Assembly (NCBI GenBank): GCA_020631975.1
Contig: JACKGO010000001.1
Span: 67,409-131,408 of the forward strand
Source: Candidatus Nomurabacteria bacterium
GTDB lineage: Bacteria > Patescibacteriota > Saccharimonadia > Saccharimonadales > CAIOMD01
Length of the DNA: 64,000 nt
Direction of reading: 5' to 3'
Part shown: in pieces, positions 1 to 64,000 of the stretch
Position numbering within the stretch: the first letter of the stretch is position 1
How the letters are laid out: every line of letters begins with the position of its first letter
Notes under the pieces: model-generated
Databases searched by the model: none
Seen by the model: only the letters and a program-made list of their open reading frames with translations
Told to the model about the DNA's origin: nothing
Program-made: the position numbers and the translations under genes

Positions 1-374
1 TTGTTGGTATGGGTAACAAAGAAATCAAACACACCGTGCCCCGCGTGCTCAATATTGTTGGCTTAAGCAACAAGGCAGATAGCTACCCAAGCGAACTTTC
101 TGGTGGTGAACGCCAACGTGTTGCCATTGCCCGTGCCATTGCCCGCCAACCGCGCATTCTTATAGCCGATGAGCCTACTGGTAACCTAGATCCCAAACAC
201 GCGTGGGACGTCATAGAAGTGCTCGAACGCATTAATAAATATGGTACAACAGTACTACTTACCACCCACAACCAAGATATTGTCCAAAAGCTCAACCGCC
301 GTATTGTAACGATTCAAGATGGTAAAGTAGTGAGCGATAAAGCTGGTAACGCAAGGGGTAGGCAAACTATATGA
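1..374 (+). CDS. ftsE: Cell-division ABC ATPase FtsE, C-terminal part (gene starts upstream of the window)
   Basis: The frame is open to the window edge. ABC signature and Walker B are present (LSGGERQRVAIARAIARQPRILIADEPTGNLD), as is the H-loop (TTHN). The stop overlaps the next gene's start (ATGA at 371-374). Confidence 0.85.
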   Translation, partial: VGMGNKEIKHTVPRVLNIVGLSNKADSYPSELSGGERQRVAIARAIARQPRILIADEPTGNLDPKHAWDVIEVLERINKYGTTVLLTTHNQDIVQKLNRRIVTIQDGKVVSDKAGNARGRQTI

Positions 375-1309
375 TGCGGCATCTTATAACTTTGCGGCGT
401 ATTTTTGCGGCGGGAATTAAGAATTTTTTTAGAAATTCATGGCTCTCTATTGCAGCGACGGCCGTTATGGTAGTAGCGCTGGCAATTGTGCTGATGGCAG
501 TCGTATTAAATGTTGTAACACGTAGCGCAATAGCAGAGCTCTCTACCAACTTAAAAGTGTCTGTCTATTTACAAGATAATACCGATGAAGCGTTACGTAA
601 AGAACTGCAAAACGAATTTTTTACCAATAGTAATGTAGATAAAGTGACCTTTATTAGCAAAGAAGAAGCCCAAAAGCAGTTTGCGGCTAGCTTTCAAGAA
701 GATAAAAAATTACTAGAAGGCTTGGCCTTAATTGGTGGTAACACATTGCCGGCATCGTTTGAAGTTGGTGTGACCGATTTATCTAAGCTAGAAGACGTCG
801 GCAATACCGCTAAGCAAGAAAAATACGCCAGTATTGTAGAAAGTGTTAGCCTTGGTAAAACAGATGTTAAAAAAACCATAGACAGGGCAGCTAATGCCCA
901 GAACTTTATCACATCTGCCAGTATAATTGCTGCGAGCATTTTTGCCGTCGTGAGCATGCTTATTATATTTAACACAATTCGTATGGCTATTTTTACCCGT
1001 TCAGAAGAGATCCGCACCCAAAAATTATTAGGTGCGACACCTGGTTACATTCGTGGCCCATTTTTGGTTGAATCTAGTATGTATGGTGTTATAGCAGGTA
1101 TTGTGGCATCTAGTATTGTACTGGCAGCGATATATTCGTTAGGTAACAAAGTATCTGGCCAAGCCGAATTTATAGAGAGCTATGACTTTTTAACAAAGCC
1201 AAGCACCATCTTTGCCATGTACGCCGCCAGTATGTTACTGGGCATTTTAGTCGGTATATTTTCTAGTACGCTGGCGATGGGGCGTTATTTAAAACTCAAG
1301 CACTGGTAA
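371..1309 (+). CDS. ftsX: Cell-division permease-like protein FtsX
   Basis: 312 aa with an N-terminal TM, a large extracytoplasmic loop and three C-terminal TMs. It is translationally coupled to ftsE. Confidence 0.8.
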   Translation: MMRHLITLRRIFAAGIKNFFRNSWLSIAATAVMVVALAIVLMAVVLNVVTRSAIAELSTNLKVSVYLQDNTDEALRKELQNEFFTNSNVDKVTFISKEEAQKQFAASFQEDKKLLEGLALIGGNTLPASFEVGVTDLSKLEDVGNTAKQEKYASIVESVSLGKTDVKKTIDRAANAQNFITSASIIAASIFAVVSMLIIFNTIRMAIFTRSEEIRTQKLLGATPGYIRGPFLVESSMYGVIAGIVASSIVLAAIYSLGNKVSGQAEFIESYDFLTKPSTIFAMYAASMLLGILVGIFSSTLAMGRYLKLKHW

Positions 1310-1400
1310 CTTTTCTATTTTGTTCGCTTACAGGTGTTAAGATTGTACGCACTGGTATTGACGCTTATGCTATGAAAGTGGTATAATCATAAGCGTAACA

Positions 1401-2558
1401 ATGCTGCACATTACAAACAAACACCATAAAAAAATCATTTTAATCGCAGCAGCAATCGTATTTGCTGTTTCGCCTGTTTTGGTATACGTAAATCATGGTG
1501 CCAAGGCAGAAACGAGCGAAGAACTCCGTAACCGTGCCAAAGCACTAGAAGAGCAGATTAAGCAAAACAATGCCGCCGCCGAGCAGCTTGCTAACGAAGC
1601 CGATGGCTTAAAGCGCAAAATTGGTGAACTAGACGCGCAAATTACTGGTGTCAATGCTCAAATCCAACTAACGAATGTCAAACTCCAAGAACTAGAAATT
1701 AAGTTAAATGATGCCCAAAAAGAACTAGACAGGCAAAAAGAATTATTGCGCGCTAGCGTCGTGGCACTCTATAAAAAGGGTGGGGCTTCTGGCGTAGAGC
1801 TTATTGTTGGTAGTGATAGTTTTACATCGTACTTTAACGAACAAACATATTTAGAGCGGCTAAAAAGTGGCGTCCAAGATTCAACCGAAAAGGTGATTGC
1901 CCTAAAACAACAAATACAAGCCCAAAAAGAAGAACAAAAGTCACTGCTAGAACAGCAGAAAGCCCAAAAAGACTCACTAGCGTCTGCCAAGTCTGAACGA
2001 CAACAAATTTTAAGTGATACCCAAGGCCGTGAAGCTGAATATAGAGAGCGCACTAAAAAGCTCGTGGCAGATCAGCGTAAAATATTTGAAGAACTTCTTT
2101 TAAGAAGCCGCGTGGTTACTTCTGTAGGAAGCGGTGGCTACCCGTGGGATAGTGCTACGTGCGCTGTCACAGGACGCACCAATGGCGACTGCTGGGATTA
2201 CGAATGGATTTACAATGGTGGCAGATTAGACCCATGGGGTTATTATTATCGCAACTGTACCTCATACGTAGCATGGCGTATTGCCAGCACGGGTCGTGAT
2301 ATGTATCGCCAAATGGGTAATGGCGGTCAATGGGTCAATAGCGCACGGGCAAAAGGTATACCAACTGGTAATTCACCACGAGTTGGTGCAGCCGCTGTGT
2401 TTAGTATCGGTTATTATGGTCACGTTGCGTATGTAGAAGAAGTGCTTGATGGCGGTTCTAAAATTCGTATTAGCGAATACAACTTTGTACAAGACGGTAT
2501 ATATTCTGAACGTATTATGAGTTCGTCTGTGCCATCTGGGTACGTGTACTTCCAGTAA
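1401..2558 (+). CDS. Secreted coiled-coil + CHAP-domain peptidoglycan hydrolase (PcsB/CwlO-like partner of FtsEX)
   Basis: N-terminal TM/signal, then about 200 aa of heptad-rich coiled coil. The C-terminal CHAP domain has a Cys motif (YRNCTSYVAWR) and a His motif (YYGHVAYVEE). The gene lies directly after ftsEX. Confidence 0.75.
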   Translation: MLHITNKHHKKIILIAAAIVFAVSPVLVYVNHGAKAETSEELRNRAKALEEQIKQNNAAAEQLANEADGLKRKIGELDAQITGVNAQIQLTNVKLQELEIKLNDAQKELDRQKELLRASVVALYKKGGASGVELIVGSDSFTSYFNEQTYLERLKSGVQDSTEKVIALKQQIQAQKEEQKSLLEQQKAQKDSLASAKSERQQILSDTQGREAEYRERTKKLVADQRKIFEELLLRSRVVTSVGSGGYPWDSATCAVTGRTNGDCWDYEWIYNGGRLDPWGYYYRNCTSYVAWRIASTGRDMYRQMGNGGQWVNSARAKGIPTGNSPRVGAAAVFSIGYYGHVAYVEEVLDGGSKIRISEYNFVQDGIYSERIMSSSVPSGYVYFQ

Positions 2559-2629
2559 GCCCTGTACTTTGTGAGCGCGTAACTTTGCTATTTTTAAATT
2601 GCTCGCTAACTGCTACAATTACATAACGT

Positions 2630-3859
2630 ATGCAGACAAAAAAGACAGGTAGTAAAAGGCGGTGGGTAGTGCCATTCACACGTGGCGTGTTGCTTGCAGC
2701 AGCCTTTGGGCTGGTGTTCTTTTCTGGTATACAGATTGGCAGCGGGGCGTGGTCTTTATCGTTTAGCAGGCAAGCTGTTCAGTCTAACAAAGGGCTACCA
2801 AACAGGCTCGACTACAGTAGTGTAGACAAAGTATATAACGATTTACGCCAAAAATTTGATGGCCCACTAGATGAACAAAAACTTATAGATGGATTAAAAA
2901 AAGGCTTGGTAGAAGCAGCGGGTGATCCGTACACCGTCTTTTTAAATGAAGAAGAAGCCAATGCTTTTGCTGATGATTTGGCAGGAGTTTTTACCGGTAT
3001 AGGGGCGAGGCTCGAAAAAGATGGTGAATATGTGATTGTAGAAACTCCTTTGCAAGGCTACCCAGCCGAAGCAGCCGGGCTAAAAGCTAAAGATATAATT
3101 ATAGAAATTGACGGCCAAGATGCAACTGGAATAAGCACAGCCGAGGCTGTAAAACGAATTCGTGGCGAAGAAGGCACAAGTGTAAAACTTGTGGTTGTAC
3201 GCAACGGTAACGAACGCTTAGAATTTACCATTGTACGCGAAAAAATCGATGTACCAAGCCTAGAAACCAGCTACACAGATGATGGAACTATTGGAATTAT
3301 ATCTATTAGTCAGTTCTCACAAGACACCTTGGGGCTTATGGACAAAGCTGTGGCAGAATTTACCCAAAAAGGGGTAAAGGGCATTATTGTAGATGTGCGT
3401 AATAACCCAGGTGGATTCTTAAACAGTTCTGTAGACATTGCAGGTAAGTGGCTCACCCCCGGGCAAACGATTGTAGAAGAACGCCGCGATAACAAAACGG
3501 TAGAAAAGTTTAGCGCCAAAACAAAGGGTGCGCTAAATGGTATTCCAACCGTCGTATTAGTAAACGAAGGTAGTGCCAGTGCCAGCGAAATTCTTGCAGG
3601 GGCGCTTAAAGACAACGGTGCTGCCAAATTAGTTGGTGTCACGACATTCGGTAAGGGTAGCGTGCAAGAAACTGTCCGTTACGATAAAGGCGGCTTGCTA
3701 AAAGTAACTGTGGCACGGTGGTTTACGCCAAATGGTCAAAACATCAGCGAAAGCGGTATTGAACCAGACGTTAAAGTAGAAATTACCGAACAAGACGTAA
3801 CAGATAAGAAAGATCCTCAAAAAGACAAAGCGATTGCAGAGCTGAAAGCTCAGTTTTAA
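2630..3859 (+). CDS. ctpA: S41 carboxy-terminal processing peptidase with PDZ domain
   Basis: N-terminal TM, a PDZ-like block (GYPAEAAGLKAKDIIIEIDG) and S41 catalytic blocks (NEGSASASEILAGALKDN, TFGKGSVQ). Confidence 0.8.
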   Translation: MQTKKTGSKRRWVVPFTRGVLLAAAFGLVFFSGIQIGSGAWSLSFSRQAVQSNKGLPNRLDYSSVDKVYNDLRQKFDGPLDEQKLIDGLKKGLVEAAGDPYTVFLNEEEANAFADDLAGVFTGIGARLEKDGEYVIVETPLQGYPAEAAGLKAKDIIIEIDGQDATGISTAEAVKRIRGEEGTSVKLVVVRNGNERLEFTIVREKIDVPSLETSYTDDGTIGIISISQFSQDTLGLMDKAVAEFTQKGVKGIIVDVRNNPGGFLNSSVDIAGKWLTPGQTIVEERRDNKTVEKFSAKTKGALNGIPTVVLVNEGSASASEILAGALKDNGAAKLVGVTTFGKGSVQETVRYDKGGLLKVTVARWFTPNGQNISESGIEPDVKVEITEQDVTDKKDPQKDKAIAELKAQF

Positions 3860-3917
3860 CTTAACGCGTGAGTGGTATAATATAAGGTATAGATAAATAA
3901 TAAGGAAACATACGCAT

Positions 3918-4313
3918 ATGGATTTACAACACGGCGACGCTACTGGTAAAAAAATATTACTCGTAGAAGACGATGAAGGTTTAGCAAGTGTCTATCAAAC
4001 TCGGTTAGAAGCAGAAAACTTTACGGTACGGCGCGTACCAAATGGCGAAGACGCGCTAGCTGCTGCTATAGAATTTAAGCCTGATTTAATTTTATTAGAC
4101 GCCATGATGCCAAAAGTAAGTGGTTTTGATGTACTAGACATTTTGCGTAACACCCCAGAAACAACCAATATTCGTATTATTATGCTTACGGCATTAAGCC
4201 AAGAGGCAGACCAACAACGTGCAGAAGAACTTGGTGTAGACGAATACTTGGTAAAAAGCCAAGTTGTCATTGCAGATGTCGTAGAGCGTATCAAACACCA
4301 CCTCGGCCTGTAA
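3918..4313 (+). CDS. Stand-alone response-regulator receiver domain (CheY-like)
   Basis: Acidic pocket VEDDEG, phospho-acceptor LILLDAMMP, then MLTALS and YLVKS. It is a close paralog of the receiver of the 42370-43914 protein. Confidence 0.8.
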   Translation: MDLQHGDATGKKILLVEDDEGLASVYQTRLEAENFTVRRVPNGEDALAAAIEFKPDLILLDAMMPKVSGFDVLDILRNTPETTNIRIIMLTALSQEADQQRAEELGVDEYLVKSQVVIADVVERIKHHLGL

Positions 4314-4464
4314 AAATTAATACTAATAGCAAGTTCTTAGGGTAGCAATACTTATGGTTGCTCTATTTGTGCTCAATGTACCTTGTGTGATGGTATAGAA
4401 CAGCCATATATTGACAAATTGTAAAAAATATACTACTATACATACATATTATTTAAATATAAAA

Positions 4465-5139
4465 ATGCTACAACAAATTGATAAAGCTCCAGAAACTATA
4501 CAAGACTACCCAGACACTATTGGTATTCTTCAATTACCATACAAGTTAAAAATACCAAGAAATTTCGGTGAAAGAGCAGCGCTACTGTCGAATTATACGC
4601 TAGTAGATTGGAAAACTGTGATTGATGAAGTACACGCAGTTGTTGCCCCGGGGAGTCCAACGGAACAAACATCCTACCAAATGTATGTGCAAAACCCAGA
4701 TGGCAATAATAGACAACCACTAATGGCACCAGTAGATAGAACGCCATTCGTAGAACGCAGTATATCTAAAATCGCTGAATTATCTACGGTCGTAACAGCA
4801 GATACGGTAGAAGCATTTTTAAGGCGTCTAGCCAATGTTGTGGGTTTAATGATCGTAGAAGCTCACCCTTATCGTGATGGAAACGGGCGTACTGCCCGTA
4901 CAGTGGCTCAACTGGTGCGTGGAGATATAAACAGTCAAGATTATGATGATGATTTACAGCTAGTTGCCAAGAGTAGACCAACAGAGGGATATAGGATTAA
5001 TTCATTTAGAAAGCGACATGATGCAATGCCTCCTGACAGTATAATTGATGCATTAATTAGTTCTGACATACCGCTGAGCGACACCATAGCATATACAAAA
5101 AGAGTCCACGATGTTATCTGGACTCCCTATGGCGAGTAA
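4465..5139 (+). CDS. Fic/DOC-family protein (AMPylase-type)
   Basis: Fic motif HPYRDGNGRTAR (HxFx[DE]GNGRxxR with F->Y). The start was moved from the track's TTG 4411 to ATG 4465, because TTG 4411 is part of a TTGACA promoter-like hexamer. Confidence 0.7.
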   Translation: MLQQIDKAPETIQDYPDTIGILQLPYKLKIPRNFGERAALLSNYTLVDWKTVIDEVHAVVAPGSPTEQTSYQMYVQNPDGNNRQPLMAPVDRTPFVERSISKIAELSTVVTADTVEAFLRRLANVVGLMIVEAHPYRDGNGRTARTVAQLVRGDINSQDYDDDLQLVAKSRPTEGYRINSFRKRHDAMPPDSIIDALISSDIPLSDTIAYTKRVHDVIWTPYGE

Positions 5140-5146
5140 GCCATAA

Positions 5147-5419
5147 TTATTTAACGATGACTTCGGTACGAGGAACAGTTTTACCAGTGTAGGTACGTAC
5201 TTTTCTGGTCATAAAGTGTACAACACCATCTTTAGCGGCATGAATCGTAAAATTACGTGCTATAAATGTGCCTTCGCCAGCAATTTTTGTTTGACCAACT
5301 TGGCGCACAAGTACTTCACCAGTCCGTACAGTTTGGCCACCAAAGCGTTTTACACCAAGCCGTTGGCCGGGACTATCGTGGTTGTTCTTGCTTGTTCCAC
5401 CAGCTTTAACGTGTGACAT
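5147..5419 (-). CDS. rpmA: 50S ribosomal protein L27
   Basis: MSHVKAGGTSKNNHDSPGQRLGVKRFGGQ...VRQ.G matches the universal L27 N-terminus (AHKKAGGS..GRDS..KRLGVK). Confidence 0.9.
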   Translation of the reverse strand: MSHVKAGGTSKNNHDSPGQRLGVKRFGGQTVRTGEVLVRQVGQTKIAGEGTFIARNFTIHAAKDGVVHFMTRKVRTYTGKTVPRTEVIVK

Positions 5420-5439
5420 AGGGCTCCTTACGTTTTAGG

Positions 5440-6636
5440 TTAGTTCTTTTGTAATACCACGAGCTCTCGACCTACAAATTGATTATCTCTAATATATATC
5501 AAGTCTTTAGCTTTAGCGTGCGTAAATTCTATACGATTGTACCCCATTTTATCTAATTGGTCAAGGATGGGCAGGTGAGCAAAGCCTTTTTTAGTACGCC
5601 ATGCCGGAACAGCAAGACACAAGCGTGTGTTAGTGGAAATTTGACTATGGATATTAATGAGCACTTTTTTGTGAAGCGTATTTACACTTTGGACTAAATC
5701 TACAAGATCAGATTGCCGTAGCAAGCCTGTAAGCGGGCGGCCAAGGTACGTTTCTGCCACAATAAAATCTAGTGGTGCTTGCCATGTGTAAGAGCTAGCA
5801 TCACCTACCTGCAAACGTATATTCTTAGGTATATGCGTGTTGCGCTCTGTAAGCCAACGAAGGTTTTGCTGGGAATAATCAATCATTCGTGGCTCTAGGT
5901 CGGTCCCGTAAACGTCGTAGCCCATAAGTAAAGCCTCTTGTAATATTACTCCAGTACCACAAAAGGGATCTAACACTGTGTGTCCAGCTGGTTGCCGAGC
6001 CGTCGTCTTGCCCGTAGCCAAGTTGATAATTGTTTGCGCCAGCTTGGGGGGCAGCATACCAACCCGAGCATCGCGCATTGGACGCGCCTGATCACGAGCA
6101 GTATATGCTTCGATATCCTGTTCGTACACAGATGTTGCGTAGTGCAATGCACCAGCTTGCTTAAACATGACAAATTCAATACCATGAGGCGCCGTTAAAT
6201 TATTATGTATTACTTGTGCGCTCCCAAGTATTGGTGATTTATTAGGCACAATACGTACCGAATAACCTTCTTTTTTAAGTTCTTTTTTTAAGGTAAGCCC
6301 AAGCTGGCCTAGCGTATGGCGAGAAAACGTTTTTGAATAATCACTGATGCCTATTTTAAGCTTTACTCCTTGTTCGTATGGGTGCTCGCTTGCAATATAT
6401 TTATAAAAAGCGCTCACCACTGCATGAGCAGAGGGCGTATCAATAGTTTGGTGTACTTTTGCAAATTTAATAACAGAACCAAAACGTGCAAAGGGAATGG
6501 TATGGTCGTAGGCAATATTCGCTACACCACCCCCAATTGGAGTAATAGCCTGCGTACCAAGCAAACTTTCTAGTTCTGCCAAACCAAATTCTGGTTGTCT
6601 ACCTAACACAGCAATATATTGCATACTCGGTCTCAT
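5440..6636 (-). CDS. Class I SAM-dependent RNA methyltransferase (UPF0020 / Trm11-RlmL-like)
   Basis: MLPPKLAQTIINLA, then motif I VLDPFCGTGVILQEA and GYDVYGTDLEP. The N-terminal half looks like a substrate-binding domain. Confidence 0.6.
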   Translation of the reverse strand: MRPSMQYIAVLGRQPEFGLAELESLLGTQAITPIGGGVANIAYDHTIPFARFGSVIKFAKVHQTIDTPSAHAVVSAFYKYIASEHPYEQGVKLKIGISDYSKTFSRHTLGQLGLTLKKELKKEGYSVRIVPNKSPILGSAQVIHNNLTAPHGIEFVMFKQAGALHYATSVYEQDIEAYTARDQARPMRDARVGMLPPKLAQTIINLATGKTTARQPAGHTVLDPFCGTGVILQEALLMGYDVYGTDLEPRMIDYSQQNLRWLTERNTHIPKNIRLQVGDASSYTWQAPLDFIVAETYLGRPLTGLLRQSDLVDLVQSVNTLHKKVLINIHSQISTNTRLCLAVPAWRTKKGFAHLPILDQLDKMGYNRIEFTHAKAKDLIYIRDNQFVGRELVVLQKN

Positions 6637-6725
6637 TATAACGTACTGTACCGTATTAGTATGTACACTATCTCCAGCTTATATAGGGGTTACATTATGT
6701 TCATCTGATATAATAAACAGCGTCT

Positions 6726-7793
6726 ATGCTTTCTAAGCGCGTAAAAATAATTATCAATGCCGTTACAATCATTGCTCTTATTGTGCTAATTTACTTTTCT
6801 TGGCCACAAATTACCGAAGGCCTCAAAGAAATAGGTGGGGCAAAGTGGTCTATTATTGCGCTAATGATACCGCTGCAAGTATTTAACTTTTTTGCAGTTG
6901 GCATGATTTATTACAGCTATTTTACAAGTCATCGCCATAGCCGTGTCACAAAAAAGAATATGTTTAAGGTAGCGCTAGAGCTTAACTTTGTAAACCATGT
7001 GTTCCCAAGTGGTGGGGTGGCTGGGTTTACGTATTTGGGGTACAGAATGAAGCACTACGGTGTGGCGGTATCACGCACAACACTTGCACAGTCATTACGC
7101 TTTGCCTTAACCTTTATAAGCTTTCTGATACTACTTTTTTTTGGGTTATTTATGCTGAGCTTTGGTGATCGCAGTAGTGGTGTAACGTTATATATTGGTT
7201 TATCAATTGCATTTTTGACTTTATTTGGCACGATGCTCGCCGTGTTTATCATTAGTGATGAAGGCCGTATAAAAGCCTTTACAGCTTTTTTGCCACGGTT
7301 AGTAAATGCGGTCCTAAAGCCATTCAAAAAAAAGCGTGGCAATGCCATAGACCTAGAAAAAATCGAAAAGCTGTTTGGCGATCTGCACACCGATTACGAA
7401 GAACTTATGAAGGACAGAAAAAAGCTAAAAAAGCCCTTTATGTGGGCCTTGCTTGTAAATATTTCTGAGGTGCTCACCATATATTTAGCATATTTGGCCT
7501 TAGGGCAAGTGGTGAATCCTGGCGCGGTGATACTGGCGTATTCGGTTGCTTCTTTTGCTGGTTTGGTATCTATACTACCCGGTGGTATAGGTGTATACGA
7601 GGCGCTTATGACCACTACATTAGCCGCATCTGGCGTACCAAAGGCGTTAGCGCTTTCTGCAACACTAATTTATCGAATTTTCACAATGATTATTTTTGTA
7701 CCAACTGGCTTTATTTTGTACCAACTGGCATTAAGAAAAGGCGAAACGGAACATATATCTCGCGATGCAACCGTTAGTACTGACACCAACTGA
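6726..7793 (+). CDS. Polytopic membrane protein, UPF0104 / lysyl-phosphatidylglycerol-synthase-TM (flippase-like) family
   Basis: About 8 TM helices and a conserved C-terminal PGGIGVYEA motif typical of this family. It is a paralog of 16007-16948. Confidence 0.6.
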   Translation: MLSKRVKIIINAVTIIALIVLIYFSWPQITEGLKEIGGAKWSIIALMIPLQVFNFFAVGMIYYSYFTSHRHSRVTKKNMFKVALELNFVNHVFPSGGVAGFTYLGYRMKHYGVAVSRTTLAQSLRFALTFISFLILLFFGLFMLSFGDRSSGVTLYIGLSIAFLTLFGTMLAVFIISDEGRIKAFTAFLPRLVNAVLKPFKKKRGNAIDLEKIEKLFGDLHTDYEELMKDRKKLKKPFMWALLVNISEVLTIYLAYLALGQVVNPGAVILAYSVASFAGLVSILPGGIGVYEALMTTTLAASGVPKALALSATLIYRIFTMIIFVPTGFILYQLALRKGETEHISRDATVSTDTN

Positions 7794-8889
7794 TTTTATC
7801 GCGACAACCAACCAGATTCTAGAAACGAGTTATGGCTTTTTTTATGTCGAAGGTGAGCTCAGCCAATTTAGAATAAGCAAAGGCAAGTGGGTGTATTTTG
7901 ATGTCATAGACGAACACGCTAAAGTGTCATTTTTTGGATCTGTCTATATGCTGCCAGGGCCATTGACAGATGGCATGATTGTCCGGGTGGGAGGTACGGC
8001 CAAACTACACCCGCAATACGGTTTTAGTGTAACGGCACAAAGTATTCAACCAACAGGGCAAGGATCTATCACCCAAGCAGTGGCACTTTTGGCCGCCAAG
8101 CTACAAAAAGAAGGCTTATTTGCTACTGAACGGAAACGGCTTTTACCTACGATACCTACTACCGTGGCGCTTGTAGCTAGTGTAGAATCGGCTGCGTATG
8201 CAGATTTTATTAAAGTAACAACTGCTCGTTGGCCATTTGCTAACATAGAAGTATACGATACGCTTGTGCAGGGAGAAAATGCTCCAGATAGTTTGGTGCG
8301 CGCCGTGCACGCTGCCAACACAGCGCCGATACTGGCGGACGTGTTGGTGATGACGCGCGGTGGTGGTAGCGCGGATGATTTAGCGGCATTCAATGATGAG
8401 CGTGTGGTGCGAGCGCTATCTGCCAGCAGAATACCTACCATGGTTGCAATAGGCCATGAAGTTGATGAATCACTGGCAGAACTCGTCGCAGATAAGCGCG
8501 CGAGCACACCAAGTAATGCTGCAGAACTATTATTTCCTGATAAAGCGCATGAACTTGCTACGGTGCAGGCTGTTCGGCGCAGCCTTGCGTCTTCTGCATC
8601 TTCTTTCACCGCAGTGGAACATAGCGCCTTACGCATGCAACAGCAGCGCTTGCAACGTGCCAGTGAAACGTTATTGCATGCGCACCAAACAATGCTTGCC
8701 CAACAACGTCAGTTACTGAGTTCGTATAACCCGAGTAATGTTTTGGCTAGAGGGTATGCAATTGTACAGAGTGGTGCCGCAGTGGTACAATCTGCGCGTC
8801 TGGCAGTCTCTAAACAACAAGTACACATAACGTTTCATGATGGAACTGTTGCCGCAAGCGTACAAAAACTAATTGATAATAAGGAGTAA
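7765..8889 (+). CDS. xseA: Exodeoxyribonuclease VII large subunit
   Basis: OB-fold N-terminus (YVEGELSQFRISKGKWVYFDV), catalytic core (VMTRGGGSADDL..FNDE), and a small-subunit gene immediately downstream. Confidence 0.8.
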   Translation: MQPLVLTPTDFIATTNQILETSYGFFYVEGELSQFRISKGKWVYFDVIDEHAKVSFFGSVYMLPGPLTDGMIVRVGGTAKLHPQYGFSVTAQSIQPTGQGSITQAVALLAAKLQKEGLFATERKRLLPTIPTTVALVASVESAAYADFIKVTTARWPFANIEVYDTLVQGENAPDSLVRAVHAANTAPILADVLVMTRGGGSADDLAAFNDERVVRALSASRIPTMVAIGHEVDESLAELVADKRASTPSNAAELLFPDKAHELATVQAVRRSLASSASSFTAVEHSALRMQQQRLQRASETLLHAHQTMLAQQRQLLSSYNPSNVLARGYAIVQSGAAVVQSARLAVSKQQVHITFHDGTVAASVQKLIDNKE

Positions 8890-8893
8890 TGTT

Positions 8894-9091
8894 ATGCCAA
8901 AAAAAGAATTTAATTACCCAGCTGCACGCCAAGAACTTAATGAACTTTTAGAATGGTTTGAATCTGGCGCAGCCGACTTAGACAAAGCACTGGCTAACTA
9001 CAAGCGAGCAGAAGAGCTGATATCCCAGATAGAATCATACTTAGGTGACATAGAAAAAAAGCTTCACATTAACGTACATAAAGCAGAATAA
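8894..9091 (+). CDS. xseB: Exodeoxyribonuclease VII small subunit
   Basis: 65 aa helical protein (ELNELLEWFESG..DLDKALANYKRAEELI). ATG 8894 was preferred over the upstream track start. Confidence 0.75.
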   Translation: MPKKEFNYPAARQELNELLEWFESGAADLDKALANYKRAEELISQIESYLGDIEKKLHINVHKAE

Positions 9092-9573
9092 TGTTTCTTA
9101 TTGTTATTGCGGCAGTAATCTTACTATATGGGTTTGTCGTTGTTATAGGCGCACCGTACGTGCCTACACTGACACAACAGCAAGCCGATGCGCTTGATTT
9201 ACTTGCGCTTAAGAAAGGCCAAACAGTATTGGATCTAGGGAGTGGAGATGGTAGATTTTTACGGGCGGCAGCTTTAAGTGGGTATAAAGCAGTTGGTATC
9301 GAGGCCAACCCGCTACTCGTTCTTATTGCCTATGCAGTGTGTTGGCGGCAGCGCCGTAACGTAACAATTATATGGGGTAATATGTGGCAAAAACAGTGGC
9401 CAGCTACTGACGGTATCTATGTTTTTTTACATAGCAGATTTATGCAAAAGCTGGATAATAAAGTTATTCAACAATATCATGGTAAAAATATCAAACTTGT
9501 GAGCTACGCCTTTAAAATACCGAGTAAAAAAATAGTTAAAAAACACAGTGGCATGTATTTATACTTCTATTAG
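9091..9573 (+). CDS. Membrane-anchored class I SAM-dependent methyltransferase
   Basis: N-terminal TM, then motif I VLDLGSGDGRFL and GIEANP. Confidence 0.6.
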   Translation: MFLIVIAAVILLYGFVVVIGAPYVPTLTQQQADALDLLALKKGQTVLDLGSGDGRFLRAAALSGYKAVGIEANPLLVLIAYAVCWRQRRNVTIIWGNMWQKQWPATDGIYVFLHSRFMQKLDNKVIQQYHGKNIKLVSYAFKIPSKKIVKKHSGMYLYFY

Positions 9574-9677
9574 GTAGGTACAGAGCGAAACTAAAAAACG
9601 TTTGAAAAACAAATTGATATATCTATAGCTAGTCCGATATCTACCATCTATTGCTAAAATCTGGTAGCATAAGAGGG

Positions 9678-10424
9678 ATGCCACCGAACAATCAAATGCC
9701 AACTGCACCAAACATTTTTGTGCCACCTGCTCCTGGGCAGGTACCAAACCCAATGTCACCGCAGTTGCCACCAGATCCTAAAACACCAGTTTGGCTTATT
9801 GTTGCTATGATAATTGCTACGTTGTTAGCTATTGTTTTTTTGGTGCTTACAGTGCTGTTTTATATGCAAATGTCAGATTACAAGAACAATAGTGATCAAA
9901 AATCTGCTGCTGCAGTAGAACAAGCAAAAGCAACGCAAGCAGAAGAACTGAAGTTACAATTTGCTGAACAAGAAAAAGAACCGCTTAAAAGTTACACTGC
10001 ACCTGGATCTGCCGCAAGCACTAAAATTGTGTACCCAAAAACATGGAGCTTATATGCCGTAGAAGGGCAAAATGGCAATAGTGTAGACGCTTTCTTTAAT
10101 CCGAATATCGTACCAGATACAACTAACAAGGGAAATGTTTATGCATTGCGTATGCAAGTGCTCGATAAGCCGTATGCTACGGTGGTAAAAGAATATGATG
10201 CACCAGCCAAAAAGGGTGAAGTACGTATTTCGCCCTATAAACCAGAACAAGTTAGCGCTGCCGAACAGGGTGTTCGTATAGACGGTGTTGTGCGCGATAA
10301 AGTAAGTGGCACCATGGTTATACTGCCCGTACGTGATAAAACTATCAAAATTTGGACAGAGACAGAAAATTACGTTAACGACTTTAATAATTTTGTGTTA
10401 AAAAACCTCGAATATAGTCCGTAA
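9678..10424 (+). CDS. Hypothetical membrane-anchored protein with Pro-rich N-terminus
   Basis: An AAGAGGG Shine-Dalgarno sequence lies before ATG 9678. There is one TM (WLIVAMIIATLLAIVFLVLTVLFYM) followed by an extracytoplasmic domain. No family was recognised. Confidence 0.5.
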   Translation: MPPNNQMPTAPNIFVPPAPGQVPNPMSPQLPPDPKTPVWLIVAMIIATLLAIVFLVLTVLFYMQMSDYKNNSDQKSAAAVEQAKATQAEELKLQFAEQEKEPLKSYTAPGSAASTKIVYPKTWSLYAVEGQNGNSVDAFFNPNIVPDTTNKGNVYALRMQVLDKPYATVVKEYDAPAKKGEVRISPYKPEQVSAAEQGVRIDGVVRDKVSGTMVILPVRDKTIKIWTETENYVNDFNNFVLKNLEYSP

Positions 10425-10501
10425 TTTCTGCTATACTTAGTACATAGTAACGGTGAAATCCATCTGGTGGAGACGGTTTAAGTAACCGAACGTAAGAGGG
10501 T

Positions 10502-11173
10502 ATGCAGATACAAACCAATACAACACACACCGCAACGCTTTTATATGAGCTTCAGCAATTGCTCATACAAATAAAAACATGCAATGAACTTGCCGATGAC
10601 ACGTCACAGGCAACAGTGGGTCGTCTATCGCAACACGGCTTACAATTGCTGCACTATGCATTATTTGCTATAGAATCTCAGCAGACAAAACTCAATTTTA
10701 CATCTTTGAGCGCAGGGGCTGCGATGCATGATGTTGTTGAAGAATTATTACCACTCGCTGCCTCTTATGGGGCGACTATTCACTTTGATGCATCGCCTAA
10801 CCTTGACCCTATTTATGCCAATGAAATGTCACTTAAAGGGAGTGTGTATGCACTACTGAGCGCTATGATAACAAGTAGTACCAATGGTGTTGCACCACAA
10901 ATTACCGTTGCGGTACAACAAACGAAACCTTCTGTGCAGCGCGTAGGGGTGTATTCTGGCACAACACCAATTAGCCTTGCAATGCTCCGCCAAACGAAGC
11001 AGCGTATCAGTCGCATGGATACAACTGGCTTGTCGCACAGAAGTGGGCTAGGCTTTATGATTTCGCAGCTGCTTGCAGAACGACTAGAAACTGCATACGC
11101 ATCTTTTGAACACAATCAACTGCCCGGTATTGGTTTTTATGTGCCAGAATCTGCTCAGCTGCAATTGCTATAA
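10502..11173 (+). CDS. Degenerate, soluble histidine-kinase-like protein (HATPase_c remnant, no canonical H-box)
   Basis: A G2-box-like segment (SGLGFMISQLLAERL) and a C-terminal GIGFYVPES are present. No HExxRxP H-box, no clear N-box Asn and no DxGxG were seen. Confidence 0.45.
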   Translation: MQIQTNTTHTATLLYELQQLLIQIKTCNELADDTSQATVGRLSQHGLQLLHYALFAIESQQTKLNFTSLSAGAAMHDVVEELLPLAASYGATIHFDASPNLDPIYANEMSLKGSVYALLSAMITSSTNGVAPQITVAVQQTKPSVQRVGVYSGTTPISLAMLRQTKQRISRMDTTGLSHRSGLGFMISQLLAERLETAYASFEHNQLPGIGFYVPESAQLQLL

Positions 11174-11176
11174 TCT

Positions 11177-11557
11177 ATGAAAATATTATGCATAGAACCA
11201 GATGTAGTACTGGCGAAAGCCTTTAAAATCGTCTTTACGCGGAACCACCACGATACCATAATGCTGTGTTTGGATCCGCAGGCTGCCATAGAACAAATCG
11301 ACACACAAAAACCAGATGCAATTGTTATGGAGCTACAACTTGCACCACTGAGTGGCCTAGCATTCTTGCACGAACTACGTAGTTATGAAGATTTTAGTGA
11401 TATTCCTGTGGTAGTGTATAGCAGTGTGCCACAGGAATCGTTTCAGGCAGATGCAGCGACGTGGCGGTCATTAGGCGTAAAAAAGTACTTTTATAAATCG
11501 ACAGATTCGCTACAAAAAGTGGCGCGTTTTATACATGGGGTTTTAGATGAAGCCTGA
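11177..11557 (+). CDS. Receiver-like domain with Glu at the phospho-acceptor position (pseudo-receiver)
   Basis: Receiver fold pattern KILCIEPD...DAIVMELQLAPLSG...VVVYSS...YFYKS. The canonical D of the DxxxP position reads E (IVMELQL). Confidence 0.55.
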   Translation: MKILCIEPDVVLAKAFKIVFTRNHHDTIMLCLDPQAAIEQIDTQKPDAIVMELQLAPLSGLAFLHELRSYEDFSDIPVVVYSSVPQESFQADAATWRSLGVKKYFYKSTDSLQKVARFIHGVLDEA

Positions 11558-12230
11558 AACTACACAAGCTATTGTGCTTACCAGAACAAACTATGGCGAA
11601 GCCGACAAAATTGTTACCAGTTTAACGAGCCATGGTAAAAAGATAAGTATTATTGCTAAGGGTGTACGTAAACCAAAGTCAAAACTTGTAGCTGGCACAG
11701 AACTTTTCTGTGTTGCTGATATATGTTTTGTACAAGGGAGGGGTAGCATGGCAACACTAACGAGTGCTCGCTTGCATTCACAACACACCAGGTTTTTACA
11801 TGATCTAAATAAAGTAAACCTTGCCTATGATGTTATAAAGGTGGTGAATAAACATACAGAAGACAGTGATGGGGAATATTATTTTGAAATTTTAAAACAA
11901 CTTTTTGCTGCTTTAGATAATACATCGAACGATATTGACCTAGTGCGAATATGGGCGTGGATGCAAATGCTACACGCAAGCGGTCATCAACTTCGCCTTG
12001 ACGTACAAGCTAACGGCGAACAGTACAAAGAAGAATCTGCTTACGATTTTGACGCAGACAGTGGTGGTTTTGTCATATCACCTAATGGTAATTTTGCTCC
12101 AACACACATAAAATTACTACGCATTGCCCAAACACAGCCACTGAGTGTATTGCAACGAGTTAACATGGCACCAACCTATGCCTATGAGCTAACGCCGGTT
12201 ATAAAGCAGTTTGTAGAAAACACCTATTAA
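11547..12230 (+). CDS. recO: DNA repair protein RecO
   Basis: N-terminal OB fold AIVLTRTNYGEADKIVTSLT..GKKISIIAKGVRKPKSKL; length 227 aa. Confidence 0.75.
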   Translation: MKPETTQAIVLTRTNYGEADKIVTSLTSHGKKISIIAKGVRKPKSKLVAGTELFCVADICFVQGRGSMATLTSARLHSQHTRFLHDLNKVNLAYDVIKVVNKHTEDSDGEYYFEILKQLFAALDNTSNDIDLVRIWAWMQMLHASGHQLRLDVQANGEQYKEESAYDFDADSGGFVISPNGNFAPTHIKLLRIAQTQPLSVLQRVNMAPTYAYELTPVIKQFVENTY

Positions 12231-12246
12231 TAGATATACTACCTGT

Positions 12247-12516
12247 ATGAGTTATAAGTTTAAAAGAATTAGTGAAACCAAACCTAACCAAATGCCAGAC
12301 GGTTTACCACGTACCATAAATAGGGTTTTAGGCAAATTCGGCATTTTTCTGGTAGATGATGAAAAACCGCAAATTTTAAATATTATGGCAGCATCAGAGA
12401 TTGGATGGGCTGTAGTAAGCTTTGGCAATCCCAAAACAGGTGAGATAACACATCAAATAGAAGTACCTCACGGATCACGAATGTCGCGTGATATTGAAGG
12501 TTCGCATGATGAATAA
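12247..12516 (+). CDS. Hypothetical protein (89 aa)
   Basis: ORF with a TATACT -10 element (12235-12240) 6 nt upstream of the ATG. No family was recognised. Confidence 0.4.
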   Translation: MSYKFKRISETKPNQMPDGLPRTINRVLGKFGIFLVDDEKPQILNIMAASEIGWAVVSFGNPKTGEITHQIEVPHGSRMSRDIEGSHDE

Positions 12517-13849
12517 AAATGAAGTACAGCTAGAAGATATTGTAAGTTTGGCCAAGCGCCGTGGCTTTGTGTTCCAGGCGAGTGAGATCTATGGCGGGCT
12601 AGCTGGGTTCTATGATTATGGCCCTTTAGGAACAGAGCTCGCTAATAAAATAAAACAAGAGTGGTGGAAAGCAGTCGTTACCAATAACGATAATATATTT
12701 GGCGTAGATGGTGCGATAATTCAAAACCCTAAGCTATGGGAAGCTAGTGGGCATGTTGCAGGCTTTACCGACCCATTGGTAGATTGCAAAAATTGTAACG
12801 CCCGGTTTAGGGCAGATCATTTAGCAGATACCGATTCTACTGATTTGCAAGAACTAACCTTGTTACTCAAAGATAAAAAATGCCCAAACTGTGGCAAAGC
12901 CACCCTAACCGAACCACGCACCTATAATATGATGATGAAAACCTACATAGGCCCAGTAGAAGATAGTTCGGCCGTGGCTTATTTACGGCCAGAAACCGCT
13001 GGCTCAATATTTACAAATTTTCAGAATGTGCGCGAAACAATGCGTGCCAAAATTCCATTTGGTATCGCACAAATAGGAAAAGCGTTTCGTAACGAAATTA
13101 GCCCACGTGATTTTATTTTTAGGGTGCGCGAGCTAGAACAAATGGAAATGCAGTTTTTTATTAATCCTCATGATCAAAAAGATAGCTATGAACAGTGGCG
13201 CAAGTTTGCTTGGGACTTTACAACAAACAAAATGGGAATTTCTGATAATAATGTAGCTTGGCACGAACACGGTGAAGACGAAAGAGCACATTATGCCGCG
13301 GCAGCACATGACATTTACTTTAATTTTCCGTTTGGTTTTAAAGAACTATGGGGCACGCATAATCGTACAGATTATGATTTAAGCAACCATGCACGGGTGA
13401 GTGGTAAAGATTTAAGCTACTTTGACGATGTAACTAAAGAACGTTACACACCATATGTTATTGAATCATCGGTAGGTGTGGGAAGAATGTTCTTAGCAGT
13501 TTTGGTTAATGCATACCAAGAAGATGAACAAAATGGTGAAAAACGCATATTCTTAAAGCTCGCAGAGCACCTAGCACCTTACAGGTTTGCAGTAAGCCCA
13601 CTATTGAAAAACAAGCCAGAACTTGTTGCTAAAGCTCGCGAGGTCTACGTGGCATTAAAAAAGAAGCACGGTAACGTAATGTGGGACGATAACGGTAATA
13701 TTGGTAAGCGCTACCGCCGCCAAGACGAAATCGGCACACCACATTGCATAGTGATAGATTTTGAAACATTAGAAAACGATACCGTTACAATACGCGACCG
13801 CGACACCACACAGCAAAACAGAGTTTCTATTAAAGAGCTTATAGAGTAA
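12506..13849 (+). CDS. glyQS: Glycine--tRNA ligase (alpha2 dimeric type)
   Basis: LAKRRGFVFQASEIYGGLAGFYDYGPLG, then class II motifs (YLRPETAGSIF, FRNEISPR, GVGRMF) and an anticodon-binding C-terminus. ATG 12506 was chosen as the start. Confidence 0.9.
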   Translation: MMNKNEVQLEDIVSLAKRRGFVFQASEIYGGLAGFYDYGPLGTELANKIKQEWWKAVVTNNDNIFGVDGAIIQNPKLWEASGHVAGFTDPLVDCKNCNARFRADHLADTDSTDLQELTLLLKDKKCPNCGKATLTEPRTYNMMMKTYIGPVEDSSAVAYLRPETAGSIFTNFQNVRETMRAKIPFGIAQIGKAFRNEISPRDFIFRVRELEQMEMQFFINPHDQKDSYEQWRKFAWDFTTNKMGISDNNVAWHEHGEDERAHYAAAAHDIYFNFPFGFKELWGTHNRTDYDLSNHARVSGKDLSYFDDVTKERYTPYVIESSVGVGRMFLAVLVNAYQEDEQNGEKRIFLKLAEHLAPYRFAVSPLLKNKPELVAKAREVYVALKKKHGNVMWDDNGNIGKRYRRQDEIGTPHCIVIDFETLENDTVTIRDRDTTQQNRVSIKELIE

Positions 13850-13865
13850 TCTTACTTATCTGATT

Positions 13866-13889
13866 GCAACTTTTACCGCTAAAAGTTGC
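13866..13889 (+). terminator. Hairpin after glyQS (GCAACTTTT-accgct-AAAAGTTGC)
   Basis: Perfect 9-bp stem 14 nt after the stop. The U-tract is weak (TT only). Confidence 0.45.
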
Positions 13890-14145
13890 TTAAAAAGCGC
13901 TGGGCGAACCTACAAAACATGTATATTTAGGAGTATTTCTTTCTTAAATTAACTAGCTTTCATCTTTGGCATCCAGAATATAATGTACTTTTTAGCTGGT
14001 AGAAAAAGTAAAAAATAACTGTTATTGCCAATAAAGTGTTATTAAGTAAACTATTAATTAACTAAAAATACACGTAGCTTTGCATGTGTGTATAAATTTC
14101 GGCTGTGCTAGGAGGTCTTTTATTACCCGTGGTACTATAGTAAAA

Positions 14146-14616
14146 ATGAATGTATTGCATAAAGACATTACGAAACGTATATACAAAGACGCTAAAGACG
14201 TATGGCTTATGCAGGTAGCAACTTCTACAGATAATCAACCATGGATTGCAAACGTATTTTTTGTTTTAGATACCAAAATGAATTTTTATTGGCTAAGTGT
14301 ACCGTACCGTAGACACAGCAGAGAGCTATCGCATAACAACAAAGCAGCGATTGCCGTTGCCATAAAAACCACGAAGCCTGTGATTGGCCTACAGGCAGAA
14401 GGTACGGTAGAAATTGTAAATGACATAGTGCTTATAGAAAAAATATTGCCAGAATATTCAAAAAAGTATAAGCAGGGCAAAGAATTTATAGCACTAGCAA
14501 AAAAAGGTAAAAATAAACATATGGTCTATAAATTCACACCAGAACTCTTGCAATTATTTGATGAAGCAAATTATACGTCAGAACAAAACCCTATAACGCT
14601 TTTTTTTGAAGAGTAA
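14146..14616 (+). CDS. Pyridoxamine-5'-phosphate-oxidase-like FMN-binding split-barrel protein
   Basis: Size and pattern are typical of the family (VWLMQVATS..DNQPWIANVFF...NFYWLS....H...L..N.KAAIAV). ATG 14146 follows TGgTACTAT. Confidence 0.5.
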   Translation: MNVLHKDITKRIYKDAKDVWLMQVATSTDNQPWIANVFFVLDTKMNFYWLSVPYRRHSRELSHNNKAAIAVAIKTTKPVIGLQAEGTVEIVNDIVLIEKILPEYSKKYKQGKEFIALAKKGKNKHMVYKFTPELLQLFDEANYTSEQNPITLFFEE

Positions 14617-14662
14617 TACGCATTACTTTACAAATGTATAAGTACTGTCCTAGAGTATAAAA

Positions 14663-15247
14663 ATGAATGCAATAAATAGAAATAATGAAAACATGCCATT
14701 TAGGGGCGAAGAACTATATGCTGTGGCTCATGAGGTTCATGGAGATTTGTATGAAGATATATTAGATAATATAGACCGTATGTTATGTACAGACACATCT
14801 CCTATTATGGTACGAACTTTCCACTTTCAAGACACAGGATCATACATGGGTCTTACGAATGAAAGATTTCTAGATACAGAGCAAGATGCGACGCTCGTGC
14901 ACGTAACACAAGCATTAACAATACATAAAGATACGCACAAACCACCAAGTAGCTATGCAGAAGAATATCACCTTAGAGTAGCAACACTAGTTGCTACTGC
15001 AACACACCCTATTGTGACTGACTACTATATAGAAAAACTTGCTAATGGTAGATATTTTGGTTCTATGCAGCGACATTGTTTAGGTACACTGCAACTAGCA
15101 ATTGATTTAGAAAATCCGCAACAGTATAACAAAGCAGAAGATATGACAGTTTATGACCTATTTGAACTTGACGAGGTGCTGGCTGCACATCTAAAAAGTG
15201 TACAGCAAGAATCTGAATATGCGCAGTTTGTAAAAAGTATAGAATAA
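14663..15247 (+). CDS. Hypothetical protein (194 aa)
   Basis: Long ORF in a coding-dense context. No family was recognised. Confidence 0.5.
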   Translation: MNAINRNNENMPFRGEELYAVAHEVHGDLYEDILDNIDRMLCTDTSPIMVRTFHFQDTGSYMGLTNERFLDTEQDATLVHVTQALTIHKDTHKPPSSYAEEYHLRVATLVATATHPIVTDYYIEKLANGRYFGSMQRHCLGTLQLAIDLENPQQYNKAEDMTVYDLFELDEVLAAHLKSVQQESEYAQFVKSIE

Positions 15248-15250
15248 CGT

Positions 15251-15955
15251 ATGTACAAAGAACTAGAAGCTGCATTACTTGCTCAAAAGAACCCCCAAGA
15301 CGCTGCTTTTTTGCAGCGCTTTTTTAAAACTGGGGCAGGTGAATACGGTGAAGGCGATAAGTTTTTGGGTGTACGGGTACCAAACGTACGTGCAGTTACA
15401 AAACAATACTACAAAGACCTAAGCATAAAAGATGTGGCTGAACTTTTAAAAAGTCCGTGGCATGAGGTCCGCTTAAGTGCGCTGGTAGCAATGACGCTAC
15501 AGTTCCCAAAGGCAGAACTATGTTATAAAACAGCATTGTATAAGCTGTACATTAAAAACATTGGCATAGGTATAAATAATTGGGATCTCGTAGACATAAG
15601 TTGCCCGCATATTGTTGGCGCGTATGTATTTAATACAGATACAGCAGCTTTACACGCATTAGCACGTGGTGGCTTATGGCAAAAGCGGGTAGCTGTTATT
15701 AGTACGTTTTATTTTTTGCGCAAAGGTATTGTAGAAGAGTCGCTCTATATATGTGAGCTACTGGTGGATGAAAAGCATGATTTGTTGCAAAAAGCCGTTG
15801 GTTGGTGCTTGCGTGAAATAGGCAAGATAGATGAGCCTGTCTTGCTGACATTTCTTGAACAACATGCCGCCACGATGCCGCGCACAATGCTAAGGTACTC
15901 ATTAGAAAAACTACCACAAGTACGTCGGTTGTATTACATGTCCTTAAAAAAATAA
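15251..15955 (+). CDS. DNA alkylation repair protein (AlkD-like HEAT-repeat family)
   Basis: FLQRFFKTGAGEYGEGDKFLGVRVPNVR and WCLREIGK are typical of the family; length 234 aa. Confidence 0.7.
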   Translation: MYKELEAALLAQKNPQDAAFLQRFFKTGAGEYGEGDKFLGVRVPNVRAVTKQYYKDLSIKDVAELLKSPWHEVRLSALVAMTLQFPKAELCYKTALYKLYIKNIGIGINNWDLVDISCPHIVGAYVFNTDTAALHALARGGLWQKRVAVISTFYFLRKGIVEESLYICELLVDEKHDLLQKAVGWCLREIGKIDEPVLLTFLEQHAATMPRTMLRYSLEKLPQVRRLYYMSLKK

Positions 15956-16006
15956 TTAACCCTAGTTTTTTTACCCATAGGGTATACTTATACGTAGTAG
16001 GTATAT

Positions 16007-16948
16007 ATGGTACAAAGTAATACAAATACAACAACTAATTGGCGGTTAATAGTCGGCGCAATAGTTTCTGTTATGGCGGTTGGTTTTGTGTATTTTCAAC
16101 GCGCTACTATAAAAAGATCAATAGAAGCACTGCAATCTGCAGACTGGGTTTATGTTGCCGTTGCTATTGCTGTATATTCAATAACTATTTTTGCAGCAGC
16201 AGCAGTAATATATAACTTACGACTCATTTATACGTTGCGCTACAAATATATCTTGCTCGTTCAAATAAGTACGTTATTTTTGGGTCGTATAACACCGGCA
16301 AGTGTTGGTGGCTTAGCAGCCATGGGCCGGTTGTTGTTTACACAAGGGCACACAGTTGTGCAGTCTGGTACAGTAGTTGGAGCCGGTGGTATCGCCACGT
16401 TTATAGGTAATGTCATACTTACGCTTGGGGCTTTATTGTTATCTTTAAATAACGTCAAACTTAACACAGTCAGTATCCCTAGCTTCATCATATATGTATT
16501 GGTTGCAATAGTTGTTGTGTCTGTTATTTTACTACTTATACCCGTTGTCCGTACCCGAATCGTGCACACGGTAAAAGATGTTGTAAATACCTTAAAAAGT
16601 TATAGCCACAGAAAGACATCTATTGTTGCAGCCATTTCTTTTGGGTCACTTGTTACACTGTGTTTTGCACTAACGCTGATGTTAGCAGCGAAATCATTAG
16701 GGGTAGAGTTAAGCCTTTTTGCAGCGATTATTACGGTTAGCCTTGGTAGTTTAGGAGTCGCCGTTACGCCCTTACCGGGGGGCGTTGTCGGAGCAGAAGC
16801 TGCACTCGCTGCTACAATGGTGCAATTTGGCGTAGCAAGCGATACAGCGCTGGCTATTGCATTTGTGTATAGATTTGTTATCTTTTGGCTACCGCTTATA
16901 CCCGGCTACATCGCCAGTCAATACGCACTTAAAAAACATCTGTTATAG
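16007..16948 (+). CDS. Polytopic membrane protein, UPF0104 / flippase-like family (paralog of 6726-7793)
   Basis: About 8 TMs with a PLPGGVVGAEAAL motif near the C-terminus. Confidence 0.6.
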   Translation: MVQSNTNTTTNWRLIVGAIVSVMAVGFVYFQRATIKRSIEALQSADWVYVAVAIAVYSITIFAAAAVIYNLRLIYTLRYKYILLVQISTLFLGRITPASVGGLAAMGRLLFTQGHTVVQSGTVVGAGGIATFIGNVILTLGALLLSLNNVKLNTVSIPSFIIYVLVAIVVVSVILLLIPVVRTRIVHTVKDVVNTLKSYSHRKTSIVAAISFGSLVTLCFALTLMLAAKSLGVELSLFAAIITVSLGSLGVAVTPLPGGVVGAEAALAATMVQFGVASDTALAIAFVYRFVIFWLPLIPGYIASQYALKKHLL

Positions 16949-17005
16949 CTTTTTGGTATGCGTTCGTTTTAGGATGCATTCATTGGTATAATGACGAGAG
17001 TATTT

Positions 17006-18301
17006 ATGAGAAAACGAAGAGTATTACCAATAGAGTCTGTTCATATAGATAAGCTTGTTCATGGTGGACAGGGTATGGGCATATTGGCAGACGGTCGCAA
17101 ATGTTTTGTATGGGGTGCCTTGCCAAACGAAGACGTACGAGTGCAACTTACCAAACGCAAAAAAGATTGGGCAGAAGGTGTTGTCGAAGAAATTATTACA
17201 GCCAGCAACGATAGAATACCGCCTAAAGAACCAGATATCTACTTGGCAACCAGTCCGTGGCAGATTTTACATTATAAAAAAGAGGCAATTGCCAAACAAG
17301 CTATTTTAGAAGAAACATTTGTGCGTGAAGGTGTTGATGTTAGTTGGCAGCCGTTTTACCAACAAGCCAACCCGTACCATTATCGTAATAAAATGGAATA
17401 TAACTTTTGGTACGATAACGATTCACAGCAGGTAAGTCTGGCACTGCATAAGCGTGGTAGCCACCAAAAAATTGCCGTTACTGGTAGCGCGCTTGCGTCG
17501 GAAACTATTAACAAGGCGGGTGCAGAACTCATTGCCTATATTAATGCACACGCCATACAGGCTCGGCCGCTAAAAAGCGTAATTATTCGTAGCACAGCAA
17601 CGGGCATATGTGGTGTCACGATATTTGTAAATGACAAAAATGTAGCAAAAATGTTTGATAATTATAAACCTGCTAACACTATTGTAGAAATTGTGTATTC
17701 AAATCCAAATAGCCCTGCAAGTATTTCTACAGAAGTAGTTACACCTGCCGAACAACAATTATCTGACACACTATTGGGTAATACTTTTTCCTATTCGGCC
17801 CGCTCTTTCTTTCAGGTAAATGTGCCAGTATATGAAAAATTGCTACAGATAGTTAAGGGTTTTGTGCAAAAAAATTCTTTGCTCCATATTTTAGATTTAT
17901 ATAGTGGAGTAGGGAGCCTAGGACTGAGCGTTTTGGGTAAGTCACAGCAACTCACAATGGTAGAAATTGATGACCTGTCTTGCGAGCTTGCACAGCAAAA
18001 CAGCCGCATAGTTAAAAACAGTGCGGTTGTTTTGGCAACTGCCGAAAATTCTTTGCACTATATAACAGGCCAAGAACTTGTGATTGTAGACCCGCCAAGA
18101 GCAGGCCTACATAAAGATGTAGTAGCGCGACTGATCGAAACCAAACCAGCCACTATTTTGTATGTGAGCTGCAACCCCAGCACACAAGCACGGGATGTGA
18201 AGGCACTTATTGAGGTTGGCTACACCATACACTATGCCCAAGGCTTTAACTTCTTCCCTAGAACACCACATATTGAATCATTTGTGGTACTAAATAGATA
18301 A
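17006..18301 (+). CDS. RumA/TrmA-type RNA (uracil-5)-methyltransferase with TRAM domain
   Basis: N-terminal TRAM-like segment (IDKLVHGGQGMG), SAM motif (LDLYSGVGSLGL), DPPRAG, and the catalytic Cys block YVSCNPSTQARD. Confidence 0.75.
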   Translation: MRKRRVLPIESVHIDKLVHGGQGMGILADGRKCFVWGALPNEDVRVQLTKRKKDWAEGVVEEIITASNDRIPPKEPDIYLATSPWQILHYKKEAIAKQAILEETFVREGVDVSWQPFYQQANPYHYRNKMEYNFWYDNDSQQVSLALHKRGSHQKIAVTGSALASETINKAGAELIAYINAHAIQARPLKSVIIRSTATGICGVTIFVNDKNVAKMFDNYKPANTIVEIVYSNPNSPASISTEVVTPAEQQLSDTLLGNTFSYSARSFFQVNVPVYEKLLQIVKGFVQKNSLLHILDLYSGVGSLGLSVLGKSQQLTMVEIDDLSCELAQQNSRIVKNSAVVLATAENSLHYITGQELVIVDPPRAGLHKDVVARLIETKPATILYVSCNPSTQARDVKALIEVGYTIHYAQGFNFFPRTPHIESFVVLNR

Positions 18302-18378
18302 TAATTGTTCGCTCTAGAGTCAGTGTTGTCTATACTATACCGAATATGCTATAATTAGTATGACCTGAAAGGGGTGAA

Positions 18379-18519
18379 ATGATGATGACTTTCATAGTTA
18401 TCACACTGTCTTTACTCGCACTCTACGCAGTGGCGCAGGCGTTCACTACGTCCTACAGTGAGCGTCGCCAGCAGGCGGCGGTTCACTACGCCGACCTGTA
18501 CCAAGTAGTAAAAAAGTAA
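18379..18519 (+). CDS. Possible 46-aa small membrane peptide (not in ORF track)
   Basis: AAAGGGG Shine-Dalgarno, then ATGATGATG, a hydrophobic N-terminus (MMMTFIVITLSLLALYAVAQA) and a charged tail. A TGcTATAAT lies at 18347-18355. The coding call is uncertain because a 10-nt repeat inside it falls in two different frames. Confidence 0.25.
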   Translation: MMMTFIVITLSLLALYAVAQAFTTSYSERRQQAAVHYADLYQVVKK

Positions 18520-18767
18520 AAACACATCGTGGAGCGGGCAGTACAACACGTGTATTGCCCCTCCACCCGAACACATCTTTTGGTTTGGCGACAACCGCGG
18601 CTCTTAATACTAGTAGCCAGGTTCTCGCCGCTTGTGACCGCACACAGATAGGCAACTAAAATTCTTTACCAAGAATATGCCCGGTGCGGTTTTTTTCATA
18701 GCATTTTATTTGCATCAAACCAATAGTGCTACCACGGCTAAGTTGTTTAGATGTATACTATACGGTA

Positions 18768-20006
18768 ATGAGCACACACAAAAAAATGTACTGGGGCGCA
18801 AGCACCGCGAGCCATCAAGTAGAAGGTGGAACACATAATCAGTGGAGCGTGTGGGAGTTAGAAAACGCAAATGAACTAGCCAAAACGGCCAAACACAGAC
18901 TCGGCTGGCTAGCCAACTGGCAGGATATCAAAGCTCAAGCTTCGGACCCAAGCAATTACATTTCAGACAAGGGCGTAGACCACTATACGCGCTACCAAGA
19001 AGACTTTGATCTATTACAATCACTCAATTTAAACGCATTTAGATTTGGCATTGAATGGGCACGCATCGAACCCGAACAAGGTGTGTGGGACAAAGCTGCT
19101 CTTGCGCATTACAAACAATACATCGCCAGTTTGAACCAACGTGGAATAGAGCCTTTTATTAACCTGTGGCACTGGACTATGCCCGTGTGGTTTACAGAAA
19201 TGGGGGGCTTTGAAAAACGAAGTAACATTACATACTTTGAAGCTTTTGTACAAAAAGTGTCTGAAGAATTGCTACATGACGTTCGGTACGTTATAACAAT
19301 CAATGAGCCGAACGTCTACATGGGGCTTAGCTATAGCGATGGCGAATGGCCACCACAAAAAAAGAGTAAGCTACTTGCGATGTATGTGTATTACAATTTA
19401 GCAGTTGCTCACAAAAAAGCATATAAAATAATCAAGCAAAAACACCCACATATGCAGATTGGCGTCGCCCAACAGCTGGCGAACATACAAGCGTTTAGAC
19501 CTGGCCATTGGTTTGATGAAACCGTCGTAAAACTAATGCGGTACTTTTGGAACTGGTGGTGGCTTAATAGAACAAACAAGCAACAAGATTTTATAGGGTT
19601 TAATTACTATTTTACCGATTATTACAAGGGCTTTCGTAAGCAAAACCCTACAAAACCAATCAATGATTTAGGCTGGTACATGGAGCCAAAGGGCGTACTG
19701 CCACTTTTGCAGCGCATTGCGTATCATTACCCCAAAAAGCCTATTTTTATTACAGAAAACGGTGTGGCAGATGCTCATGATACATATAGACAGTGGTGGT
19801 TACAAGAAACAATGGTAGCGATAGAAACGGCAAAAAGCCAAGGTATTCCAGTGGCAGGCTATTTACATTGGAGTTTACTAGATAACTTTGAATGGAAGTA
19901 CGGGTGGTGGCCAAAATTTGGCCTTGTGGCAGTAGACAGAAAAACAATGAAACGAACCGTCCGGCCAAGCAGTAAATGGTGGGCGCACTATATTGACAAA
20001 ACATAG
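18768..20006 (+). CDS. Glycoside hydrolase family 1 beta-glucosidase
   Basis: ASHQVEGG, NAFRFGIEWARIEP, acid/base TINEPN and nucleophile ITENG. Confidence 0.85.
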   Translation: MSTHKKMYWGASTASHQVEGGTHNQWSVWELENANELAKTAKHRLGWLANWQDIKAQASDPSNYISDKGVDHYTRYQEDFDLLQSLNLNAFRFGIEWARIEPEQGVWDKAALAHYKQYIASLNQRGIEPFINLWHWTMPVWFTEMGGFEKRSNITYFEAFVQKVSEELLHDVRYVITINEPNVYMGLSYSDGEWPPQKKSKLLAMYVYYNLAVAHKKAYKIIKQKHPHMQIGVAQQLANIQAFRPGHWFDETVVKLMRYFWNWWWLNRTNKQQDFIGFNYYFTDYYKGFRKQNPTKPINDLGWYMEPKGVLPLLQRIAYHYPKKPIFITENGVADAHDTYRQWWLQETMVAIETAKSQGIPVAGYLHWSLLDNFEWKYGWWPKFGLVAVDRKTMKRTVRPSSKWWAHYIDKT

Positions 20007-20206
20007 CTAATAAAGTATAATAATTATAGAGAGGTAGGGCTGTTATGGCTCACATACTATTGGCTGCAGTGATATTTTATAATTTTGCTACAGCTACGTT
20101 AGCTTAGGGGATACAAGATGCTGCCGGCAGCTTACACAGCGAAGCGTGCTATTGACAAACTAATGTACGGGGAGTATACCTAGGGCATAAGCGAAAGGTA
20201 ACAAAA

Positions 20207-20647
20207 ATGTCTATCGAAACAATACCACCAATTGGACCTAATTGTGTTGATACACAAGACCAGACTGTGGTACACGAGCCTATAGCACCGCAACGATACG
20301 AAGAGTTGGATGAAGTTGCGCTGTATTTTCTTTGGGAAAATGAAGAAAAGAGGAAAAAGCTAGAGAGACAGAGAAAAGAGCTGGCTAGGTGGTTTAAGCT
20401 AGAAGAAACCGCGAGCTGGGAAGAAATAAATTACCACGTAGAACTCGCCAACGCAGAACGTTTAGAAACTGTAAGATTAGGTAGGTTAGCTCTTTATCGT
20501 AAAGAACGTTATGTGGTACCCGGCCAAGAAGAACTTGATGATCGTCTGAGTAAAATCCTATCAGACAGATTCTGGACAGATCAGAACCCAACCAGACGGC
20601 TCCATCTAGATCAACACGCATCAATAAATCACGGACAGAATTACTAA
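20207..20647 (+). CDS. Hypothetical protein (146 aa)
   Basis: ORF with an AAAGGTAAC SD-like element. No family was recognised. Confidence 0.45.
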   Translation: MSIETIPPIGPNCVDTQDQTVVHEPIAPQRYEELDEVALYFLWENEEKRKKLERQRKELARWFKLEETASWEEINYHVELANAERLETVRLGRLALYRKERYVVPGQEELDDRLSKILSDRFWTDQNPTRRLHLDQHASINHGQNY

Positions 20648-20741
20648 TAATACACTTTAGACTAAGCGCTTACACTATATTTTTTGCATATACAAAGTTT
20701 CATAATTGTACATAACGGTATATCTAGTAGAATAAAGTAGT

Positions 20742-21779
20742 ATGTTGAATTCTATGAGTGCGAAAATTGTGGTGATTGGTGGTGGAACGGGTAGCTTTAC
20801 GGTGCTGAGCGGTCTGAAAAAGAAGTTTTCTGATATAACCGCTATTGTAAATATGGCAGACGACGGAGGCTCTACTGGGCAATTACGTGATGAGCTAGGC
20901 GTCTTACCGCCTGGTGATGTGCGCCAATGTTTGGTGGCGTTATCTGAATCACCTAAATTGCGAGAGTTATTTACATATAGATTTGAAGAAGGCGCACTAA
21001 AGGGCCATGCTTTTGGCAATATTTTCTTAACAGCACTAGAAAAAATGACAGGTAGTTTTGCAGACGCAATTGATGTGGCTGATGAGGTGTTGCAAGTGAA
21101 CGGTAGGGTAGTGCCAGTAACGTTAGATAATGTTCGTCTTATTATGCGGCAACGTAAAGGCCACGATATTATTGGCGAATATAAAATAGGCAATATGCCG
21201 TTTACGCTTGGTGAACAGCGGCCAATTTTAGAACTGTCACCACCGGCACGATTAAACCCAGAAGCCAAGCGTGCCATACAGGCCGCCGATATGATTGTAA
21301 TTGCTCCGGGCAATTTATATGGAAGTGTGGCGCCTGCATTGTTAGTGAAGGGCATGACACGCGCCTTACAAGAAACAAAGGCTACAATTGTATACGTCTG
21401 TAACCTCGTAACGAAACCTGGCCAAACAGATGGCTTTTTCGTGCATGATTTTGCGGATGAAATAGAGCGCTTTATTGGGGCGCGAGTGCTAGACTTTGTT
21501 TTATATAACACACAGGAGCCAGAAACGTCGCTACGCGCAAAGTACATAAAAGATAATGAGTATAACGTTGCTTACGATGAGCAGATACTCGCACAAAGCC
21601 ATTTTACGGCACTTGGTTCTGCCTTTTTGAGCGGTGAAGCTGTGCAGCACAGTAAGGCGGATACAATTGCTACCAGTAGATCATATATTCGGCACAACAC
21701 CAATGCGATTACACAGCACCTCATTGCAATACTAGAGCGTCAAAAAAGTAACTTTGACAACAAATATGCGCAGGAGTAA
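20742..21779 (+). CDS. YvcK/CofD-like (UPF0052, gluconeogenesis-factor family) protein
   Basis: IVVIGGGTGSFTVLSGLK...ADDGGSTG.LR....LPPGD.R.C; length 345 aa. Confidence 0.8.
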   Translation: MLNSMSAKIVVIGGGTGSFTVLSGLKKKFSDITAIVNMADDGGSTGQLRDELGVLPPGDVRQCLVALSESPKLRELFTYRFEEGALKGHAFGNIFLTALEKMTGSFADAIDVADEVLQVNGRVVPVTLDNVRLIMRQRKGHDIIGEYKIGNMPFTLGEQRPILELSPPARLNPEAKRAIQAADMIVIAPGNLYGSVAPALLVKGMTRALQETKATIVYVCNLVTKPGQTDGFFVHDFADEIERFIGARVLDFVLYNTQEPETSLRAKYIKDNEYNVAYDEQILAQSHFTALGSAFLSGEAVQHSKADTIATSRSYIRHNTNAITQHLIAILERQKSNFDNKYAQE

Positions 21780-21816
21780 ACTATATAGAGAACAATGTAA
21801 CAAAAAGAGACAAAAA

Positions 21817-21969
21817 ATGCGTATATCACAAGAATTTGGTCCAACAGCAGCTCGTGAAGATCAAATACACGAAGGATTCCGTGTTGTTAAAGGGCTAGGG
21901 GAGACAGGCGTACTTAAACTAGACCCAGACTTTGGCTACGAAGGAGTCTTTGTCTGCGGTACTGAATAA
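21817..21969 (+). CDS. Possible small protein (50 aa)
   Basis: The ORF ends 17 nt before a strong intrinsic terminator. The internal ATG 21817 avoids overlap with the yvcK-like gene. Confidence 0.3.
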   Translation: MRISQEFGPTAAREDQIHEGFRVVKGLGETGVLKLDPDFGYEGVFVCGTE

Positions 21970-21985
21970 AAGCCAACCATTCATA

Positions 21986-22021
21986 AAAAAGACACTTTGG
22001 TTTAAGAAGAGTGTCTTTTTT
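21986..22021 (+). terminator. Rho-independent terminator
   Basis: AAAAAGACACT-loop-AGTGTCTTTTTT. Confidence 0.75.
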
Positions 22022-22120
22022 ATTATTACGTGCGCTATATGTAGTGTTGTGCGAACAAGCTACGAACGTATTGTGGATAACTATAAGCACTTTATACATA
22101 AATACATAAAAAGTACTTGC

Positions 22121-22169
22121 AGTGGGTAGTAGTGGGTAGTAGACTGTACTTAGTGGGTAAAAGTGGGTA
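22121..22169 (+). promoter_or_regulatory. Four direct AGTGGGTA boxes = candidate MraZ operator in the dcw promoter
   Basis: Identical octamers at 22121, 22131, 22152 and 22162 (spacing 10, 21, 10 nt), 44 nt upstream of mraZ. E. coli MraZ is known to bind tandem TGGGN repeats at Pmra. Confidence 0.7.
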
Positions 22170-22212
22170 ACACCACAGCACAAAATAAAAAAACCACTAA
22201 GTAGATTAAAAA

Positions 22213-22572
22213 ATGACCACCGTAGACTACTTCGAAAGGAAGCTTGACGATAAGCGTCGGTTAACAATACCGGCCGAGCTTCGGAGCGAGTTCAAAAGCG
22301 GTGTTGTCGTAACAAAAGGATTTGGTACGTATCTGCATATGTACTCAGAAGAAGTTTGGAATTCACAAGTAGAACCCGAACTTACAGGCTATATTCTCGA
22401 CGAGAAAGTGGCCGACTTAAATGTACAATTTCGCAGTGGCAAAACCAGCGCAGAGCTAGATCAAAAACAGGGTAGGGTTACCCTTGAACAGCATCTGTTA
22501 GACTTTGCCGGCATTACCAAAGACGTTGTTGCAGTACGGGCAGGGGCCTATTGGCGCCTCTCTGCTAAATAA
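22213..22572 (+). CDS. mraZ: Transcriptional regulator MraZ (short, 119 aa)
   Basis: Two SpoVT/AbrB-like half-domains with the MraZ motifs LDDKRRLTIPAELR and LDQKQGRVTLEQHL; first gene of the dcw cluster. Confidence 0.8.
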   Translation: MTTVDYFERKLDDKRRLTIPAELRSEFKSGVVVTKGFGTYLHMYSEEVWNSQVEPELTGYILDEKVADLNVQFRSGKTSAELDQKQGRVTLEQHLLDFAGITKDVVAVRAGAYWRLSAK

Positions 22573-22905
22573 TCTACGAACATTAACAATTTAACACACC
22601 AAACCACACCGACTCGAGATTAGCGATTCGGTAGTCAACACGTAGCATTATTAGGAACTACGTTAAAAATCCTCGCACCTTACTTAAGCAAAACACCTCC
22701 CAAAACTCCACCTCACACATAAGTCTCTACAAAGTCTATAGCGATACATCTATAAAAGCCGACATACATTTCAAATTCACATTTGGATAGTCAGTCAAAA
22801 TGATATATCACCAAAAACTATACACTTTATACAAAAACAAAAACTACAAAAAAACAAAACGTTGGCTACTGAATCGGTGACCTTGCAAAAATAAAAACAA
22901 AAAAT

Positions 22906-23769
22906 ATGCATGAACCAGTATTACTACAAGAAGTTATAGCTGCAATGAACCCCACGAGCGGGGAAAGGTACTTAGATGCCACCGCTGGGTATGGTGGGCA
23001 TGCGCGGGAAATCTTAGCGCATACCAATAACTTTTCTGAAAGTGTTCTGGTTGATCGCGATAAAGCTGCGGTAGACCACTTAATGGCCGAATTTGCTACT
23101 ACTAGAGTAAAAATAGTGCGGAACGATTTTTACTCTGCTGCGGAAGATTTAGTAGCAGCAGGCCAGCAATTTGATCTAATATTGGCAGATTTAGGCGTAT
23201 CGTCACTGCACCTTGACAAGGCGAGTCGTGGGTTTAGCTTTGCTGCTATAGGACCACTAGATATGCGAATGGATCAACGTCAAACCCTGACGGCTGAAAC
23301 AGTCGTAAACGAGTGGAGTGCGGAAAGCCTAGAGCAGATATTGCGTAATTATGGCGAAGAGCCAAAAGCACGCAGAATAGCTAAAGCAATTGTGGCTCAT
23401 CGCCCCATTGCAACTACGTCAGAACTTGCCAATATTGTGGCCCGTACAACCGGCCGGTGGACAGGTAAACATCCTGCCACTCGCACCTTTCAGGCAATTA
23501 GAATTGCGGTCAACGACGAGCTACGGTTATTAGAGAGAGTGATGCCACTATGGGTTGCTATCTTGCGCCCAGGTGGGCGGTTGGGTATCATAAGTTTTCA
23601 CTCACTCGAGGACCGTCTTGTAAAACGCTTTTTTCTCGAACATGGAGGAGATCGCTTCGATGCTTCGCTTTCTATTGTCACCAAACAACCGGTTGTAGCC
23701 GGATCACAAGAAATTGCTATTAATCCGCGTTCACGAAGTGCAAAACTCCGTGTCGCCGCAAAAATATAA
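22906..23769 (+). CDS. rsmH: 16S rRNA (cytosine1402-N4)-methyltransferase RsmH
   Basis: HEPVLL.E......G.YLDAT.G.GGHA, DLGVSS.HLD...RGFSF, SFHSLEDR.VK. Confidence 0.9.
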   Translation: MHEPVLLQEVIAAMNPTSGERYLDATAGYGGHAREILAHTNNFSESVLVDRDKAAVDHLMAEFATTRVKIVRNDFYSAAEDLVAAGQQFDLILADLGVSSLHLDKASRGFSFAAIGPLDMRMDQRQTLTAETVVNEWSAESLEQILRNYGEEPKARRIAKAIVAHRPIATTSELANIVARTTGRWTGKHPATRTFQAIRIAVNDELRLLERVMPLWVAILRPGGRLGIISFHSLEDRLVKRFFLEHGGDRFDASLSIVTKQPVVAGSQEIAINPRSRSAKLRVAAKI

Positions 23770-23870
23770 ACAAAATAGAAAGGACCAGCGATGAAAATTA
23801 AAGTCACTGGTCGGTCGGTAGCCCAAAAAGTACACGTTCACGTACTATAGGCACTTTATCGACGCATAGG

Positions 23871-23904
23871 TTGTGCAACTCTTGGTCAAACAAGAGTTGC
23901 ACAA
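23871..23904 (+). repeat. Perfect 14-bp inverted repeat in the rsmH-ftsL spacer
   Basis: TTGTGCAACTCTTG-gtcaaa-CAAGAGTTGCACAA, with no U-tract on either strand. Confidence 0.8.
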
Positions 23905-23922
23905 TCACCAAAAAACAAACAT

Positions 23923-24270
23923 ATGACATACGGAAAATCAATTACACTATCACGAGCTGCACCATATCAACGCAATCGCAATGTCGTTAGCTTAAAGTCC
24001 AACCGAACAGGGTTTGGGCCAGTTGCTAACAGCGTAATTATTGTGCTGATATTATGTTTGCTTGGCTTGGTATACCTGACGCAAGTTACCAAAACGAACG
24101 CACTAGGCTATAAGGTGAGCGAACTTTCTAGCCAACAAGAACAATTGTCTGAAGAACACGCTAGTCTTGAGCTAGACTCTGTTCGTCTACAAAATCTTGA
24201 ACGTATCAAAAACAGCCAAGTAGCACAAAATCTGCAACAAGCACAGCCAACTGCATACGTGACACAATAA
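23923..24270 (+). CDS. ftsL: FtsL/DivIC-like cell-division protein
   Basis: Single TM (VIIVLILCLLGLVYL) followed by a coiled coil; canonical position between rsmH and ftsI. Confidence 0.6.
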   Translation: MTYGKSITLSRAAPYQRNRNVVSLKSNRTGFGPVANSVIIVLILCLLGLVYLTQVTKTNALGYKVSELSSQQEQLSEEHASLELDSVRLQNLERIKNSQVAQNLQQAQPTAYVTQ

Positions 24271-24316
24271 CCAAAAAGTGGTAATATAACTATAAGCAGT
24301 TTATCTGTTATTTACG

Positions 24317-26068
24317 ATGCAAACGAACAAAAAACAGCATAAAACAACTAACTTAGACCGTAGTACGGTTTTTAAGTTTGGCTTATATGCGGTAGGCGCT
24401 ATTTTATTAGTGCAACTTTTTTTGGTACAAATAATTCGTCACGATTACTACCGTGCAGAAGCACTTGCAGAGCATGTAAAAAAGTTTGAAATACCTGCCA
24501 AGCGCGGTGTGATTAGCTTATCAGACGGTTACAGCGCTACTCCAGTGGTGCTTAATGAAAAAAAGTTCTTAGTGTACGCCGATCCTAAGTTTATCCAGAA
24601 CACTGAAGCAGCTGCTAAGCAACTTCAAGAAGTTGTTGGTGGCAACGCAGACGATATAAAGAACTTACTTACGAGTACGAGTAGGTATGTGGTTGTTGCC
24701 AAAAAAATAGACGAAGCACAATCAAAAAGAGTAGAAGATTTAAAAATCAAAGGTGTTGGTCTTAAAGAAATTTCTGTACGGTCGTATCCTCAGGGAACTG
24801 TGGCGGCACACGTTCTTGGGTTTGTTAATGATGACGGCGTTGGCCAATATGGTTTTGAAGAGTATTTTAACAAAGAGCTGACAGGCAAAAGTGGCCAGCA
24901 GAAAATTATTACAGATGTGAATGGGGTACCACTTGCCATAAATAACGAATCCGTCCAAACGCAGCCAGACCCGGGGAGTGATGTGACTTTAAGCTTAGAT
25001 ATACGCTTGCAGCGTATTGTCGAAGAGCAATTGAAAGCTGGTGTTGATAGAACTCAGGCTAAAAGAGGGAGCGCTGTACTAATAGACCCTAACAACGGCG
25101 AAATTAAGGCTATGGCAAACTATCCTACGTTTGATCCGTCGCAATTTGCAAGCCAAGCAGATTTAAGTGTGTTTACCAATACAGCAGTGAGCAGGGCCTG
25201 GGAGCCAGGTTCGGTGATGAAACCGCTTATGCTTGCGACTGCTTTGCAAGAAGGAGCCGTCACACGCAATACTTCATACTTTGATCCAGGTTATAAGAAA
25301 ATTGCAGATACAACAGTAACCAACGCCCACAGTTATGGAGCCCGGACGATGACTATCGATGACATCATAACAAAGTCACTCAATACTGGTGCGGTGCACT
25401 TAATGCAGTCGCTTGGGGGTGGTGACATCACCGAAGCGAGCCGGCAGACATGGTATGAATATTTAACGAATCATTTTATGTTTAATAAAACGACAGGCAT
25501 TGAACTTGCTAATGAACAACCTGGCGGTGTTATTCCCCCTCAAGATAATGGGGCGGGTATTAATGTCACCTATGCTAATATGGCCTTTGGTCAAGGCTTA
25601 ACAATCACACCAATACAACTGGCGGCAGCCTATGCTGCGCTCGTTAACGGTGGAACATATTATCAGCCAACGGTCATAGAAGAATATAAAAAAGATGGCA
25701 CATCCGTGAAGCAAGAACCAAAAGTTGTAAGAAGTGATGTAGTGAGCAGCGAAGTGAGTGCGCAAGTAAAAGATATTTTACGTGAATCATTAGAAGAGAA
25801 TTACAAGCCAGCCATCCGGGCAGGCTATACGCTTGGTGCAAAGAGTGGTACAGCCGAGCTGTCTGATGGCCAAGGAAACTACCGTGAAGATGCCTACGAT
25901 GGAGCATACGTTGGGTACTTAGAAGGCAAAAAACTAGAATATGTTATGGTGGTGCGGCTAGATGAGCCAAAGACCAGTGGCTTTGCCAGTAGGCAAGCGA
26001 CCATTGTTTGGGGAGATATTTCTAACGAAATCATTAATTCTATCGCTATAGAACCAAAGATTCAATAA
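24317..26068 (+). CDS. ftsI: Class B penicillin-binding protein / peptidoglycan D,D-transpeptidase FtsI
   Basis: N-terminal TM, PBP dimerisation domain, SxxK (GSVMKP), SxN (SLNTG) and K[ST]G (KSGTA). Confidence 0.85.
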   Translation: MQTNKKQHKTTNLDRSTVFKFGLYAVGAILLVQLFLVQIIRHDYYRAEALAEHVKKFEIPAKRGVISLSDGYSATPVVLNEKKFLVYADPKFIQNTEAAAKQLQEVVGGNADDIKNLLTSTSRYVVVAKKIDEAQSKRVEDLKIKGVGLKEISVRSYPQGTVAAHVLGFVNDDGVGQYGFEEYFNKELTGKSGQQKIITDVNGVPLAINNESVQTQPDPGSDVTLSLDIRLQRIVEEQLKAGVDRTQAKRGSAVLIDPNNGEIKAMANYPTFDPSQFASQADLSVFTNTAVSRAWEPGSVMKPLMLATALQEGAVTRNTSYFDPGYKKIADTTVTNAHSYGARTMTIDDIITKSLNTGAVHLMQSLGGGDITEASRQTWYEYLTNHFMFNKTTGIELANEQPGGVIPPQDNGAGINVTYANMAFGQGLTITPIQLAAAYAALVNGGTYYQPTVIEEYKKDGTSVKQEPKVVRSDVVSSEVSAQVKDILRESLEENYKPAIRAGYTLGAKSGTAELSDGQGNYREDAYDGAYVGYLEGKKLEYVMVVRLDEPKTSGFASRQATIVWGDISNEIINSIAIEPKIQ

Positions 26069-26107
26069 TTATGGTATACTAATAACTACAAAGAAGAAGA
26101 TACAAAG

Positions 26108-27148
26108 ATGTCAACATTAAATATAGCAATAGAAACCGCTACCTTAACAGAAATCATGTATTTAGGCTTGCTTGGCTTTATTGTAAGTATGGCCCTTACA
26201 CCGATATACACAACAGTTGCCTATAAGTACAAGTGGTGGAAGAAACCACGCGACACAGCACTAACCGGAGAAAAGGCGACCGAATTTCAAAAGCTGCACG
26301 CCGCCAAACATCGCCGTAATATTCCGACAATGGCTGGTATTGTTACGCTTGTAGGTGTTGCGCTTGTTACCCTCGTATTTAATTTATCCCGCGAACAGAC
26401 TTGGTTGCCGCTTGCTTTAATGGCCGCAGCCGGTGTGGTGGGACTGATAGATGATTACATTAATATCAGAGGGCAAGGCAAGGGGGTCGCCGGGCTGCGC
26501 GCAAAATTAAAGTTTAGTATGATAGGTACGGTTGCGTTTGTTGGTGGCTGGTGGTTCTTTGCCAAAAATGATATTACGTCATTTTATATGCCTGGGTTAG
26601 GTGATGTAACAATCGGCTGGCTGATGATTCCGCTATTTATGCTCGTTGTTATCGCGACTGCGAATGCTGTGAATATTTCTGATGGTCTCGATGGATTGGC
26701 GGGTGGCTTATTGGCATCATCTTTTGGTGCCTACGCTGTGATAGCATTTTTACAAGAACGTTACGGTGTCGCTGCTTTTTGCATGACGATGGTCGGATCG
26801 CTGCTTGCTTATATATGGTTTAATATCTACCCAGCACGCTTTTTTATGGGTGATGTAGGGAGTTTTAGTCTCGGTACAGCACTGGGTGTTGTTGCCATGA
26901 TAACGAACACGTTTGTGTTATTACCAATCATTGGGTTTGTATTTGTAGCCGAGGCTGGTTCGGTAATTATTCAGACGATATCTAAAAAAACTCGTAATGG
27001 TAAGAAAATATTTAGGATTAGTCCTGTACACCATCATTTTGAAGCAATTGGTTGGCCAGAAGCGAAAGTGACAATGCGTTTTTGGGTAATCGGGCAAGTA
27101 GCCGCTGTTGTTGGCCTAGTACTTGCTATAGTAGGAGGTTTTGTATGA
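26108..27148 (+). CDS. mraY: Phospho-N-acetylmuramoyl-pentapeptide transferase
   Basis: NAVNISDGLDGLAGG and PARFFMGDVGS, with 10 TMs. Confidence 0.9.
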   Translation: MSTLNIAIETATLTEIMYLGLLGFIVSMALTPIYTTVAYKYKWWKKPRDTALTGEKATEFQKLHAAKHRRNIPTMAGIVTLVGVALVTLVFNLSREQTWLPLALMAAAGVVGLIDDYINIRGQGKGVAGLRAKLKFSMIGTVAFVGGWWFFAKNDITSFYMPGLGDVTIGWLMIPLFMLVVIATANAVNISDGLDGLAGGLLASSFGAYAVIAFLQERYGVAAFCMTMVGSLLAYIWFNIYPARFFMGDVGSFSLGTALGVVAMITNTFVLLPIIGFVFVAEAGSVIIQTISKKTRNGKKIFRISPVHHHFEAIGWPEAKVTMRFWVIGQVAAVVGLVLAIVGGFV

Positions 27149-28386
27149 ACCCGCGCCTTGCGCGGCATACACCAAATCAGTTACCAGTAGCCCGTAAACA
27201 TCGACCTGATTATGGGCTATTTATTACTGCCAGTATACTACTAGCTGTTGGCCTAATAGTAATGTATGCAATAAGTCCAGCACTCGCCGCGCAAGGCGGT
27301 GACGTTAGTGATACATATTTTGTCGTTCGACAGCTTATTGCTGTAGTAATTGGTATAGGTGCTTTTTTTATTTTTTCAAAAATTTCTGTAGAAAATTGGT
27401 CAAAATGGCATAAAGCCTTAATTATTAGTGCAATTGTTTTGAGCTTAGGAACAATAGTGACAGGGGGGTTGGCTAACCGATGGATACAACTTGGGGCTTT
27501 TTCGTTCCAAACAGTTGAATATGTAAAGCTCGTGGTTATTATTGTCTTTGCTGGCTATTTATCGCAAGTCATAGATAAAGGTAAATTGACTGATATTCAT
27601 GCGTGGCGTGTGCCTATGATTATCGCGAGTGTACTAGCGCTCATCGTCGTGATTATACAGAGGGATCTTGGTTCTGCTGCTGTGCTCTTTACGATCACTC
27701 TCGCAATGCTATATATGGCTGGGTTCCCACTTGCGAAGTTAACTATCGCAATTACTATCATTGCAATACTCGGCGTATTAGCAGTCGTTTCTACACCATA
27801 TAGGCGTGACCGTGTACTCACTTTTTTACAACCAACGGCTGATTGTTCTGATGCTGGTTATCATTCATGCCAGGCTTTGATTGCGGTTGGGTCTGGTGGC
27901 GTTATGGGCGTTGGTCTTGGCCGTAGCATTCAAGCATATGGCTATTTGCCAGAAGCAGAAAACGATTCCATTTTTGCAATTTATGCAGAAAAGTTTGGGT
28001 TTATTGGATCGGTCGCTTTACTTGGTTTATATGGCAGTTTGTTACTACGTATTTTAACCATAATGCAGCGAGCCCCTAATCGTACGATGCAATTAATGAG
28101 CGCTGGTGTGTTTACGTGGTTTGCGGTGCAGGGCACAATTAATATAGCTGCAATGCTTGGCTTAATACCTTTAAAAGGCATCACATTGCCTTTTATAAGT
28201 TACGGTGGGACAAGCTTGATTTTTTCTATGGCAGCGTTAGGCATAGTGTTTCACATATCTAAGTACACACTCATGAGAAAGGCTACTCTAGCTTTACCAA
28301 AGCAGGAAGGGGATGCGCGTGAAGATAGTCATCACTGGCGGCGGGACAGCCGGCCACGTTACACCGTTACTCGCCGTAGCCTCTGA
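27145..28386 (+). CDS. ftsW: SEDS-family peptidoglycan glycosyltransferase FtsW
   Basis: AGGAGG SD at 27133-27138. ATG 27145 overlaps the mraY stop (ATGA). SEDS blocks are present (FQTVEYVKL, LPEAENDSIFA, GITLPFISYGGTS). Confidence 0.85.
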   Translation: MNPRLARHTPNQLPVARKHRPDYGLFITASILLAVGLIVMYAISPALAAQGGDVSDTYFVVRQLIAVVIGIGAFFIFSKISVENWSKWHKALIISAIVLSLGTIVTGGLANRWIQLGAFSFQTVEYVKLVVIIVFAGYLSQVIDKGKLTDIHAWRVPMIIASVLALIVVIIQRDLGSAAVLFTITLAMLYMAGFPLAKLTIAITIIAILGVLAVVSTPYRRDRVLTFLQPTADCSDAGYHSCQALIAVGSGGVMGVGLGRSIQAYGYLPEAENDSIFAIYAEKFGFIGSVALLGLYGSLLLRILTIMQRAPNRTMQLMSAGVFTWFAVQGTINIAAMLGLIPLKGITLPFISYGGTSLIFSMAALGIVFHISKYTLMRKATLALPKQEGDAREDSHHWRRDSRPRYTVTRRSL

Positions 28387-29503
28387 AGTTAAGTCCCTAG
28401 AACCGAGTGTGCATATTCGCTATATTGGGAAGTATAGCGATACTACGACGCAAAGTATCGTTACAAACCAGGCGATAGAAAAAAACTACGCTATCGCAGC
28501 CGGTAAGTTACGACGTTTTCATGGTAAAAAATGGTATTGGTATTTTACGCAACCTGGGTTGGTTGCCAGAAATATAAAAGATAGTTTATTGTTTAGCGTA
28601 GGCTTTGTACAATCAATTAGTATCCTTATATTTTGGCGTCCTAACGTGGTTTTTGTAAAAGGTGGATACGTTGGCTTACCTGTTGGGCTGGCTGCTGCTT
28701 GCTTGCGTATCGCCATTGTAACGCACGATTCAGATGTCCTACCTGGCCTTACTAACCGAATCTTATCAAAATTTGCACGCACGTTAGCTGTTGGGGCTCC
28801 GGTAGATCAATATCCGCAGTATGCGAATAAAACGGTTATTTACACAGGTGTGCCTGTACGCAATGATTTCATACAACCACCGTTAAAATCTGCTGCGCGT
28901 AAGCAGCTTGGTATTCCTAAACAAAGCCATGTGGTTGCCATTGTAGGCGGATCTTTGGGTGCTGTTCGGGTTAATGATGCTATCTTGGTAAATTTGGATA
29001 AACTGTTTGTAGATACCTTTAAAAGTCTAGACTCTCCATTAAAACTTTTGTGGTTTACAGGGGCGCATGGCTACAAAAAAATATTACATGCAGTAGAAAA
29101 GACTTCCCACAAAGACAATATTATAGTAGAACCGTACACAAACGACTTAGCTACAGTATTTTCGGCAGCTGATGTTGTGATAACGCGGGCTGGTGCAACC
29201 ACACTCGCTGAACTTTCTATAATGAAAAAACCAAGTGTTATCATACCAAATCCGCTCTTAACTGGTGGGCATCAGACGATGAACGCACGTGTATATCAAC
29301 AGCACAATGCAGCAATAGTAGTAACTGAAAAACAGCTCGCAGATTCTCCCTTGATACTAAGTGGTGTAGTAAAAGATGTATTAATGAACCAAGAGAAACA
29401 ATTGATGTTATCTGATAATATGTCAACATTCGCCAGAGTAGATGCCGCTAAAGATATTGCACACTTACTGCTTGCAGCTGGTAATAGGAATAGTGGGGTA
29501 TAA
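28313..29503 (+). CDS. murG: UDP-N-acetylglucosamine--N-acetylmuramyl-(pentapeptide) pyrophosphoryl-undecaprenol GlcNAc transferase
   Basis: ITGGGTAGHVTPLLAV and ITRAGATTLAEL....PSVIIP......HQ..NA. Confidence 0.85.
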   Translation: MRVKIVITGGGTAGHVTPLLAVASEVKSLEPSVHIRYIGKYSDTTTQSIVTNQAIEKNYAIAAGKLRRFHGKKWYWYFTQPGLVARNIKDSLLFSVGFVQSISILIFWRPNVVFVKGGYVGLPVGLAAACLRIAIVTHDSDVLPGLTNRILSKFARTLAVGAPVDQYPQYANKTVIYTGVPVRNDFIQPPLKSAARKQLGIPKQSHVVAIVGGSLGAVRVNDAILVNLDKLFVDTFKSLDSPLKLLWFTGAHGYKKILHAVEKTSHKDNIIVEPYTNDLATVFSAADVVITRAGATTLAELSIMKKPSVIIPNPLLTGGHQTMNARVYQQHNAAIVVTEKQLADSPLILSGVVKDVLMNQEKQLMLSDNMSTFARVDAAKDIAHLLLAAGNRNSGV

Positions 29504-29508
29504 AGCCT

Positions 29509-30414
29509 GTGTTATTTAGAAAAAAGAAAAAACCCACTGTAGATACGAGACAAAGAAACACCGGCTCAGGGCAAAAAGTAAATTCATACTATACGGCTTC
29601 TAAGAAGCAAATTACGACATTTCAACGCCACACATCTACAGAACCTGCAAAGAAGAGCGTAGGTAAAATTATTAAAACATACAGCACCGTCGTACTTGGC
29701 AGCACATTATTAATTATTGCGCTTTTTGCTATGGTGACACTCAGTAGCACTGCTTCAATACGTATAGAAAACGGTGGTGAGTATCGTACACCAGAACAGT
29801 ACCAAGCGATTATAAACGAAGCACTGCAAAAGCAAGTAAATAACAAATTTAAACTTACACTAGACTCTAATGGGGTAGCTGAAGACATTAAACGACAATT
29901 ACCAGAAGCATACAATGTAGCTGTCTATGCACCACTGTTTGGCCGTAATCCGGAGGTTATCATAACAACTGCAGCACCATTTGCTGTTTTGCAGCAAGAC
30001 AATGCACCGAGTCTCGTGATGTCTGAACGTGGACGATTAGTACTAGAAACTACCCAGTCAGTCGTAGATAGTACTCATCTGGCCACTATTACCAATGAAT
30101 CAGGAACACGTTATAATACAAACGATCAGTTATTTAAGCCAGATGAGATGGCATCCCTACGAGCACTACAGTTTCAATACACCAAGGGTGATATAAATCT
30201 ACAGGGAAGTGTAGCATACGTGCTGCCAATAGCACCAAGAGAAATTCATACGAAAGAAGGCACCTATATTGCTAAGTTTAGCTTAAACGACGACGCAAAT
30301 ATCACGCAGCAGTTTGGTGCACTGAGGGCAGTGCAAGCGCAGTTACAGGCTCAAGATAAAACACCACAAGAATACATAGACGTACGACTCGCTTCAAAAG
30401 TCTTTATACGCTAA
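29509..30414 (+). CDS. ftsQ: FtsQ/DivIB-like cell-division protein
   Basis: Basic N-terminus, one TM (TVVLGSTLLIIALFAMVTL) and an extracytoplasmic POTRA-like region; position after murG. GTG start. Confidence 0.5.
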   Translation: MLFRKKKKPTVDTRQRNTGSGQKVNSYYTASKKQITTFQRHTSTEPAKKSVGKIIKTYSTVVLGSTLLIIALFAMVTLSSTASIRIENGGEYRTPEQYQAIINEALQKQVNNKFKLTLDSNGVAEDIKRQLPEAYNVAVYAPLFGRNPEVIITTAAPFAVLQQDNAPSLVMSERGRLVLETTQSVVDSTHLATITNESGTRYNTNDQLFKPDEMASLRALQFQYTKGDINLQGSVAYVLPIAPREIHTKEGTYIAKFSLNDDANITQQFGALRAVQAQLQAQDKTPQEYIDVRLASKVFIR

Positions 30415-30434
30415 AGACAAGGGCACATATGTAA

Positions 30435-30616
30435 TGTTCGTATTTTGTTTATTTTATAAACAAACAGAGCAGGAGGGGGGAAGGGCTACCCCAACGCAGT
30501 ATGCAGCAGGATAGATAAAGTAGTATCATAATGTGTTATTTAGTAAAAAACTATATAAACATACAAAACTGTGGAAAAGTCAAAATTAATTGTATAATCG
30601 TGTTCGTATTTTGTTT
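30435..30616 (+). repeat. Two identical copies of TGTTCGTATTTTGTTT, 166 bp apart, in a 670-bp gene-free region
   Basis: Copies at 30435-30450 and 30601-30616. Each is followed by a short A/T inverted repeat, and the second is preceded by TGtATAAT (30591-30598). Confidence 0.8.
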
Positions 30617-31087
30617 GTGATTTTACAAACTAAAATTTATAGCAGTATAAGCATTCTTGGAAATTGTACACGGTATATAGACGAACACCACACACCTATA
30701 TAGAAGAGCGTAAACGACGTATAAGCATACAGGTACATTAAGAGAAAAACGCTTACTCCCCCCTGTATGAAGACGTATTGGATTATAACTATTACACATA
30801 TAAGCACGTCGTAAAAGGTATATTGTGCGACATTATGCATAGCAGTCTGGGGGACTACTCTGCTACTGCTTTTTGTGCATTACAATGTATATGTTTATAC
30901 GTTCCGCGATTCTTTCAATGCCCATATGTATATATATTCGTTGTGTGACCTTCGCGCTATTGTTTGGCTATAATTCTTTTTCATACACGAGTTACTATTT
31001 ATATATAATTATTGTTGCTTTATTAACAAAGTTCGCAAAATGTTCATAATTTATATATTGCCACATAATTCACAGTGGGCGAACCTA

Positions 31088-33661
31088 TTATCGCAAATGG
31101 AGCGTATTATCTTTTGTAAGAGTTTGGTTGGTTTCGTCTAACGATTGTGTCTGTGGCTTAGGGTTTGTTGCAGATGCAGCGTCGCGCGCTTGTGCTTCGG
31201 CGGCTCTTTTTCTTCGTAATCGCCTTTTTTGGCTTTCACTCAACTTTTGTGGCTCTGGTTGCTGGGCACGTGTAGCGGTTACACCTATGACATGCTTACT
31301 CATGGGGCGCGTAGACGTTGATGCGCTGCTGTTACGTTGCTGGAGAGGGTTTGATTGCGCCGGTGACGACGATTTAGGTGTATTCGCTAGTGTAACTGCT
31401 CGTATTTGTTGTTCAACGGTGTGAAGATCGCCCGCATAGGTCTTTCTGGAATGTTCGATGATTTTATCTGAATTATCTTCTAGCACTGGCGGGATATTAA
31501 GTGTTGTGGCGCTAAAGGGACTCGCTTTTTCTCCGTTTATACTCATGCTGGCGACAAAATGCCTATTATGGAATTGTGATAGATCAGTGGCTTCGAATTG
31601 TGGTTCGAAATATTTAACCAAAAAAGGGCTATCATCAGGGCTAACCCGAAAACTTACCATGCTGCCTACGTTGCCAAACACTGCATCACGGACAGGTTCT
31701 GCCATTTGTGAAATATACTGATTAGCAACCGTTAAATTTAGCCCATATTTTCTGGCTTCACTTAAAATGACCGCAAAGCTATCGGTGGCAAAGTTCTGAA
31801 ATTCATCTACGTACAGGTAAAATGGGCGCCGATTAGCAAGATCTGGTATATCTGCACGGCTCATCGCGGCTAATTGTATTTTAGTTACAAATAGCGACCC
31901 TAAAATGGCAGCGTTATCTTCACCAACAAGTCCCCGGGATAGATTGACGATTAATATTTTACTTTCATCCATTGCTTGGCGGATATTGAAGGTACTTTTT
32001 GGTTGCCCAACAATATTTCGTACGAGTGGGTTTGCCGTAAATGCACCAACCTTATTCAGTACCGGCGCGACTGCTTCTGAGGCAAACTTTTCGTTCCAGC
32101 TTGCAAACTCACTAAGCCAAAAGTTTTTAACGACAGGGTCGTCTACATGAGCTATGACATCGTTTCTAAACGGCTTATCAACAAGCATCCGGGTAATATC
32201 TAGTAATGTTGCGTTCGGATAGTCTAAGAGCGCTAAAATTGTGTAACGCAAGATATATTCGAGTCGCGGCCCCCACGATTCGAACATGCGTTTTAACACA
32301 CCGACGAGTTCACTGCTCACCTGCCCCTTAGAAGTAGAATCAGACAATTCTAGCGGGTTAAAGCCAATGGGATACTTGCTATCAGCAGGATTAAAATAGA
32401 TCACGTCTTTAATACGGTTTTTGGGTATGTATTTGATGACATTGCTTGCATAGTCTCCGTGTGGATCAATCACGGCAAACCCTTGGTTGTAATAGATATC
32501 AGATAGGGTAAGAAGTTCGAGCAGCCCAGATTTACCGGTGCCAGTTTGACCGATGATATACATGTGGCGACCACGATCACTACGTAAGGCCCCAAACATT
32601 TCATGTGTTCCCCGAAAATTAGTAATACCAAACAGGCTGAGACTCTCTTCTGGTACAGAGCCGTAGGTAGGCAAAGTACTTGGTGGCTCAGCTGTTTTAG
32701 TGGTAGCCCAGACAATATTTGGTGTTTCTACCGATGTATGTGGTAAATGGTATAAACTCGCTACCTCTTCTATATTGAGAATATAGCCTTTATCGGTAAA
32801 TGCTCGGTTAGCATATTCATTGACCTTCATGCGGTCAAAACTGGGGTATTTACTCTGAAAACCATTAAGATTTGTGGTATTAAACTGTTTAAAAGTGCCT
32901 ACCATGGCTTGCATACGTTGACGGGCGGTAGCTTCGTCATTACCTGTATAGATAATGCGAACCTTTACTTGGTAGCCTAGCTTGCGGCTCTTTTCTTCTA
33001 TTGCGGTCATGCGTGTTTTATCGCGCTCTGTGGGCTCGTAGCTTGTAGTTGACGCACCTGGCTCTGGTGGCTTTACAATCGCACCGAGCGCTTGCCCCAG
33101 ATATGACAGACCGCTGCCACTACTAGACCATCCACCAGCCTTAATACGCCGAACCATTTTGGCACTTTTTTTATGCCATTCATCACTCACGGGGCGGACA
33201 ATTACCTGCACCCACATTTCTTCGTTCGGTTGGTTAAGCTTTGCAAGGGTCGCAGTGATTGCTGCCAATGGGTCTACTTCAAAACTAGGAAAGGTTTTTA
33301 TAGGTAACGTTTCGTTATCGGTTAATACTAGTTCGGTAGAATGTATTACACTTTGGTTCAGTGGACGTTCTGTGTAATCATACTCAGTTTCTGATATTTG
33401 TGCAGTGGGGTATTGAGCATAGACTTGCCCTTCTACAAAGGCTTGTAAATGCTTTGGCACCCAAATATAAAACCGGATGCGTTGGCCAATTGCAGCAATT
33501 TCAAAGCTTATTTTATCTTGCGACTGATGGGTATCACCGAAATATGACTTCTTAGGTTTCAATATTCCGTGTAACGCAGCAAACATCTGCTCCGCAGAGA
33601 GCTCTTTCTTGTCGTTGGTGCGTGGTATTTCAACTAATAATAGTGAGGCTTTGTCTGCCAT
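31088..33661 (-). CDS. Soluble TraG/TraD/VirD4-like (T4SS coupling-protein-type) P-loop ATPase with unknown N-terminal domain and basic low-complexity tail
   Basis: Walker A IIGQTGTGKSG, Walker B/TraG-D_C-like FYLYVDEFQNFATDSF..EARKYGLNLTVANQY. No TM helices. The C-terminal ~110 aa are S/Q/R/K-rich. Confidence 0.65.
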   Translation of the reverse strand: MADKASLLLVEIPRTNDKKELSAEQMFAALHGILKPKKSYFGDTHQSQDKISFEIAAIGQRIRFYIWVPKHLQAFVEGQVYAQYPTAQISETEYDYTERPLNQSVIHSTELVLTDNETLPIKTFPSFEVDPLAAITATLAKLNQPNEEMWVQVIVRPVSDEWHKKSAKMVRRIKAGGWSSSGSGLSYLGQALGAIVKPPEPGASTTSYEPTERDKTRMTAIEEKSRKLGYQVKVRIIYTGNDEATARQRMQAMVGTFKQFNTTNLNGFQSKYPSFDRMKVNEYANRAFTDKGYILNIEEVASLYHLPHTSVETPNIVWATTKTAEPPSTLPTYGSVPEESLSLFGITNFRGTHEMFGALRSDRGRHMYIIGQTGTGKSGLLELLTLSDIYYNQGFAVIDPHGDYASNVIKYIPKNRIKDVIYFNPADSKYPIGFNPLELSDSTSKGQVSSELVGVLKRMFESWGPRLEYILRYTILALLDYPNATLLDITRMLVDKPFRNDVIAHVDDPVVKNFWLSEFASWNEKFASEAVAPVLNKVGAFTANPLVRNIVGQPKSTFNIRQAMDESKILIVNLSRGLVGEDNAAILGSLFVTKIQLAAMSRADIPDLANRRPFYLYVDEFQNFATDSFAVILSEARKYGLNLTVANQYISQMAEPVRDAVFGNVGSMVSFRVSPDDSPFLVKYFEPQFEATDLSQFHNRHFVASMSINGEKASPFSATTLNIPPVLEDNSDKIIEHSRKTYAGDLHTVEQQIRAVTLANTPKSSSPAQSNPLQQRNSSASTSTRPMSKHVIGVTATRAQQPEPQKLSESQKRRLRRKRAAEAQARDAASATNPKPQTQSLDETNQTLTKDNTLHLR

Positions 33662-33765
33662 ATAACCTTAAGTATTTTTTAAGAACAGCTTATATTATAC
33701 CCTTTAAAGGCGCTAAATAGAATGATGAAGTCACTTGTTAGGGATGCATTTTTTAGATAACGTTT

Positions 33766-34842
33766 TTACAATGAAGCTTCGTCGAGTGCATAAGTGGCTT
33801 TCGCAACGCGTTTAAATTGCGGTTTGCCTTGGAGATTAAGCAAAATCGTCGTTTCTTTAACGTAGCGGTTTTTAAGCACCCGTTTAACGATTTCGTCACG
33901 ATGTAGCGGCTCGCCAGCTTTGCGAAGAACCTCTGTAATAATGTCAGCAACTGTGCCTTTTTTGTAGCCCCATTCGTTTAGTGCATATATGCCCCGCCCA
34001 ATCAGCACAAAGCGCTTATCTTTAATGAGCTCATTGTGGATTGCCTGGGTGGTAACATCTTTTCGCTTAAAATCAGACTCTTTAATAGCATCGGCTATCT
34101 CACTAAAATGCATATGGCTTCCCTTTTCGCTTAAAATAACATATATTTTATCGCGAATATTCTTTGGGTTAACAGTTGGCCATTTCGTAAGACCCCATAC
34201 ACCATTTAACGACGCCAAGTACTTAGATATACTGGCGAGTGCTTGTGTGTGCGCGGTGTCACTACTGTGCACTGAAGCAGCAATTTGCTCTATGGGTTCT
34301 GGCTGCCTATTTTTCTTGATTGCATCAACAATTTTTCCTACAGCTTCACGGATATGTTTTTCATCGTGTACCGAGCGTTCACCAACAGCATTATAAAAGT
34401 GATCGCTTTCATCTATAACACTAAGTTCGGGCGCGAGTTCAGCAAAGAAAGCTATGCGAGCTTGACTAATTTTAGATGGCTGCAAAGTCAGAAGATCTGA
34501 TAGTTGCGTAACACGCATTACGTGGCCGTTTGTCTGTAAAATGTCAATGATTGCTGTAGTGACTTCAGCTAAACCAGGTATTTCGTCCTTTTCTGCAGCA
34601 GTTTTAAGGCGTGTGATAACTGATTTTTCTAATTGTCGAACGCGTTCTCTGGTGATACCGAGTAGTTCGCCGACTTGTTCGAGCGTTTCTTTACGATCGT
34701 AGAGGCCAAATCGCCTAGATATAATTTCTCGTTCACGTTCTCTGTCAATCGTACCAAGGACCTGCTGTAAAATGGTCTCTAGTTCCACACCCTGCGCTGT
34801 TTTGGCGGCAGTCGTCATACCGATTAATCTCCTTACATTCAT
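33766..34842 (-). CDS. DNA-binding protein with N-terminal sigma-70 region-4 HTH and C-terminal HARE-HTH-like domain
   Basis: ISRRFGLYDRKETLEQVGELLGITRERVRQLEKSVITRLK has the region-4 pattern. MHFSEIADAIK...NELIKDKRFVLIGRGIYALNEWGY has the HARE-HTH pattern, as in the RNAP delta N-terminus. Confidence 0.55.
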   Translation of the reverse strand: MNVRRLIGMTTAAKTAQGVELETILQQVLGTIDREREREIISRRFGLYDRKETLEQVGELLGITRERVRQLEKSVITRLKTAAEKDEIPGLAEVTTAIIDILQTNGHVMRVTQLSDLLTLQPSKISQARIAFFAELAPELSVIDESDHFYNAVGERSVHDEKHIREAVGKIVDAIKKNRQPEPIEQIAASVHSSDTAHTQALASISKYLASLNGVWGLTKWPTVNPKNIRDKIYVILSEKGSHMHFSEIADAIKESDFKRKDVTTQAIHNELIKDKRFVLIGRGIYALNEWGYKKGTVADIITEVLRKAGEPLHRDEIVKRVLKNRYVKETTILLNLQGKPQFKRVAKATYALDEASL

Positions 34843-35019
34843 CTAATACACAATGGAGCGTATTAGGTTTTATATATTTATAGTACAATAAATCTTATGC
34901 AGTGTCAAATATTTGATTTACTAACATTATTGTAGCACAAAATAGACTATTTAGCATACATTGTATTTTATAAGTCATTAGTAAACATATTGGAAAAAAC
35001 CCCAACAAAACGGTATTGC

Positions 35020-37299
35020 TTATTTAGATTTTTTGCGTTTTTTAGGGGGCTTGGCTTTAGCGATTAACTCTTTAGCTTGTTCGAGCGTAATGTCTTTGGG
35101 GACGATACTTTTAGGAATACGCGCATTCTTTGAGCCGTCCGTAACGTAGGCACCAAATGGGCCGTTAAGTACATTTAAGCCTTCTGCTGCGAAGGTTTTG
35201 ATGTCTTTTTTAGCGTTTTGCTCGAGCTTTTCTTCGTATAGGCGCTGGGCAGTGGCTTCGTCTACTTCAAAAGGCCCCATTGGTTTTATAGATACAAAAA
35301 TACGATCAACTTGAATATATGGTCCAAAACGGCCAATATTAGCGGTTATTTCTTTGCCGTCTTTCGTTGTACCGACAAGTCGTGGCAACGTAAACATGGT
35401 GAGCGCTTCTTCTAATGTAACGGTGTCGATGCGGGCGTTCTCTGGCATTGGTGCAAAGGCTGGTTTTTTATCATCTTGCGTTTCGCCACGTTGTAGCATT
35501 GGTCCAAATTTCCCATACCGCGCATAGATGGGTTCGCCTGTTTTCGGGTCTTTGCCTAGTAGTTTTGCTTGAGCAGCTTCTTGTCTACTGGCGCCTTCTG
35601 CTTCTATGACTAGTGGATGAAATTGTTTATAAAAGTCACTAATTGCTTTTTGCCACTTTTTTTCACCTTGTGCAATGATGTCTAGTTCGGTTTCAGCCTG
35701 CGCAGTAAAGCCGCTATTCACAATAGAACCAAACTGCTTTACCAAGAAATCTGTTGTCACCCCTGCGAGGTGTGTTGGAATAAGCTTATTTTTATCTGCC
35801 CCAGCGAGTTCGGACTCTTGTGTGTGTTGAACTTCGCCAGCTCGTAAGCTATAGACTTCTGAAGTACGCTGTTTGCCTTCTATGTCGGCTCTTTCTACAT
35901 AGCCTCTTGATTGTATAGTGCTAATTGTTGGCGCATAGGTGCTTGGTCGTCCAATGCCGAGTTCTTCTAGCGTGCGTACCAAACTCGCCTCTGAATAGCG
36001 TGCAGGTGGTCGGCTATACGACTGTTTGGCAGTAATTTCTGTATAGTGTAGCTGATCTCCTTGTTTGACGTTGGGCATTACTTGATCCTCTTTGTTACCA
36101 CCGTATACTTTGTAAAACCCGTCAAATACAATGATTTCACCCTTTGCGCTGAATACTTCTGTCGAGGAGCTAATGGCAATGTCAATATCGGTGCGTTCTA
36201 TCTTGGCTGGTGCCATTTGGCTCGCTAATGTTCGCTTCCAGATAAGTTGATACAGCTTTGTTTGATTAGTATCTTCGCCAGCTTGTAGGACTTCTACCCT
36301 TGTTGGTCTAATTGCTTCGTGTGCTTCTTGGGCAGAACTATTCTTTGTTTTATAGGTGCGGGTTTTGGCATAAGCTTCACCGTACGTTTTGGTAATGTAC
36401 TGACTAGTCGCAGCGAGTGACAGCCCTGATAGATTAGTGCTGTCTGTACGCATATAGGTGATGTGCCCGTTTTCATACAATCTCTGCGCGAGTGTCATCG
36501 TTTGTTTTACACTGAAGCCTAATTTACGAGCTGCTTCTTGCTGCAAGGTACTGGTGGTGAATGGTGCCGATGGGTTACGCTCGCCTGGTTTTTTGGTTAC
36601 TGCACTGACTGTAAAGGTGCTTTGAGCACAGGTTTGTAGTAATTTTTTCACTGCTTTATCTGACGTAAGGCGGTTTTTGAGTTCGGCAACGAGCACCATA
36701 GAATCTTTGTTAAATTCACCGGTTATTTTGTAGGTAATTTCTGGCGTATAATTTTCTATTTCTCGTTCTCTTTCTACAATGAGTCTCACAGCGACAGATT
36801 GCACCCTTCCGGCGCTTAATCCGGGCCTAATTTTTTTCCATAAAATAGGCGATAATTCATACCCAACAAGGCGGTCGAGCACGCGGCGTGCTTGCTGAGC
36901 ATCTACGAGATGTATATCTATATCTCTTGGGTGTTTGAGAGCATTCTTAATGGCGCTTTCAGTAATTTCATGAAATACAATTCGCTTGGTTTTTGTATGG
37001 TCTAGCTTTAATTCTTCGCTTATGTGCCACGCAATGGCTTCACCTTCGCGGTCTTCATCACTTGCCAGCCAAATATGATCGGCAGATTTTGATAACTTTT
37101 TTAGTTCTGCTACAGTTTTCTTTTTTTCTGGTGGTACTTCATAATGTGGGGCAAAGTTTTGCTTGATATCAATATTAAGCCCTTTAGCTGGTAAATCTCT
37201 AATATGTCCAATACTACTTTTTACGTCATAATCTTTGCCGAGGTACTTGGCAATTGTTTTAGCTTTAGCTGGTGATTCTACGATAACGAGATGCTTCAT
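35020..37299 (-). CDS. topA: DNA topoisomerase I
   Basis: TOPRIM N-terminus (LVIVESPAKAKTIAKYLG), SSIGHIRDLP, the active-site region ITYMRTDS, and a Lys-rich C-terminus. Confidence 0.95.
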   Translation of the reverse strand: MKHLVIVESPAKAKTIAKYLGKDYDVKSSIGHIRDLPAKGLNIDIKQNFAPHYEVPPEKKKTVAELKKLSKSADHIWLASDEDREGEAIAWHISEELKLDHTKTKRIVFHEITESAIKNALKHPRDIDIHLVDAQQARRVLDRLVGYELSPILWKKIRPGLSAGRVQSVAVRLIVEREREIENYTPEITYKITGEFNKDSMVLVAELKNRLTSDKAVKKLLQTCAQSTFTVSAVTKKPGERNPSAPFTTSTLQQEAARKLGFSVKQTMTLAQRLYENGHITYMRTDSTNLSGLSLAATSQYITKTYGEAYAKTRTYKTKNSSAQEAHEAIRPTRVEVLQAGEDTNQTKLYQLIWKRTLASQMAPAKIERTDIDIAISSSTEVFSAKGEIIVFDGFYKVYGGNKEDQVMPNVKQGDQLHYTEITAKQSYSRPPARYSEASLVRTLEELGIGRPSTYAPTISTIQSRGYVERADIEGKQRTSEVYSLRAGEVQHTQESELAGADKNKLIPTHLAGVTTDFLVKQFGSIVNSGFTAQAETELDIIAQGEKKWQKAISDFYKQFHPLVIEAEGASRQEAAQAKLLGKDPKTGEPIYARYGKFGPMLQRGETQDDKKPAFAPMPENARIDTVTLEEALTMFTLPRLVGTTKDGKEITANIGRFGPYIQVDRIFVSIKPMGPFEVDEATAQRLYEEKLEQNAKKDIKTFAAEGLNVLNGPFGAYVTDGSKNARIPKSIVPKDITLEQAKELIAKAKPPKKRKKSK

Positions 37300-37366
37300 A
37301 TATATAATACTGTGATTTTAGTATACGCTTCCCTTAGGCTACTGGTAACCCGCTAAAAATGCAAGT

Positions 37367-37408
37367 AGCCCCGCCCAATCCTAACGTACTGTTAGAATGG
37401 GCGGGGCT
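37367..37408. terminator. GC-rich hairpin between the 66-aa gene and topA
   Basis: AGCCCCGCCCA...TGGGCGGGGCT is a perfect 11-bp stem. It encloses a nested CTAAC-gtact-GTTAG hairpin. Confidence 0.5.
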
Positions 37409-37418
37409 AAAATAAATG

Positions 37419-37619
37419 CTACGTGGACCCCGCTAAGGCAATGTAGAATGCACCACTGCCCCATATAAATAGCAAGATAGTGAAGAATGCAAGGGTCGCA
37501 GCATCATCGTCCCAACCATCGCCTTCACGGTTTACCTCCCAGGCCAATTTACCAGTTGCAAAGGATGCAACGTAGAGGATGATTCCAACAAAGAGCAAAA
37601 GTAACATAGCCACTCCCAC
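37419..37619 (-). CDS. Small two-TM membrane protein (66 aa)
   Basis: Two hydrophobic helices flank an acidic loop (EVNREGDGWDDD). Confidence 0.45.
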   Translation of the reverse strand: MGVAMLLLLFVGIILYVASFATGKLAWEVNREGDGWDDDAATLAFFTILLFIWGSGAFYIALAGST

Positions 37620-37655
37620 GATGAGCCAAATTGGGATATGTTAACTATACCACTT

Positions 37656-38510
37656 TTATGCCAAAAACCAAGAATTAGCCCCACCCGGCTTTATTTTGCC
37701 GGTGATTTCTAACATAGTAAGGGTTTGGTGAAATGTTTGCACAGGTAGCTTAGAAGTATCTAGCAATATTTCGGCTTCGTGGACTCCACGAGCAATCAGA
37801 TCAAGTAAGGTTTTTTCGGATTCGTTCGCCGCCATAGGCATCGTGCGTTCTGAAGCGGATATCCCAAGCATATTGAGAATATCATCTGCGCCCGTGATAA
37901 TTGCTGCACCGCTGCGGATGAGGTTATGACAGCCAGCTGCTAAGGGGTTAGTTATATGCCCGGGCATCGCACAGATATCAATTCCGCTATCTATAGCAAA
38001 CTGGGCTGTATGGAGGCTGCCGCTCTTAATGGCCGCTTCAGGTATAAATACAAGGTTACTAAGCCCTGCGATAATACGATTTCTTTGTATAAAATTCCCT
38101 TTATACGAAGCGTTGGTTTTTGGTGTATATTCACTTATCAGCGCCCCACCACTGGCGACAATATCTTTTGCTAAAGTACGATGACTCGCAGGATAAACAT
38201 TCTCAAGTCCAGACGGTAATACCGCAATTGTACGTCCACCTACCTCGAGAGCAGCTTTGTGGGCAATGCTATCTGTGCCTAATGCTAAGCCACTTACAAT
38301 GCATATATTTTTTGATGCAACTTCACGCACGATTTGAGTCGTATTGCTCACACCGTAGGGCGAAGGTTTTCTACTCCCTACTACTGCGAGCATCGGCATT
38401 GTAAGAATTTCTGGCCAATTGTGACTCTCTATATACAGTTGTTTTGGTGGTGTGTGCAACCGACTAAGTTGCGAAGGATAGGACTGGTTTTTTTCTGATA
38501 GTATAAGCAT
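37656..38510 (-). CDS. dprA: DNA-processing protein DprA (Smf)
   Basis: VVGSRKPSPYG......IVSGLALGTDS.AH.AAL..GG.TIAVL..GL...YP. Internal ATG 38510 is preferred because the longer track start overlaps an opposing promoter. Confidence 0.85.
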   Translation of the reverse strand: MLILSEKNQSYPSQLSRLHTPPKQLYIESHNWPEILTMPMLAVVGSRKPSPYGVSNTTQIVREVASKNICIVSGLALGTDSIAHKAALEVGGRTIAVLPSGLENVYPASHRTLAKDIVASGGALISEYTPKTNASYKGNFIQRNRIIAGLSNLVFIPEAAIKSGSLHTAQFAIDSGIDICAMPGHITNPLAAGCHNLIRSGAAIITGADDILNMLGISASERTMPMAANESEKTLLDLIARGVHEAEILLDTSKLPVQTFHQTLTMLEITGKIKPGGANSWFLA

Positions 38511-38534
38511 AAGCAAATAATTAATAAAATAGTA

Positions 38535-38563
38535 TTGACATAACAGCAAGGAAGTGCTAATAT
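38535..38563 (+). promoter_or_regulatory. Near-consensus sigma-70-type promoter (TTGACA-17 nt-TAATAT)
   Basis: TTGACA at 38535-38540, a 17-nt spacer, and TAATAT at 38558-38563. It points into the structured region below. Confidence 0.55.
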
Positions 38564-38569
38564 AAGTTA

Positions 38570-38875
38570 CTGTAAGCGTTATTTTTATGACGCATTACGC
38601 ACCTTATACCCCCAAATTCTAACACTATTGTTAGTAGATGTTAGAAAGTTTTAGAACGTGCCGAGTAATTGTTGTTACCCTCCACGGTTATTTAGCGCTG
38701 TTGGTTTTACCAACTTATCATACGTTCTAAAACTTACTAACGCCTTTAACCTAATGAAGCTCAACCCCTCGGATTTGTGTGAGGTGGGAAAATGTAGCGT
38801 GTGGGACACACTCCCCGGGTTGAAGGCTGAAAAGAGCCTACAGCGGTGCCCACCCCCTCTGTAGGCTCTTTTTTG
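38570..38875 (+). ncRNA. Candidate ~300-nt structured leader or sRNA (class not recognised)
   Basis: Bounded by the promoter above and a strong terminator. It contains a 19-bp long-range helix (38640-38658 with 38723-38741, 1 mismatch) and several local hairpins. The only ORF is a 68-aa track ORF that runs through the terminator. Confidence 0.35.
38830..38875 (+). terminator. Rho-independent terminator 20 nt upstream of the next start codon
   Basis: AAAAGAGCCTACAG-15 nt loop-CTGTAGGCTCTTTTTT. Confidence 0.8.
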
Positions 38876-38894
38876 TTATACTTATGTTTATATT

Positions 38895-39497
38895 ATGCAC
38901 TCTATTAGAAAACTTATCTTGCCAGAGCTTAGTGAAGTAATATTATATATCATGAGTGCGTTCACACTACTGTTAGTAGCCAATATGCAGCTATTATGGC
39001 AGCAAAATAGCGATGGGGTGAGCATATCTGCTGTCTGGCAATCACAGCCATATAGCTACCTCATTGCTGATCAAATTACATCTTTTGAGGCAAATATTGA
39101 TCCACGTATTATTGATTTTATGATATGGGCAACTTTTGGTGCACTCACCATATTGATATTCTTTGCTGCGCAGCATGTCACTAAAGAATATACAGAAAGA
39201 ATTGCCTTGGCGCAGTCTATACACAATAAAACATTTCGTAAAACAGAGTTTACTGCACTATTCAAAAAAATTGGTATACAGCTCTGTGGGTTAGTACTCT
39301 TTGTCATGGTACTTAGGACTTTTTTTGGATATATTTTCCCATCGGTCTCAAATGATTTTGTGACTGCTTTACTCAATGTAACAAACGCGATGAGCTTTAT
39401 AATAATTAGTAAAGCCGTAGCAATAACGGCAATCGGTTTATACGCCATAGCACTTAGTCTACGAGTGCTACTTTTACGCACCCGAGTGTTTGGTTAA
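38895..39497 (+). CDS. Hypothetical polytopic membrane protein (200 aa)
   Basis: 4-5 predicted TM helices. No family was recognised. Confidence 0.5.
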   Translation: MHSIRKLILPELSEVILYIMSAFTLLLVANMQLLWQQNSDGVSISAVWQSQPYSYLIADQITSFEANIDPRIIDFMIWATFGALTILIFFAAQHVTKEYTERIALAQSIHNKTFRKTEFTALFKKIGIQLCGLVLFVMVLRTFFGYIFPSVSNDFVTALLNVTNAMSFIIISKAVAITAIGLYAIALSLRVLLLRTRVFG

Positions 39498-40141
39498 AGC
39501 AATATAATAGAACGAGTGTCGTGTGGTAAAGTTCCACCGTAAATGTACTCGTTTGCGACGAGCGACGCTTCGTTTACCAGCGACGCTACGTGTGGTTTTT
39601 CTTGTGCAGAAAATGTACCAAGCACAAAGCTACTTGTATCGTCTTTTGGTGTATGTTCGTTTTTAATGCCAATGCGAATACGTCCAAATTCTGGTCCGAG
39701 CTGTTGAATGACCGATTGTACTCCATTGTGGCCAGCTGACTGCCCACCTACGCGCATGCGGATTTGACCGAACGTTATAGACAGCTCATCGTGTATGACT
39801 ACAATATCTTGCAGCGGGATTTTATAAAAGTGAGCAATGCGTTGTACGGCTTGACCTGATTCGTTCATGTACGTGGTAGGTTTTGCGAGAATTACCTTAG
39901 TGTCACCAATAGTATGTTCGGAAATGTCAGCCTTAAAATCTTTGTTTGTGGTAAAGCTTGGAAAATCTAATGACGCAGCGAGCGAATCAAGTACCAAAAA
40001 CCCAATATTGTGCCGCGTACGTTCATATTTTTTACCTGGGTTCCCGAGCCCAACAATGAGAATGCGACGTGTCTGAGCTACGCCTATAGTGTAGGGCACT
40101 TTTAATGATTGGTGGAGTGGCTGTCTTTGAAATAAGCCCAT
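39494..40141 (-). CDS. pth: Peptidyl-tRNA hydrolase
   Basis: LIVGLGNPGKKYERTRHNIGF and GHNG..S. Confidence 0.85.
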   Translation of the reverse strand: MGLFQRQPLHQSLKVPYTIGVAQTRRILIVGLGNPGKKYERTRHNIGFLVLDSLAASLDFPSFTTNKDFKADISEHTIGDTKVILAKPTTYMNESGQAVQRIAHFYKIPLQDIVVIHDELSITFGQIRMRVGGQSAGHNGVQSVIQQLGPEFGRIRIGIKNEHTPKDDTSSFVLGTFSAQEKPHVASLVNEASLVANEYIYGGTLPHDTRSIILL

Positions 40142-40143
40142 TG

Positions 40144-41499
40144 TTAGTGTTTCTTCCCTTCTGTTTTATGTCGATCGATACTTTTTTCTAGATAGTACAT
40201 TTTTATCGCAGTTCCTTCAAAGCCAAAGCTTAAACGGAGTTGTTTTTCTAGGTAGCGTTTATAGCTCCAGTGCAGGAGTTTGGTATGGGCACCAAAGACC
40301 TTAAATGTAGGTGTTTGGGCATCTGTTTGGACAATATAGTTGAGCTTCGGGTGCCGATTCTTTAGCCCTGCTGGAGGATGCGCATCAGCACAAAAACGAA
40401 GCCATCTATTAAGCTCTGGGGTAGCTATCTTTTTCTGGCGAGCAGCGGTGATATCTAGTGCTAAATCAAATAGTTTCGTAACGTTTTTACCTGTTGTCGC
40501 GCTGGTAAATATTAGGGGAGCCCACGGTATAAAGTCAAAATCACGTTTTATTTGCGGAGCGAGTGCATCACGTGTGTAAGCATCTTTTTCTTCTACACTA
40601 TCCCATTTGCTTACCACTAAAATTAGCCCCTTCCCTGCGTCGTTTATCATGCCAGCGATTTTTTGATCGAGCGCAACACTTAGTTCGTTTACGTCTACGA
40701 GCAGTAAGCAAATATCAGCTTGTTCAATCGCAGCAAGCGAGCGCAACACACTAAACTGTTCGACTCCTCGTTCAATCCGCCCACTGCGGCGAATACCAGC
40801 TGTGTCTAGAAGTTCGATCTCTTTACCTTGGTACCGTATCACCGTACGATTGATGTCTCTTGTGGTACCAGCCCTATCTGCAACGACCGCTTGTTGTTTT
40901 TTTGCCAGAGTATTAAAAAGGTAGCTCTTGCCCACATTTGGTCGCCCTAAAATTGCTAATCGAATGCGATCATCAGCTTCTTTAATAGTTGCCCTTGGTA
41001 ATATTTCGGCCAGGTATTCCATGAGCTCTTCTATGCCAGCTCGTTGGGTTGTGCTCGTACCAAATATGGTTTTAATACCGAGTCGTTGCCAACGTGTTAG
41101 GTCGTCGTGTGGTGCTTTGTCAATTTTATTAACAACCAGAATAACTTCTTTTTTGCTTTTAAGAGCCATAGTGGCAACGCGGCGGTCGTCTTGAGTGATT
41201 TGTACGTCTGCAGAAACGGTTACAAGTATAACATCTGCACTATCGGCTGCTTGGTTAATTTGTTCTTGTATGGTGAGCTCAAAGTCGTCTTCTGCTGGTT
41301 TGATACCTGCAGTGTCTACGAGCCAAAAATCATGTCCATCAAAACTAGCTTTCACTGAAATACTATCACGTGTAGTGCCAGCTTCTTTTGCAACAATAGC
41401 CTCGCGGTAGCCAACCATAACATTAAACAGACTGCTTTTGCCCACGTTGGCACGCCCTACAAGGGCAACAATTGGTGTTTTGTTTGTACTCATTGCCAT
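40144..41499 (-). CDS. der: Ribosome-biogenesis GTPase Der (EngA)
   Basis: Two tandem GTPase domains (GRANVGKSSLFN, GRPNVGKSYLFN; DTAG twice; NKID, SKWD) plus a KH-like C-terminus. Confidence 0.9.
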   Translation of the reverse strand: MAMSTNKTPIVALVGRANVGKSSLFNVMVGYREAIVAKEAGTTRDSISVKASFDGHDFWLVDTAGIKPAEDDFELTIQEQINQAADSADVILVTVSADVQITQDDRRVATMALKSKKEVILVVNKIDKAPHDDLTRWQRLGIKTIFGTSTTQRAGIEELMEYLAEILPRATIKEADDRIRLAILGRPNVGKSYLFNTLAKKQQAVVADRAGTTRDINRTVIRYQGKEIELLDTAGIRRSGRIERGVEQFSVLRSLAAIEQADICLLLVDVNELSVALDQKIAGMINDAGKGLILVVSKWDSVEEKDAYTRDALAPQIKRDFDFIPWAPLIFTSATTGKNVTKLFDLALDITAARQKKIATPELNRWLRFCADAHPPAGLKNRHPKLNYIVQTDAQTPTFKVFGAHTKLLHWSYKRYLEKQLRLSFGFEGTAIKMYYLEKSIDRHKTEGKKH

Positions 41500-41624
41500 C
41501 AGTATAACAGATATAGACTCATTGACAAATAGACGTATTGCATGCATAACTACATATGATGAACAGCGTAGATATTTTGAGTTATACGCTACGCATACAT
41601 ATGTAGCGTTTGTTGCGCGACGTG

Positions 41625-42293
41625 TTATATAGTAACGAGTTTATATTTACCAATTGCTAAATTTTTGAGTTGGTATTCACCAAACTGAGTCCGGTGCAGA
41701 CGTATCACAGTGTAGCCTAACGCAGAAAACGTACGACGAATCTGACGATTCCTACCCTCTTGTATACTTACCCACCAGCACGTGGCATCACGAGGAGTGT
41801 ACTGCTTGAGCTCTAGTCTACTCATGCCATCTTCTAAAAGTACACCTTCCCCACTGATAAGCTGTGCGTGTTCTTGAAGTAGTTGCTTATCTAGGGTAAC
41901 CATATAGACTTTAGTCTTATTGCTGCTGGGGTGCATCAGGCTTTGTGAGAGCGTACCATTGTTTGTCAAAAGTAATAACCCAGTCGAATCTTTATCAAGC
42001 CGACCAATCGGGTTAAGATTCTGGTAAGTTGCAGGCAGTAGGTCATAAATAGTTTTACATCCTTGACCATCTCGACTGCATACGTAGCCAATAGGTTTAT
42101 GTAGCATTATCGTTGTGAAGGTGTGTGGTACGACGATGTGTTTGCCACGTAGAGCGACAATGTCACCTTTTTCTACTTGCACACCAATATCAGCAATAGT
42201 GTCGTTTACTGTAACTTCACCTTGGCTAATCGCAGCATCTGCTTTGCGCCGGCTGAGCCCAGTGGCGAGCGCTACATACTTATTAATACGCAT
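41625..42293 (-). CDS. RsuA/RluB-family pseudouridine synthase with S4 domain
   Basis: S4 N-terminus (RINKYVALATGLSRRKAD) and the catalytic block GRLDKDSTGLLLLTNNG. Confidence 0.8.
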   Translation of the reverse strand: MRINKYVALATGLSRRKADAAISQGEVTVNDTIADIGVQVEKGDIVALRGKHIVVPHTFTTIMLHKPIGYVCSRDGQGCKTIYDLLPATYQNLNPIGRLDKDSTGLLLLTNNGTLSQSLMHPSSNKTKVYMVTLDKQLLQEHAQLISGEGVLLEDGMSRLELKQYTPRDATCWWVSIQEGRNRQIRRTFSALGYTVIRLHRTQFGEYQLKNLAIGKYKLVTI

Positions 42294-42369
42294 ATCTATA
42301 TACTACCAGTGTATGGCAAGGTATCACTAGCGATAAGGTTCATGTGTAGCCCAGGTGTTTGTCGTTGTT

Positions 42370-43914
42370 TTACAGTGCAATATTGTTTGGGTCGTTGGGA
42401 TTTTGAGGTGTGGTCTCTGGAGCTTGAGCTGTAACACTAGGATTAGGTGGTGCTGCTTGCAGCGGGGCAGCTGGTATATTTTGGGCGGCTGCTTCTTCTG
42501 CAGCTTCTTCATTAGCGTACATGCCTTCTATTTGTGTAACATCAGCTGTTTCTAATGGGGGTGCGTTTTCCTCGATGGCAGGTGCTGTTGTAATTGGATT
42601 ATCTTGGGTATCGTTTGCTACCGGCGGACTTTCTATGACACTACCGCTGCCCGGGTTAATAACCGGAGAATCAGCAGCCTCTTTAGCCATTTCTTCTTCG
42701 TATAAGGCATGAATATCTGGCATTGACAGCGTTTGGCCATTAACTGGCTGAATAACTTTTTTTCTGGCAGATGCTGGTTCTGGACTACTCGTGTTAATTG
42801 GTACAACAGGAGGCACGTTTGTTTGGGTGGTTGCGGGCTGTGCGCTTACAATAGTTGGCTCTTCGGCAGCATTTTGAGCATGGATAATATCTTGCTGAGT
42901 GGGTGTATGCACAGGTTCTTGGTGTGATGCTGCTGGTGTCGCATTATCTGACGCGAACTCTTCGATTTGCTGGGCGACTTCGTTAAGTTCTGCTTGCATA
43001 GCTTCTGGATCGGCGGCTGCGACAGTTGGTGCTGGCGACGTTGGTTCAGGATTTGCGCCACTTATAGGGTTAACGGGCGCTGAAGCTGTGACCACTGGTG
43101 GATTACCCATACCAGTAGCTGGATCAGTTGTAGTGGTAACTACCGGATCTGGCGTATTTGTAGAGCTTGCACTGGCTTGCTGCGGCACTGTCGGCACTTC
43201 AGAAGTAGTTTGCTGCGGCAATGGTGCTGTAGTGCTAGGCTCACTCACAACGGGTGCAGGAGCTGGCATGGGCTCGGCTACTGGCGCGGTGACGTTCTGT
43301 GCGTCTTGGCTCGTCGCATCTGAATATGGGTCGGAGACATTAATCGTCGGGCTCGGCGCATCTGTTGGAGCAGCAGAGGGTATTGCATCTGCTGCAGGTT
43401 CGACTGGCAGTGCTACCGTAGTAGGCTCACTCACAACGGGTGCAGGAGCTGGCATGGGCTCGGCTACTGGCGCTTCATTTGTTGGTAGGCTGGCAGTAGT
43501 TTCAGTTGGAGTCGTCTCTTCTGTAGGGGGCGATAATTCGCCAGTTTCGTCACCAAGTAAGTCATGAACAACGCGAGCTACATCTTCTAGCGTGACTTGC
43601 GATTTTACAAGATATTTATCGGCACCAAGTTCATCTGCGCGTGATTTATCTTCTGCCTGACTAAGGGCAGTCATCATTATAATTTTAACGTCTTTTGTTT
43701 CTGGCGTTTGCCGTAAGATATCTAGCATATCAAAGCCACTTATCTTTGGCATCATAACATCACTAATAATAAGGTCTGGCTTTTCAGTTACGGCAGTTTG
43801 TAATGCCTCTTCGCCATCGCTTGCAGACACGATATCATAGCCTTCAGCCATGAGCCGTTCGCCGTATATTTCTCTTAGGTTGTTATCGTCTTCTACCAGT
43901 AGGATTTTTGCCAT
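42370..43914 (-). CDS. Response regulator: receiver domain fused to a ~390-aa Pro/Ala/Thr/Glu-rich low-complexity tail (no recognisable output domain)
   Basis: The N-terminal 120 aa form a canonical receiver (VEDDNN, LIISDVMMP, MMTALS, YLVKS). The remainder is compositionally biased and contains a 17-aa exact repeat. Confidence 0.75.
   Translation of the reverse strand: MAKILLVEDDNNLREIYGERLMAEGYDIVSASDGEEALQTAVTEKPDLIISDVMMPKISGFDMLDILRQTPETKDVKIIMMTALSQAEDKSRADELGADKYLVKSQVTLEDVARVVHDLLGDETGELSPPTEETTPTETTASLPTNEAPVAEPMPAPAPVVSEPTTVALPVEPAADAIPSAAPTDAPSPTINVSDPYSDATSQDAQNVTAPVAEPMPAPAPVVSEPSTTAPLPQQTTSEVPTVPQQASASSTNTPDPVVTTTTDPATGMGNPPVVTASAPVNPISGANPEPTSPAPTVAAADPEAMQAELNEVAQQIEEFASDNATPAASHQEPVHTPTQQDIIHAQNAAEEPTIVSAQPATTQTNVPPVVPINTSSPEPASARKKVIQPVNGQTLSMPDIHALYEEEMAKEAADSPVINPGSGSVIESPPVANDTQDNPITTAPAIEENAPPLETADVTQIEGMYANEEAAEEAAAQNIPAAPLQAAPPNPSVTAQAPETTPQNPNDPNNIAL
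43236..43473 (-). repeat. Perfect 52-nt direct repeat inside the response-regulator tail
   Basis: 43236-43287 is identical to 43422-43473 (186 nt = 62 codons apart). Both copies encode APVAEPMPAPAPVVSEP. Confidence 0.85.
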
Positions 43915-43992
43915 GATATGTAAGTTGCCCTTTATTGATTATGCTTATCTGATTATTGTAGCATGGAGCTGATTTCTTTTACTAGGGTGCGA

Positions 43993-45273
43993 CTACAAGG
44001 TAGGTTGCGTCACTTGTGGTTGCCCAGCAGTACCACTTGCGGCAGCGGTTTCTTGGATCTGGAGCGCTTGGGCTTTTTCTGTCGTTAGTCGCGGCAAATT
44101 GATATAAAAGATGCTTCCCTGGCCAAGTGTGCTTTCTACCCATACTCGCCCGTTATACATTTCTACAATTTTGCGGCAAATAAACAAACCGAGACCAGTA
44201 CCACCTATGGTGCGTGTCGCCGTATTGTCTACGCGGTAAAACTTTTCAAACAAGTGTGGTACATCTTCTTTGGGAATACCAGCGCCAGTGTCTTGGATTC
44301 TAATTTGAACAACATGGTCATCACCAGTAATGCCCACGCTTACTTTTCCGCTATCTGTATATTTTGTGGCATTATCAAACAAGTTGGTAATCACTTCTCT
44401 CATGCGGTCTGGGTCTATGTGAGCATAATAAAGGGGCCTTACAACTTTTTTCCCGCCAGCTTCACCGCGGTTACCGCTAGTGGCTTGGCCGACAGCGCCT
44501 ATAAGGTATTCCATACCAAGACCCTTTTTTTCTGCACTAAAGCGCAAATCTTGTGTTAATTGCTCTAAATATTCACCCATTTCTGTCACTACAGGGTGAT
44601 TTTGCAAACGGCCGTCTTCTGCTTTGGCACTTGTTAATAAATCTTGGAATAACTTACCCAAGTGCTGGGTGCTGGTGTGAGCTTTTTCTAAATAATCACG
44701 TGCCTTTGAGTCTATTTTAGAGACGCGCTCATTCATAGCAAGCGCTAAGTAACCTTCTATCGCAGCTACTGGTGTGCGCATTTCGTGGCTGGCGGTACTT
44801 ATAAATTCTGCCCGTTGTGCTTCTGCGCTTCGTTGTTCGGTGACGTCTCTAAATACGCCAACTGCGCCCGTGATCTGGTTTTGTTGATTGATAAGTGGGG
44901 TGACTGTAATATCAAGCGCGATGAGCTTGCCACCGCTTGATAATATATTAGCTTGATTGTCTTTGATGGTAGCAATTTCTGTAAAAATACGGTAAAACGG
45001 ATCCATTTCTTGCGTGTATGGTTCGTTCTTTTTATCTATGAGCTTTAATACAGATGTGTACTGAATATTAAGTGCATCTTTTTGTGCCCACCCTGTAATT
45101 TTTTCTGCTGCTGGGTTGAAAAGCTGAATTGTTTTATTAGCATCAATTAAAATAACGCCGTCGTCTATGGCATTTAAAATGATGTCAGATTTGGCCTTTT
45201 CGTCAAATAAATTTTTGGCGAGCGTAGGCGCTTGGTTTGACTGTGGCGTTTGCTTTTTATTAAAACCGAGCAT
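43993..45273 (-). CDS. Soluble PAS-domain sensor histidine kinase
   Basis: PAS region (DGVILIDANKTIQLFNPAAEKITGW), H-box (STASHEMRTPV), N-box (NLFDNATKYT), G1 (QDTGAGI) and G2 (GGTGLGL). Confidence 0.85.
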   Translation of the reverse strand: MLGFNKKQTPQSNQAPTLAKNLFDEKAKSDIILNAIDDGVILIDANKTIQLFNPAAEKITGWAQKDALNIQYTSVLKLIDKKNEPYTQEMDPFYRIFTEIATIKDNQANILSSGGKLIALDITVTPLINQQNQITGAVGVFRDVTEQRSAEAQRAEFISTASHEMRTPVAAIEGYLALAMNERVSKIDSKARDYLEKAHTSTQHLGKLFQDLLTSAKAEDGRLQNHPVVTEMGEYLEQLTQDLRFSAEKKGLGMEYLIGAVGQATSGNRGEAGGKKVVRPLYYAHIDPDRMREVITNLFDNATKYTDSGKVSVGITGDDHVVQIRIQDTGAGIPKEDVPHLFEKFYRVDNTATRTIGGTGLGLFICRKIVEMYNGRVWVESTLGQGSIFYINLPRLTTEKAQALQIQETAAASGTAGQPQVTQPTL

Positions 45274-45428
45274 TATTGCAGCACAATCCCACCATTGCTA
45301 GTAAAACGCATACGTTTATTATTGCAGTTACACCCTGTAAAAACAATAACGGTTTCTATTACATCAGGAGATGTATTTGTGCATGAAATATACTACACTA
45401 GTAGGTAGTACTAAATGAAAGGAGTGAT

Positions 45429-45842
45429 ATGAGAGGACCGATAGACTATTTAGTGGTTGGTTTTGAAGGTAATAAATTTGACGGGAGTGTACTTGAGGCT
45501 TTATCCGACGCTATAGATAAAAACATAATCCGGGTCATCGCGCTTGGGTTTGTCCAAAAAGATACAGACGGAACGCTAACGCAGCTGAATGTTACTGATT
45601 CAGGCGACGAAGTAATAGCCTCTTTTTCACAAAAATATGTCACAGACGGTTCTGCCATTACTCAAGATGACATAGACGAAGTTGGTGATATTTTAGAGCC
45701 AGATACAGCCGCTGGCTTACTGGTGCTAGAACACGTATGGGCATTACCACTTAAAAAAGCACTTATTGATGCCAATGGGTATCTCATCGCCGAAGGCCGG
45801 ATCCACCCAGAAGCACAAACTGAACTAGAAGGAGGAAATTAA
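45429..45842 (+). CDS. Conserved hypothetical protein (family I recall as DUF6325-like; usually paired with a SHOCT protein)
   Basis: N-terminal GPIDYLVVGFEGNKFDGSVLEAL...IRVIALGFVQKDTDG pattern. AAAGGAG SD. Confidence 0.5.
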   Translation: MRGPIDYLVVGFEGNKFDGSVLEALSDAIDKNIIRVIALGFVQKDTDGTLTQLNVTDSGDEVIASFSQKYVTDGSAITQDDIDEVGDILEPDTAAGLLVLEHVWALPLKKALIDANGYLIAEGRIHPEAQTELEGGN

Positions 45843-45843
45843 T

Positions 45844-46107
45844 ATGCCAGGATTATTACGAGGAGTAGCTAGGACGGCTGTAGTTGCTGGAACGGCAACG
45901 GCAGTTTCTAATAACGTTAGCCGACGCCAAGCGAGGCGATGGTCTCAGAACGACGATCAGGTGCAACAACCACAACAAGCTGCCCCTATGGCAACAAGTA
46001 ACGAGGACCAAATTCAAGAGCTACAACAACTAGCTGCCTTAAAAGATCAAGGTATTCTTACGCAAGAAGAATTTGACGCCAAAAAGAGGCAGATTTTGGG
46101 TATTTAA
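45844..46107 (+). CDS. SHOCT-domain protein
   Basis: C-terminal LAALKDQGILTQEEFDAKKRQILG is the SHOCT motif. The start lies 1 nt after the upstream stop. Confidence 0.65.
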   Translation: MPGLLRGVARTAVVAGTATAVSNNVSRRQARRWSQNDDQVQQPQQAAPMATSNEDQIQELQQLAALKDQGILTQEEFDAKKRQILGI

Positions 46108-46194
46108 TTACAGCTTACGGGGTTAGACAGAGTATTGGTAATGTGGTAAAGTACTACTGAGTTTTACATATAGACGCAGCAGTATATACGAAAT

Positions 46195-46271
46195 GGCCCC
46201 GTCGTCTAGTGGTCCAGGATATCTGGTTCTCATCCAGAAGATCGCGGGTTCGAACCCCGCCGGGGTCACCA
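46195..46271 (+). tRNA. tRNA-Glu (anticodon CUC), CCA encoded
   Basis: Hand-folded cloverleaf: acceptor GGCCCCG/CGGGGTC, anticodon stem TCTGG/CCAGA with loop TTCTCAT, T-arm GCGGG-TTCGAAC-CCCGC, and a D-arm GTCTAGTGGTCCAGGA typical of tRNA-Glu. Confidence 0.9.
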
Positions 46272-46278
46272 TGAAAAT

Positions 46279-46303
46279 AGCTCACCTACGCGTGGGCTTT
46301 TTT
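46279..46303 (+). terminator. Rho-independent terminator after tRNA-Glu
   Basis: AGCTCAC-ctacgc-GTGGGCT followed by TTTTT. The outer CCATGAAAA/TTTTCATGG extends the stem. Confidence 0.7.
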
Positions 46304-46404
46304 CATGGAATAACTAGAATAGAGTTGTTTTAGGTCTCAATATTTGCATACAATATTGATGCATTGTAAAATTTATAGGCTAGGTTACTAGAGGACATCT
46401 ACAA

Positions 46405-46971
46405 TTGGAGGTGGAGGCAGTGTCGGAACCTGAACCACAACAAGCTATTCAAGCCCCGCAATCGCTCATGGATTTAGAAAATCTGGGGCGTCGGCTGGGT
46501 AAGATTTTACGTAAACTTGCGACCACGCAAGAACGTAAGCAGGCTGCATTAGCCAAGGTGAACGAACGCTACGATGCAGATATTAGCTCGCTTAGTGGCG
46601 ATGCGGACAGGCTGGTGGACGTAATCATCGAATACGCTCACGCTCACAAACCAGAATTGACTGACACCCAGACAGTTCACTTGGGCTCTATGGACATCGA
46701 ATGGCGCACGGATGGCAAGGGTTCGCTTTGTCTCTTGGTGCCAGAAGAAGAGGTGGTAAAGAGGCTCAAGCGATTCAAGTCTGGGAGGGATCACATCGTA
46801 GTAAAAGAGTCTGTCGCCCGAGCTTCGCTCAAGGCAGATAAGCTCACTAGAGCCAAGCTGGCTGGGCTAGTGGACGTCGTCTACAAGAACGTGGTCCGGG
46901 TCTCTGTCTTGCCCACTCCTGCCCAACGAAAGAGTGGTGCCAAATGGCTCTTTGTTGAGCGAAAGCAGTAA
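46405..46971 (+). CDS. Mu Gam-like host-nuclease-inhibitor family protein
   Basis: Coiled-coil N-terminal half (ERKQAALAKVNERYDADISSL..DADRLVDVIIEYAHAHKPEL), then GSMDIEWR and KESVARASLKA, matching the Gam (PF07352-type) pattern as I recall it. The likely true start is GTG 46420, after a GGAGGTGGAGG SD. The GC content is visibly above that of the flanks. Confidence 0.55.
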   Translation: MEVEAVSEPEPQQAIQAPQSLMDLENLGRRLGKILRKLATTQERKQAALAKVNERYDADISSLSGDADRLVDVIIEYAHAHKPELTDTQTVHLGSMDIEWRTDGKGSLCLLVPEEEVVKRLKRFKSGRDHIVVKESVARASLKADKLTRAKLAGLVDVVYKNVVRVSVLPTPAQRKSGAKWLFVERKQ

Positions 46972-46980
46972 ACTAGCGAA

Positions 46981-47005
46981 CGGCCCGGGGGAGATCCCCG
47001 GGCCG
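46981..47005 (+). terminator. GC-rich hairpin after the Gam-like gene
   Basis: CGGCCCGGGG-gagat-CCCCGGGCCG is a perfect 10-bp stem, with no clear U-tract. Confidence 0.5.
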
Positions 47006-47155
47006 TATTCGCAATTATCAGCCGCATTCTACTTACTAGTCTTACATACTATTTGCATGTCATCGTCTTACACTACTGATAATTATTAGCTTCATATGAC
47101 GTACGTTAAGCGAATGTAATGCTGCACACGCAACGCTTCTACACCTGGAGTGACA

Positions 47156-47334
47156 CTATCGCTTAAGACTATCGGTAATTGTTTGTACCGTATCGGTATT
47201 CTCGGTAAATTGTTGAATAGATTCGTCTATACTGGTACTGCCGAGTGCAATATCCATGAGCTCTTGTGGCTCTGGAATCGCTTGCTGAGATACGTTTTGT
47301 ACACTCCCAAGTAAGTCTCTTATAAAGTCCATAG
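47156..47334 (-). CDS. Small acidic hypothetical protein (58 aa)
   Basis: A GGAGG SD lies 8 nt upstream of ATG 47334. The longer track start is rejected. Confidence 0.45.
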
Positions 47335-47538
47335 CGTTACCTCCAATGCTTAATATTTTTTTAGGTGGTGTACCCTCGCAGAAGACACACCACATGTACA
47401 TAAAGGGTCAATAGTTCTAGCGGATTACCTTATGTGCATACTGCATATATGCGGCTATGTCGCAGATTAGTATTACGTTACTAGCTGATAATTAGCTGAG
47501 AAACAACCAAAATATTTGTTAAAGATGCCGCCTGCTAT

Positions 47539-48114
47539 TTACTGAGGCAATAGTACACCGCCAATGACGTGTACGACGCCATTGTCTGCATTAACATCAG
47601 CCTTTTCTACCTTAACTTGGTTGCCTGTTGCGTCAACAAGGTAGACCATACCATCGGCGATTTTAACAGTAAGTGTACCACCTTGTACGGTAGTGATAAC
47701 TTGGCCATCTGTTAGGTCACCAGCGAGTACGGTGCCTGGTACGACATGATAGGTCAAGATACTTTTAAGCTGATCTTGGTTCTCTGGCTTGAGCAGCGTG
47801 TCTAGCGTACCGGCTGGCAATGCAGCGAAAGCATCATTGGTTGGGGCAAATACAGTGAACGGTCCTGCTCCCTGCAATGTTTCTACAAGATTTGCAGCTT
47901 TTACAGCAGTCACTAGGGTGCTGAGGCTTTCTGTTTCTGATGCTACCACCACTATGTCACGGTTGGCCTGTTGTTCTGCAGGTTGCATGTTACTTTGGCT
48001 CGTCTCATTTGTAGCTGTAGTATCTTCTCTATTCGCGAACCACACAATACAACCAACGGCAACTGCGATGGCTAATACAACGGCTACGATACCTGCTGTT
48101 TTGTTACTTTCCAT
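47539..48114 (-). CDS. Membrane-anchored fasciclin (FAS1) domain protein
   Basis: N-terminal TM, then FAS1 motifs (GPFTVFAPTNDAF..L, LTYHVVPG, NGVVHVIGGVLLP). Confidence 0.8.
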   Translation of the reverse strand: MESNKTAGIVAVVLAIAVAVGCIVWFANREDTTATNETSQSNMQPAEQQANRDIVVVASETESLSTLVTAVKAANLVETLQGAGPFTVFAPTNDAFAALPAGTLDTLLKPENQDQLKSILTYHVVPGTVLAGDLTDGQVITTVQGGTLTVKIADGMVYLVDATGNQVKVEKADVNADNGVVHVIGGVLLPQ

Positions 48115-48183
48115 AATACGTTCCTCCTAATTAGTTAATTACACTAACTATTATGACTGGAGGGGTGTATAGAATGTGTATAG

Positions 48184-49197
48184 TTACAATGTAACTATTA
48201 CGGTAGTTCCTTTACCGACGGTGCTTGTTATGCTGACATCGCCATGATAGATAGAAACAAATTTATCTATTATTGCCATGCCTAAGCCGGTCCCGTCTGT
48301 ATTAGTCGCATTTTTTGCTCTATAAAAACGTTGTGTAATATTGGGTAAATCTTGCTTTGGTATACCAACACCATAGTCTCTTACTTTTAGGGTCCACCCT
48401 GTTTTTGAATGTGTTAGTTGTACGTCAATTGGCTTGCCTTTTTTGTCACTAAATTTAATGGCATTTTCTAGCACATTTTTTACTATGTACACAAAATGCT
48501 GAGGATCTATTTTTGTCTTGAGCGTTGTTGGTTTTTTAAGATTCACTGCAATATGCTAGGCGACTGCTTGATGATGCAACTCTTCTACAATATCACCTAA
48601 TAGTTCGGCGATATCGATCTCTTGTGTACCTGGGTAATCACGGTGTTCTAGTAGCAGTAAGTCAGTTGTTATGCTTGTCAGATGTGTTGCCTGCCTGCCA
48701 AGAGATTGAATGAACGTATTGAGCTCTTTGCCTGCAGGAGGCCGATTTTTTGCCTGCTGAAGCATTGTGCTCATAGCAGCTAACGGATTGCGTAACTCGT
48801 GAGCAGCATCTTGCATAAAACGTCGTTGCGAAAGATACGCTTCTTTTACGGGGCTGAGCAAGCGGCGCGATAGCCACCATCCAGCCAGCCCACTCATGAC
48901 AATCACTGCCACGAGCACAAAAGGTAAACTCGCGGTAATTTGGTTTCTGTCTTCTCTTTGTATGATTCCAGCAATGGTTTCAAAATGGGCATGATTTGGT
49001 GCTTGGCTGGCTATGTAGGCGCTTAGTTCTGAATTGTCTTGTGCAAGCTGGCCAATTTTTGCAGCAGAAATATTTTGCTGCAAACGCTGTTCTGCGTAGG
49101 CATACATAGCAATAGATGCAACCAAAGCACAAATAATCGCTACGCCAACCGTAGCAAATGTAAGATTTTTTCTGGCTGTTGCAAGTACTTTATCCAT
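48184..49197 (-). pseudogene. Membrane histidine kinase interrupted by an in-frame TAG (48556-48558)
   Basis: The upstream part has TM-loop-TM, HAMP and an H-box (DAAHELRNPL). The downstream part has an N-box (NVLENAIKFS), G1 (RDYGVGI) and G2 (GTGLGMAI). The two ORFs are in the same frame, reading ...HHQAVA-TAG-HIAVNLKK... Confidence 0.8.
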
Positions 49198-49202
49198 AGT
49201 TA

Positions 49203-49883
49203 TTAATCATTTAGTAAATAGCCGACGCCAGGTATAGTTTGGATTATCGTTAGCGTAGGATCATTAATTTTATTGCGCAAGTTAGATATATGAATGCGTA
49301 TTGGGGGGTTGGTTATTGCAGCGTCATCGCCCCAAGCAGACTCAATAATATCTTGCGTACTCACGGTTGTATGACTATTTTGCATTAACTTTCGCATAAT
49401 ACGAAATTCAACAAGCGTGAGCTTTACCTCCTTGTCTTGTATAAAGAATTTATGTCTTTTTGGCTCTATTTTAAAGTGAGCCGTTTTTATAGGAGCAAGA
49501 TCGTGTTGGATACCTTTGGTACGTAGTTGCGCGTTTATTCGGGCAACTAGCTCCCGTAAGTCAAATGGCTTCACTAAATAATCATCCATACCAGCTTCTA
49601 AACCTATAATTTTATCGTCTACTGTGTCGCGGGCTGTTATGGCTATTATCGGGCCATCAAAGCCTTGTTCTTTGAGCATTCTTGTAAATGATAAACCTGT
49701 TATGCCTGGTAACGAAATGTCAAGAACCGCTATATCAGAGGCCGCTGGATAGTTCTTTTCTTGGGCTAGTTCGGCACTTGGGGCACTCCGGACAATATAT
49801 CCGTTATCAGTCAAATAGTCAGACACAGCTGTTCGCATATCTGTATTATCTTCTACGACGAGAATATTCACTTTATTCATCAT
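49203..49883 (-). CDS. OmpR/PhoB-family response regulator
   Basis: Receiver domain (VVEDNTD, IAVLDISLPG, KPF) plus a winged-helix C-terminus (LTLVEFRIMRKLM...VGYLL). Confidence 0.85.
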   Translation of the reverse strand: MMNKVNILVVEDNTDMRTAVSDYLTDNGYIVRSAPSAELAQEKNYPAASDIAVLDISLPGITGLSFTRMLKEQGFDGPIIAITARDTVDDKIIGLEAGMDDYLVKPFDLRELVARINAQLRTKGIQHDLAPIKTAHFKIEPKRHKFFIQDKEVKLTLVEFRIMRKLMQNSHTTVSTQDIIESAWGDDAAITNPPIRIHISNLRNKINDPTLTIIQTIPGVGYLLND

Positions 49884-49945
49884 ATTTATAGTTTAGCATC
49901 AATGATGTTAAGCAGTCGTTAAGCTGTTACTGCTTTCGTGCTAAA

Positions 49946-50432
49946 CTATTTGCGAATTAAAAATTGGCCGCTTTCAGCGTACGGTATGTGGTCTTTCAAT
50001 ATTTGTGCAAATTTTTTAGGTGCTGATATTTCGTTGAATAGTATATCTTTACCAAGTGTTGGTATAAAGATGGTTACTAAACCAAAGTTAAATAATCTGC
50101 CAAAAAAGCCTTGTTGAACAGACACAGATTGCATATTAGCATAGGGGTAAGAAATTTCTGTTTTGTGAATGATACCCCGTCTGACAACTAATTCGTTTTC
50201 TTTAATATAATAGCCTTCATTTGCCCACTGAGCGACTAAGGTGACGACAGCAGTTATCGCAAGACTTAAGAACATAACAGATAAAATAGCACGCTAGTGT
50301 ATAGCTTTCACCAGCTTGGCTACGTACTTCTACAAGCGCCGTAGAAAGTAACAAATAAATGATTTCTAAGGATATTTCTATAGCAATAATTTTTATTACT
50401 AAACCAGCTGGGCTTCTCCTCACTATATCCAT
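49946..50432 (-). pseudogene. YdbS/YdbT-like membrane protein with bacterial PH (bPH_2) domain, split by a 1-nt frameshift
   Basis: The 71-aa ORF supplies TM1. The 109-aa ORF supplies TM2 and the PH domain (YYIKENELVVRRGIIHKTEISYPYANMQSVSVQQGFFGRLFNFG). The second frame is open upstream to 50293, and joining the frames gives a typical ~156-aa protein. Confidence 0.6.
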
Positions 50433-50584
50433 GGCACCCTTTCTGTTACGTGACTATTACTAACTATAAAGAATTGCTTGTTAAGGACCTGTAAAGCTGC
50501 TACTCAACCTAAGCAAAAAGCTATACCGTATATGAATGCTTGCGCTTGTAATCGCTACTTTTTGAGCACATACTATATAATGGT

Positions 50585-51220
50585 ATGTATAAAAATGCTA
50601 GTAATATAGAATATAAAAAAACAGGCTCTCCAAGACCGATTATGCGTATAGCGACAGGTTTGAACTTTAGCTATGGTATTGTCGAGGCGACCGTAGGGCT
50701 TATGAGCGGTAGTAGCGCAGCATTTGCAAATGGCTGGCATAATTTTCTAGATTCAATTTCACATGGTGCTCATACATCAACACACAAAAAAGAGTTAAGC
50801 GACGAATATGTTCACAAAAAAGTAATGCGAAGGCGTCGATTGGCAGCAACGGCTATTGCAGCTGGGGCTATTATGACTGGCGCGAATGCTGCCCACTCTA
50901 TTGCAAACCCTGAAGAAGCCCCACTAAATGTGAAGGCATTATCAGCTGAACTAGGTGCCGTGGCAATTAACGCTGGGCTTATATATTCTATAAAAAGAAG
51001 AAGAGATGATACCCTTGCATATAAAGACGCCGAGCGGCACTTTTTTGTAGATGGCAGTATGGCAACGGTGACATCTTTTGCGATTGCTGTTACGCCGTAC
51101 TTTCACTATGCCGATGGGATTGGCGGTATGATTGCCACGTCTGCATCTGGTTGGTTAGCCTATAAAACATATCTAGATGATGGCGAACATGCACACGTTA
51201 GTGAACCCAGTGATGTATAG
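50585..51220 (+). CDS. Cation-diffusion-facilitator-like membrane protein (TM domain only)
   Basis: SSAAFANGWHNFLDSISH and AERHFFVDGSMA resemble the CDF TM2/TM5 HxxxD metal-site motifs. No cytoplasmic C-terminal domain is present. Confidence 0.4.
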   Translation: MYKNASNIEYKKTGSPRPIMRIATGLNFSYGIVEATVGLMSGSSAAFANGWHNFLDSISHGAHTSTHKKELSDEYVHKKVMRRRRLAATAIAAGAIMTGANAAHSIANPEEAPLNVKALSAELGAVAINAGLIYSIKRRRDDTLAYKDAERHFFVDGSMATVTSFAIAVTPYFHYADGIGGMIATSASGWLAYKTYLDDGEHAHVSEPSDV

Positions 51221-51229
51221 TTTAGGTAT

Positions 51230-51976
51230 ATGCTAGCAAAAAACCGTCAAAATACATTATTTTGCTTTTCACCACCTGTCATGATAGCCACGTTTATAAT
51301 AGAAATTTCACTGGCTCTGTATGTAATGCTTCGGTTCCATCGCAATGAAATTACACGGCTTATTGTAGCAACATTACTCATGCTCGGGCTTTTTCAATTA
51401 GCAGAATATTTTGTATGTGGAGGTGCCAGTTTGAGCGCGGGCCAATGGTCACGGGTTGGCTATGTAGCGATTACCGCGTTACCAGCACTAGGGTTACATA
51501 TGATGTTTGCACTTAATAAATCATCTGCCAACAAAATGGTGATGACTGCCTATGCGAGTATGGCCGGTTTTATGGCATATTTTCTATTATCGCCCACGGC
51601 TTTTGCTGGGCATCAATGTACTGGTAACTATGTAATATTTCAGTTGGGTGCACTGCCATCCTTATTCTATGGGTTGTATTACTATGGTTGGCTATTAGCT
51701 GCGCTGCTGGTAGGTGCACGCTTTCTTTATACCATGCCACCAAGCGCTAAAACTGAACGCAAGACAACCAAGGCTCTTATGGTGGGGTATGCAGTTTTCT
51801 TAGTTCCTACAGCAATGGTGTACGCAATTAACCCGCAAGCGCGGGCTGGTATCCCATCTATAATGTGCGGATTCGCTGTTTTATTTGCACTTATATTGGC
51901 GCTCTATATATTGCCAGAAATAGGCAATAAAAAACCATTATCTCTAGCTGCGCACGATACACCTAAAGAGAACTAG
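51230..51976 (+). CDS. Hypothetical polytopic membrane protein (248 aa, ~7 TM)
   Basis: Hydrophobic periodicity throughout. No family was recognised. Confidence 0.5.
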   Translation: MLAKNRQNTLFCFSPPVMIATFIIEISLALYVMLRFHRNEITRLIVATLLMLGLFQLAEYFVCGGASLSAGQWSRVGYVAITALPALGLHMMFALNKSSANKMVMTAYASMAGFMAYFLLSPTAFAGHQCTGNYVIFQLGALPSLFYGLYYYGWLLAALLVGARFLYTMPPSAKTERKTTKALMVGYAVFLVPTAMVYAINPQARAGIPSIMCGFAVLFALILALYILPEIGNKKPLSLAAHDTPKEN

Positions 51977-51987
51977 GCAATCACCCG

Positions 51988-52590
51988 TTACAACTGCTTA
52001 AGTAAGGCTACTTTTTTGCCATATACTTGGACGATTGGATGTTGCGGTATTTTAGCTACAAGAACTTGGTGAACGCTGTCGTACCACCATTTTTGGTCTT
52101 CTTTACCAGCGTGAAAGCGCGCCCAAAAGGTATCACCTTCCCTCGCGTGATCATGTAAAGAAGTGCTTAAGTTGTCTAGCTTGTCGCTTGCACTGACAAG
52201 CAGCGCACGCTCATCGTTTGTCGCCCATAATGTGTCTAGGTAACTTTGGTTACTTTGCCGCCAATTGGTAATTGTCTTATCCTTTGTAACGAGCTTTACA
52301 ATAGAGACAATGTCATTTCCAAAGTCTTCACGCATGTGCTGTTCGCTGTAGCGAGTTGGGTCTACATCTTCTAGAACATCGTGTAGCAGCGCTGCGGCAA
52401 GCGTGGACTCGTCATTTGTATATGGCAGCAAATTACCATACACACTGTAAGGGTGAATAATATACGGTTGGTTTGTACCTTTTCTTGTTTGCCCTGCATG
52501 CGCAGCTTTAGAAATAACAAGTGCCTTGTTGGAAGGTGACATTCCTTGGGTTTTATTTCTAATATCTTGCATGGTGTCCTCCTTGGCCAA
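51988..52590 (-). CDS. HD-domain protein of the RelA/SpoT hydrolase type (small alarmone hydrolase-like)
   Basis: HAGQTRKGTNQPYIIHPYSV and AALLHDVLEDV match the (p)ppGpp-hydrolase HD pattern. No synthetase domain is present. Confidence 0.65.
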   Translation of the reverse strand: MAKEDTMQDIRNKTQGMSPSNKALVISKAAHAGQTRKGTNQPYIIHPYSVYGNLLPYTNDESTLAAALLHDVLEDVDPTRYSEQHMREDFGNDIVSIVKLVTKDKTITNWRQSNQSYLDTLWATNDERALLVSASDKLDNLSTSLHDHAREGDTFWARFHAGKEDQKWWYDSVHQVLVAKIPQHPIVQVYGKKVALLKQL

Positions 52591-52733
52591 AAAATAAGAA
52601 ATCGGCCCGAATTATTACTAATATAATCCGTAGCCGCAATAGACGCAGGTTGTAACTGCCGCTGTCCTACATGTATATTTTACCACTATTATTAAGATTG
52701 TAAAAACTATAAAAACGGTATATTATTCTAAAA

Positions 52734-52967
52734 ATGCGTGATATGTATCACCCACCAGTTGGCCACCATGAGTTTGAAGAAAGTATAGAAAAACTATTGG
52801 CAGAAGAGGCCTATGACACAGCTAATAACTACGGCTATTTCACAAGCTGTTACTCTAGCGAAGCAGATCAGATTGTGACAGACATAGTTACTAATAGACT
52901 GGATATCGTAACACCAAATGAATTTGTGTCGGTTCGCTTGCGAGTTTTGCAAGAAGTGACGGTGTAA
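52734..52967 (+). CDS. Hypothetical acidic protein (77 aa); same frame as the next ORF
   Basis: The ORF ends at TAA 52965-52967. The frame stays open for 20 further codons up to the next track ORF. Confidence 0.35.
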   Translation: MRDMYHPPVGHHEFEESIEKLLAEEAYDTANNYGYFTSCYSSEADQIVTDIVTNRLDIVTPNEFVSVRLRVLQEVTV

Positions 52968-53027
52968 CAGCATGGCCAAACAGAGCAAGCGAATATTTCG
53001 CTACAAGCAAACACTAGCTCGCCGACT

Positions 53028-53444
53028 GTGGGTCTGCTACTTGAATATGCACGGCATACGGCGGAGGACCCAGAACCATATGGCACATTGCCAGAGAGTC
53101 AAATACCTTGGGAACCATACCTGTTTATTGGCATAGCCCAAGAAAACGAAGACATGTCTACTAGTGTGCTTAATGCCAAAAATGGCCAAGCATTATCACT
53201 AGATGAACAGCTGGCATGTTTACGTACATTACGGGCGCTACGTTCTAACCTATCAGCGGAAGCAATGTTGAATGACATTTACAGAGATACAGGAGATGAG
53301 TCATATATTGCGGAGCCGCAATACGAATCTAACATAGACGGATTAATACCTTTTGAACCAAGTGATTATATTGACGGTTATGGTTGCTCGGTTTGCGGCA
53401 AAGATTTTACCTATTGTGAGCATCATACAGGTTGGCAAAATTGA
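53028..53444 (+). CDS. Hypothetical acidic protein (138 aa) with C-terminal CxxC...CxHH cluster
   Basis: GCSVCGKDFTYCEHH at the C-terminus. The start is GTG with no SD, so this may be the 3' part of a longer disrupted gene. Confidence 0.4.
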   Translation: MGLLLEYARHTAEDPEPYGTLPESQIPWEPYLFIGIAQENEDMSTSVLNAKNGQALSLDEQLACLRTLRALRSNLSAEAMLNDIYRDTGDESYIAEPQYESNIDGLIPFEPSDYIDGYGCSVCGKDFTYCEHHTGWQN

Positions 53445-53448
53445 AATA

Positions 53449-53494
53449 CCCAAGAGGGCGCCTGCTGGCATGGTAGCTGCAGGGCCCTCTTGGG
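53449..53494. terminator. GC-rich hairpin between convergent genes
   Basis: CCCAAGAGGGC ... GCCCTCTTGGG is a perfect 11-bp stem with a 24-nt loop. Confidence 0.5.
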
Positions 53495-53515
53495 GGTGTG
53501 TCTATACCTACCTTC

Positions 53516-53770
53516 TCAGGCGTATTGCACGCGGACATCATGTGCACCGCAGACATGCTTTGCAACACTGACCAACACAGTTTCGTAGGCTCTTATGCTT
53601 CTGAAGTGTGGGCGCTTGTGAAGAAAAACCTCTCTATCGCTGGCATAGACGCGCGCGTCTATTTCATGAGATCTTTCTGTCAAGGCATTGCCGTATGATC
53701 GGGTGTGATGCTGCGGTTCAAGAGTTAGGACATAGGAGCCCTCTTCTCCTTTACTCACCGTGATTTGCAC
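53516..53770 (-). CDS. Hypothetical protein (84 aa)
   Basis: GTG start with an AAGGGGA SD. GC content is higher than the flanks. No family was recognised. Confidence 0.35.
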   Translation of the reverse strand: MQITVSKGEEGSYVLTLEPQHHTRSYGNALTERSHEIDARVYASDREVFLHKRPHFRSIRAYETVLVSVAKHVCGAHDVRVQYA

Positions 53771-53850
53771 TGCTGTTCCCCTTTGTATTGGTGTATAAGA
53801 CGGTAGTACTATACAGTAAAATAACTTAGATTACCAGACTATAAAGAATA

Positions 53851-54650
53851 TTAGGGTTGAAACACACCAGCGTACACCTGCCATGCGAGTGCCGATTTAA
53901 CCAGTAGGCTTAAAACAATGTATACTTTTTCGCCGTACAAATAATCGCTCCATTTGCCAATTTTTTTATACTGTAAGTACATGTTAATGGCAAAGCAGTT
54001 AAAGAATATAAATATACTCACGTAGATACCATATACAAACCCAGGTACGCCATTAACGCTATAGTTGTTGGCAGCAAAGACGTAGATACCAAAGGCAATC
54101 CACGGCACAATCCCTAAAATACATCCAATTACAAAACTGAGCCAAGCTGGTTTCTTTTTGCCGGCATTTACGACTTCCATCACCAAGCCCATGAGGTTCA
54201 TGCCGGCTACAAGCGCAAATATCATTACTAAACTCGCTAGATCTTGCATACCACTGAGGAGTGCAATTGCAATCATCATAGTACTTGCGCTAATGCTATA
54301 TTCTATCCAGCGTGCTTTGTTTATACCCTTTTCAAGGTCTGCTATGTATGTTTTTTTATACCACGTTACGATACTAAGGTGTGCCAGTGCGCTCATAAAC
54401 ATAAAGCTGGCTACTAACCAAGCGAAATTTATTGCAAATAGTGTTGTTGTTGCTGGCTCGAGTACCTCTGTTATAGGGTTAAAGCTTAGATAGTTTACGG
54501 TCACATCATAGCTTGCGTCTATGCCAACTGCTTTTACAAGCCATACCATTAAAATGCCCTGCAATAGGTGTAATACAAATGCAACTTTATTGAGTTTTAT
54601 AAGATTCTTAATAGAAATAGAACTTTTTTTGATCGGTTAAATAGTTTCAT
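53851..54650 (-). CDS. Heliorhodopsin (7-TM retinal protein, inverted topology); the 5' end requires a -1 shift at an A7 run or a non-AUG start
   Basis: Collinear by eye with heliorhodopsin 48C12 as I recall it: VLHLLQ (His23), SALAHL (His80), ARWIEYSISAS (counter-ion Glu107), GIVPWIAFGIYV, VPGFVYGIYVSIFIFFNCFA, YLQYKKIGKWSDYLYGEKVYIVLSLLVKSALAW (Schiff-base Lys241). The track ORF starts at TTG 54564. Confidence 0.85.
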
Positions 54651-54698
54651 ACTATATATAGTACAGCATAGGAGTGAACAAACGGTATACGTTTGGTG

Positions 54699-55121
54699 CT
54701 ATAAAATATATGATCTACGAATATACGTTTGTAAACCTTGCAAACCAAAAATGCTATATATTTCTGGTTCGATTTCTTCTAATAGCTTCCAAAATGACTC
54801 TATACGGTGCGTGGTCCATTCTCTAGGTGATTGTAAAATCTTATCACCATGTACAATTATGCCACTGCCATCAGCTTCTACTATTGTTACTAAAAAACTT
54901 TGAGTATTTTCGTAGCATGTGTCTGCCCCGATACGTTTAGCTGTAACGATAAAATCACGTGGCTGCAGCCCACTTGCTACTGTTATACATCGCTTTGCAT
55001 CGTCTATATGCACAGGCATGTCATCGGGGTCTACGGCAATGGCTCCCTTTCTGATGGTAATGTTATCTTCCGTGTCTAAGTGCCAAATATGGCTTGTTTC
55101 AAACATTACTATATTATACAA
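54699..55121 (-). CDS. Hypothetical protein (140 aa), upstream of and co-directional with the heliorhodopsin
   Basis: ORF 48 nt upstream of the heliorhodopsin ATG. No family was recognised. Confidence 0.5.
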   Translation of the reverse strand: MYNIVMFETSHIWHLDTEDNITIRKGAIAVDPDDMPVHIDDAKRCITVASGLQPRDFIVTAKRIGADTCYENTQSFLVTIVEADGSGIIVHGDKILQSPREWTTHRIESFWKLLEEIEPEIYSIFGLQGLQTYIRRSYIL

Positions 55122-55138
55122 TAAAATAGACCAAAATT

Positions 55139-55154
55139 ATTACAATATTGTAAT
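55139..55154. promoter_or_regulatory. Perfect 16-bp palindrome ATTACAATATTGTAAT in the divergent control region
   Basis: It lies within the 80-bp spacer between the 140-aa gene (minus strand) and the PafA/Dop-like gene (plus strand). Confidence 0.5.
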
Positions 55155-55201
55155 ATATATTAATTATCTTGGAACTGTTTATTCAGCCATTACTTTAAAC
55201 C

Positions 55202-56713
55202 ATGAATGCACCGTACGCTCACTATAACTATCCACCGCAGTTCCCTGTTGTCATGGGTACAGAAGAAGAAACTGCTTTAATGGTTAACGTTACTGGTGAA
55301 TGGGAGCAGCCGTACTATTTTGCCGCTCACTTAGATATGTTTATTCCTACATCTTTATGTTTTGTAGCAAACCACTATAGCGGTGTGTATTTGCAAAATG
55401 GGGGCCTCGTCTATGCAGGAGGCTCTTGTGATGAAGAGTCTTCAGGAGAGCGCCATATAGATAACATAGAAAGAGCGACACCTGAATGCGTAAACCCACA
55501 ACAGACGGCTATGTATATTCAGGCGAATGAACATTTAATGGAAGATATGGCAGAGCTCTACGGCCAGCACACCGCCGAGAAATTCGGGAAAGAAGCTATT
55601 ATTAGAATACAACGTAGAGTAGTAGATTCACAGGGTAATAGAAAGGGTTGCCACGATAATTTTGCCTACCCATACGGGGACAATTACGATCGTGGTTACG
55701 ATTACAGACTACCTTTAGCTGGGTATTTAGCTACCCGCTCATTTTTAACGGGTGCCGGCTACGTAAACCAAGATCATGAATTTAGATTTAGCCAAAAAAT
55801 TGATGGCTTGAAAGCGGTCACAGGCTATTCCTATGCAGGATATATGTACAGAACAGTTGGCGCCCAAGGCATTTCTGAAACAGCCCAAAACAGATTAGAA
55901 ATACGTTGTAGCGACATTAACATATCAACATGGGCAACCATGATGCGCTTAGGTGGTGTTGCATTGCTTATGGCCGCTTTAGAAACTCCGCTTAAACAAG
56001 ATATTTTAGGTCATTTATCATATCAGAGTGATGATGTAGCCTATGCTGAGCAAAATAACGCAATCCCAATGGGTAAAGATGGAATGATGTGCCCAGACGA
56101 GCAAACCTACGAAGTCTTAGACTTTCAAGAGCGACTGGCAGATATGTTTTTAGACGACTTGCAACTGTATACCGATTTGCCCCTTGACTACTACTATATT
56201 GCCCAAGAATTAAAAGTATTTTGCCAAGATTTTCGTCAGGTCCTCGCCAATAGGCAACCACTAAGTATTTTAGCTGATCGTGCTGATTGGGCAGCAAAGT
56301 TTACAAAAATATTAGCGAAAGATGCAGAAGCTGGCAGTGCAAGAGGATATTATGAGCACGCTCGTGACGATATGTTATTTGACTACATAGGTATCACAGC
56401 ACAGCCCGATGGCAGCGTGGTCCGCAAAAAAGGCTACGGATTCAAGATGCGTGATAATGGTGCATTTAAAAAAAGTTTGCACCCTAAGGATATAGCGAAT
56501 GCCTACTATAATGCTCCATTACAAACGCGAGCTAATATAAGAAGTACATTTATCAAAGATTACGCAGTAGAAGAATGTACGTGGGATTCTGTATCTGTAC
56601 TTCTAAAAAGCGGTGTCGGTAGGCGTATAGATTTATCAGACCCTACCAGAGCAACTGTACATAAACAAGCATCAAAAGAACTCGCCGAAAAAGCTCAACC
56701 ACGCGACGAGTAA
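55202..56713 (+). CDS. Highly divergent PafA/Dop-family (Pup ligase / depupylase-deamidase, carboxylate-amine ligase) homolog
   Basis: Ordered motif blocks are shared with PafA: MGTEEET, LQNGGLVY, ERATPEC, DSQGNRKGCHDNF, ATRSFLTGAGYV, FSQKIDG, RLEIRCSDINIS, ADWAAKF and QTRANIR. The RDEPHAD block is not recognisable. Confidence 0.65.
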   Translation: MNAPYAHYNYPPQFPVVMGTEEETALMVNVTGEWEQPYYFAAHLDMFIPTSLCFVANHYSGVYLQNGGLVYAGGSCDEESSGERHIDNIERATPECVNPQQTAMYIQANEHLMEDMAELYGQHTAEKFGKEAIIRIQRRVVDSQGNRKGCHDNFAYPYGDNYDRGYDYRLPLAGYLATRSFLTGAGYVNQDHEFRFSQKIDGLKAVTGYSYAGYMYRTVGAQGISETAQNRLEIRCSDINISTWATMMRLGGVALLMAALETPLKQDILGHLSYQSDDVAYAEQNNAIPMGKDGMMCPDEQTYEVLDFQERLADMFLDDLQLYTDLPLDYYYIAQELKVFCQDFRQVLANRQPLSILADRADWAAKFTKILAKDAEAGSARGYYEHARDDMLFDYIGITAQPDGSVVRKKGYGFKMRDNGAFKKSLHPKDIANAYYNAPLQTRANIRSTFIKDYAVEECTWDSVSVLLKSGVGRRIDLSDPTRATVHKQASKELAEKAQPRDE

Positions 56714-56833
56714 GCAGCACATAGAATTGTATCTAGTAAACACACGATAAACCTAGTATTTTTTAATAAAATATTGTATTATAGTCTAGTTTGCGTCAAA
56801 GCGATGCACGCTCCTCTCGTGAAAGGAACCTAA

Positions 56834-57217
56834 GTGAAGGTTAACGTACAAAACGTAGCTTTAGGGCTGTATGAACAAGGGCTCATCCCACAGCCAGCTG
56901 TGGGGGATTTACGCCGTGAATTCTGGACGAAGATTGGCATAGGTAAACCGTTGCAGCTAGTAGTAACCGACGGTGTAGTACTGCTAGAACCTGACTCAGA
57001 GCACGATGGCATCATGATTCACCACGTAAGTGGAGACCCGACCTACGTGCTTATCGTTGAGCGCAATGATGAGACTTACGCATGGCGGGTAGTATACGCG
57101 GGGTTCTTCTATGAAGACAGGCTGCGTAAGAAGAGCCTTGTTTCTGAGCTGCGGCTCTTCAATGCCGTAGTTGTTTCACACAAGAAGCTCGAAGCAGCAC
57201 TAGAAGAGCTGCAGTAG
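56834..57217 (+). CDS. Hypothetical protein (127 aa) ending ...KKLEAALEELQ
   Basis: GTG start after AAAGGAA. GC-richer than the flanks and followed by a GC-rich hairpin. The segment IGKPLQLVVTDGVVLLEP is vaguely AbrB/SpoVT-like. Confidence 0.5.
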   Translation: MKVNVQNVALGLYEQGLIPQPAVGDLRREFWTKIGIGKPLQLVVTDGVVLLEPDSEHDGIMIHHVSGDPTYVLIVERNDETYAWRVVYAGFFYEDRLRKKSLVSELRLFNAVVVSHKKLEAALEELQ

Positions 57218-57234
57218 TACTTTAGCGAGAGGAT

Positions 57235-57265
57235 GCCCTGGGCGCGTTACAGCGCCCGGGGCTTT
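57235..57265. terminator. GC-rich hairpin between convergent genes
   Basis: GCCCTGGGCGC-gttaca-GCGCCCGGGGC (11 bp with one G.U pair), followed by TTT. Confidence 0.6.
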
Positions 57266-57272
57266 CTCATAT

Positions 57273-57773
57273 TTATACTTCTGCGAGCCCTATCACATAA
57301 TTATTTCCATAGTGTTTGGCACACTTTGGGCAGGTGGTATAAAACATATACAGTGTTTTTATTGTTTTATTTTTTTGGTTTGCAAAGCTATGCATTTGTT
57401 TGTACCATTTTTTAGCATTGTTGTACGGCCCCGTGAAGACTTTAGAAATATACGTACCATTCAATACCACAGTAGCTTGACCTTCGACTTGCTTGGTGAC
57501 TCTATAAAGGTGTTCTGCCCGCCAAGGTGAAATATCATGGCTAAGCACCATAGCTTGCTCTGGTTTTGGTTTGGCATCAGCAGCAGTAGCTATGTTGTCT
57601 AACAACTTCATTATTTTTGACATATTTAGAGGCATATATAAAAAACTTTTGGTTTGCATTTTAATAAATTTCTCATTATCAAAGATATGTTCTTTATCTT
57701 GCCACGATGGTATATCAGGTATAGCGCAACAACCTGTTTCGTTTTGTGATGTGTAGGTGTTTGGTAAACTCAT
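57273..57773 (-). CDS. Conserved hypothetical protein with N-terminal CC and C-terminal CPKC motifs
   Basis: AAGGGGG SD before ATG 57773. It has NETGCCAIP and YTTCPKCAKHYGNNYV. I recall this C-terminal motif from an uncharacterised bacterial family but cannot name it. Confidence 0.5.
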   Translation of the reverse strand: MSLPNTYTSQNETGCCAIPDIPSWQDKEHIFDNEKFIKMQTKSFLYMPLNMSKIMKLLDNIATAADAKPKPEQAMVLSHDISPWRAEHLYRVTKQVEGQATVVLNGTYISKVFTGPYNNAKKWYKQMHSFANQKNKTIKTLYMFYTTCPKCAKHYGNNYVIGLAEV

Positions 57774-57898
57774 ACTCCAGTACCCCCTTATAAGGTATAG
57801 TATACTCTCGTGGCGCAACTACACTTGGTGTAGGCAATATAGCTGTACTACTCGCAGTAGAGTATGTTTTATATAGAAAATAGGCTATTATTTATCGT

Positions 57899-58330
57899 AT
57901 GGAAGAAGAATACCCAATTCTCACACGTAAACTCGTTATTGTAGAAGATAACCCTGCCCTTGCAGAAATATATAAAACAAGGCTAGAGCTTATAGGCTAC
58001 CAGTGTTATACAGCGGCAGATGGTGAGGCTGCATTAGTGCTCATTGAACGTGAATTACCAGATTTAGTACTGTTAGATATGATGATTCCTAAACTTTCTG
58101 GTGGTGAGGTACTTGAGCGTATGCGGGCATCTGAGTGGGGTAAAAATATTCGTGTATATGTGATATCTAACCTGAACGAGCGTGAAGCTCCTGCTAATTT
58201 ACGTAGTTTGGGTATAGAAGGTTACGCCGTCAAAGCCAATCTTACAGATGACGATATAGATAAACTGGTAGATAGCATATTAATGCCACCAGAACAAAAA
58301 GCAGAAGAATCTAGCAACGTTTTAGAATAA
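57899..58330 (+). CDS. Stand-alone response-regulator receiver domain (CheY-like)
   Basis: VEDNPA, LVLLDMMIPKLSG, VISNL and YAVKA. Confidence 0.8.
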   Translation: MEEEYPILTRKLVIVEDNPALAEIYKTRLELIGYQCYTAADGEAALVLIERELPDLVLLDMMIPKLSGGEVLERMRASEWGKNIRVYVISNLNEREAPANLRSLGIEGYAVKANLTDDDIDKLVDSILMPPEQKAEESSNVLE

Positions 58331-58420
58331 TTACTTGTTGATATAATACCTTTTTTTGCAATATTGTTAATATTACAAAAGTACGTATACTGGTGATATA
58401 ACTTAAGGAGGATTATAGTT

Positions 58421-58852
58421 ATGTGGTTTGCTCAAGAAACAATAACACCAGTAATGCTGTCGCCTGAAACTACGGTGACTACAACTGATAGCACGAGCTT
58501 TTGGGGTGCAATAGCTGCACTTTGGATACTATACGTCGTTGTCATTGTGGTAGCTATCGTTGCACAATGGAAGATTTTTACTAAAGCCGGCGAAGCTGGG
58601 TGGAAGTCAATCATCCCTTTTTATAATATGTATACATTATTTACCATTGCTGGCCGCAACGGATGGTGGTTTTTGGCGTTCTTGGTGCCGATTGTGAATA
58701 TTTTTGTAGCTTTAATGCTGGCTATCGATTTAGCAAAACACTTTGGAAAAAGTACTGCTTTTGGTGTCATCGCGTTATGGCTATTTTCACTAGTTGGCTA
58801 TTTGATGCTAGGATTTGGCGACGCCAAATACGTTGGTCCAAAGCACGACTAA
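58421..58852 (+). CDS. Small membrane protein of the DUF5684-like family
   Basis: WKIFTKAGEAGWKSIIPFYNMYTLFTIAGRNGWW is the family's hallmark as I recall it. AAGGAGG SD. Confidence 0.5.
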   Translation: MWFAQETITPVMLSPETTVTTTDSTSFWGAIAALWILYVVVIVVAIVAQWKIFTKAGEAGWKSIIPFYNMYTLFTIAGRNGWWFLAFLVPIVNIFVALMLAIDLAKHFGKSTAFGVIALWLFSLVGYLMLGFGDAKYVGPKHD

Positions 58853-58868
58853 AATCTGGTTTGTTCTA

Positions 58869-58901
58869 TAAAAAAACCGTTCAGTTCTGGGCGGTTTTTT
58901 T
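58869..58901. terminator. A/T-flanked hairpin between convergent genes
   Basis: AAAAAAACCGTTCAG-tt-CTGGGCGGTTTTTTT. It overlaps the stop of the HIT gene. Confidence 0.45.
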
Positions 58902-59333
58902 AGATTTTGCGTGCCTACCGAATATTTTTAAAAGATATGGCTTTTCGATATATAGTGATGCTCTTGCGTAATCGTTGGTAATTTTTATTAAATGGGTGTG
59001 TTGATGATGCGCCACTGAACGATGCTTGCTATTGGCTGATCGTGCGTATATGTTATAACCCATAGTTTCATATGCTGCAAGCAACGCCATGATGTCATTT
59101 TGTATGGCTGGTGACAGCTCACTCAAATTAGCTTTATGTTCGAGTGGCAGTACCATTAAGTGTTCCAATACGACTGATTGTTCCCAAATATCATATGGGT
59201 AATTATTCACGACAACAACGGCGTACTCTGTTTGTTCAATAATTGTAAAATCTTCAGGTGCACAAAGAGCGCACGCCCTTATATGTTTGTTGTAACGTAG
59301 GTAATTTTTATAATTTTTTTTAAATCTATACAC
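58881..59333 (-). CDS. HIT-family nucleotide hydrolase/transferase
   Basis: Histidine triad HHQHTHLI (HxHxHxx), and an N-terminal CALC. Confidence 0.65.
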   Translation of the reverse strand: MYRFKKNYKNYLRYNKHIRACALCAPEDFTIIEQTEYAVVVVNNYPYDIWEQSVVLEHLMVLPLEHKANLSELSPAIQNDIMALLAAYETMGYNIYARSANSKHRSVAHHQHTHLIKITNDYARASLYIEKPYLLKIFGRHAKSKKTAQN

Positions 59334-59400
59334 TAATACAATACTAACACTCGAGGTGGGCTTATGCTAGATAGATTGTGATCGCCACGCGCGTGCAGTA

Positions 59401-61143
59401 CTACCAACCACCACCGCCACCACCGCCACCACCGCCACCCGAACTGCCTCCACCTGAAAACCCACTACTGCTACTATTGCTAGGTGGGCTAAAGCTCGAT
59501 ACGCTGCTACTACCAAAACTGGCAAGTGAACCTGCAAAAACAGCCGCATTAAAGGTGCTGTAATTACCAACGTACCAGTCTGGCTGTGTTTCTGGTGTGT
59601 ATAAATGAGCAAATTGCGTGGCCCAACTTTTTTCAATGCCATACAGCATAGCGAGTGGGAGCAAGCGTTCATATAATTTAACGAGCTGATCAGCACTGCG
59701 TGTATTCACTTTTATAGCAGAATCGGCAGACTGTAGAACCTTTAAACGCTCTGCTTCGGCTACTTGCATATACATTTTAGTCCCATCTAGGTAGCTTTTT
59801 AGTTCGATGCCTTTTGCAGTACGTGCTGGCATATACGCACCGAGCACAAGCGTAGTTATTGCTGCAACAAAGAGCAGTGGATTAAGGGTTACAATACTTA
59901 TAAATGTGAAGATACCGCCAACTATATAAACCTTTTTCTGGACAGCTCTTGTATCAGCCATGTACCCACTAGCAATCGCAGCCTGATACGTTTCTTTACC
60001 TAGCTGTTCAACTTGCTTGTAAATAGTTTTTTTGTCTTTTAAGGCGATTCTGCTACCTACTTGCAACGAATTACCAAACAATAGCTGCAGCACAGATACA
60101 TCGTCAGGGTGTGTACCGTCTACAGGTTTGTTTATCTCTAATTCGTATTCTTTTTTCTTAACTTCGTATATTTTAAGGTAGTGGCGTACCGCAAGATCGA
60201 TAATGCTCGCAGATACTGCTTTGGGCCGCATTTTTGTGTTGATGATGGTATCGTTTAGCAACATTGATGTGTTTTTGGGCGGTATATACTGCGGCACTAT
60301 GGTAGTTTGTTTTGTTACATCACGGCCTTTTGAGCGCCAAGTCCGCACCGCCCAAAGCAATACTAAGATAGGAAATATTACATAGCCAATTGGCACAACT
60401 ACAAACCAAAAGAGCTTGAGCCACAGCGGTATAGGCGGTGCGACGTAACCGCTAAAAGTATTTGGTGCAAAGCCTACAACAATACTTAGGTTTTCTTGAG
60501 CCGCTAGAGGTTGCGTAGACGTGGCTGTTATTACCCCGTCTATAGAGGCACTTATTGTACAGTCTGACGCTGTTGATCCAGCTACTCCACTGTAGCACTG
60601 TAACCTATTATCAAAGGCTGCCTTAATGGAATCTTCTAAATATACCGTTGCTTGTACTCGCTCAATAGTTTGCTGCCAATCTGTCCCATTGATATCCCAG
60701 AAAAATTCATCACCACCAGAAAAATTCTTAGTAACATCGCGCAGCATGTAATTAATGATGAATATTTGTTCGCCTTGCAGATATCTATTGGCATCACCAA
60801 TGCGAAGCACCGTATTACCATTACTCTGGTAGGTTGTATACGACCAATTAGTCCCATCTGGCTTGTTAACACTCTCTATAGATAAACTTACCGAATGACC
60901 ATCATATGTGTTTGGGATAGCCCGCTCTATACCATGGTTTTGATCATAATTAGGAAATTGTGCGGTAATGGTTTCTTCTACACTTAGAATAGACCTGTTG
61001 TTATCGTCTTTGCCAAGCGTGTATGTTGCGTCAAAGGACGCAATTGTAAAGTTTTGTGTATTGGCATGTGCAGTTGATGGCGCTACAAAAATAATGAGAA
61101 CAAGAAACACAATAAGTTGAGGTACTATTTTGTGTAGCTTCAT
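59401..61143 (-). CDS. DUF2207-family membrane protein with C-terminal poly-Gly tail
   Basis: Signal peptide, a ~230-aa extracytoplasmic domain, multiple TMs and a tail ending SSGFSGGGSSGGGGGGGGGGGW, typical of this family. Confidence 0.65.
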   Translation of the reverse strand: MKLHKIVPQLIVFLVLIIFVAPSTAHANTQNFTIASFDATYTLGKDDNNRSILSVEETITAQFPNYDQNHGIERAIPNTYDGHSVSLSIESVNKPDGTNWSYTTYQSNGNTVLRIGDANRYLQGEQIFIINYMLRDVTKNFSGGDEFFWDINGTDWQQTIERVQATVYLEDSIKAAFDNRLQCYSGVAGSTASDCTISASIDGVITATSTQPLAAQENLSIVVGFAPNTFSGYVAPPIPLWLKLFWFVVVPIGYVIFPILVLLWAVRTWRSKGRDVTKQTTIVPQYIPPKNTSMLLNDTIINTKMRPKAVSASIIDLAVRHYLKIYEVKKKEYELEINKPVDGTHPDDVSVLQLLFGNSLQVGSRIALKDKKTIYKQVEQLGKETYQAAIASGYMADTRAVQKKVYIVGGIFTFISIVTLNPLLFVAAITTLVLGAYMPARTAKGIELKSYLDGTKMYMQVAEAERLKVLQSADSAIKVNTRSADQLVKLYERLLPLAMLYGIEKSWATQFAHLYTPETQPDWYVGNYSTFNAAVFAGSLASFGSSSVSSFSPPSNSSSSGFSGGGSSGGGGGGGGGGGW

Positions 61144-61232
61144 GCCTTTATTGTAGCAAACTGCCTAAATATGTAGTGGGCAGTATTGCTTTGCTATACT
61201 TAGGACAGATTAATACTAGAAAGGGCTTACTT

Positions 61233-61898
61233 ATGCGCGGCAAGCTATTTGATAATACAGAAAATACTACAAATGAAAACAAAACGTTTGTAGCTCAAAA
61301 CGACTTCACGTTGCTCGTTAATTTAGACGGCACTATTTATGCAAAACAAGGCAGCATGATTGCCTATAAGGGCACCGTTGATTTTGATTATAAAGGTGCA
61401 GGAATTGGTCGTTTTGTAAAAAGTGTTGCTACAGGAGAAGGCATGTCTCTTATGAAAGTTGCTGGGCAAGGAGATGTATTTTTAGCAGACAGAGCTGCTC
61501 AGATACATGTATTAGACTTAGAAAACGAAGCACTAACAATAACTTCTCGAAATGTGCTTGCATTTACAGAAGGTATAGACTGGGATATTAACGTACTCAA
61601 GGCAGGTGTTATGGGTTTTGCAGCTGGTGGTTTTTTTAACACGACTCTAAAAGGTACTGGCTCCATTTCAATTACAAGCTTTGGTTTGCCAGTGGTTATA
61701 GCGGTAGACGGCAATGAGGTCTACGCGGACGTCAATAGTATTATTGCGTGGACAAGTGACTTGCAAGTATCTATAAAGAGCAGCTTTAAGGCGAAGTCAC
61801 TTATTGGCCGCGGAAGTGGTGAAAGCTTTCAGATGGCATTTCGGGGCAAAGGGCATATTGTCGTTCAACCTGGTGAATACTTAACGGCTCGTGCTTAG
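61233..61898 (+). CDS. AIM24-family (DUF124) protein
   Basis: GSMIAYKG...GEGMSLMKV.G.G.VFLA......L....E.L.I.S.NVLAF pattern. ATG 61233 is preferred over GTG 61176. Confidence 0.65.
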   Translation: MRGKLFDNTENTTNENKTFVAQNDFTLLVNLDGTIYAKQGSMIAYKGTVDFDYKGAGIGRFVKSVATGEGMSLMKVAGQGDVFLADRAAQIHVLDLENEALTITSRNVLAFTEGIDWDINVLKAGVMGFAAGGFFNTTLKGTGSISITSFGLPVVIAVDGNEVYADVNSIIAWTSDLQVSIKSSFKAKSLIGRGSGESFQMAFRGKGHIVVQPGEYLTARA

Positions 61899-61899
61899 G

Positions 61900-62169
61900 C
61901 TACTGACTAATTTTACTTATTATTAGGAATATTAAAACTATTAATCCCAGGCTTCTTCTGAAATAATTTACTCCACTCACAAGTTCTAAAAATGCCCAGC
62001 TAGCAAGAGCAACAGTACCTATGGTACTTAAAACTGTATCTGCCGTAGAACTAGTACTTATGCTAGTCGCCACAACTGCGCCGAACCATACAAGTATTGG
62101 AATATTCGGAAACTGAGCAATGACTATGTGCCCATTTTTATCAGTAAATAGCTTACGTAATGCGCTCAC
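61900..62169 (-). CDS. Small membrane protein (89 aa)
   Basis: Three hydrophobic helices; GTG start directly after a TAA TAG double stop. Confidence 0.4.
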   Translation of the reverse strand: MSALRKLFTDKNGHIVIAQFPNIPILVWFGAVVATSISTSSTADTVLSTIGTVALASWAFLELVSGVNYFRRSLGLIVLIFLIISKISQ

Positions 62170-62172
62170 CTA

Positions 62173-62475
62173 TTATTCTTCTACGTTAACGCCACGCCAA
62201 AATGCTACGTAATTTGTAAAGTCTTTTTTTACTTTTTCAATAGAGCCGTCCATTGGTTTTGGGTAGTACCAAGCAGCGCTTTTGTTGGTTTTATCACCCA
62301 CGAGTATGTCATAGTAGCTAGCCTGGCCTTTCCAGAAACAGCTCGTGTGCTCATCGTTTGCTGTAAAGAATTCTTTATGGAGAGCGCTCGGCGGAAAGTA
62401 TAGGTTACCTTCAATAAATATAAGATCCTCTTTAGGAGCTTCTGCGAGCACTTGGTTGTTCCAGACTGCTTTCAT
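62173..62475 (-). CDS. DUF427-domain protein
   Basis: KAVWNNQVLAEA....IEGN.YFPPS.......T.CFWKGQASYYD......AAWYYP pattern. Confidence 0.7.
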   Translation of the reverse strand: MKAVWNNQVLAEAPKEDLIFIEGNLYFPPSALHKEFFTANDEHTSCFWKGQASYYDILVGDKTNKSAAWYYPKPMDGSIEKVKKDFTNYVAFWRGVNVEE

Positions 62476-62566
62476 GTGTATTAGTATCTCACATACTTTC
62501 GCCTGTTGCTAGTTCACTCACCTGTCTACTGTGCTATAGTTATAGTATTAAAAAAGGAGTAACCAA

Positions 62567-63076
62567 ATGGCCATAGACGAAAAAACAGGCTTACCAAACG
62601 ATTCAAAAATTATTTCCGTACCAGGGTATCTTAAACTCGGTAAAATTATCACGTGGCTCCTGTATATATGGATTATCTTTGGCGTTGTGATGCTTGCGCT
62701 AAGAACTTTCTTACTCGCCACTTCTGCAAACCCTACAACATTTGTAGATTTCGTATATAGAACGTCGGCTGATTTTTTACAGCCATTCCGTGGTATTTTT
62801 CCTTCTAAGCCAGTAGGTGAAACAGGCTATTTAGACGTATCTGCAATATTTGCAATAATTATCTATCTCATATTTGCATGGTTAGTGTCTGCCGGAATAA
62901 AGTATATACAAGCAAAAATTGATGACATAAAAGAGCAAGAAGCCGAACGTATTGAACGCTTACAAGCAAAGCAAATGCTAGAACAGCGCAGTCAGATAGT
63001 AAAACAGACGACATATGTTAATAAAACACCAGCGTCAAGACAGGCTGCGCAGAGCCAACCAAAAAAAAGAATGTAA
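62567..63076 (+). CDS. YggT-like membrane protein with coiled-coil tail
   Basis: Two TMs flank FLQPFRGIFP....G.LDVSAIFAIIIYL. AAGGAG SD. Confidence 0.35.
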   Translation: MAIDEKTGLPNDSKIISVPGYLKLGKIITWLLYIWIIFGVVMLALRTFLLATSANPTTFVDFVYRTSADFLQPFRGIFPSKPVGETGYLDVSAIFAIIIYLIFAWLVSAGIKYIQAKIDDIKEQEAERIERLQAKQMLEQRSQIVKQTTYVNKTPASRQAAQSQPKKRM

Positions 63077-63104
63077 CTATGTAGTTGTTAGAAAAAACAG
63101 TTAC

Positions 63105-63353
63105 TTATAAATATTCTGGGTTTACGCTAATTGTATGTTGCTGATTATTAGAAATATCGCTTGAATACACAAGACCACGCAGGCAGGTGCCACTTTGGTG
63201 GCTTTTGCCGTTCGCCGCTATCAATGCTCTATGACAGCCTTGTACGACACAGAATTTACCAAGGGCATCAGGCGTCTCGTCGTCGCTATTGTGTAATTCA
63301 CGATGACTCCATGGACCATTTTGTAGTAAACAATCCCCTTTTTTCTCACTCAT
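63105..63353 (-). CDS. Hypothetical Cys-containing small protein (82 aa)
   Basis: ORF only; no family was recognised. Confidence 0.3.
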   Translation of the reverse strand: MSEKKGDCLLQNGPWSHRELHNSDDETPDALGKFCVVQGCHRALIAANGKSHQSGTCLRGLVYSSDISNNQQHTISVNPEYL

Positions 63354-63536
63354 TCACCAATGATACCTGATTAATATACGCAGTACTATACTTTTAGAAT
63401 GAACCCGTAGCGTGCATCTAGTAAATAATTGTGTTAATGCAGCACGTAGACACTTAGTAGTGCCTTCTAGCATCGCCGCAGGTGCCCTTCAGTTTTTACC
63501 CATTCTTTGACTATTATGTAATAACGTGCCGTGCTG

Positions 63537-64000
63537 CTATTTTTTTGGTTGTGTTATTTTTTTGAATGTATCTACGATATTGATACTAAAATCTGTAATA
63601 CTAAACGCATGTGGTTCTAGCCTTACGGTATAGACGTCGGTCATTTTGCCCACAAATTTTCCTCTTTTTAAATGATGCCACCCTATAGCAAAGTGGTGTT
63701 TATTACTTTTTTGTTTGATTAATCTCATGCCATAGTATTTATTGCCATATTTCATAATTTGGCCATACCAACCTTTGATAGGACGATATCCACCGCCTAT
63801 TTCATTTGAAACAAAGCAATATAGACCGCTACTTAGCTTGGGCTTATTCTTTAATTCGTGCGATTTTCTGTATGAAAATAACAAATAATAGCGGTTTTTA
63901 ATATATAACATTTGTGGCACTTCCATTTCATCAAAGCCTTCGTTTACGATTACCGGTTCTTCTGTTTGCCAACGTAATAAATCATCGCTGGTTGCTCTCC
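63537..64000 (-). CDS. C-terminal part of a beta-propeller glycoside hydrolase (GH32/43/68-clan-like); gene continues beyond the window
   Basis: The frame is open to the window end. FDEMEVPQMLYIKNRYYLLFS resembles the catalytic-Glu strand of this clan. Confidence 0.3.
   Translation of the reverse strand, partial: RATSDDLLRWQTEEPVIVNEGFDEMEVPQMLYIKNRYYLLFSYRKSHELKNKPKLSSGLYCFVSNEIGGGYRPIKGWYGQIMKYGNKYYGMRLIKQKSNKHHFAIGWHHLKRGKFVGKMTDVYTVRLEPHAFSITDFSINIVDTFKKITQPKK

Follow-up and report, generated by a model that had tools for sequence, protein, structure and literature searches.

Runs of A are prone to both ribosomal and transcriptional slippage, as is known from dnaX, from the IS3 family and from the poly(A) rescue that takes place in insect endosymbionts. 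In the programmed -1 frameshifting of E. coli dnaX (on A AAA AAG) and of orfAB in IS3/IS911, an A-rich heptamer of the X XXY YYZ type is set in the zero frame within a short overlap, and a hairpin, a pseudoknot or an internal Shine-Dalgarno (SD) sequence acts as stimulator. Transcriptional slippage rescues genes with a frameshift lesion in a poly(A) run, e.g. pseudogenes of Buchnera and Blochmannia, dnaX of Thermus and mxiE of Shigella; it is usually efficient at runs of about 9 residues or more, and the out-of-frame state is fixed in the known cases. A different outcome is found in the phase-variable contingency genes of Campylobacter, Helicobacter, Neisseria and Mycoplasma, where a change of +/-1 in a poly-G or poly-A run at the 5′ end switches the reading frame and where the gene concerned is, for instance, one for a surface antigen or for restriction-modification.

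Heliorhodopsins (HeR) have already been described in Saccharibacteria and in other bacteria of the Candidate Phyla Radiation (CPR). The stretch of 64,000 nucleotides analysed here, called the window, comes from a Saccharimonadales bacterium, itself a member of the CPR, and contains on the minus strand, at 53851-54650 (800 nt), a clear homolog of heliorhodopsin 48C12 (PDB 6su3) and of the heliorhodopsin of a Thermoplasmatales archaeon (PDB 6is6), with PDB matches of 1.8e-68 and 2.6e-53. Unlike in these two proteins, the first helix encoded in the window is unreachable from a canonical start codon, and the cause is the contraction by 1 nt of a tract of A residues, which leaves a 7-A, out-of-frame allele. 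In our opinion this is probably a real allele that was generated by slippage, and not a programmed recoding signal.

Reading frames and identity of the heliorhodopsin gene

The ATG at 54648-54650 opens a frame of 17 codons (ATG AAA CTA TTT AAC CGA TCA AAA AAA GTT CTA TTT CTA TTA AGA ATC TTA), which is closed by the TAA at 54597-54599. The HeR frame, which is -1 relative to this ATG, reads TAA CCG ATC AAA AAA AGT TCT ATT onward; its upstream TAA is at 54637-54639, and the HeR body is open from 54636 down to the stop at 53851-53853. Between the upstream TAA and the TTG at 54564-54562, the HeR frame contains no ATG, GTG or TTG. Since the frame is closed upstream, rescue through a change of frame is possible only within 54636-54600, the overlap that is open in both frames, and it is there that the poly(A)7 tract is found (54624-54630, codons 7-9, a run of seven T on the plus strand), in the phase (TC)A AAA AAA with respect to the ATG frame. 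Addition of one A, or a -1 shift, converts the window gene into MKLFNRSKKSSISIKNL..., a protein of 266 amino acids that is identical over its 266 residues to the public protein P0130. The peptide of the rescued frame is MKLFNRSKKSSISIK and that of the OFF frame is MKLFNRSKKVLFLLRIL. The original prediction had described this two-frame arrangement, the lack of a canonical start before the TTG and the full-length product expected from a -1 slip or one extra A; each of these points, with all the coordinates, was confirmed.

That the protein is a heliorhodopsin is clear from the one-A-added version, which gave 286 bits with the Pfam family PF18761 against a cut-off of 26.7 (E=2.3e-85; profile positions 2-241 of 242), matched the heliorhodopsins of the PDB with E = 1.8e-68 to 3.3e-42 and retrieved 5,508 relatives in a database search. 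The earlier claim that homology extends upstream of the TTG at 54564 also held, the alignment starting at residue 18 for PF18761, at residue 10 for 6is6 and at residue 12 for 6su3 (48C12). Like 48C12 and the Thermoplasmatales protein, the window protein keeps the conserved His, Glu and Lys residues: H28, H91, E117 and K252, which we take to be equivalent to H23, H80, E107 and K241 of 48C12, are invariant among 18 close orthologs (alignment A2) and are all four present in the window. The closest relatives begin with M-[K/S/N]-x-F-[K/N]-[K/R]-S, which argues that the ATG at 54650 is the ancestral start; given these N-termini, the read-through seen in 8-A alleles and the -10-like box upstream, it is probably also the only real one. 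The internal TTG at 54564-54562 and ATG at 54551-54549 are the starts chosen by gene callers for A7 alleles, with products of 237 and 232 amino acids, respectively; either start removes the greater part of helix A, and the shorter product is also without the conserved His28. With the ATG and the HeR body in different frames, the A7 allele of the window does not encode the whole seven-helix protein in one frame from a start codon; the 23 A8 alleles described below do.

As to the surroundings of the gene, a reading frame of 135/140 aa without Pfam match (54699-55121, minus strand) is located 48 nt upstream of HeR and stands beside it in all conspecific contigs. The HeR operon is adjoined by a gene for a Pup-ligase family protein of 503 aa (55202-56713, plus strand; PF03136, E=1e-30), which every conspecific contig also keeps; genes for pupylation are known above all from Actinobacteria. 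The gene order differs in the sister species, where a thioredoxin/DsbD pair lies upstream of HeR.

Tract length among assemblies of the same species

The best match to the window protein, P0001, is 99% identical, has 266 aa and shares its N-terminus with the one-A-added window protein. The three contigs encoding it, from three short-read samples, have A8 and show no further difference from the window in the roughly 200 nt surrounding the start; in the 9.5 kb alignment between the window and these contigs (99.2% identity), A8 versus A7 is the only homopolymer indel. A JGI metagenome contig, on the other hand, has A7 as in the window, yet is 8 SNPs apart from it. At the protein level, the 90%-identity cluster counts 15 members and six protein haplotypes, five of which come in two forms, one of 266 aa and one of 232 aa, the latter starting at the internal ATG. 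The window haplotype corresponds to an NCBI protein labelled ‘Candidatus Nomurabacteria bacterium’. Three NCBI records of the cluster are 260, 255 and 249 aa long, the NCBI annotation pipeline PGAP having placed their starts at ATC, ATT and ATA, respectively, and a fourth one is a partial protein of 196 aa beginning at TTG. Looking up the exact sequences of the 255-aa protein and of the 237-aa TTG product of the window gave no record.

DNA was fetched for the main members of the cluster. Forty-two further assemblies belong to this species, at about 99% DNA identity; 23 of them have A8 and 19 have A7, and the correspondence with the protein forms is complete: all 23 fetched loci of the 266-aa form are A8 and all 19 of the 232-aa form are A7. 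Neither A6 nor A9 was seen among the 42. The window and the NCBI metagenome-assembled genome GCA_041402185.1 (locus L124), both A7, are counted outside this set; in the latter, the ATC is annotated as the start. The 42 may include samples that were assembled more than once, by different pipelines, so the number of independent observations is lower than 42, but one pipeline alone contributes at least 14 distinct BioSamples, 5 with A7 and 9 with A8. Both lengths occur in several unrelated SRA, JGI and NCBI sources, A7 for example in SRR6747800, SRR776449, SRR7638748, SRR20247625 and JGI 3300009775, and A8 in SRR6747799, SRR6747778 and SRR14597287. Related loci bear HKST or HK-STAS names, the HK-STAS genomes being from Shatin activated sludge and assembled from Nanopore and Illumina reads. 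An exact-pattern scan for the A7/A8 context in the GTDB species-representative genomes gave zero matches, which indicates that the species is absent from that set.

The original prediction held that eight A's in the reads would reduce the case to a simple assembly error. Eight A's were indeed found in 23 assemblies, but seven recur in 19 others and in the NCBI genome. One could still suppose that the true genome has A8 and that the A7 of the window is a homopolymer miscall, e.g. in a long-read or hybrid assembly, since undercalled homopolymers are the classic long-read error; moreover, L124 shows many single-base indels relative to the window elsewhere. The organism label and accession range of the NCBI protein that shares the window haplotype also recall those of the HK-STAS genomes, so that the window may come from such a hybrid assembly. 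Against this, the 19 other A7 assemblies come from several pipelines and projects, the tract state follows small haplotype groups, and over 10.8 kb no other homopolymer distinguishes the window from its relatives. A miscall is, on this evidence, a very improbable explanation. The controls provide an additional argument: nine other A/T runs of at least 7 residues in the same 10.8 kb showed no length variant in 127 locus-by-tract observations, as compared to 19 of 42 for the HeR tract (Fisher p = 7e-14), which argues against a generic homopolymer error. The other indels detected in the 10.8-kb neighbourhood, all loci considered, leave the length of every A/T run of at least 7 residues unaltered. 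We also scanned for other genes broken by a homopolymer, looking for ORFs merged by +/-1 edits; three sites were flagged (four site/edit combinations), all of them 6-A runs, by a method that is crude and insensitive to 5′-proximal events, the HeR site itself going unflagged. In our view the A7 of the window is probably not an assembly error and, judging from the assemblies compared, represents genuine natural variation that is common in a wastewater Saccharimonadales population.

How the two lengths are distributed over the genetic backgrounds can be followed in an 810-nt core, which has 12 DNA haplotypes. Three of them carry both tract lengths, including the two commonest ones (9 A8 and 3 A7 for one, 5 A8 and 4 A7 for the other), while tract length is uniform within each of five haplotype groups of three members, as expected for a heritable allele and not for random noise. 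The tract is almost unlinked to the common SNPs (r2 ≤ 0.18), and divergence is no greater between loci of unlike tract length than between loci of like length; over 6.1 kb, the window is closest to L027, which has A8 and differs by 4 SNPs. However, SNP pairs show all four gametes among themselves and the informative SNPs are at least 500 nt away from the tract, so that linkage is compatible with recurrent slippage as well as with one old deletion spread by recombination. In the coding region, the 43 alleles compared differ by four synonymous and four non-synonymous polymorphisms, and none of the 20 A7 alleles (those of the 19 assemblies plus the window) has a second lesion, the downstream ORF keeping all the key residues. 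These data indicate that the A7 alleles are either of recent origin, or quick to revert, or still of use; an intact downstream ORF would be expected as well if A7 were still expressed or quickly switching back.

Rapid reversion would correspond to a contingency locus, in which A8 and A7 interconvert at high rate by slipped-strand mispairing and HeR is turned ON and OFF in a heritable and reversible way. Such phase variation is a stronger version of the explanation that we prefer and not a contradiction of it. It would account for several of the observations made above, namely the near-equal frequency of the alleles (19 versus 23), the presence of both states on three identical 810-nt haplotypes, the weak linkage with nearby SNPs, the A8 state of the nearest neighbour, the lack of a second lesion in any A7 allele and the restriction of the variation to this tract (0 of 127 in the controls). 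As in known contingency genes, there is a mononucleotide run at the 5′ end of the ORF where +/-1 switches the frame, and the two lengths are found side by side within one species, on backgrounds that are nearly the same. Other features fit less well. The scatter of A7 over the haplotypes may be explained without recurrent mutation, by recombination or by chimeric consensus sequences, as the four-gamete SNP pairs indicate, and the small haplotype groups are uniform. Unlike in contingency genes, only two lengths were seen, and even A8 is short for a poly-A phase-variation tract. The sister species (86% amino-acid identity) has TCT AAA GCA ACA at this position and therefore no tract, from which it follows that the A8 tract is recent and derived; upkeep of the tract by selection was thus not seen in this related lineage. 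Finally, the gene in question codes for a light sensor of a CPR bacterium, and not for a surface antigen or for restriction-modification. On balance, phase variation seems to us possible, but not the likeliest reading of these data.

The HeR tract is not the only polymorphism that breaks an ORF in this neighbourhood; counting it, the population has three of them within 5 kb. The convergent neighbour of HeR (52734-53444, plus strand, 236 aa, no Pfam family) has in the window a CAA to TAA change at codon 78 (site 52965); L024, L027 and L036 share this nonsense allele, the C is intact at ten other loci, and the distribution is independent of the HeR tract state. In L035 the equivalent gene is disrupted differently, by a duplication of about 100 nt. 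A minus-strand gene with a bPH_2 domain (PF03703), at about 50289, has an indel polymorphism of 2 nt or 4 nt (GCGCGAGC, GCGTGC or GCGCGCGTGC), which splits the 162-aa gene into parts of 71 and 109 aa in the window-type allele, also carried by L024 and L027; it is intact in L034 and L036. An insertion sequence with a gene for a 309-aa transposase (HTH_32 and rve_3 domains) lies about 16 nt 3′ of the HeR stop (window about 53831-53840) in L007, L025, L026, L030 and L031; the window does not have it, and many contigs break at this point. About 96 nt of the insertion-bearing L025 locus match the window at 6679-6774 with 99% identity, and a copy or remnant of the element may thus lie elsewhere in the window. 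The dense single-base indels of L124 are located between 13500 and 14600 of that locus (window about 50000-51100), where a 211-aa gene is broken into 56-aa pieces; they reflect either errors of long-read sequencing at this place or decay of the gene in the strain concerned.

Orthologs, start signals and the slippery heptamer

Comparison of run length and frame among orthologs had been put forward as a check on the locus. Besides the 23 in-frame conspecific alleles, HeR is encoded in a single frame in 80 out of 80 species representatives, with an in-frame canonical start, mostly ATG, at least 14 residues before the conserved His. Truncated HeR forms are rare in ten other HeR clusters. The two that we looked into were unrelated to poly-A, as one of them had lost a C near codon 40 and the other was a gene call at a contig edge, and a parallel poly-A event was thereby ruled out for these.

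The sequences preceding the ATG are also conserved among orthologs. In loci L044-L123, for a region that corresponds to 54651-54668 of the window, 46 of 69 HeR orthologs have, 6-7 nt ahead of the ATG, a TAnnnT box that often takes the form TGnTAnAGT and thus resembles an extended -10 element; the spacing is exactly 6 nt in 39 of them and 7 nt in the other 7. An SD-like motif is present in only 11 of the 69. In the window, the -10-like hexamer is TACTAT (54658-54663, minus strand), 7 nt 5′ of the ATG, and this hexamer is kept at a spacing of 6-7 nt in the sister species and in L045-L047. This suggests that the HeR mRNA is leaderless, starting at or beside the AUG, in the window as well as in HeR genes of Saccharimonadales generally, the hexamer being part of the putative promoter. 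The suggestion is based on the comparative conservation of the box and not on promoter scanning; a scan with the sigma-70 consensus reported instead TTCACT-16-TATAGT at 54678-54651, with a number of hits not above that in shuffled sequences. A window-wide check gave only a weak peak at this spacing, so the arrangement is not a genome-wide property.

These signals bear on another way of expressing the A7 allele, which is initiation, or reinitiation after termination, at the ATC at 54633-54631, the ATT at 54618-54616 or the ATA at 54600-54598. A nearly complete HeR of 249-260 aa, with helix A and His28, would then be made. PGAP did place starts at these codons in sibling A7 records, in MEZ6330764.1 (260 aa), MCB9817020.1 (255 aa) and HPR10462.1 (249 aa), and the ATA overlaps the stop of the 17-codon frame as ATAA, a layout that would suit reinitiation. 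But three different starts for the same DNA are better seen as a workaround by the annotation than as evidence. None of the three codons is preceded by an SD-like motif, the orthologs all rely on the upstream canonical start, and AUC, AUU and AUA are very poor initiators in the bacteria that have been studied. Furthermore, a leaderless mRNA depends on a 5′-terminal AUG, and the putative leaderless transcript would itself argue against internal AUC, AUU or AUA starts. We regard initiation at these codons as very improbable.

Recoding of the A7 allele would proceed either by -1 ribosomal slippage on A AAA AAA or by RNA polymerase stuttering that adds an A, and would result in a low, perhaps useful level of HeR. 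The A AAA AAA heptamer is a genuine slippery site and, as in dnaX and IS3/IS911, it lies in the zero frame and within a short overlap (54636-54600) that is open in both frames; a -1 shift would yield exactly the P0130 protein, and the A7 allele is common and without secondary damage. The phase of the heptamer, to which attention had been drawn, is therefore correct, but it is not independent evidence of design, because it is the automatic outcome of deleting one A from TCA AAA AAA AGT. Other hallmarks of programmed frameshifting are missing: the 94 nt 3′ of the heptamer fold at -11.8 kcal/mol versus a mean of -13.6 for shuffled sequences (z = +0.67), i.e. no stimulatory hairpin or pseudoknot is found there, and there is no GGAGG-like motif in ATGAAACTATTTAACCGATC and no SD-like stimulator upstream of the heptamer. 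Unlike in dnaX and IS3/IS911, the two-frame layout is not conserved, all the orthologs and the A8 allele, i.e. half of the conspecific alleles, being single-frame. As for transcriptional slippage, the locus shares with the known rescued genes a lesion in a poly(A) run and a small, AT-leaning genome, but the run is only 7 A's long, below the length usual for efficient slippage, and the out-of-frame state is polymorphic here instead of fixed. Any rescue would probably amount to a few percent at most, and we consider it unlikely that the A7 allele is functional by recoding. Out of the four alternatives initially contemplated, variation of the homopolymer length is thus the one borne out, A8 and A7 coexisting in the population; conserved programmed -1 frameshifting and AUC/AUU initiation found no support.

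Meaning for heliorhodopsin genetics

The following scenario seems to us the most plausible. A Lys-Lys-Ser stretch, encoded by AAA AAA AGT after a TCA codon, would have produced a run of 8 A's in this species, the in-frame form TCA AAA AAA AGT, from which the 266-aa protein is read starting at the ATG at 54650. Replication slippage would then have deleted one A in a sizeable fraction of the population, moving the HeR body into the -1 frame. In A7 cells, ribosomes would start at the AUG at 54650 and terminate at 54599-54597, so that full-length HeR would not be made at normal levels; A7 would accordingly be an OFF, or strongly reduced, allele. In terms of annotation, the gene of the window is best treated as a frameshifted allele of a 266-aa heliorhodopsin, and the TTG, ATG, ATC, ATT and ATA starts found in public records are workarounds. 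The locus also provides a cautionary example for recoding scans, since the loss of a single base from a Lys-Lys tract can by itself, and trivially, leave a slippery heptamer in perfect phase.

The physiological role of HeR is still debated. With about half of the assemblies having a 5′ frameshift on otherwise identical backgrounds, this population offers a natural knockout series, in which the frequency of A7 and A8 could be tracked against light exposure, time or host. A more speculative idea, to which we give rather little credence at present, is that the poly(A) tract is a working switch, reversibly ON/OFF or ON/low, for HeR in an episymbiotic CPR bacterium, the A7 state perhaps leaking some full-length protein by ribosomal or transcriptional slippage. 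Our search of the literature for frameshifted or phase-variable heliorhodopsins, and for phase variation encoded by Saccharibacteria, found nothing relevant. As far as that search shows, such a switch, if it is real, would be the first phase-variable rhodopsin and the first contingency locus of Saccharibacteria, and it would give natural isogenic HeR+ and HeR- populations with which the function of heliorhodopsins could be probed.
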